From Macrostomum lignano (lineage: Eukaryota): 64,000 nt of DNA. The DNA lies in contig NIVC01000975.1 of assembly GCA_002269645.1 (NCBI GenBank), positions 310,001 to 374,000 of the forward strand, in the 5' to 3' direction. Shown one piece after another: positions 1-64,000 of the stretch; within the stretch, counting starts at the first letter, position 1; every line of letters begins with the position of its first letter. The notes under the pieces were generated by a model that worked only from the letters and a program-made list of their open reading frames with translations, ran no database searches and had not been told where the DNA came from. The position numbers were made by a program, and so were the translations under genes.

Positions 1-660
1 GGGATATTTTCGGGATTTATTGAGGATCAGAGCTGAACTGAGATATTTTCAAGATTTATTGAGGATCAGAGCTGAACTGGGATATTTTTGGGATTTATTG
101 AGGATCAGAGCTGAACTGGGATATTTTCGGGATTTATTGAGGATCACAGCTAAAGTGGGATTTTTTAGATTTATTGAGGATCAGAGCTGAACTGGGATAT
201 TTTCGGGATTTATTGAGGATCAGAGCTGAACTGGGATATTTTCGGGATTTATTGAGGATCAGAGCTGAACTGGGATATTTTCGGGATTTATTGAGGATCA
301 GAGCTGAGCTGGGATATTTTCGGGATTTATTGAGGATCAGAGCTAAACTGGGATATTTTCGGGATTTATTGAGGATCAGAGCTGAACTGGGATATTTTCG
401 GGATTTATTGAGGATCAGAGCTGAGCTGGGATATTTTCGGGATTTATTGAGGATCAGAGCTGAGCTGGGATATTTTCGGGATTTATTGAGGATCAGAGCT
501 AAACTGGGATATTTTCGGGATTTATTGAGGATCAGAGCTAAACTGGGATATTTTCGGGATTTATTGAGGATCACAGCTAAAGTGGGATTTTTTTAGATTT
601 ATTGAGGATCAGAACTCAGCTGGGATATTTTCGGGATTTATTGAGAAGCTGAGCTGGGAT
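1..660. repeat. 39-bp minisatellite filling FAM98 intron 2
   Basis: Unit GGGATATTTTCGGGATTTATTGAGGATCAGAGCTGAACT repeated about 16 times; explains the 13-aa periodic ORFs 134..574 and 174..596. Confidence 0.97.
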
Positions 661-700
661 CCCCAGGCTTATGGGATATTTGTGGAATCAAGTTCCGCAC

Positions 701-2280
701 CTTATTAACAGTAGACAGAGCTCGGAGCCGGGCCTCCCCAGAGTCAATCTTGTCCAAATTCAGCAGCCAATCCCTGCTAGCCAGCAGTCTGGCCGTGGTA
801 ACCAGAGCGCCGGCGCCTGCGCCGTCCATAGCGGCTCGCAACGGCTGATAAACGGCGTCAACTTTTTTCCGCTCTTTGCGAACCCGATCGGACCAGAAAA
901 AGCTGGATATTGTGGCGTCCAGCCGGTCCAATAGCAGCCTCCGTCTGGTGCCGTACTCCCTGTGCAGCCTGGCGCTGGCCTCGCCCGCCTTGGCCCAGTC
1001 CGATTCGGACAGCGGCGGCCGCGCGTTCGGATCGATCAGCGGCTGGCCGAGATGGCCGTCCGGCGCCGATGAAAGTCGCTCGGACACGCGGCTGATGAAA
1101 CGATTGAACAGCTGGGCTGTGGAGTGGTGTAGAGTTCAGATTAGATGTAGAGATTAGACGATGGGTAGATTCGGCCAGCGAGGAAGTAGATTCGGCCAGC
1201 GAGGAAGTAGATTCGGACAGCGAGGAAGTAGATTCGGCCAGCGAGGAAGTAGATTCGGACAGCGAGGGAGTAGATTCGGACAGTGAGAGGGTAGATTCGG
1301 ACAGCGAGGATGAGTAGATACGGATAGCGAAGGGGCAGATTTGGACAGCGAGAACGGGTAGAATCGGACAGCGAGAACGGGTAGAATCGGACAGCGAGAA
1401 CGGGTAGAATCGGACAGCGAGAACGGGTAGAATCGGACAGCGAGAACGGGTAGAATCGGACAGCGAGAACGGGTAGAATCGGACAGCGAGAACGGGTAGA
1501 ATCGGACAGCGAGAATGGGTAGAATCGGACAGCGAGAATGGGTAGAATCGGACAGCGAGAACGGGTAGAATCGGACAGCGAGAATGGGTAGAATCGGACA
1601 GCGAGAACGGGTAGAATCGGACAGCGAGAATGGGTAGAATCGGACAGCGAGAGAGGATAGATAATGTCGATTCAACACAACCCCTAGGTGTTCCAATTCA
1701 TATACTGATATGGCAAGTCCCCAGGTCAGTTCTCACCTGCCGTCACTTCATCAGGCGGTCGGCCCAGCTCCAGCGCAGCGGCTGCCAGTCGCAGATGGGC
1801 GCCCACCTCTGACTCCTGCGTTGCAGCAGCGGCAGCCGCAGCGGCGGCGGGGCCCCGCAGCAGAGCCGGGCGAGTTCGCAGCAGCAGCCGTGCCGCCTGC
1901 ACCTCAGTAGCCAGAAACTGCAGCAGCAGCCGCCTGGCTGCCGGGTCAGCCAATTGCTGGCCAATAGACACACCGCTACTAGTAGTAAGACAGGCATATG
2001 GACAGCCGTATTCGCGCAGAAATCCAGTCAATTCCATGTGAAATGCTTCAACTGTGTCGGCATTGTTTTCCTTGTTGGATAATAATTCCGGTTCTGTTAT
2101 GGACTCTTCTATGCCGTGAAGGCCGCACAGCTCGGCAGATAGGCGAGCAACTAATCTAGTAAAGCTGTTAGAACTCGATCCCGATTCTAAGGCAGTAGTC
2201 AGACCGGATTCCCCACCAATGTCAGTCAGTAGGCCAAGATCTTCTAACACATCGGCCAATTCTTTACAGTCTGATGACAT
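701..2280 (-). CDS. FAM98: FAM98 family protein, 3'-partial; exons 1737..2280 and 701..1116, continues beyond the left edge
   Basis: FHMELTGFLREYGCPY, LLLQFLATEVQAARLL, LHREYGTRRRLLLDRLDATISSFFWSDR and STVNKV match FAM98A/B motifs. Donor GTGAGA at 1736, acceptor CACAG at 1117 (phase 1 joins EVTA-AQLFNRF), next donor GTGCGG at 700. Confidence 0.92.
1160..1650. repeat. 21-bp/23-bp minisatellite in FAM98 intron 1
   Basis: GATTCGGCCAGCGAGGAAGTA (21 bp) grades into GGGTAGAATCGGACAGCGAGAAC (23 bp). Confidence 0.95.
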
Positions 2281-4252
2281 TTTTACAACTGAAATATTTT
2301 AACGCCACAGACACTTTTTTAGCACTGGCCACTGATGAGTTTGTGTCCTATAATACAGGTACATTAAAAATGTCCCATAAAGAAAAATAAGTGAAATGTT
2401 TATATAATGTTTTCTCTTTCAAATAGTCAAATAGTATTTAGCATGCTTGCTTTTAATAAACTTAAACTATATACATAAAGATATACCATTTTTCATAATT
2501 GCAAATTTATTTTTTAACATTTCATTTCCTTTTTAGACTCTAGTGCAATATAGATTCAATTTGCAAGTTGCTTGCATAGTGTAATGCATCTAAAAATTCT
2601 AATAAATGCCTATTATCTAGTTGAACTTAAAAAATGAACTCCTATGGCATAGTATACCTAAATCTTCTAGGGGTCTAAAGTGTGTCTGCAGGTTTTCTAA
2701 AAGCACCTAGCATGCATTTATGAGTTTTTAATAAAAATTCCAATAAGTTTTTGTTTTTGCCTTTGAACTATCATATATACTTTTTCTGATATAATTAAAC
2801 AATGAATACTTTTTAGTGCCTATCATATGCCTATTTTCAACTATTTTCTTTAAGAATTGTAGTTTCTATTTAGTTTAATGATAAATACCATAATAGATTC
2901 AATGGACAGATTGGTGATAAATTATGAACTGCCAACTAGTGAAACTTGGTGAATAGATAATCTTATAGATAAAAAATCAATAATAAGCAATGGTTATAAG
3001 TGTAGCAGCAAATAGGTAGCCAGCTATGGTTTTAGTATTGCACTAAGATAATTGAGTTATAAATGCTTGAGTTAATAAGTCTACTATATCTATTCTATAT
3101 TAATTGGCCACTAAATAAGTCTACTTATCTAACTAATAGTTATACTTTATACCAGAGACGAATCTTTCAAGCTATATCATTGAATATCAATTTTAAATAA
3201 ATTTAAAAAGAATTAAATGTACAAAATTAAAATTCATCTAGATAACTTTTTTATATATCAATATCTATATCTAATATGCTATTTTTAGCTTTTTATTTTT
3301 TTTATTAATAAAAATAAATCTAATATAGATAAAATAGCCAAAACCTAAAAACCTTTGCAATAAAGCCAAAAAGTTAGTTTTAGGCTTAAAATATATGAGG
3401 ATATGACATTGTTAATATTGGCCAAAATTTGGTATATTTTCTTTTTAGAATTAAATAATTGTAATCAATATAATAATAATTATGAAAGTTTGTTACCCCA
3501 CATTACCCACAGTATATTCCCCAATAGGGTTTTAAATTTGCTTCTTATATGCTTATCTCTCTTTACTCCCTTGCCTCTTATGCAATGCATGTTTTGTTTA
3601 TTTATCCAATCTTCCTTCCATTGTAAGTCACTGCCAATAGCATGCCTCTGTTCTTAGCTCTATTTTGTCAGTGCCTTTAAGTGTGATCTACTGTCAACCA
3701 AATAAATAAGGTATAAAATTGAGGTAAGGTAGCACGCTTTAGCAAGCAGAGAAATACAAAAGTTAAAATCAACATAGAAAGAATTTATTATAATCTATGT
3801 TGATTTTAACTTTTGTAAATAAGGTATAATTTAATGGAATCAATTGAATCAATCTAACTAGCTAATCTATTGTTTATATTGATTTGATCTAACTAAGTTT
3901 TGATTGCTAACTTTCTTTGCTATCTGCTGTTCTGGAGGTTCGTATTTTGTTATACGAGCTCGTATTTTTGGGGGTTTTGCTAATTTAATTGTACATGTAT
4001 TTTTTTCTTTATTTAATGTACATGAGCCAACCGAACCCCCTCTCTCTCTGCTAACCTCACCCCCATGTTAAATATTAATTAAAAAGGGCGTGATTTTGGT
4101 AAGCGTGCTTTTTGCTAAGTGGTTGTTTGTTTTGTTTGCCTGCGCGAGAACGCAGAGGTATTGAAAGGCTACAAACATACGATTTTCGCCTACTTAATTT
4201 TTTTTCGGTTTTTGAAGAGTTAGTCAATTTAACATCTGCCAAGGAAGCATTT

Positions 4253-5037
4253 GGCTCATTCCATATAAGATGGACATTTTTGGAATAGAAAAAAGTCAAT
4301 ATTTTTGCTTGCCATTGCCTTATCAGCCAATTTTTTTACCAAATGTTTTTTATGTGTAATATCTACAATCTAAGAATAAATGAATGATAAAATGTTAGAT
4401 TAGTATGCTATGAAGTGGCAAAAAGTCATTTTTGTAAAAATTTAGACATTTTTCTAAGCAAAAGACATCATTAAGTTTGTGTACCTTTTAAAAACAAATA
4501 GAAAGCTTTGGAAGGTTGAAACAAACTATAGATAAAAGTATAGTACTTGCATCATCAGATAAAAGTATTGGTGACCAAATAATCTATTATATTTTTAATA
4601 TATTGGTACCTCAAAGTTACTGAATTGACAGAAAAAAATATGTTACGACCATAATGTTACGACCATAAGGCTGCCTTTTCTTTTGTATCTTTGTTGCCTT
4701 TTTGAGTTTATATATTCTACAAAAAGAGTATGATTACTAAAGATGTTCTGAGTCAAATTTTAAAAAATGTATTGCAAAATATCAAACATAAAAATGTTAT
4801 AAGACTTTTACCTTTTAGTTTCTATATGTCAAAAATCCTATTGTTACGACCATAAGTGCCATTCAAGGTTTAATAGCATCTATACTAATGATGATATCTA
4901 CATGAAACTCTATAAAAATATTTTTGACAAAATTATCTTTCATTTAAAATATTGGTTTAGTATATTCTATTATTATATTTCATTTTATAAGTAAAAATAG
5001 CCTGTCATGTTACGACCATGCTTATATGGAATGAGCC
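4253..5037. mobile_element. Non-autonomous DNA transposon (MITE-like), Sola-like
   Basis: Perfect 17-bp TIR GGCTCATTCCATATAAG at 4253 with its reverse complement ending at 5037; ATTT on both flanks (4-bp TSD, AWWT type); internal motif TGTTACGACCAT at 4641, 4655, 4842 and 5008; no ORF. Confidence 0.72.
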
Positions 5038-5783
5038 ATTTGCTTGGCACTATACCACTATTATTTGCAAGAGGTTAGCAAAATAGGTGGCAATACCTTT
5101 TTGCTGTTTCTAGACACATGGAGCCCACTGCAATTAAGTCAAGTAAATAAGTATACTATTATTATTACATCACTAATATTGTTATAAATAGGCAAATTTT
5201 CTTATAGGAGACTACAAATTTTTTCAAAACTTTTGCTTTTAGCCTACGCCTTTGTTCTTTTATTCTTCTTAAAGTAGACATAATTTAATATAGTAGGTCC
5301 TATAAAAGTTGTTTTCTAAATGGAAACAATAAAGTAAACCTATTGAAAAGATAAACACTTCTATATTAATTTTCAATTTTGTTAAAATTTCAAATAGGCC
5401 TATATCTAGACTAAATTAAAAAATTAAAAGATTAATTAAGATAGTATTCTGCCATAGCCATAGACCTAGCTCTAGCTATGGGATCTTATAGCAAATATGA
5501 TAAAATAGATACCTATGGCAGTTATAGATATGCCTATGGTAGCTCGCTGCTCTTATGGCTATATGAAAATATTGTAGTTGCTATCATATTCTATAGATTC
5601 CCATAGCCATAGTTATTATTTTTAAAAATTGAAAAAATATATTAGAAACAGGTAGGGGCCTAGAGTTAAACAAATATACTTTAGTAAACTATATTATCAA
5701 AGTAATAATGGGATCCCTATGGCTATGGAATATGGAGAATTGGAATAACCCATAGTTTTGCTTATGGCTATGGCTATAGTAAT

Positions 5784-6724
5784 GAGTATAACTTTGGCCG
5801 TCAACTTTTCCGTTAACTTTTCCGTCAACTTTTCCGTCAACTTTTCCATCAACTTTTCTGTCAAGTATTCTGTCAACTTTTCTGTCAAGTATTCTGTCAA
5901 CTTTTCTGTCAAGTATTCTGTCAAATTTTCCGTCAACAATTTATTGTTCTAAAAAAACATATGTGACTTTCTCAAATAGGATCATCATGTGAGTAGCTCT
6001 TTAATCATTTATTGTGTTTGCATACTTATATATATCGATGAAAAAACAAACCTGCGTTAGTAACAATGTGCATCTTTAATTTTTTCCATTTTCTCTAGTA
6101 CCAGCGCTTCATTTCACAAAGATAAATTGATGAATAAGTGCAGATGTTGAAGTGCAGGTAATAGTGCAGCAATACCAATTAAATTCTGGAACATGTCGCG
6201 CTGGAAATTTTTGTGTTTTTTATTTAGAATTTATACATGTACATAAATGTGTATACTCTCAACAAATTTAAAGCATGTATAAAATATTGCTAAGGAAACT
6301 GCACTTATGCAAAAAATTAACACTTTTTATTCAGAGTACACAAAAAATTTGATAGAATATATTTTACGGACTTGCATAAATGTGATGAGAAGTGATGAAG
6401 TGAAGTGAAGTGAAGTGAAGAAGTGAAGTAAAGTTGATGAGAAGAAAAGTGATGAGATATTTGGCGGAAAAGTTAACGGAATAGTAAATGGAAATGTTGA
6501 CAGAAGAGTTAACGAAAAAAATTATCGGAATACTTGACGGAATAGTTAACAGAAAAGTTAACGGAATACTTGATGGAAAAGTTAATGGAAAAGTTAATGG
6601 AATAGTTGATGGAATAGTTGATGGATAAAGTTATTTATCCTACTAACACGAAAAGTTGACGGAATAGTTGACAGAATAGTTAATGGAAAATTTAACAGAA
6701 AAGTTGACGGCCAAAGTTATACTC
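5784..6724. mobile_element. Foldback-type non-autonomous element with 12-bp subterminal repeats
   Basis: GAGTATAACTTTGGCCGTCAACTTTTC at 5784 is mirrored by GAAAAGTTGACGGCCAAAGTTATACTC ending at 6724. Each is followed inward by tandem 12-bp GTCAACTTTTCY-type units in opposite orientation. No clear TSD. Confidence 0.65.
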
Positions 6725-8156
6725 GTGCTATAGTACATGGACCCTCCTTATGGTGGAACACTAAATTAAGAATTCAAAAAAGCTATTAATATTATATTAA
6801 CTTTGTTTATTTTTAATGATTTATAATAACTTTTTATGCTAAAACTTATGATAATTGATAAGTCTTATCATTTTTCAATTTTAAAAATACAATAACACTT
6901 ATTTTTGTGAGAATTATATTTATGCTGTTGAGACCCTCACTATCTCTAATGTTAAATAGATTCTATATTAGGGACACAGCCACCTTCCATGTCTAAGTGT
7001 GAACTTTTTCAATAGGAGTCTATTAATGACATCGCTGCTAGTAGTACTATGTAGACTTCATTGACATAGCCATTGGCAATGCTGTCTCTAGTGGGAGATG
7101 TGTTCTTTATTGTATAGACTAGACTGTGAATGGTCAACCCACTTTGTAAAAGTCAATAATGGCAAAAATGATTTTGCAGTGTATTTTTTTGTCTAGGCCT
7201 AGCGCCTAGGGCCCTAGGCCTAGGCCCAAACTTAGGAGTCTTGTAACTGGCTTGTATATTCTAATTTTCTGCCGATGGATTTATAATTATGCTTATTATG
7301 CTGGTTGAGAGCCAAAGAACTAAATTATTACAAATGATAACTAAGAGTTAAAAATACAGAATATTCTCGAAATTGGAAGTCGGCCTTGTTATAATTTATC
7401 AAACTAAAGAACATACAGAACTAAAGAACTAAAGAACATACATCGAGCTAAAGAAATAAAAAATCGACTCAATGCAGCAGCAAAGATAAATATATGTAAG
7501 CTTTCCTCCTTTCATCTCATCATTCAGGGCATGAATTTCATGCATCCGTTAGTTAGATTACAAATGATCAAATAGTCGTCGTCGATTATTTAAAATTTTG
7601 TAAAATTTTGTGTTGGTAAAAAAACAAATACAATCTATCATAAGAAAGCTATTGTAAGCAGTTAGTTCTCAGTTAACTTTCAGAGAATAATGTCAAGTTT
7701 TACTTGTATTGTTATCAGGTGAAATATTGACATTTAATCCATTACACCAAAACATTTATTTGGTGAAACTTGATATCACACGGCGGACAAATTAAGCAGG
7801 ATTATACAACACGATATTGCATGTTATATTGATAGCGTTGTATGGCATCGGACACTGTAATGCATTAATCAATTAACTAATACATTTACACAACGGGTGC
7901 CATATGCGATTAAAAACTATTCCTTGCAGGTTTCATTTAAACGGATTTGAAACTGATTGCATGATCGTGTGTGGAGCTATAAGTTTAACGACAGTAAATG
8001 TATAACATCTATACTTGAATGCAATGCTTTCTTGTTGATCATCTGGTCGAGAATTTTAACAAAGACTGGACAGACAACACGCATAATTAGTAAAGCGTTT
8101 GATTATTTGTCAAAACAGATACGACTCAACTGCAAACCAGCAGCAAGCCATGCTAC

Positions 8157-25065
<16,909 letters not shown>

Positions 25066-26177
25066 CTAGGGAGGCCGGTGCGGTCATATGTAGCTGATTT
25101 GGGGGGATATGGGATCTCAATAGCAAATAGAATTATGTCTTGTTTACTAGGCTAGGCTAGAGGTGCTTAAGCGTGAGCCTATAATCCATGCGGACACACT
25201 AAAAGCAACACACACACTATATCGATACACGCTCTCGATGTGACCTTCCGGTTAAGGCTGTCTTTACAGTCTGTCTAACTGCCCTGTCTGCCTGTCTGTA
25301 TCTGCTTGTCCGCCTGTCGGTCTCACTAAACTCGCTCTTTTCTGTCTGTCTCTAAGGCATGAGGAGAGGCACCCAGTCGGTGCTGCCGCATGCTCAGTAC
25401 GTGCGTTGTTTCTGCCTGTGCAGCGGCGAGGGGGTGGCGGAGGGCAACGAATGGGGAGGAGTGGGGGCGGGATCTGGGGAGAGTCGGTGTGTAAGGGGGA
25501 AGGACGGGAAGTGAAGTGGTTTCGCGCTGAAGATATCAGGAGGGGTGCCGCACCCCCCCCCCCACCGCAGAGCTGGAGAAAAGTCACTGCTCTGCTTGCC
25601 GCTCTCCTTCTAGAAGCAGGGAATTTTGCCAGAGGCCCAATCCGGCAGCCGGACAAAAGCATACGTAAGAACAATGCACACGCCCACCTCTGCCCCGGCA
25701 AAATAAGTGATTAAGCTATATGAAAGCAATGCGTGTCCCCTGCATATCTGCTTTCAAACTTGAAAAGAAAAACTTAATACGAGAGAAGGAGAGAAGAGGC
25801 AAGAGCGACGCGAGGGAACAGAGAGACCGGTTCATTTCCAAGGCAAGGCGTCCTGTCTGAACCGCCTACCCCCTCCCCCGTGAACAATTTCGTTATTATG
25901 CAAATTCTAATATTGATTTGTATGGGGAGCAACTTTCTCGCTCAACCCCTGGACTTCCCCGGAGGAGGAAAACTGTGGTATTAATTCGGCCTGTCTGCTG
26001 GGTGTGCTATTAAGTCTGCTTGAAAGCAGTAGTTTTGGCTCAGTGCTCAGCACTTATAATGTCCCTCTGATATTGAATCTGACGGCTCAATCGCGAAAGC
26101 CTTCCTTGGGGCGCTTGCTGATCTTAGGGTCCTCTCAGGTGATCTTAGGTGAAAGCACCGCAACCTCCTCGTGGCAC

Positions 26178-28170
26178 CCCGACACTCCTCAATGCGCACC
26201 GACACTCCTCAATGCGCCCCGACACTCCTCAATGCGCCCCCTGCGACACTCCTCAATGCGCACCGACACTCCTCAATGCGCCCCGACACTCCTCAATGCG
26301 CCCCCTGCGACACCCCTCAATGCGCCCCCTGCGACACTCCTCAATGCGCACCCTGCGACACTCCTCAATGCGCACCCTGCGACACTCCTCAATGCGCCCC
26401 GACACTCCTCAATGCGCCCCCGCGACACTCCTCAATGCGCCCCCGCGACACTCCTCAATGCGCCCCCTGCAACACTCCTCAATGCGCCACCTGCGACACT
26501 CCTCAATGCGCACCGACACTCCTCAATGCGCCCCCTGCGACACTCCTCAATGCGCCACCTGCGACACTCCTCAATGCGCCACCTGCGACACTCCTCAATG
26601 CGCCCCCCGCGACACTCCTCAATGCGCACCGACACTCCTCAATGCGCCACCTGCGACACTCCTCAATGCGCCCCCCGCGACACTCCTCAATGCGCACCGA
26701 CACTCCTCAATGCGCACCGAGACTCCTCAATGCGCCCCCTGCGACACTCCTCAATGCGCACCCTGCGACACTCCTCAATGCGCCCCCCGCGACACTCCTC
26801 AATGCGCCCCCTGCGACACTCCTCAATGCGCCCCATGCGACACTCCTCAATGCGCACCGACACTCCTCAATGCGCCCCCCGCGACACTCCTCAATGCGCC
26901 CCCCGCGACACTCCTCAATGCGCCCCCCGCGACACCCCTCAATGCGCCCCCTGCGACACTCCTCAATGCGCCCCCTGCGACACTCCTCAATGCGCCCCCT
27001 GCGACACTCCTCAATGCGCCCCCTGCGACACTCCTCAATGCGCCCCCTGCGACACTCCTCAATGCGCACCGACACTCCTCAATGCGCCCCCCGCGACACT
27101 CCTCAATGCGCCCCCCGCGACACTCCTCAATGCGCCCCCCGCGACACTCCTCAATGCGCCCCCCGCGACACTCCTCAATGCGCCCCCCGCGACACCCCTC
27201 AATGCGCCCCCTGCGACACTCCTCAATGCGCCCCCCGCGACACTCCTCAATGCGCCCCCTGCGACACTCCTCAATGCGCCCCCCGCGACACTCCTCAATG
27301 CGCCCCCCGCGACACACCTCAATGCGCACCCCGCGACACCCCTCAATGCGCCCCCTGCGACACTCCTCGTGGCGCCCCCTCCGTCACTCCTCATGGCGCC
27401 CCCTCCGTCACTCCTCATGGCGCCCCCTCCGTCACTCCTCATGGCGCCCCCTCCGTCACTCCTCATGGCGCCCCCTCCGTCACTCCTCATGGCGCCCCCT
27501 CCGTCACTCCTCATGGCGCCCCCTCCGTCACTCCTCATGGCGCCCCCTCCGTCACTCCTCATGGCGCCCCCTCCGTCACTCCTCATGGCGCCCCCTCCGT
27601 CACTCCTCATGGCGCCCCCTCCGTCACTCCTCATGGCGCCCCCTCCGTCACTCCTCATGGCGCCCCCTCCGTCACTCCTCATGGCGCCCCCTCCGTCACT
27701 CCTCATGGCGCCCCCTCCGTCACTCCTCATGGCGCCCCCTCCGTCACTCCTCATGGCGCCCCCTCCGTCACTCCTCATGGCGCCCCCTCCGTCACTCCTC
27801 ATGGCGCCCCCTCCGTCACTCCTCATGGCGCCCCCTCCGTCACTCCTCATGGCGCCCCCTCCGTCACTCCTCATGGCGCCCCCTCCGTCACTCCTCATGG
27901 CGCCCCCTCCGTCACTCCTCATGGCGCCCCCTCCGTCACTCCTCATGGCGCCCCCTCCGTCACTCCTCATGGCGCCCCCTCCGTCACTCCTCATGGCGCC
28001 CCCTCCGTCACTCCTCATGGCGCCCCCTCCGTCACTCCTCATGGCGCCCCCTCCGTCACTCCTCATGGCGCCCCCTCCGTCACTCCTCATGGCGCCCCCT
28101 CCGTCACTCCTCATGGCGCCCCCTCCGTCACTCCTCATGGCGCCCCCTCCGTCACTCCTCATGGCGCCCC
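26178..28170. repeat. 24-bp C-rich minisatellite, heterogeneous then homogeneous
   Basis: GCGACACTCCTCAATGCGCCCCCT with 20-bp variants to about 27365, then about 33 identical GTCACTCCTCATGGCGCCCCCTCC units; explains the 670-736 aa ORFs. Confidence 0.98.
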
Positions 28171-28807
28171 TTTCAACTGGGTTTCATGACAAAATAAAAC
28201 CTTGCTTTCCTTAAGTCCCCACTCTATTCAGATCCGTAGAGCGCACTCTTGTGTGACGCGTAATTCGAAGTCGGAAGTGTTGAGCTAAAGTACTCGAGGC
28301 CCTAACTAAATACTCGCTATAAAGTTTCAGTTGGTTTAATGAAATCTGCGCCATCTGTTTCACAGGAGGCATGCGCGAGCAGAACTAGTTTTAAGCTGCT
28401 CAAGGCATTCTGCCTGCCAGACCGGGGATAGTGAGTTAATCGGGGGGAGGGGTGCAGTTTCTTGGATTAGTGAGGCAGCATCTTTCCCTTCCCTATTGAT
28501 AAGCGGTCTGTTAAGTCCGCTTCTAGACTCTTGCAGGCGGGCAAGAGGGTTCAACTGATACTGATATTCAGGCCCGACTGCTGCTCCGGTAGGAAAACAT
28601 CAGCGCGCGCTTACTCGCACGAGTCTACTTGCAGTAGAAATATAAGAAAATACGAGTATATGGAATAGTTAATTGCGAATAAAATATTGTAGTTTCCACG
28701 CTTTTATTTCCGAATTTCTGAAAGTAGCAGATAAAGTAATAAATTGAGTGAAATTGCAATTTTGGCATGAAGGAGCACAGCATTGAGATTGAAATAGAAG
28801 TATCTGA

Positions 28808-29535
<728 letters not shown>

Positions 29536-29693
29536 AATTGATCAAAGCAGTTTGACTGCATGTCTCTCAGCAACAAGGCGGGAAGGCTTCCAAATGCAAC
29601 AGACGCGCTGAGTCACCCCAGCTAAACAGAGGCCCTCATGTCCCTCAATACCTCTGCAGCCATCGCAGCTATAGGGGGGTTGGTGTTAATCCG

Positions 29694-29707
29694 GTTTCCA
29701 TAGCAAC
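29694..29707. promoter_or_regulatory. RFX X-box-like motif
   Basis: GTTTCCATAGCAAC, about 0.9 kb upstream of the ZMYND8-like ATG. Confidence 0.45.
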
Positions 29708-30082
29708 AAGCCACACGCACCCTCGGCTGCCTAGGCTGCAGTTACATCACATTGGAGAAAAATAGAAACGAACAAAAACCTGCCCATTTAGCTGCGTCAT
29801 CTCTTCTCTCCGACTCTGCATGAGTTGAGCAGCTTCAGCAAGAGAAATAAAAGCCATCACCAGCGAGATGTGCGCAGCAGCTGCCGTTCCAGAGGGGGCA
29901 GAGGGTGGGGGGGGGGCAGACAGCACTGGGCCATGAACGGGCGTGGCTTCGCGCTACTCAGGTGAAATACGCTTCTAAAAGAAGGGGAAGAAAGAAAGAG
30001 AGACTATTTAGAGGCAATGCAAGAACAAGCCCCAGCCAGCCCCTCACCCCGCCCACAGCAGCAACCCCCACCTCCTCCCAGA

Positions 30083-30097
30083 GTTGCCAGTGGCAAC
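30083..30097. promoter_or_regulatory. RFX X-box-like motif (3-nt spacer palindrome)
   Basis: GTTGCCAGTGGCAAC. Confidence 0.4.
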
Positions 30098-30620
30098 CAG
30101 TCCGAGTGTTTACCTGTTGCCAGGGCAGCCAGATAGTCCGCCAAGAGGGTGCTGGGCGGAGCTCAGCCTCTGCTGGTTGGCTGCGGCGTTGCGCGCCAAC
30201 CTCCGCCCTCTTTACTGTCAGTTTATAGCTGGCCGGCCAACCTGCATGAGCTCCCCAGCCTTGCTCTGGCCTGGACGGCTCAAGACTCAAACCTCTCTCT
30301 CTCTCTCTCTCTCTCTCGACTCGCATACTGCTGAATTGTTGTGTTGTGAGCCCGGCGGGTCCTTCGCGTCACCCCCACACCGAGCCTGTCAACAAACGCG
30401 CCCCCCCTCACGAGTTTATTAAACTTGGCCACAAGCTTGGCAGATTTGACTCTCGGAGAGCATTAGAGTGCGGGCCCGCAAAGAGACAACGCAAACAGAG
30501 TCGGGCTGGCTTTGAGCCTTGTTTGAGCTCTCTGCTCAGTAGTTTTACGACGCTGAGAATTGTTGCTTTTAAGAAAGCCTTTTTTAAAAAAGCTCTCTTT
30601 TAAACCCGACTCAATACCGA

Positions 30621-33600
30621 ATGGCGGCTGTGGCCACCCAGCCTCCGCCTCTGCATCATCGACAGAACAGGCAACAGAACCACCTGCTGGACGCGATGGA
30701 CTCCGATAGTGAGTTAAATCTGAAGTTTTCAAGTTTTGCGAAATTTGCAAAATTATTCTCAGGGTTGGTTCTCATGGGTGAGATTATCACGGTTGGTTCT
30801 CATGGGGGAGATTATCAGGGTTGGTTCTCATGGGGGAGATTATCACGGTTGGTTCTCATGGGGGAGATTATCAGGGTTGGTTCTCATGGGGGAGATTATC
30901 AGGGTTGGTTCTCATGGGGGAGATTCTCATGGTTGGTTCTCATGGGGGAGATTATCAGGGTTGGTTCTCATGGGGGAGATTATCAGGGTTGGTTCTCATG
31001 GGTGAGATTCTTAGGTTGGTTCTCATGGGTGAGATTCTCATGGTTGGTTCTCATGGGTGAGATTATCATGGTTGGTTCTCATGGGTGAGATTATCATGGT
31101 TGGTTCTCATGGGTGAGATGATCAGGGTTGGTTCTCATGGGTGAGATTCTCAGGGTTGGTTCTCATGGGTGAGATTCTCAGGGTTGGTTCTCATGGGTGA
31201 GATGATCAGGGTTGGTTCTCATGGGTGAGATTCTTAGGTTGGTTCTCATGGGTGAGATTATCATGGTTGGTTCTCATGGGTGAGATTATCATGGTTGGTT
31301 CTCATGGGTGAGATTATCATGGTTGGTTCTCATGGGTGAGATTCTCATGGGTGAGATTCTTACGTTGGTTCTCATGGGTGAGATTCTCAGGGTTGGTTCT
31401 CATAGGTGAGATTCTCAGAGTGGCTCTGAGTGCTCGTTTATCCTGCAGAGATATATCCCTATTGACCTGAAGTGACCTCCCAGCTCTCAGCCGGAGGCAT
31501 AATACCGATCCTCCAACTGGGTTCGATTCCTGCAATACTCGCACTCTTACTTGAGGGCGGCGAAACGCTGTGGTAGCCAAAACTGCCCCCTCCCGTTCTC
31601 TGCCTCTCAATTCCAATATCGATCTCTCACTTTTCTTCCAAGATCCCAAATTCAGTCGCTGAGCAGCTGAAAAAAATCTCCTGGCGCTGCCCCCCCGGCA
31701 GAGCTGCTGCGTGTTTTTTTCAAGAAGCAAACTTGAAAGACCCGAGTGTCTGCAGTCAGCTTGCACTGTCTTTCTGCTTATCGCTGTCATTATTGCTTGA
31801 CCACTCTCTTGTCTTTTAGCCCTGCATATGTCATTGATCCCTCTCCCTTATCGCTTGTCCCTCTCCCTTATCGCTTGTCCCTCTCCCTTATCGCTTGTCC
31901 CTCTCCCTTATCGCTTGTCCCTCTCCCTTATCGCTTGTCCCTCTCCCTTATCGCTTGTCCCTCTCCCTTATCGCTTGTCCCTCTCCCTTATCGCTTGTCC
32001 CTCTCCCTTATCGCTTGTCCCTCTCCCTTATCGCTTGTCCCTCTCCCTTATCGCTTGTCCCTCTCCCTTATCGCTTGTCCCTCTTCCTTATCGCTTGTCC
32101 CTCTCCCTTATCGCTTGTCCTTCTCCCTTATCGCTTGTCTCTCTCCCTTATCGCTTGTCCGTCTCCCTTATCGCTTGTCCTTCTCCCTTATCGCTTGTCT
32201 CTCTCCCTTATCGCTTGTCCCTCTCCCTTATCGCTTGTCCCTCTTCCTTATCGCTTGTCCCTCTCCCTTATCGCTTGTCCATCTCCCTTATCGCTTGTCC
32301 CTCTTCCTTATCGCTTGTCCCTCTCCCTTATCGCTTGTCCCTCTCCCTTATCGCTTGTCCCTCTCCCTTATCGCTTGTCCCTCTCCCTTATCGCTTGTCC
32401 CTCTCCCTTATCGCTTGTCCCTCTCCCTTATCGCTTGTCCATCTCCCTTATCGCTTGTCCCTCTTCCTTATCGCTTGTCCCTCTCCCTTATCGCTTGTCC
32501 CTCTCCTCTGTTTCTCAGTCTGAAAAAGTAAACTCAGCCTTGAACTCGGTGTGTTCACAGACCAGCGGTTGGCGAACTCCAGCAGCTCAGCGTTTCTAAG
32601 CTCTCTTCTCTCTCTCTCCTTTCGTAGAAGCGTTCAACTTCTGCACTGCACTTTGCCTGCGCAAGGCGTTACGAGTGTCTAATTAAAAGATTAGCGCCTA
32701 AGCTTATTCATCTAATTCAACAGTCTAAGTGTGGATAAGCTCCGTCAGGTACATCCCAACCCTCTATCCACCTCTCTCTATTCTCGGGAGCCCCATTGTT
32801 CGGTGGAGACTGTGGGGGCAGTTACCATGGAGACAAGTTCAAATTGGCGCCCCCCTGGGAACAGGAGGCGCGCACAGGCAGCAGCAAAACACTGCAGGAC
32901 CTGCTGCAGGAAGCCGGCCGGCTCTCCTATAGGCTGGCCCGCGAAATCCGTATCCCCTTCTCAGTCAGAGCATTGCCCAGATCCCCAACCCTTCTGTCCC
33001 TTCCCACCCCGTCCCTCTTCAACGCTTCTCTCGACTGCGGATCAGCTCCCCACCGACGCACGGCAGTTTTTTTCTTCCTGTTTACCTGCGGGGATAATTC
33101 TCAGCCTAAGCAGTCACCATGGCAACGGCCCAGCTTTGCTGAGTTGTTGTGTTCCGGGCTGGAGAGCAGCGTATCGCTGTTGCCAATGGCAACCGAAGGG
33201 GATGGAGATGCAAGGACGGAGAGGGGGAGAGAAGACAGAGGACCGGGCAGTTGTCTCAGATTAGAGAGTAAGCAACAGTGTGTGGGTTGGCAGGGCCGAT
33301 GTGCAGCATTTCGTGTCCTCTTGTAGCCTCATTAACTAGAAACCTGAAGGAATTAGACTTCATGCCATTCTCTAAAGATCTAAGGGAAGCACAATAGACC
33401 CGAATCAGAATCCCAATAGACCTTGGCGAATCCCGATAGATCAGAGAATCCCAATAAATCTGAGGGAACCCCAATTGATGTGAGGGAATCCCAACTGATG
33501 TGAGGGAACCCCAATTGATGTGAGGGAACCCCAATTGATGTGAGGGAATCCCAATCGATCTGAGGGAATCCCAATCGATCTGAGGGAATCCCAATTGATT

Positions 33601-35260
33601 TGAGGGAATCCCAGTTAATCTGAGGGAACCCCAATAGACCTTGGCGAATCCCGATAAATTAGGAAATCCCAAACGATCTGAGGCAATCCCAAACGATCTG
33701 AGGCAATCCCAATCGATCTGAGGGAATCCCAATCGATCTGAGGGAATCCCAATTGATCTGAGGGAATCCCAATCGATCTGGAGGAATCCCAATCGATCTG
33801 ATTGAATCCCAATCGATCTGAGGGAATCCCAATAGGTCGGCACGCATTGCAAGCTCCCAATTCTTTAAAACAATCTCCCAGATCCTAACCGCGATCCGAC
33901 TGAGGATGAGCCCAAAGCTTCAAATCAGGAAGATCACGAAGAGAACCGAGACGAGGAGGCGACTGCACAGTCAGCGGAGGCCGCGGCTGAACCGCCGATC
34001 GGCCGCCGGCGGGCCAGCAGGAAAGCGCCGCCGAGGCGGGCGGCTCCGCTGCTCCCGGACGATCCGGACGACGGGAGAAACACGCCTCAGTCGCCGACAC
34101 CGACGGCCAAACGACTCCGGCTGATGATTAACGGTGAAACGGCAGCCGAGGAGGCGGAGAAGCCACTTTGCTTCCGCTGCTGCCAGGCAGTGTCCGACGG
34201 TGTCCAGTGCCCGGCCTGTCCCCGGCACTACCATCGCCCGTGCTGGCCGGACCGCCGCCGGACAGCCTGTCCGGAGTGCGAGGCTCTGCTGGAGTCCGAG
34301 GCCGCTCAACTGGGCGAGGCGGACAGCCCGGAGGAGGCGCGGAGAAGGCTGGATCGCCTGAGCGACACTCTGACGGCGGTCGCGGACTCGCTGGCCGGGG
34401 AAGTCGACAACCGGGCGGACCTGCTGGAGGACGGCGAGGACGCCGACTGTCCGTCCAGTCTGTCGGCGCTGCGCAGGAAGACCGCCAGCAGAGGCTTCGC
34501 CACCGAGGCCGCCTTCCTGGCTGACCTGCGCCTGCTCTGCCACCGCCGGCTGCAGCGGGCCGGCGGCAAGGCAGCCGACGTCATTGAAGAGAATCGCCGC
34601 CTGCTGGACCGGGCGGCCGAGTTGCTGCGAGCTCCTGGCGACCGGCCGAGCTCCAGTCAGCCTGCAGTCTGCAAGGAGACAGCGGCCATCTGGCTGGAGG
34701 CGGTGAAAGCCGACGCCATCAAGACATTCGCCGCCGCGGTGGAGTCTTACCTGGCCGAGCGGAAGCCGCAGCAGGTGGCAGCAGTCGCAGACTCGCAGGC
34801 GAGGCAGTCAGCCAGCCAACTCAGCCAGAAGCTGATTGTGCAGCGGCGCCAGCACGCGGCCGAGATGGCCCGCCTGCAGTTCCTGCACCAGCTGCAGGCC
34901 AGCGAGCTGGAGCACAACCACCGCCTGGCCATGTGCGAACTGCGGGCCGCCTTTGACATCGAGAAGCAGAACGTGCTGAGCGCCACCTGCCAGGCGTTCG
35001 AGACCGACTCGAGACGCCAGCTGGAGGAGGTGAAGCGGAAACAGTGGTGCGCGTTCTGCAGCAAGGAGGCGTTCTTTTACTGCTGCTGGAACACGTCCTA
35101 CTGCGACGCCAAGTGCCAGCAGAGGCACTGGCCGCAGCACATGGCCACCTGCTCGCAGGCGCAGGGTGGCGGAGCAGCCGCTGCTGCCGCCGCTGCCGCA
35201 GCCGCCGCCGCTGCCGCCTCTGGGGGAAATTTTCACCCCCAACTGGTAGCGCACAGGTGA
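30621..35260 (+). CDS. ZMYND8: ZMYND8/RACK7-like protein (PHD, degenerate bromodomain, coiled coil, MYND); exons 30621..30708 and 33882..35260
   Basis: C4HC3 PHD CFRC...CPACPRHYHRPC...CPEC, bromo-like SLSALRRKTASRGFATEAAFLADLR and MYND KRKQWCAFCSKEAFFYCCWNTSYCDAKCQQRHWPQHMATC. Donor GTGAGT at 30709 and acceptor CCCAG at 33881 are both phase 1. The first exon is inferred. A possible donor at 35257 could extend the C-terminus. Confidence 0.8.
30762..31410. repeat. 28-bp minisatellite in ZMYND8-like intron
   Basis: Unit GGTTGGTTCTCATGGGKGAGATTMTCAG, about 23 copies. Confidence 0.96.
31838..32505. repeat. 20-bp pyrimidine-rich minisatellite
   Basis: (CCCTCTCCCTTATCGCTTGT)n, about 33 copies. Confidence 0.98.
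32821..33193. promoter_or_regulatory. Cluster of three RFX X-box-like motifs, candidate internal promoter
   Basis: GTTACCATGGAGAC (32821), GTCACCATGGCAAC (33113) and GTTGCCAATGGCAAC (33179) lie in a GC-rich island between minisatellites. Confidence 0.5.
33405..33835. repeat. 20-bp minisatellite
   Basis: (GAGGGAATCCCAATCGATCT)n with variants. Confidence 0.93.
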
Positions 35261-35291
35261 GATGAAGAGGCGGTGCACTTCACGGCTTCTT

Positions 35292-35635
35292 GTTGCTATG
35301 CCAACTGGTCTCTATGATACTCATTGGTTGCTATGCTAACTGGTGTCTATGATACTTATTGGTTGCTATGCCAACTGGTGTCTATGATACTCATTGGTTG
35401 CCATGCCAACAGGTTTCTACTCTATGAAACTGGTTGCTATGCCAGCTGGTGTCTGATACTCATTGGTTGCTATGCCAGCTGGTGTCTATGATACTCATTG
35501 GTTGCTATGCCAGCTGGTTTATATGATACTCATTGGTTGCTATGCCAACTGGTTTCTATGATACTCATTGGTTTCTATGCCAGCTGGCTTCTACATGTAT
35601 ATCTACCTATTTGTTCGCTATGCCATTGGTTGCCG
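35292..35635. repeat. 35-bp minisatellite downstream of the ZMYND8-like stop
   Basis: Unit GTTGCTATGCCAACTGGTGTCTATGATACTCATTG, about 9-10 copies. Confidence 0.93.
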
Positions 35636-36589
35636 AACAGTTTAAAATGTTTAGTACAAGATTTCAGCAGCTTTCAAAATTCAAAGACTTATATTAGGCT
35701 TATATCAGGCGTGCGTTTAGTAATCTCAAAACGAACTCATTTTGTCACATTCTAAATGCGCTGCGCTTACATATCTCATCCCCAGTGCGTTTCTTTCTCA
35801 TTGTTTTCATTAATATTTCACATTAATTTTATTCCATATTTCATATTGTAACTGATAGCGTTATGAATATCACCTGTGTGGCTTGAAGTTTATTAAAAAC
35901 AATTTCTGTGTAAATAAACATGCCCCAATCTGACTACTCGCAAACTGTATCGCCTAGTAGTATGTATTGCTTGTGTATGCTTAAAAGTCATAATAAGCAC
36001 AATAAACGCACACATTTGACTGGACAATTTATTAAAGTCATTCATGAATTCATCAACAATTGTTGAGAAGCCGGCAGCAGTTATATTAAATAAAAGTTAC
36101 TAATATTACTATTTACACAGTAATGTTACTATACAGCAACACAGAGTCGCTGGTTGATCATTTAGAAATAAAAAATTAATTACAAAATTGAAGCGCAAAA
36201 CCAAAATGGATAATAGTGCTAAATAAATTGTGTGAATTAAACAGACCAATAAACTGATTAAACACTCGGTAAGGAAAACTGTGTAACACGAACTCACAGC
36301 AAACTAATGATACTAACTAAATAAACTATTGAAAACAGAGACACACTCAGGCAATGCGGGGAACACAAAAAGATTAAATTTGAAGTAAAAAGCTGGTTCA
36401 ATATTTTACAGCGCACGCGCCTACCGCCATCCCCAATCAATAAATCTTAAATTTCCACAATTAGTTTGAAACTATTAATGCGCTGTGCTAATTAATTATA
36501 ATATAAGCGATTTTATAAGCACAACAGAGTTTCAATTACAAAACACACGTCATACTACTGCTCTGAGCAACTGCTGCTGTGGGTGGGAA

Positions 36590-36885
36590 TTGGGATCTGG
36601 ATGGGATATTTTGGGATTATAATTGAAGTGGGGATTAGAATCTGGATGGGATATTTTGGGATTATAATTGAAGTGGGGATTAGAATCTGGATGGGATATT
36701 TTGGGATTATAATTGAAGTGGGGATTAGAATCTGGATGGGATATTTTGGGATTATAATTGAAGTGGGGATTAGAATCTGGATGGGATATTTTGGGATTAT
36801 AATTGAAGTGGGGATTGGAATCTGGATGGGATATTTTGGGATTATAATTGAAGTGGGGATTAGAATCGGGATGGGGTATTTTAGG
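36590..36885. repeat. 45-bp minisatellite just 3' of the AF10 stop
   Basis: Unit GGGATATTTTGGGATTATAATTGAAGTGGGGATTAGAATCTGGAT, about 6 copies. Confidence 0.95.
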
Positions 36886-37022
36886 TTTATAATCCCAATC
36901 GTAATTACAATGGGGATATTTAAAGACATCCATTTCTCTATGAAGCTAAAAGCCGCGAGTCGAAGGCAGAGAAGCAATTTAATGATTTATAGGAGTAATG
37001 TCATACCAAATAACACATCGAA

Positions 37023-42542
<5,520 letters not shown>

Positions 42543-42683
42543 ATTTTAACCCCCTATATTATGGCTTTGATTGATTGACAGCTCCGCCTGCCGCCGATTG
42601 ATTGATTGCTGCTATGGAAAGGCTGCTGTGGCGGCTCTCAGCAAAGCAGCAGGTTGCGGCGGCGTGGCGACAGCCTGCAACAT

Positions 42684-43670
42684 GAATTCAGTTATGGTTT
42701 TACGGGGAATTCAGTCATGGTTTCACGGGGAATTCAGTCATGGTTTTACGGGGAATTCAGTCATGGTCTCACGGGGAATTCAGTCATGGTTTTACGGGGC
42801 ATTCAGTCATGGTCTCACGGAGAATTCAGTCATGGTTTTACGGGGAATTCAGTCATGGTTTTACGGGGAATTCAGTCATGGTCTCACGGGGAATTCAGTC
42901 ATCGTTTCACGGGGAATTCAGTTATGGTTTTATGGGGAATTCAAGCTGGTTTCATGGGGAATTAAAGTTGATTTCACAAGAAATTCATTCAGGCCGGCTT
43001 CAGGGAGAATTCAGTCATGGTTTCACGGGGAATTCAAGCTGGTTTCATGGGGAATTCAAGTTGATTTCACAAGAAATTCGAGCCGGCTTCACGGGGAATT
43101 CAGTCATGGTTTTATGGGTAATTAAGTTATAGTTTTATGGGGAATTCAGTCAGTTTTATGGGGAATTCAGTCATGGTTTCACGGGGAATTCAAGCTGGTT
43201 TCATGGGAAATTCAAGTTGATTTCACAAGAAATTCAGGCCGGCTACACGGGGAATTCAAGCATGGTTTCACGGGGAATTTAAGCATGGTTTCACGGGGAA
43301 TTCAAGCATGGTTTCACGGGGAATTTAAGCATGGTTTCACGGGGAATTCAAGCATGGTTTTACGGGGAATTCAAGCATGGTTTCACGGGGAATTCAAGCA
43401 TGGTTTTACGGGGAATTCAAGCATGGTTTCACGGGGAATTCAAGCATGATTTCACGGGGAATTCAAGCATGGTTTCACGGGGAATTCAAGCATGGTTTCA
43501 CGGGGAATTCAAGCATGGTTTCACGGGGAATTCAAGCATGGTTTTACGGGGAATTCAAGCATGGTTTCACGGGGAATTTTAGCATGGTTTCACGGGGAAT
43601 TCAAGCATGGTTTCACGGGGAATTCAAGCATGGTTTTACGGGGAATCCAAGCATGGTTTCACGGGGAGTC
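42684..43670. repeat. 24-bp/23-bp minisatellite upstream of the AF10 ATG
   Basis: GGGAATTCAGTCATGGTTTTACGG (24 bp) followed by GGAATTCAAGCATGGTTTCACGG (23 bp). Confidence 0.95.
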
Positions 43671-44191
43671 CAAGCTGGTTGTATTATATATGCAATTGAT
43701 ATTGGAAGTCAAGTGTAAGCCAATGACAACTAAGAAAAGTCAAGCACTAAGCCATATGTACGAGCTATACGACGTATAAAAAGCTTAAGAGTAAACTGGC
43801 CTGTGCCAGAGAGGGGCACTGGAAAGGAGGGGTAAGAGCGGAAGACCGCATCGCACAACGGCCACTTTATTGAGGGTGAAACCATGGCCACGGGGAATCG
43901 CAATGGAGTAAAGAGCACTGCAGTAGAATGTGCTATAAGCAGAGAGACAGGTGGAAGGGTGAGGAGCAAGAGAGAGAGAGAGAGATGGCGAAGGGTTCTA
44001 GCTGTGCAGCGCAGCACACAATACGCGCAGCAACCTTAAACTCCTTGCCCTCTTTAATTTGAGAAAAATGGCACGGCCAAGAGGCCAAAGGAGCGGATTT
44101 TAAGACGCTTTTCTCTATTCAAACCATCTGTCCCTCGGCCAGTACCAGAGCCAGGCATACCGACCAGAGCTACCGCTCCTACATAGCAGCA

Positions 44192-44797
44192 ATGGCAGAA
44201 ATACTGGAGGAGGCCATGCTCAAGGACCTGAAAGAAGCATTCGAAGAGAACGACCGCACCTCGGAGGGCAGCGTCACCATGGCCGGGGTGTCAACAATCA
44301 TGCGCAAAGTCGGGCACCAGCTGAGCGACTCGGATCTGCGCAAATTCCTCATCAAACTGGGCGCCGACCCGGACGCGAAGCCGCGCATCGATTTTAACTC
44401 CCTCTGCGCCATCCTGGTGCTCAAAATGCGCGGCGCCGACGTGGACGACGAGGCGGAGATTCGCGAAGCCTTCTTCGTGCTGAGCCGCGGCTCCAATGGA
44501 ATTCACGTGACGCACGAGGAGCTCAAACGGACAATGCTGCTGCTACTAGACGAGCCTCTAACCGACGAAGACATCGACGAGATGCTGCGGCACGCCGATC
44601 ACGACAGGGACGGCGTAGTCAACTGGGACGACTTCCGACGGATGATGACCTTCGAGGAGAACAGCGACCGGGATATGAGCTTCGTAAGGCTGCTGTCGGC
44701 GTCAAGCGCGAAGAGTCGGGCAGCTTCAAGATCCACAACTGCAGCAACCTCGGCGGCTGGGCGACAAAGGACCGGATATTCAAAGACGTCTTCTTGA
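44192..44797 (+). CDS. Calmodulin-like EF-hand protein, single exon, 201 aa
   Basis: Calmodulin-like helix pattern (DLKEAFEE, EIREAF, LTDEDIDEMLRHADHDRDGVVNWDDFRRMM). Only EF4 has a near-canonical loop. Ser/Ala-rich tail. Confidence 0.85.
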   Translation: MAEILEEAMLKDLKEAFEENDRTSEGSVTMAGVSTIMRKVGHQLSDSDLRKFLIKLGADPDAKPRIDFNSLCAILVLKMRGADVDDEAEIREAFFVLSRGSNGIHVTHEELKRTMLLLLDEPLTDEDIDEMLRHADHDRDGVVNWDDFRRMMTFEENSDRDMSFVRLLSASSAKSRAASRSTTAATSAAGRQRTGYSKTSS

Positions 44798-45312
44798 CTC
44801 ATCTGTTTGCCAAATCACGTTGCTGGCGTCTTTCAAAATCCTTCAAATACAGCTGGAGCCACAGTAGGCAAGGAAACTGACCCGATTCCGTAGCTTTTCA
44901 GACGTTTTCTTAGGAAAATTGTTAAAAATTGATTGTTAAAAACTCTACAGGTGAAACCGTCGTCATTTGCGAAGTTCATGACTAATTTGGGTAATTTTAC
45001 GTCTAGCTAGTGGGAACTGACTTCCTAAATTCATATTTGATAAAAATAACTTCAAGACTAACATTGATTATAAAAAGGACAGAAAGAAAAACAGCCGTCG
45101 TCGGTGTGTATTTTGAATTAATCTAACTTGATTAAATATTATCAATAGTGAAAAATTGAAAAGAACAGTCAAGCTAAATAACAAAGAATCCAGCCACGCA
45201 CAGACAGGGATAGATGGCTACTATAAAGCCGCTACCTAGAAAGAAAATTCGAGTACAAACGTTGCTTAACCATTTCAATCAGAAACCAAAAGTCCTACGA
45301 TCGAACAGAGCT

Positions 45313-46625
45313 TCAAGCGATGGTGAATCCGGGCTTCACAGCCCACGGCACGACCTTGCGCTCGTACAGGTGCTCTCCTATTGGCTCCTTGATGCCGGGA
45401 GGCAGGGTCGCCAGGTACACAGGAGTGTCAGCGCCTTCATAGATAGTCTTTGGTCCTTTGTGGCTGGTCATATCCGTGTCCACATAGCCGGGACAGCAGC
45501 AGTTGATCACAATGTCGTCTCCCTTGATATCCCTGGCCTGGGCGTAGGTCATGAGACGGACGCCCACCTTGGAGACGCCGTAGGCGGTCTGCGGCCAGCC
45601 GGCCTCCTGCACTGTGCCGGCCTTGGCTCTGGCCACGAAATCCGACATGAGCTGCTTCACCTGCGGTTGAGGACAGAAGGGGTGGTTTGGTTATGTCTAT
45701 GGTAAACACTGTCCGCAGCCTACAGGATTGGTTATGTCAATGGTAAGCACTGTCCGCAGCCTATAAGATTAGTTATGTCTATGGTAAACACTGTCCGCAG
45801 CCTACAGCTTTGGTTATGTCTATGGCAAACACTGTCCGCAGCCTATAAGAATGGTTATGTTTATAGTTAACACTGTCCGCGGCCTATAAGATTGGTTATG
45901 TCTATGGTAAACACTGTCCGCAGCCTATAAGATTGGTTATGTCTATGGCAAACACTGTCCGCAGCCTATAAGATTGGTTATGTTTATAGTAAACACTGTC
46001 CGCGGCCTATCAGATTGGTTATGTCTATGGTAAACACTGTCGGGAGCATACATGACTAGTTATGCCTACAAGTTTAAAGTTACAGTAAAGTGTTGCACAT
46101 CACTTCAAAGACAGCACTTACCTCATCCAGACTCATGGGCTGCGTGAGCTTCTTCTGCAACTCCGGAGAAGCCTTGTTGAGTGCCATGTCGCTAACGCTG
46201 CTGCACAGGTGCACAACCCGAGCGTGCGGCTTCAGCAGGGGGAACAGCGCGTCGCAGACACGCAGAGTGTTCCAAAAGTTGGTTGCTATGGTGACCTCTG
46301 CTTGCTCGGCGAACGGCGCGGTCGAGTCGCCCTTGTAGGCAATGGCAGCATTGTTAACGAGAATGTCGAGGCCTCCGTAGGTGCCTTTAAGGTAGGCGGC
46401 GAGGCGGTCCACGCTCTCCTGACTGTCGATGTCCAGCTGGTGAAATCGCGGCTCGACTCCGCGCTTCTTCAACTGGCTCAGAGCATCGGCGCCGCGAGCT
46501 TTGTCGCGCGAGGTCAAATAGACGGCCCAGCTGGAGCCCAGCTGCTTGCAGAGCTGCTCCACAATGGCGAACCCGATGCCCTTGTTGGAGCCGGTCACTA
46601 CGGCCACCTTCAGTGCTGAGGCCAT
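45313..46625 (-). CDS. CBR1: Carbonyl reductase-like SDR, copy A; exons 46122..46625 and 45313..45660
   Basis: VAVVTGSNKGIG (TGxxxGxG), LDILVNNAAIAYK, catalytic YGVSK, INCCCPGYVDTDM and GADTPVYLA. Phase-0 intron GTAAGT...CCGCAG. The symbol is family-level. Confidence 0.92.
45688..46045. repeat. 41-bp minisatellite in the CBR copy A intron
   Basis: Unit TGGTTATGTCTATGGTAAACACTGTCCGCAGCCTATAAGAT, about 9 copies. Confidence 0.95.
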
Positions 46626-46834
46626 GGCGCTGCAATAGGGGACAGGAACTGCTGGGACTCACTTGGGGTTAGGGTATTGGCTCTGAAGGAGTGCCACGAA
46701 GTCTTCCCAAAAATTCCCCTGCGATTCGGAAGGATTACCTTCAGATTCCCCTTGGGGTTCCCAGGAATTTCTTCCTTTGTTTCTAAAACACTCTAATGCT
46801 GTTTAAGATTTCCCAAAATTCTTATCGGAGGTAA

Positions 46835-47715
46835 TCTAGGATTCCCTATCTGGGGTAGTCTAGGATTCCTTATCTGGGGTAGTCTAGGATTCCCTATCTG
46901 GGGTAGTCTAGGATTCCCTATCTGGGGTAGTCTAGGATTCCCTATCTGGGGTACTCTAGGATTCCCTATCTGGGGTACTCTAGGATTCCCTACCTAAGGC
47001 ACTCTAGGATTCCCTACCTAAGGCACTCTAGGATTCCCTACCTAAGGCACTCTAGGATTCCCTATCTGGGGTAGTCTAGGATTCCCTACTTAAGGCACTC
47101 TAGGATTCCCTACCTAAGGCACTCTAGGATTCCCTACCTAAGGCACTCTAGGATTCCCTACCTAAGGCACTCTAGGGTTCCCTATCTGGGGTACTCTAGG
47201 ATTCCCTACCTAAGGCACTCTAGGATTCCCTACCTAAGGCACTCTAGGGTTCCCTATCTGGGGTAGTCTAGGATTTCCTATCTGGGGTAGTCTAGGATTC
47301 CCTATCTGGGGTACTCTAGGATTCCCTACCTAAGGCACTCTAGGATTCCCTATCTGGGGCACTCTATGATTCCCTATCTGGGGCACTCTAGGATTTCCTA
47401 TCTGGGGTACTCTAGGATTCCCTACCTAAGGCACTCTAGGATTCCCTATCTGGGGTAGTCTAGGATTCCCTATCTGGGGCACTCTATGATTCCCTATCTG
47501 GGGTACTCTAGGATTCCCTACCTAAGGCACTCTAGGATTCCCTATCTGGGGTAGTCTAGGATTCCCTACTTAAGGCACTCTAGGATTCCCTATCTGGGGT
47601 ACTCTAGGATTCCCTATCTGGGGTACTCTAGGATTCCCTACCTAAGGCACTCTAGGATTCCCTATCTGGGGTAGTCTAGGATTCCCTACTTAAGGCACTC
47701 TAGGCTTACCCATCT
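46835..47715. repeat. 24-bp minisatellite between the CBR copies
   Basis: CTAGGATTCCCTATCTGGGGTAST and CTAGGATTCCCTACCTAAGGCACT variants, about 36 copies. Confidence 0.97.
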
Positions 47716-48165
47716 GGGGCATATACAAAGTTGAATTAACAGCTAAACAGTATTCATTATGAAACTAACTAAAAGACGTTACAAATATTTTGGCATCAAT
47801 GTTAAAACACTACAGAAGATCAGGGATATTTTATCATGAAAAATTGCTATAAAAGAGTCAGAAATAGCTTAGTATATATAAATTTCAATTACTACACTAC
47901 AGTCTACGAACATGTGAAAGCAGCATGATATAGAAATAAAATTGCCAATCATGAAGACAAAAAATGTAAAAGATATCATTTAGAATGGTTCAGCAACCTC
48001 GCACCTACGCTCGTAGATAAATAGAAAATTAGAATAAAGAAAAATAGATAAAATAAAGATTATAAAAAGTTAATGCCTACTTACTGAATTTATCAAAAAG
48101 CTAATTATTTAATAAAATGTATAACTACTGTTTAATAAAGTCTCGGATTGAAAATCTACCAGATG

Positions 48166-49688
48166 TCACACAAATTTAAAGTCGGGTTTCACAGCCCACG
48201 GCACGACCTTGCGCTCGTACAGGTGCTCTCCTATTGGCTCCTTGATGCCGGGAGGCAGGGTCGCCAAGTACACAGGTGTGTCAGCACCTTCATAGATAGT
48301 CTTGGGTCCCCTGTGGCTAGACATATCCGTGTCCACATAGCCGGGACAGCAGCAGTTGATCACAATGTCGTCTCCCTTGATATCCCTGGCCTGGGCATAG
48401 GTCATGAGACGGACGCCCACCTTGGAGACGCCGTAGGCGGTCTGCGGCCAGCCGGCCTCCTGCACTGGGCCGGCCTTGGCTCGGGCCACGAAATCCGACA
48501 TGAGCTGCTTAACCTGCGGTTGAGGAGGGGGGGGTTGATTTGGTTATGTCTATGGTAAACACTGCCTGGAGCCTACAGCTTTGGTTATGTCTATGGTAAA
48601 CACTGTCCGCAGCCTATAAGATTGGTTATGTCTATGGTAAACACTGTCCGCAGCCTATGAGATTGGTTATGTCTATGGTAAACACTGTCCGCAGCCTACA
48701 GCTTTGGTTTGTGTCTATGGTAAACACTGTCCGCAGCCTACAGCTTTGATTATGTCTATGGTAAACACTGTCCGCAGCCTACAGCTTTGATTATGTCTAT
48801 GGTAAACACTGTCCGCAGCCTACAGCTTTGGTTATGTCTATGGTAAACACTGTCCGCAGCCTACAGCTTTGGTTATGTCTATGGTAAACACTGTCCGCAG
48901 CCTACAGCTTTGGTTTGTGTCTATGGTAAACACTGTCCGCAGCCTACAGCTTTGGTTATGTCTATGGTAAACACTGTCCGCAGCCTACAGCTTTGGTTTG
49001 TGTCCATGGTAAACACTGTCGGCGGTCTATAAGATTGGTTATGTCTATGGTAGACACTGTCCAGAGCCTATAAAATTGGTTATGTCTATGGTAAACACTG
49101 TCGGGAGCATACATGACTAGTTATGCCTGTAAGTCTTAAAGTTACAGTAAAGTGTTGCACATCACTTCAAAGACAGCACTTAACCTCATCCAGACTCATG
49201 GGCTGCGTGAGCTTCTTCTGCAACTCCGGAGAAGCCTTGTTGAGTGCCATATCGCTAACGCTGCTGCACAGGTGCACAACCCGAGCGTGCGGCTTCAGCA
49301 GAGGGAACAGCGCATCACAGACACGCAGAGTGCTCCAAAAGTTGGTTGCTATGGTGACCTCTGCTTGCTCGGCGAACGGCGCGGTCGAGTCGCCTTTATA
49401 GGCAATGCCAGCATTGTTAACGAGGATGTCGAGGCCTCCGTAGGTGCCTTTAAGGTAGGCGGCGAGGCGGTCCACGCTCTCCTGACTGTCGATGTCCAGC
49501 TGGTGAAATCGCGGCTCGACTCCGCGCTGCTTCAACTGGCTCAGAGCATCGGCGCCGCGAGCTTCATCGCGCGAGGTCACATAGACGGCCCAGCTGGAGC
49601 CCAGCTGCTTGCAGAGCTGCTCCACAATGGCGAACCCGATGCCCTTGTTGGAGCCGGTCACTACGGCCACCTTCAGTGCTGAGGCCAT
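48166..49688 (-). CDS. CBR1: Carbonyl reductase-like SDR, copy B; exons 49185..49688 and 48166..48513
   Basis: Near-identical to copy A with the same exon lengths (504+348 nt); has NNAG and YGVSK; donor reads GTTAAG. Confidence 0.9.
48540..49105. repeat. 41-bp minisatellite in the CBR copy B intron
   Basis: Same family as 45688..46045, about 14 copies, dominated by the CTACAGCTT variant. Confidence 0.95.
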
Positions 49689-49734
49689 GGCGCTGCAATA
49701 GGGGACAGGAACTCAGGGATCATATTATAGGTCA

Positions 49735-50260
49735 CCCCCGGATTCCCCTGAGATTTTCCTCGGATTTCCTAGAATTGCGCTTAAGACTATCGGCGGATTT
49801 CCTTGCATTTTCTCCGGTTTCCTTTGAATGCACTTTGGATTCCACTGGGATTTTCCCCGGGTTCCCATGAAATCTCCTCTGGCTTTCCTTGGGATTCTCC
49901 TCGAATTTCCCCTGGTATTCCGTAGAGTTACAACTAGGATTCTCCTTGAGTTCTCACTGGGATTCTATTTGGGTTATACAGGGATTCGCCTTGGGTTTCT
50001 TCCTGGGTTCCACCTGGGATTCTCCACGGGTTGCCCCTGGGATTCTCCACGGGTTGCTCTGGGATTCTCTTAGGATTCCCTCTGGGATTCTGATCGGGTT
50101 TCACATAGGATTCCCTCGAGTTCTCACTGGGATTTTCCTCGAGTTCCTACTGGGATTCTCCTCGGGTTTTTCCTAGGATTCCCTCGAGTTCCTACTGGGA
50201 TTCTCATCGGGTTTTTCCTAGGATTCCCTCGAGTTCCTACTGGGATTCTCCTTGGCTTCT
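49735..50260. repeat. Degenerate GGGATTCYC-rich repeat upstream of CBR copy B
   Basis: Recurrent GGGATTC/GGATTCCCT motifs with irregular period. Confidence 0.65.
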
Positions 50261-50729
50261 AGAATGGACAGAATGGATCTTCTACAGTCATATTTCCATT
50301 GAGTCTCTATTTAATCCTAGACTCTATAGTACTTTTTTCTAAAGTATACTCGTACTCTCAGCAGTAAACTTGGCAGTAAAACAAAAATGAAAATCAACAC
50401 TAGCAATACATGAAAAACTAAAGCAAACAGTTTCTAATTGGCCTACACTCAATTATATTTCAAGAACAGTACACTAAAAATAAATAGAAAATACAGACAG
50501 CAGCCACTCCAGAAAGAGAGAAAAATCAATATACAAGTAGTGTCGAAACTCCGGGCCATAACAATTACTACAATACATATCGGCAGCAGCAGATGGTTTC
50601 CAATGCAGCAGTATTTGCGCAACACGGAGGAGCGCCTTTTTTAATATCGCGTACGCAAAAATATCGAATACTCTTTTATCTACTACCACTTAGCTGACGG
50701 ACACAACGCACCAGCACTGGAACGCGCAA

Positions 50730-51011
50730 CTACCTGTAGTAAAAGTACAAGTAGTAGCAGCCAGCGGAAAACAGCAGCATAGCCGCAGCAATACCGATTC
50801 TGGTTGACCACCGCTTTCGCCACCGTTTCACCTCCCAGTTCTTCATGTTGGCTCGCATCCGATCGATCTGTTCCTGGGTTCGGCGCAACCGCTCCGATTT
50901 GCTTCTGCGCCGGATTTCTGCGCCAGCTGGAGTCCATTGTGCTGGATCGGCGTCAGGCTCTGCGGACTCTTCTTCGAAGGCTGCCGGCGAGGCCTCTTCT
51001 GGGGTAGACAT
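50730..51011 (-). CDS. Small (93 aa) protein with coiled coil and C-terminal TM helix, unidentified
   Basis: ATG 7 nt after an acceptor-like CTTCAG, with GC-rich codon usage like the neighbouring genes. Acidic N-terminus, then ERLRRTQEQIDRMRANMKNW, then hydrophobic IGIAAAMLLFSAGCYYLYFYY. Possible donor GTAGTT just before the stop. Confidence 0.65.
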   Translation of the reverse strand: MSTPEEASPAAFEEESAEPDADPAQWTPAGAEIRRRSKSERLRRTQEQIDRMRANMKNWEVKRWRKRWSTRIGIAAAMLLFSAGCYYLYFYYR

Positions 51012-51116
51012 GCTTCTGCTGAAGTGTGTGCGAGTGACTGACACATGTACGCGCACTCTACTATTAGTAGGCACTAATACTCTAGATCAAAAACAATTTA
51101 TTTGCGACCTGAGAGG

Positions 51117-51800
51117 TGCAAGACAAGAGATGGAGGGGAGATGCAAGATAAGAGACAGATGGAGGGGAGGGGATGCAAGATAAGAGACAGATGGAGGGGA
51201 GGGGATGCAAGATAAGAGACAGATGGAGGGGAGGGGATGCAAGATAAGAGACAGATGGAGGGGAGGGGATGCAAGATAAGAGACAGATGGAGGGGAGGGG
51301 ATGCAAGATAAGAGACAGATGGAGGGGAGGGGATGCAAGATAAGAGACAGATGGAGGGGAGGGGATGCAAGATAAGAGACAGATGGAGGGGAGGGGATGC
51401 AAGATAAGAGACAGATGGAGGGGAGGGGATGCAAGATAAGAGACAGATGGAGGGGAGGGGATGCAAGATAAGAGACAGATGGAGGGGAGGGGATGCAAGA
51501 TAAGAGACAGATGGAGGGGAGGGGATGCAAGATGAGAGACAGATGGAGGGGAGGGGATGCAAGATTAGAGACAGATGGAGGGGAGGGGATGCAAGATGAG
51601 AGACAGATGGAGGGGAGGGGATGCAAGATGAGAGACAGATGGAGGGGAGGGGATGCAAGATAAGAGACAGATGGAGGGGAGGGGATGCAAGATAAGAGAC
51701 AGATGGAGGGGAGGGGATGCAAGATGAGAGACAGATGGAGGGGAGGGGATGCAAGATAAGAGACAGATGGAGGGGAGGGGAGATGCAAGACAAGAGACAG
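51117..51800. repeat. 32-bp purine-rich minisatellite
   Basis: (GATGCAAGATAAGAGACAGATGGAGGGGAGGG)n, about 21 copies. Confidence 0.98.
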
Positions 51801-52791
51801 ATGGGGGAAATGCAAGGAAGGATTTACAGCAAGAGTGGATATTACAACAGTTAAAAGCAATGAAGCTCCAAGACTTGTATCCTCATCGAGAAATGAGATT
51901 AATAAACAGAATTCCGATAGCAGAAGACTCAAGCGCGGTATTAATTTCAAACTTCATTAAAAAAAACAAAGTCAAACGAAAGTACGACGCAAATTTTCGC
52001 TAGAGTTTGAAAAAAAGATCTGCTTATTAAAACAAAACTGTATACAAGACAAAAAAGGGCTACAAAAGCAGGGTTACGAAAAGCCATACTAAAAATGTGG
52101 TCTGGTAGTTTTATTACAGAGATTCATCAAGCAGAGAAATTGATTGATTGGTCGTTAGTCGCAAGACTATATGAAAAAGCTCCAGGCTGACACACAAGAA
52201 GACGCTGGATTTTATAATTATTTACAAAATTAATACTATTTGTGAGTTTTTTATTTACCTGGCTAGAGCGATCCGGCAACTGCGGATGACCAGAAAGGAA
52301 ATTAAAATTAAAATTACAGCAATAATAAATATGATTATTCTAAGCAGAGATTGTATTTAGACCATAGAAAAGACAGGCATTAATATCAGAGATTTGCCGC
52401 ACTGTCTAATAAAATTCCAGCTCATCATCCAAGCCATAGAATATTTTATTACAGATTTTAATTGCATAGCAACTGCGTAGCAACCGCATAGCAACAGCGT
52501 AGCAACCACATAGTAACCGTAATACCGCATAGCAACCACACAAGGCAACCACACAAGGCAATGTCCCCACATCTTAAAATTCTGAAATAATAATCAATAA
52601 ATTTATCGAGCTGTTTCTATGGCTACTTTCGCTTATATTTATCATACAAAACATTGAAAAACATGCAAGTATCTTTTGATCCGAGGAAAAAGTCATACAC
52701 AGACGCGCGCACACCTCGAGTTGATATTATAAATCAACGAAAAAAAATGATACATGTTCAAAATGAGTGAAAGCGACCAGCTGGCAGAGCG

Positions 52792-55700
52792 TCAAGCTGC
52801 TCCCATCTGATAAACCAGGTAGGCGCCCAGGGCAGTCAGCAGCGAGATCCAGGCCAGGTCGCGCAGACGAACGACAGGCGTTGGAATCGGCTTGAAGGCG
52901 GCTTCAGCAGCATCGACGCCCGCAGCTGCTGCCCTCTTGTCGTCGGCAGCTTCGTCTTCCTCATTGTACAGTGGAAATGGAACGCCGCCGCCGCCACCGC
53001 CGCTAAGCCTGTGCTGGCAGCTCAGCCAGGTGGTCCTCTGCCTGTCCAGGTTACCCCGCAACAGACTATAAGCGTTATCGTTTATTGCTGAAGAATGATT
53101 GCTGCCGCCGCTGCTACTAGAAGAAGATTCGTCATCAGAGTCGCCGGCCTCCGCGAAGCTGTTATTAGCCATGCCGAATTGTCGCCTGTCGGCCTCGTCG
53201 ATGCTAAACGACAAACTGTCGGCCCGATCGACTCCGTTAGCCAGTATCGCCCGGCCGCCCATGACAACGGCCTGGTAGCAGAACCGCAGCTGGTCCGGCG
53301 TCTGCACCAGGCCCATGCGGTCGCAGCGGAGGCGCCGGATCTCGCCGGGCAGGTCAACTCCGTAGAGGCTGCCACGACGGGCGATCAAAGCCAGGCAGAC
53401 GTCTATGACTGCCAGGCTGCCTGTCCGGCCAATCCCCGCCGAGCAGTGGACAACCGGCGGCCTGTCCGGGTCAGACAGGAGGCCCGAACGGCGGACAGCC
53501 ATCAGGAAGTTCAGGAAAGCGCCCGGAGTCTGCGGCACCCCGAAATCCGGCCAAGTCAAGTACTGATAGTGCAGCAGGTCTCGAACTGCGGACGCCGGCT
53601 CCGGATCGCTGGTTTTATTGCTTAGCAACGACAACCGGAAGCCGCGAACAATGTAATAGCCAAATGATTCGGAAGAGACCAGCTCGACTCGCAGGCCAAC
53701 GTCCGGACAATCGACTCGTTTCGTTCGCTCGTCCGGAAAATACGGATGACATTTGAGGGCGCCTTTTTCAAATACTCGATTGAGCATGACGACTCCGCGA
53801 CTGCGCAGCTGCCACACCATCAGCCAGAAGTGGCCGACCGTGGCCGGCAGAGGGCCCTGGGCCATGGCGAACACCCGGCCGGCGTGCTCGGCTCGAACTA
53901 TGCTGGCATTGATGTAATCCCCGCTCAGGCCCAGGCTGCTGGCGTGCGACCGGCTGATCGGGGAGAGCCGCACCTACAGAGTTAATATCATTTGGAACAT
54001 TATAGATTTTGGAGATCATTAGGCAAATTATGGGATTTTTGGATAATTTGCGAGATTATGGGATTTAGGGATCAGTTAGGAGATCATGGGATCCGGGGAT
54101 AATCGGATGTGGGGATCATTTTGGGATTATCGGATTTGTGGATAATTTAGAAAAATTTGGAGACTATGGTATTTGGATAATTTGGGGGATTATGGAATTG
54201 GAATCATTTGGGAGATTAGATGATGTAGTTATTATTTAGGGATTATGAATGTGAAGCTTTTTTGGTAGATGGGATCCGAGGATCATTTGGGGATTTATGA
54301 AATTTGGGGTTCATTTGAGGATTAATGGGATTTGGGGATTAATGGGATTTGGGGATTAATAGGATTTGGGGGTAATTTGGGGATTAATGGGATTTGGGGG
54401 TCATTCGGGGATTAATGGGATTTAGGGATCATTTGGGGATTTATGGGATTTGGGAATAATTTGGGGATTTATGTTGTTCTGTTGTTGTCGGGGATTTATG
54501 GGATTTGGGATTAATTTGGGGATTTATGTTGTTCTGTTCTTGTTGGGGAATTATGGGATTTGGGAATAATTTGGGGACTTATGGAAGTCGGGGATCAGTC
54601 AGGATTGATCAAATTATCTAATTCATAAGCAGTCAATTCTGGGGATTCAAGCAATCTATCAACTACTGCAAGATAATTGACAGCATTCAAGAATATATTG
54701 AAGCCAGTTTTACCCGGCTATGGTCGTAGGGCAGCACGTCGCGGTACCGGTTGAGCAGCCGATTATCCGGATGCCTGGCAGCCGCCGTGCTCAGCGCAGC
54801 CGACGAAGGTCCGTCCGAACCCGAGGCCAGGCTCAATCGTCTATAAGCGTCCTGCCATAGGTTTCGCTCGTCATTGTTAGCCAGCTCAAGCTCTATGGCC
54901 GACAGCATCTCCCGGTGATTCGGGTGGCGGTACAGCGGCGAACCGCTGCGATCCACCGCCGCCTGGTCCACTGCTCCCGAATCCACTCTGTATTGAGTGC
55001 AGGCAACGGAGGCCGCTGGAGCGTCTGCGTGCTTGGTACTAAAACCTTTGCTATCAAAAGCTGGGTCCGATTCTCCGGGCAGACTTGATGGTGGATTGCA
55101 ATCTAAATTATAGACAGTACGAGTTCAGGTAATACAGGGATTTGAACTTGCGACACTTGGAATTGTGGGATTCAAATATTAAATATTGGCGGGAAGGCTG
55201 CGCGCACCCTGAAGCATTGCCTTTAGCGACATTGTCTCACGACCAGCCCGGAAGCAATTCTGCCCATTCCGCGACTCCGAGCACATTCAAGCTGCTCTCC
55301 ATGGGATCAAAACAGATACCCCGTGGGATTAAGACAGCCACCTCCATGGGATTAAGACAGCCACACCCATGGGATTAAGACAGCCATCCGATGGGATTAA
55401 GACAGCCACCCCCATGGGATTAAGACAGCCATCCGATGGGATTAAGACAGCCATCCGATGGGATTAAGACAGCCATCCCCATGGGATTAAAAAAAGACAG
55501 CTTACTTTCAGCCCCTATCCCATGGGATTAAGACAGCCACCCCGTGGGATTACGATAGCCATCCCATGGGATTAAAAAAAGACATCACTTTCAGCCCCCA
55601 CCCCATGGGATTAGGACAGCTCACCTTCAGCAGGCTGATCAGCGGCGGCAGCAACAGCAGCTCGAATCTCCTCGTCGAACTCGTCCAATCCGCCGGAATC

Positions 55701-55919
55701 TTCGCCCTCGCTATCCGAATCGAACAGTGGATTAGCAAACTGCTGCTGTCTCGACTCGCTAGATAGTTCTTCGCCTTCAACTAAACACGACTCCTCCGAG
55801 TCAGCTCGGACAGTCTCGGACACTGGGTCGTCCGCTTTTGGACACCCGGAATCGGCTTCTGTCCGGTTATCGTCTTCCACAAGTGCGGACTGACGCCGCT
55901 GAACGGAGATAGCATCAGA
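52792..55919 (-). CDS. PTPN1: Non-receptor tyrosine phosphatase, PTP1B/TC-PTP family, with C-terminal membrane anchor; exons 55625..55919, 54714..55102, 52792..53973 (start codon unresolved)
   Basis: NRYRDVLPYDHSRV, DYINAS, QGPLPATVGHFW, WPDFGVP, VVHCSAGIGRTG and RMGLVQTPDQLRFCY, plus a C-terminal hydrophobic AWISLLTALGAYLVY. Intron phases (1, 0) are consistent. The first in-frame ATG is only at 54908. Confidence 0.9.
53995..54600. repeat. Degenerate GGGATT-rich repeat in PTP intron 2
   Basis: Recurrent GGGGATTAATGGGATTT/GGGATTTATG units. Confidence 0.75.
55305..55615. repeat. 23-bp minisatellite in PTP intron 1
   Basis: Unit CCATGGGATTAAGACAGCCAYCC, about 10 copies. Confidence 0.9.
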
Positions 55920-56490
55920 CTGAAGATTGACACGGGCTCAGATAGATAAATAAGCATTGCATAGTTGGCTTTAGAGATAACTTGCACTTCTGCCCATAGA
56001 CGAAACAATTAGCTGGCAAGTACCAACTGGGAGCGGGGGCAATTTCATCAAGCCACTGGTTACTGGCACAGATACAAAGTACGCTGAATGGTTCACTTAA
56101 CTATATTTATAACAAAACTACTCTCTGTTCAGTAGTATGAGCGTAAAAAGCAACATTTATTTATTCAACTAGCTCTGATGGTTTTTATCCACTGCCAAGC
56201 TTGGCATAGCATAGATAAAAGAGAATCTTTATATGAAACCTACTTTTTATATATATGTTAGAAATTAGATTTAAAACTGTAGAATTCCATACTTTAACTC
56301 TTATCACTGGCTAAAGGTGGGCTTAAAAGAAACTCAAATTAGGGCAATATTTTATTTTAACTACAATGGTGCCACACTAAATTCAGATTTGTTTTGCTTA
56401 TATTACGGCTCGTATTCATAAATGTAATGATTGTCTTTTTTGTATAAATTTTAAATTATCAAATGCTTAAACTCTAACACTCATGCTTGG

Positions 56491-56646
56491 GCACAACCTA
56501 GGGATTCACCCAGCCATTTCTATTGGCAACACACACGTGTAAGTTGCTATTGGATGGAATAGTAGTCACGTGACTACTCTCAGCCAATAGCAACTTACAT
56601 GTGTGTGTTGCCAATAGAAATGACTAAGTGATTCCCAAGGTTGCGC
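56491..56646. mobile_element. 156-bp imperfect palindrome, probable hairpin MITE
   Basis: The arm CATTTCTATTGGCAACACACACGTGTAAGTTGCTATTGG is mirrored about the central GTAGTCACGTGACTAC, and symmetry extends to GCACAACC/GGTTGCGC. Confidence 0.6.
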
Positions 56647-56884
56647 ATATATGCTAACACTACATGCTCTCACTTGATTCACAATGTTTCATTTTCCCAT
56701 ACTAGTAGTAGTTCTGATTTTTCAAAATTGATTAAACATTACATTTTTTATTAAAAAGGTCAAGATTATAGTTATATATTAAAGCATATCATTTGATCAA
56801 CATCCTTGCAACTAAGCAGAAATTTTCCCATTTGCAAAGTTATGGCTTATAGCAATGTAAATTATTGCTATAAGTAGGGATTAA

Positions 56885-58534
56885 CCCTAATGAAAAAGGT
56901 TAAAATCAATGTGTCCATTGTGTGCCTATAGTCTACTTTTATCTTATAGACTTTGAATACTCAAAAGTTGCAATGTACAATGTTTTTAAATGCATTAATT
57001 TTAATTGCTACTATTCACTTTGGATTCTAATCCTTGAACTTTTATACTCAATATTATAAGTATATTATATTATAAACTATATTATTATAAATATGTATAT
57101 GCCTAGCAAATATTTAGATTAGTTTAATGAAATTTACTAAATTTATTAAAATATAAAAGGGTAACAAAGCATACGACTTATACTTGTAAATGCCATTCCA
57201 AAAGTCTTCAGAATGGAAAAGAAATCTAAATAAAACTTTTTGTTTGTCAACTTTAACCTATAAACTAAATTATTATCAGAAATATATATTAAGTCTTGTT
57301 GCCATTTACTTAGCCAACTCTGATTTAGAGTCTAATTAGCACAAACCCTATGCTAAAAGTCATGGAGCTTAAAAAATTGCAATTTTCTTATAATTATTCA
57401 CTATGATTTTAAGTGCAACCTGAAACTAGCAAAATGTTTTTCTCAGCTTGCAATACCCTTTCCCAATGAGTTTCTATCTTAATTGACTATGTATAACTAT
57501 TGCAACCCTATGCACTGTGCATACAATAACTTTTTGCTTTGCACATTGTATATGGGAGGGTGGGATCAAATCCACTGAGTGTATTGATGGACTAAAATGA
57601 GGGTTGCAAGTTGGGGCATTGTGACAACAAAGGAATAAAGGACTTTTTTGTGTTGCAACAATAAAGGACCTTTTTGCATTGTAACAATTTTTTTATTTTT
57701 TGAGACTGCAAATAAACAATGCTTTTAGAAATGCTTCCTTTGTTGCAACCTAAATATATTTTTTTGATTTTCATTTTTTGCATTTTCTATATTTCTCTTA
57801 CCATTAATTTATAATACTTACTTCAAAAGTGACAAGTATCACATATTTTTTATAAAAAGACTAAAAATTTCTGTGGCCCAGCTACTAGATAGCTTTAACT
57901 ATGGTGCTATGCATGTTTTACTTTTTGTATACCATATTATTGCTGTGCAAAGCTTGCCAAAAACCTTTTTAACTCCTTGATGCATGCCATGCATGTAGTA
58001 CTAGACTGCCTGGGACCTAGCATCTTTGCAATTGTGGATTGCAATAGGGCCTATCTAAGTCTTTGGAATCTATATACTCAATAAGTACTATATTTGCAAT
58101 CATATGAGCAGAGATTGGTTAAGATAGACTAGTATAAAAAATGCTTAAAATGTTAAGAAAGCCTCAAGGAATCTAGTTGACATTGTTAGAGGCAATAATA
58201 CTTAGATATACTAATATGACTCAAAGTCAAAGACAAATTGTTAATCAATAGTCTAATCTAATACTTTTCTATCATTATCAATATATAGACCCTAGAATGT
58301 TAGAAACAAGATAGGGACCTCCTTTATCATTGTTTCTAGCTATCTAGTTTTAGTGTCCCTAGATAATCATTGTACAATGACTATAGCATAGCATGGTATA
58401 CTAGCTATTACTTTCAAACTACAAAAGTAAACTACAAACTACAAAGTACTTACAAAACTTTCAAATAAACTACATGTATTGAATACTGAATAATATTTAA
58501 GTACTTTGTTAAAACTTTTTTGTCATTAAAAGGG
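56885..58534. mobile_element. Possible piggyBac-like non-autonomous element
   Basis: TTAA|CCCTAATGAAAAA at the left and (reverse complement) TTAA|CCCTTTTAATGACAAAA at the right; very AT-rich interior with no transposase ORF. Confidence 0.35.
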
Positions 58535-60369
58535 TTAATTTTAAATTTGCTTAGCTGCTGGCTTTGCTTAAAATGACCAAACAACCCAAAGATTGGGGCA
58601 AATGAGACTTGCAATATTTAAAATTCAAAGTATAATAATAATGATAATATTAGGCCTAATAGTAATACTAATGACAATATCGCTTTACTCGTAACATCAA
58701 TACACAAGACTAAACACAAACAACTTCACAATCTTAGCTGTGGGGATAAGCTAAAAATTATTGACATGGATCTGTGTGGATAAACTTGGAATTATTGACA
58801 TGGCCTATATAGACTTGAATGGTGGCAGCTATATTTCAATAAGCTGCCATGATGGGGATAAGCTAGGAATTATTGACATGGATCCATATAGATAAAATTG
58901 GAATTATTGGCATGGGACTATGGGGATAAGAACTTCCTACTTATATACATAACAATATTATGAATTCAGTTTTGTAATTTTGAATGACAGATAATGTCAT
59001 AGGTCTTAATTGATAAAATAAAAAGGATTAAAGACTCAGCCTCAGGCCTAGATTTTTCAACTTTTAAGTTTTATATATATCATATTTTGCTTTGTCAATG
59101 TTATTGTTAGGCCTAATAAGAAAGAAATAACAAATGCATTGAATAGGCACATCTACACATGATCATCACATGTGACAGAAGTAGCCTAATATTATTGTCA
59201 TACACGATCACGATGCATATTATACTAATAGACTACCAGGCTTATGATTTACATTAATTTATGCATAGAATAAGACCTACAAATCATTAAATAGTAGCCT
59301 GCAAATCTAAATAATATTAAATTGGGTACTCAGGGCCAGGGGCAAGGCAAGCTATCAAGCTATGCTATGCTAACATTGCGCTTTTCTTCATTGAATTCCG
59401 CCAATTTCTACGAATTAAAATTTTCGAAACAAATTTATAAAAAACGTTGATAATAAAAAACAGTAATAGATTTCGCGCTTATAAGCTTTTTCCATAATTT
59501 AGGTAACTCTAGTGACAAAACAAATAAATAAAACAACTAAAAAGTATTTTAGCAGAGTTTGCATGCAGCATTCGTTTTTACAAATTCAATCACATTAAAA
59601 CAGCATAAACTGCTACTGGGAACCTTTAGTCTATTATTTTACGGTGTTTAACAAGTGAAACACAGCTTGCTGTTAAAACTATTTTGATTCCCAATGATTA
59701 GTAAAAAAACTAGTTTTTTATGATTAAAACTACTTTATAATTAAGCAGAAAAATTTTCTTTGCACTAAATTTTCACTGTACATATAAAATATCCTTTTTA
59801 AAATTAATTCTTTGCTTCGTGCTCAGGTATAACTTTCAAGGGCCTTTTATTTCCAGGGAGTTCAAGTCTTAAAGCCATCAAGGTAATTGATTTTTGTGTT
59901 GCTTTTTGTCTACTCATTCAATTTTTACTAGTTCATAGCACGGGACAGTTTCTTTTTGTAATCAATAGAATTAAGCAAAACCATGTTTCGACTGCCTAGT
60001 ATAGTCCACACTACTGATGGACTACTGATGACGATATTCGGGTGCTGGAAGTATTCTCCATTTAAAATGTTCGACATGGGTTTTCAAAATGTCTCTTATA
60101 GTTTCTAATTTAATCTCTTGATAATTTAGGACTTCATCCATACCTTGAACGCCTCTGAAGAATCTTGGAGACATTGCGCTGTAGCGTTTACTGGCGAAGT
60201 ATATGGAGAACTCTTCGATACTCAGAATCTCATAAAAACTCTTAAAAGATTTAAGTTCAATCCTATTTCTAGACAAACGCGCGAGAGCAATTAACTTAAC
60301 TAGTATTTTCATTTTTGTAAACATATTCTCTGTCCGTCCAACATCTAAACCATCATATAACCGTTCAGA

Positions 60370-63300
60370 ATGAGCAGCACTAACAATCAGCAGCAGAAGG
60401 ATGCAAGCAGCAGCAACAGCACGCAGCCCTCGCTGTCAAGCGCAGCCTCGGGTAGCAACAACTGCGCCAAGACGGAGGACAAGGCAAGCCAAGGCAAGAA
60501 GCCTCGCGGTCCCCGAGCTGGGAGCAAGCGTCACCAGCACGAAGCTGGTCAGAGACAGCAGCAGCGACAGCTGATCCGCTACAACCGGGACACCCTCCTG
60601 CAGATGCGCGACTCCCGCCTGTCATCAGCCTGGCCCAGGGCTCTGAACAGAGCGTACGTGGGCGACGGAGGTCTGTGGGACCCGGTGAAACTCTTCGAGG
60701 GAGAGCGGAAGAGCGCCTTCGATGGCAAGACGAAGATTGAGCGAGTCAGGAACGGTGAGACTTTCTGCCATTTTTCTCCCATCTTGCCTGATAATTAAAC
60801 TATGTTGATGCTGCAACTCGCTGATCATCATCGCACCAAACTGAAATTTCAGTTCGTGGTGCCGCCATGGTGCAGCCATCTTACAGCAGCGGGCCCAGCG
60901 CCGAAGACAGCCAGTCGTTTGGAAGGTCATCGAGACGAAGAAGTGAGTTATTTTGTTTTTCTTGGTTGAAGTGACCATTCTAATGCTTGCACTCCACATT
61001 CATGCATTATAGTACGTGCAGTGTTATTTGTGTGACAACGATTTAAGACATAAATTATAAGCTACTAGGCGTTGTGAAATTAATTCAACTAGTTAATTGC
61101 AAATCGAGAAGAGGGGTGGTCGGCGGCCGTTCTGACAATTTTTTGGACTTATTGTACACCCCGTTTGGTTAATAATAGTTGGCAGAGGGTGAGTCCAATA
61201 TTGATTTTTCCATCGCTAATTTATTATGTTGGCTGGGCCAATCAGACTGCCCTTTGGCACTAGTCATGTGACATGCTGACTCATACCACCATGCGACTTG
61301 GAAGGTACAAAAGGGTAATGCTGTTGCTTATAGATAGTGCTAGCTAGGCTGGGTTTAGGTCAGCCGATGACTACTAATAGATAAATTGAGCAAAGTACAA
61401 ATCACAAAAATTAAGAAAGAAAAACTGCGGGGTGGTTTTTAACCATGGATGAATGAATAGAATGGATTGCTATTCTGGCTCTGGCTATTTTCGTTTTTGA
61501 CTCTTTTGCATCCAGTTCCCCCCCGTGCCTTTTCATTGGTTGATGATTGCCATAGACAATTTTCGGCCTTTGCCCCTTTCTTTCAATGCACAAGCGCTTT
61601 CTTGTTAGTAAATAGAAGTTACTTGTGTTGAAATTGAACTTTGTTGAAATTCTCAGTTCTTTGCGCTTGTGCATCGAAAGAAAGGGGCGAAGGCCGAAAA
61701 TTGTCTATGGCAATCATCAACCAATGAAAAGGCACGGGGGGGGGAACCGGATGCAAAAGAGTCAAAAACGAAAATAGCCAGAGCCAGAATAGCAATCCAT
61801 TCTATTCATTCATCCATGTTTTTAACACGCAAAAATGCAAACAATACACATGGAGTGCGAACGAAATAACTGGACTTCGTGTTTAGACCAACTTGATTGA
61901 AGAGACTGAATAGCAAATGAGGCCCGTGATTAAAACTGTCTATGGCCCGGAAGTGTTTTTAGATGACTGATGACGGGAAGCCAAAGTCGAAGGCAGAACT
62001 ACATGCCATAGACAGTTTTATCGCTCAGCAGCCAAAGCTTTCAAAGCTTTGTTTATGGCCATATACACTTTGTGTTTCCCTGACCATACACGACAGCCTT
62101 CGTTTTCTATTTTTCACGAGCCCACATGTACATGTAGATCCAAGAAAATGATATAATTTACTTGGTTATGCATGGTTTAGCTTCCTAACGATGCAGTGCA
62201 CGCGAAAGTAATATAATGCGTGTTGAGCAAGTGTATTATAAGAAGTTAAATATTATGGCATCCTTCGAGTATTAGTGGGATGAAGTGTCTCCCAAGGCCA
62301 AAACAGCACCACGAGTCGTAAAAAGTTTGATAAAATTTCAAACAATCTCAAATACCACCTGTCTAACTCGTAGAACGCACCAAAGAGGAGGCGGCGTCTC
62401 CCGCGGCGTCTTCAACGCAAAGGCAGCGCGGGTGGCCGCCTGGCAACGCAGCGGAGACCCAGCAGGCGGCCAAGTCTGCAGAGCCGGCGGCGGACGGCAG
62501 GAAGGAGCCGCGGGACGACGTCGCCAGGGGCTTCGGACCGTCTCGGCTTGGCGGCGGAGGCTCCGCCGGAGGCTTCGTTCGCCGGTCGGACCGGCCAGCG
62601 ACCGCTGGGGGCGTCAGCGGAGGCGGTTTCGGCAGCGGCCGAGGAGGTCCGGGCGTTTCCGGCCGGTGGGAGCGAAGCCAAGGCCTACGCGATCCTCAAG
62701 GCCTCCGCGGCGGCTTCCAGCCTCCGCGACATCGGCCCGCCGAGGAGGAGGAGCTGCCCGCCTGGTTCGATGAGGGACCGCTGGACAAGATGGAGAAGCT
62801 GGAGTTGACGGGCCTCCCCGAAGACATGGAGGCGGCCGAGGGCGACGGCGGCTCCAAGAAGACGGAGGCCACCCAGCAGCAGCAGCAGCAGAAGAAGAAG
62901 CCTCTCGACGGACTCGGTCTAGGCAGCAGCAGCTTCGAGAGCGGCGGCGGTTCCTCGTCGCGCTTCGCCAAGTGGCTGGCAGTGGACGAGGCGTCGCAGC
63001 CGCAGCCGCAGCCACCTGCAGCAGAGGCTGGGCAGCGAGATGGCGCTCAGCAGCAGCTTGAGCGAATCTTCCAGGACATGCGCGGCAGGCACGGACATGA
63101 GACCAATCAGCAGCCGCAGACTGCACCGAACGTTGGACCGTCGCTGATGCACCTGCTCCGCCCGCCGCAGCCGCCGCCGCCTCCACCACCACAAAGGCCG
63201 CTGCACGCTCAGGAGGTCGAGGCGAACCTCAAGTCGATGCTGTTCGGCTCTGAGGCGGCCGCTCCGCCACCACCGCCGCCCGCCGCAGTCGCCGCTGCAT

Positions 63301-63932
63301 CTTCTGAAGGCTCCGCCATGCCGGTTCTGCCGCCGAACGGGCAGGCGCGGACGCTCGAAGAAATCGAGAGCAGCCTGGGCGCAGCTTCCAGCGGCTCGGA
63401 CCGCAGCTCCCGAGGCAGCAAGGACAGCCGTGCTATCTACAAGCTGATTGGCGACCTGCAGGTGCAAATGCACGACGCTGCTTCTGCCAGTTCTGCCGGA
63501 GGTCGCCAGGGCTCTGTGCCGCCTCTGCTTCCGGGCGGCTGCCATGCCCCGCCGCAACATCAGCAGCCGCCACAACAGCAGCAGCCGCCGCAGCCACCGC
63601 AGCAGCCACCGCAGTCAAAGCCGCTTCAGCCCACAGCTGCCCCCTTCATCGCTCAGCATCCGCTTCCGCCTCGTTCGCAGCCCCCGCCACAGCCGCCGAC
63701 GGCTCAGCCCATGTTCTCCTCTGGAGCTTCGTCGCATGCAGCCGCCGCCGCCGCCGCTGCAACCGCTCAGCGCCGTCTGCCGATGCCCATGCAGGCTCAG
63801 CAGCTGCAGCAACTGCAGGCCATGCTGCTGTCCAATCTGCAGATGCAGGCTCAGATGATGCACAGCAGCCAGATTTCTGGAGGCCCTGGAAACAAGGCTC
63901 ACACGCTCAACAAGCTTCTGCCTCAGGTTTGA
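60370..63932 (+). CDS. EIF4ENIF1: eIF4E transporter (4E-T); exons 60370..60754, 60853..60942, 62374..63926/63932, probably continues beyond the window
   Basis: eIF4E-binding YxxxxLphi motif YNRDTLL followed by GGLWDP; Cup-homology motif EEEELPAWFDEGPLDKMEKLELTGL; SSRFAKW. Phase-1 GT-AG junctions join all three exons in frame. A likely donor CAG|GTTTGA lies at 63927. Confidence 0.88.
61444..61818. mobile_element. MITE with about 153-bp TIRs and 8-bp TSD, P-element-superfamily-like
   Basis: Starts CATGGATGAATGAATAGAATGG and ends CCATTCTATTCATTCATCCATG. Arms are near-perfect around a spacer of about 65 bp. TTTTTAAC is duplicated on both flanks (61436..61443 and 61819..61826). Confidence 0.85.
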
Positions 63933-64000
63933 GCACTCTTGCATTTTGGTTCTCTGATGTTGTCATTTTGGTTGTCACTTGAGTGTTTTGCACCATTTCT

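Follow-up and report, generated by a model that had tools for sequence, protein, structure and literature searches.

A possible spliced-leader start codon for a PTPN1/PTP1B-like phosphatase gene of Macrostomum lignano

Analysis of a 64,000-nt stretch of DNA (hereafter the window), which is 100% identical to scaffold NIVC01000975.1 of Macrostomum lignano, pointed to a protein tyrosine phosphatase gene whose mRNA may receive a start codon from the spliced leader. In our preferred reading, held with middling confidence, the leader is trans-spliced at position 55919 with its AUG in frame, exon E1 is joined to exon E2, and a long protein is produced along with a form starting at Met164. The mature mRNA would read ...UUGCAUG/UCUGAUGCU (here and below a slash marks a splice junction), and the terminal AUG of the leader would fall in frame with the AUG-less, coding-like E1. 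Cis-splicing of E1 to E2 would carry this frame, free of stops, into a tyrosine phosphatase of PTPN1/PTP1B type with a putative tail anchor. Ribosomes starting at the leader AUG would produce 622 residues, of which 163 form an acidic N-terminal extension that is absent as an ORF from the genome, and ribosomes skipping this AUG would start at Met164 by leaky scanning, giving the 458-residue canonical form. Skipping ribosomes should reach Met164, because the context of the leader AUG is weak and only one other AUG is present in the next 489 nt. We infer the leader junction at 55919, the splicing of E1 to E2 and the use of each AUG in translation, whereas the sequence anatomy, the species, the leader sequence (taken from the literature), the 5′ end of the deposited model and the coding statistics were established directly.

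The acceptor CTTCAG (55920..55925, minus strand), which reads tcaatCTTCAG/TCTGATGCT, is a probable spliced-leader trans-splice site, as it fits the motif [T/C]TNCAG described for trans-splice acceptors of M. lignano (PMC8629364). This species has a single 35-nt spliced leader, CGGTCTCTTACTGCGAAGACTCAATTTATTGCATG, ending in ...TTGCATG (PMC8629364), so that the premise of the sequence-only reading, a leader that ends in AUG, holds for M. lignano. In the literature, the ATG that ends the Macrostomum leader is pointed out as a likely start codon. The predicted leader-exon join is ...ATTTATTGCATG/TCTGATGCTATC. A phase-0 exon start behind a clean acceptor had been proposed at 55919; CTTCAG was indeed read there, and the deposited gene model starts at the same base. 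Also as described earlier, an in-frame TGA (55938..55940, minus strand) lies 7 codons upstream of the acceptor and closes the genomic frame, and no ATG is found between this TGA and 55919.

The presumed outron and promoter (55926..60369) are AT-rich and contain no annotated or coding-like minus-strand exon. Within the 4.4 kb upstream (55950..60400) the GC content is 26-36%, and no coding-like stretch was found on the minus strand, where codon scores peak at -0.79 bits/codon, versus +0.25 for E1; the earlier description of this region thus proved accurate. It is very improbable that the acceptor at 55919 is used, additionally or instead, in cis, with a short unannotated upstream exon providing the ATG. 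Flatworm acceptors often serve both cis- and trans-splicing (PMC12582326), and one of the only five upstream GTRAG donors offers an in-phase candidate, TTAATG/GTAAGA at 57804/57801. However, this candidate consists of no more than an ATG within AT-rich DNA and is probably a chance occurrence, the deposited model lacks an upstream exon, and the composition and codon scores given above also speak against one. A leader RNA gene was sought within the window as well, but the only match was at chance level, with three mismatches.

The GenBank gene at the acceptor is BOX15_Mlig024154g1 (Mlig024154.g1), an RNA-seq-derived model. Its 156-aa product (P0121) is encoded by a 5′-partial CDS that begins with SDAISVQ at base 55919, i.e. 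with the start and reading frame proposed from the sequence alone. P0121 could be rebuilt exactly as E1 plus 51018..50843, with the phosphatase exons skipped; it is the sole deposited transcript with E1, which is joined in it, out of frame, to a downstream tail exon. In the M. lignano annotation (TBONE/TransDecoder), transcripts were cut at peaks of leader reads and the leader, including its ATG, was trimmed (PMC5730564), and the 5′-partial start of P0121 is the expected output at a mapped, trimmed leader site. Two further 5′-partial CDSs in the window start 0-1 nt after an AG, which favors interpreting starts of this kind as splice acceptors.

Exon E1 (55625..55919, minus strand), the first exon of BOX15_Mlig024154g1, comprises 295 nt (98 codons plus 1 nt) and encodes an acidic, Ser-rich sequence with no in-frame ATG. 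Its phase-1 donor, GAAG/GTGAGC, is used in the deposited model. Predicted intron 1 (55103..55624, minus strand; GTGAGC...TTTAG), the acceptor of which is inferred to be used, carries a 22-nt tandem repeat in 12.5 copies (55299..55575). It would be followed by predicted exon E2 (54714..55102, minus strand), in which the open frame continues through the first 65 codons and the beginning of the phosphatase domain is encoded from Met164 on. The E2 acceptor, taatttag/AT, comes after 44 nt devoid of any AG and is phase-compatible with E1; the E1-E2 junction (55625>55102) is a predicted one. At the other end of E2 (donor CGG/GTAAAA), the DHSR/VRL junction agrees with PTP1B relatives and with a paralogue. 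Intron 2 (53974..54713, minus strand) is filled with 17-55-nt tandem repeats, and exon E3 (52792..53973, minus strand) encodes the phosphatase core, an acidic/Ser linker and a putative hydrophobic C-terminal anchor, and ends with a TGA stop.

Joined at 55919, the leader AUG would open a frame of 163 codons containing neither a stop nor an ATG, which crosses the predicted E1-E2 junction. The first in-frame ATG of the predicted E1-E2-E3 mRNA is codon 164 (54908..54906), 163 codons downstream of the leader AUG, and the earlier count of about 163 open codons with no Met before 54908 was reproduced, with no stop among them. The extension covers the whole of E1 and 194 nt at the start of E2 (489 nt in total), in which no frame-0 stop is present where about six are expected (P=0.0008, by shuffling). 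Stops are distributed over the three frames as 0/1/12 (chi-square p=3.6e-5), and as 0/1/9 in E1 alone. The frame-0 codon score of E1 (0.251 bits/codon) was reached by none of 2000 shuffles and that of the E2 part upstream of Met164 (0.059 bits/codon) by 4 of 2000; for comparison, the phosphatase core scores 0.32 bits/codon. The GC3 of the extension is 0.52, versus 0.70 in the training coding sequences and 0.71 in exon E3, a point against the preferred reading. On the basis of stop counts and codon usage, the 163-codon extension looks coding. A plus-strand ORF was considered as the cause of the three-base periodicity of E1 and rejected, as none exists. The frame of E1 stays coding-like only via E2, since its continuation in the deposited E1-to-tail isoform scores -0.23 bits/codon.

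This last result bears on another explanation, namely that E1 is never spliced to the phosphatase exons, that E2 and E3 belong to a separate transcript which starts within or near intron 1 or is barely expressed, and that the phase match is coincidental. In its favor, compatible phases arise by chance in one case out of three, the GenBank annotation at the locus contains no phosphatase product (the longest product being the 156-aa P0121), and no protein with 90% identity or more to this phosphatase was found at NCBI. We nevertheless consider it improbable, as the coding signature of E1 is not continued in the deposited isoform and the open frame of E2 ends 7 codons upstream of its acceptor, with the 44-nt AG-free zone, as in an internal coding exon. 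Moreover, a leader joined at 55102 would place its AUG out of frame, opening a 70-codon ORF that overlaps Met164. The missing GenBank model is weak evidence, because only dominant isoforms were retained in the M. lignano assembly (isoform-frac 0.75) and transcripts overlapping repeats were discarded. No other contig encoding the corresponding UniProt protein (P0001, see below), from a second assembly or allele, is on record, and no mention of the gene ID or of PTPN1 was found in the text and supplements of M. lignano papers.

The predicted protein contains a PF00102 domain (E=5.4e-61, residues 214-466) with the WPD loop at 370, the catalytic Cys-X5-Arg motif HCSAGIGR at 405 and the Q loop QTPDQ at 453. 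The named top matches are PTPN1/PTPN2 from many animals, and the best single-domain solved structures are those of PTP1B (~1e-76). Judged by domain, motifs and closest matches, the phosphatase is PTPN1/PTP1B-like. Its hydrophobic C-terminus (mean Kyte-Doolittle value of 1.40 over the last 21 residues) forms a putative tail anchor. From Met164 onward the protein is 100% identical to UniProt A0A1I8G638 (P0001, 458 aa), which confirms M. lignano as the organism.

The Met164 ATG (54906..54908, minus strand; context GAGAUGC) is a canonical PTPN1-type start that coincides with the start of A0A1I8G638 and aligns within ~5 residues of PTP1B residue 1; the predicted N-terminus of the short form is MLSAIELELANNDER. 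It has G at -3, and the context of the leader AUG is weak, with U at both -3 and +4. The 489-nt stretch contains one AUG, versus 6.8-7.5 expected (P=0.007 and 0.0004), a depletion that matches the signature expected of a scanned leader. This AUG, at +5 (frame 1, context CUGAUGC), is the only other one between the acceptor and Met164 and opens a 44-codon upstream ORF (55781..55915, minus strand). The AUG depletion and the canonical N-terminal position suggest that Met164 is also used. If so, the earlier proposal that the ORF exists only after trans-splicing would be limited to the 163-residue extension: it stands for this part, but not for the phosphatase, which has Met164 at the canonical PTP1B start.

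The tail exon (50730..51018, minus strand; acceptor CTTCAG/CAG), to which E1 is spliced in the deposited isoform, contains a 93-codon ORF (51011..50730) that resembles a PTPN1 C-terminal tail anchor and aligns with the C-terminus of P0008. For a phase-2 donor in E3 that could join the phosphatase to this exon, no GTRAG site was found, only a weak CT/GTACAA.

The same observations could be accommodated by a trans-spliced mRNA in which ribosomes bypass the leader AUG or initiate there unproductively, the phosphatase is made from Met164 only, and E1 with the initial 194 nt of E2 acts as a long 5′ leader; the tail ORF of the E1-to-tail isoform would be translated into its 93 residues from its own AUG, and the open frame would be a relic or a tolerated feature. 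Such an arrangement is consistent with Met164 being both the canonical PTPN1 start and the UniProt start, with the strong AUG depletion from the acceptor to Met164, with the weak leader AUG as compared with the G at -3 of Met164, and with the lack of conservation of the extension. In addition, the next AUG after that at +5 in the deposited isoform is the AUG of the tail ORF. However, 489 nt free of selection should hold the frame-0 stops that are missing here, and both the uneven distribution of stops and the codon score favor frame 0. Leader AUGs initiate translation in other flatworms, and with a stop-free frame any initiation gives an extended protein. We therefore regard exclusive use of Met164 as rather unlikely, though worth serious consideration.

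A point against the preferred reading, in which both AUGs are used, is that a leader AUG falls in frame by chance in one case out of three; in S. mansoni, 28% of trans-spliced transcripts have an in-frame leader AUG. A more elaborate version, which we put forward only tentatively and would not expect to hold in full, adds to the two-start mRNA that the extension is lineage-specific, that the AUG-free stretch is under selection and that alternative E1-to-tail splicing yields a tail-anchor-only product. If the two-start reading is true, the choice of N-terminus depends on a start codon that is missing from the gene itself.

Among the 5.8 billion or 1.84 billion proteins covered, no homologue of the extension was found other than its own deposit: a word-indexed search returned only P0121, and a full HMMER scan gave one weak extra match (E=2.7e-4), so that sequence comparison speaks neither for nor against coding. 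The extension is acidic (pI 4.15) and probably disordered. It could not be aligned with the extension of the paralogue, homology to which starts only at residue 160. The leader AUG is not required for a conserved N-terminus, as the orthologues and PTP1B begin where Met164 lies.

That flatworm mRNAs can be translated from the leader AUG was established in 2006 (J Biol Chem 281:733), and ORFs of this kind were later described as slORFs (PMC9851317). Mlig024154.g1 is a plausible new example of this mechanism, and one more example is of modest interest because the mechanism has been known for so long. If the proposal is true, the GenBank (156-aa partial) and UniProt (458 aa from Met164) models both fall short of the full protein for a systematic reason: when a pipeline removes the leader together with its ATG, leader-initiated ORFs become 5′-partial CDSs or have their start shifted to the next ATG. 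The shares of trans-spliced M. lignano genes given in two source papers are 30% and 38.8%, and the effect bears on the annotation of this species at large. As transgenesis is feasible in M. lignano, the gene offers a tractable test of leader-AUG use when the canonical start lies far downstream.

As in the flatworm slORFs, the leader ends in ...UUGCAUG and its AUG falls in the reading frame of an ORF lacking a 5′ AUG of its own, which in Mlig024154.g1 would be completed only by trans-splicing, in the mature mRNA. Previously reported leader AUGs either restore a conserved N-terminus or are located a few codons from another AUG, whereas here the leader AUG would add 163 non-conserved residues before a canonical start that is still present. 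A weak first AUG, a nearly AUG-free stretch (in all frames) and an in-frame AUG in a better context are features shared with leaky scanning, but the first AUG would be supplied in trans rather than encoded at the locus, with the use of either AUG being predicted. Like PTPN1 and PTPN2, the protein has a single PF00102 domain with NRYRDV, WPD, HCSAGIGR and QTPDQ, and Met164 is placed at the usual N-terminus of the family; it differs in the possible 163-residue acidic N-terminal extension and in two alternative tail-anchor-like C-termini, one at the end of E3 and one in the separate exon at 51018. The paralogue BOX15_Mlig020360g1 (P0003) likewise carries a long acidic extension in front of its PTPN1-like domain (50% identical), and its C-terminus is a hydrophobic tail. 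Its extension (~480 residues) is repeat-rich, unrelated in sequence to that of E1/E2 and contiguous with the domain in the same exon. Together with the Leu that the paralogue has at the position occupied by Met164, this contiguous acidic extension counts in favor of the preferred reading. We rejected this gene as a second leader-AUG case, since its first codon is preceded by genomic TGCATG and no AG. Thus, unlike Mlig024154.g1, the paralogue has a genomic ATG immediately before its annotated first codon.

The window is 100% identical to contig NIVC01000975.1 of assembly Mlig_3_7. A phosphatase gene was read from its minus strand (55919..52792) as three exons, E1 to E3, with the E1-E2 junction being predicted. 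E1 begins at 55919, directly after the acceptor tcaatCTTCAG, and its 295 nt end at 55625 in a strong donor (GAAG/GTGAGC). The predicted E2 acceptor (taatttag/AT, first base 55102) keeps the E1 frame in phase 1, and E2 ends at 54714 (donor CGG/GTAAAA). E3, an exon of 393 codons, starts at 53973 (acceptor ctgtag/GTG) and is closed by a TGA at 52794..52792. Joined, the exons give 621 codons without a stop, the first ATG being codon 164 (Met164, at 54908), and an in-frame TGA lies at 55940..55938, seven codons 5′ of the E1 acceptor. The sequence-only reading had described this acceptor, open frame, first ATG and upstream TGA correctly; its interpretation, that a spliced-leader AUG joined at 55919 starts a PTP1B-like ORF, is backed in part. 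Tandem repeats crowd the introns and flanks: a 22-nt unit in 12.5 copies in intron 1 (55299..55575), units of 17-55 nt spanning intron 2 (54027..54584), a 32-nt unit in 21 copies of 98% identity between E3 and a tail exon at 51018 (51128..51804), and a 23-nt unit in 11.5 copies downstream (50001..50259).

The phosphatase part contains one PF00102 domain (E=5.4e-61), the motifs NRYRDV, WPD, HCSAGIGR and QTPDQ, and a hydrophobic C-terminal anchor. Protein searches named PTPN1/PTPN2 as its relatives, PTP1B being the best single-domain relative with a solved structure, and identified a 458-aa M. lignano protein (UniProt A0A1I8G638) that is 100% identical to the product and starts at Met164. The sole match to the 163 residues ahead of Met164 (the extension) was BOX15_Mlig024154g1 in GenBank, a 156-aa "partial" protein opening SDAISVQRRQ, the first base of which maps to 55919.

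M. lignano has one leader of 35 nt, CGGTCTCTTACTGCGAAGACTCAATTTATTGCATG, whose acceptors are enriched for the motif [T/C]TNCAG (PMC8629364); CTTCAG at 55919 conforms to it. For the Mlig_3_7 annotation the leader was trimmed from RNA-seq reads, the reads were mapped, transcripts were cut at the resulting peaks (TBONE) and ORFs were called with TransDecoder (PMC5730564). A transcript cut at a leader site and open from its first base is reported as a 5′-partial CDS, which is what was deposited at 55919. On this evidence, indirect but consistent, the leader is very probably joined there. Two other 5′-partial CDSs in the window, both of short-chain dehydrogenase genes on the minus strand, likewise begin at acceptors: one starts 1 nt after TTGCAG (TTGCAG/C GCC ATG, 49698..49688), the other directly after CTGAAG (CTGAAG/GTG GCC, 46612..46607). 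A leader AUG would fall out of frame in the former, 7 nt ahead of its own ATG; in the latter it would be in frame, giving M-VAVVTGSNKGIG, a possible second leader-supplied start in the window.

Could an unannotated cis exon supply the ATG instead? No minus-strand exon, annotated or coding-like, was found in the 4.4 kb upstream of 55919 (26-36% GC), in agreement with the earlier description of this DNA as AT-rich and showing no coding-like exon. The only in-phase ATG with a donor there is a bare TTAATG/GTAAGA (57801..57804, minus strand), and such an exon is highly improbable. This site mimics the ATG/GTAAG end of the leader RNA gene, is otherwise dissimilar and lies in AT-rich DNA. The nearest upstream gene-like feature is on the opposite strand, an ATG-initiated ORF of 142 codons (60370..60798, plus) in a 64% GC island, absent from the deposited annotation and without a Pfam match. 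It contains YNRDTLL, presumably resembling the YxxxxL-hydrophobic motif of eIF4E-binding proteins.

A leader joined to E1 would give UUGCAUG/UCUGAUGCU, with the leader AUG in frame 0 of E1, which continues into the phosphatase through the predicted E1-E2 junction. Over the 489 nt to Met164 this frame has zero stops (P=0.0008), and the three frames have 0, 1 and 12 (chi-square p=3.6e-5). A codon-usage score was trained on M. lignano coding sequence with homology support (1203 codons). By this score, E1 reaches 0.251 bits/codon in this frame (0/2000 shuffles reached that) and -0.08 and -0.76 in the others. The phosphatase core scores 0.32, the part of E2 upstream of Met164 0.059 (reached by 4/2000 shuffles), and introns and flanks -0.4 to -1.5. 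No plus-strand ORF able to explain the E1 periodicity was found. The predicted extension is acidic (pI 4.15, Asp+Glu 23%). Its GC3 (0.52, against 0.70 in the training sequences and 0.71 in E3) counts against a leader-started ORF, as does the failure of protein searches to detect any homologue beyond its own deposit and of the extension to align with that of the M. lignano paralogue Mlig020360.g1. The paralogue's long acidic extension is contiguous with the phosphatase domain in one exon, with Leu at the Met164 position, so extended N-termini do occur in this family in M. lignano. The paralogue's own "partial" CDS (5995..6003 of its contig, NIVC01002246.1) begins right after a genomic TGCATG that matches the leader's final 6 nt, and no AG acceptor is present. 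The site has the look of false leader trimming, and a genomic ATG at 5998 would complete the CDS.

Initiation at Met164 alone, with everything upstream serving as a 5′ leader, draws on several observations that count against the leader AUG. Met164 aligns within about 5 residues of residue 1 of human PTP1B and falls where PTPN1-like proteins of other animals start. The 489 nt hold one AUG over all frames (at +5, frame 1, 44-codon ORF), where 6.8 would be expected from shuffled bases (P=0.007) and 7.5 from shuffled codons (P=0.0004), a depletion typical of a ribosome-scanned leader. The leader AUG is also in a poorer context (U at -3, U at +4) than Met164 (G at -3). Set against the coding signal of E1, exclusive use of Met164 seems rather unlikely.

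It is also argued against the leader-started ORF that the E1-phosphatase link is only predicted and that the sole deposited isoform, rebuilt exactly as E1 plus 51018..50843, skips E2 and E3. That GenBank lacks a phosphatase isoform counts for little, because the assembly retained dominant isoforms only (isoform-frac 0.75) and repeat-overlapping transcripts were dropped from the GenBank set. An E1-E2 mRNA has to exist for the coding signature of E1 to make sense, and we consider it unlikely that E1 is never spliced to the phosphatase exons. The deposited isoform reads the tail exon (51018..50730, minus strand) in a frame scoring -0.23 bits/codon; a score of +0.13 is reached by the 93-codon ORF that this exon itself carries (MSTPEEA...GIAAAMLLFSAGCYYLYFYYR). 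This ORF is colinear with the extreme C-terminus of a PTPN1-like protein (P0008, residues 439-497 of 500; pairwise E=4e-4), a basic stretch plus membrane anchor, so that the locus has two alternative tail-anchor endings. No good phase-2 donor connecting the phosphatase to the tail exon was found in E3. On the minus strand (55919..45313) the phosphatase/tail gene is followed, in head-to-tail order, by the two dehydrogenase genes. The gaps of about 1.0 and 1.6 kb between them are mostly tandem repeats, and the three genes might form one operon by the 1-kb, repeat-adjusted criterion of PMC8629364.

We propose that initiation at the leader AUG would yield a 622-residue form carrying the acidic extension, and leaky scanning across the AUG-poor stretch the canonical 458-residue enzyme. 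Because both AUGs are used in this scheme, it reconciles the coding and scanned-leader signals. We give an even chance to such dual use, or at least to the leader AUG genuinely starting the phosphatase ORF.

The mechanism itself is already known. The terminal AUG of flatworm leaders was described as initiator methionine by Cheng et al. 2006; in Schistosoma mansoni 28% of trans-spliced transcripts have it in frame, and >40 cDNAs require it (all as summarised in PMC9851317). Leader-AUG initiation was again supported in Echinococcus granulosus (PMC3510090) and restated as a general trait of parasitic flatworm leaders (PMC12582326), and the Macrostomum leader probably includes a final ATG as translation start codon (G3 2023 genome paper, PMC10468722). 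The phosphatase locus would be a further example, of modest interest as such. In the known cases restoration of a conserved N-terminus served as the criterion, whereas here no conserved N-terminus is restored. Otherwise, all that sets the locus apart is how long the added segment is and that the canonical start is retained downstream.
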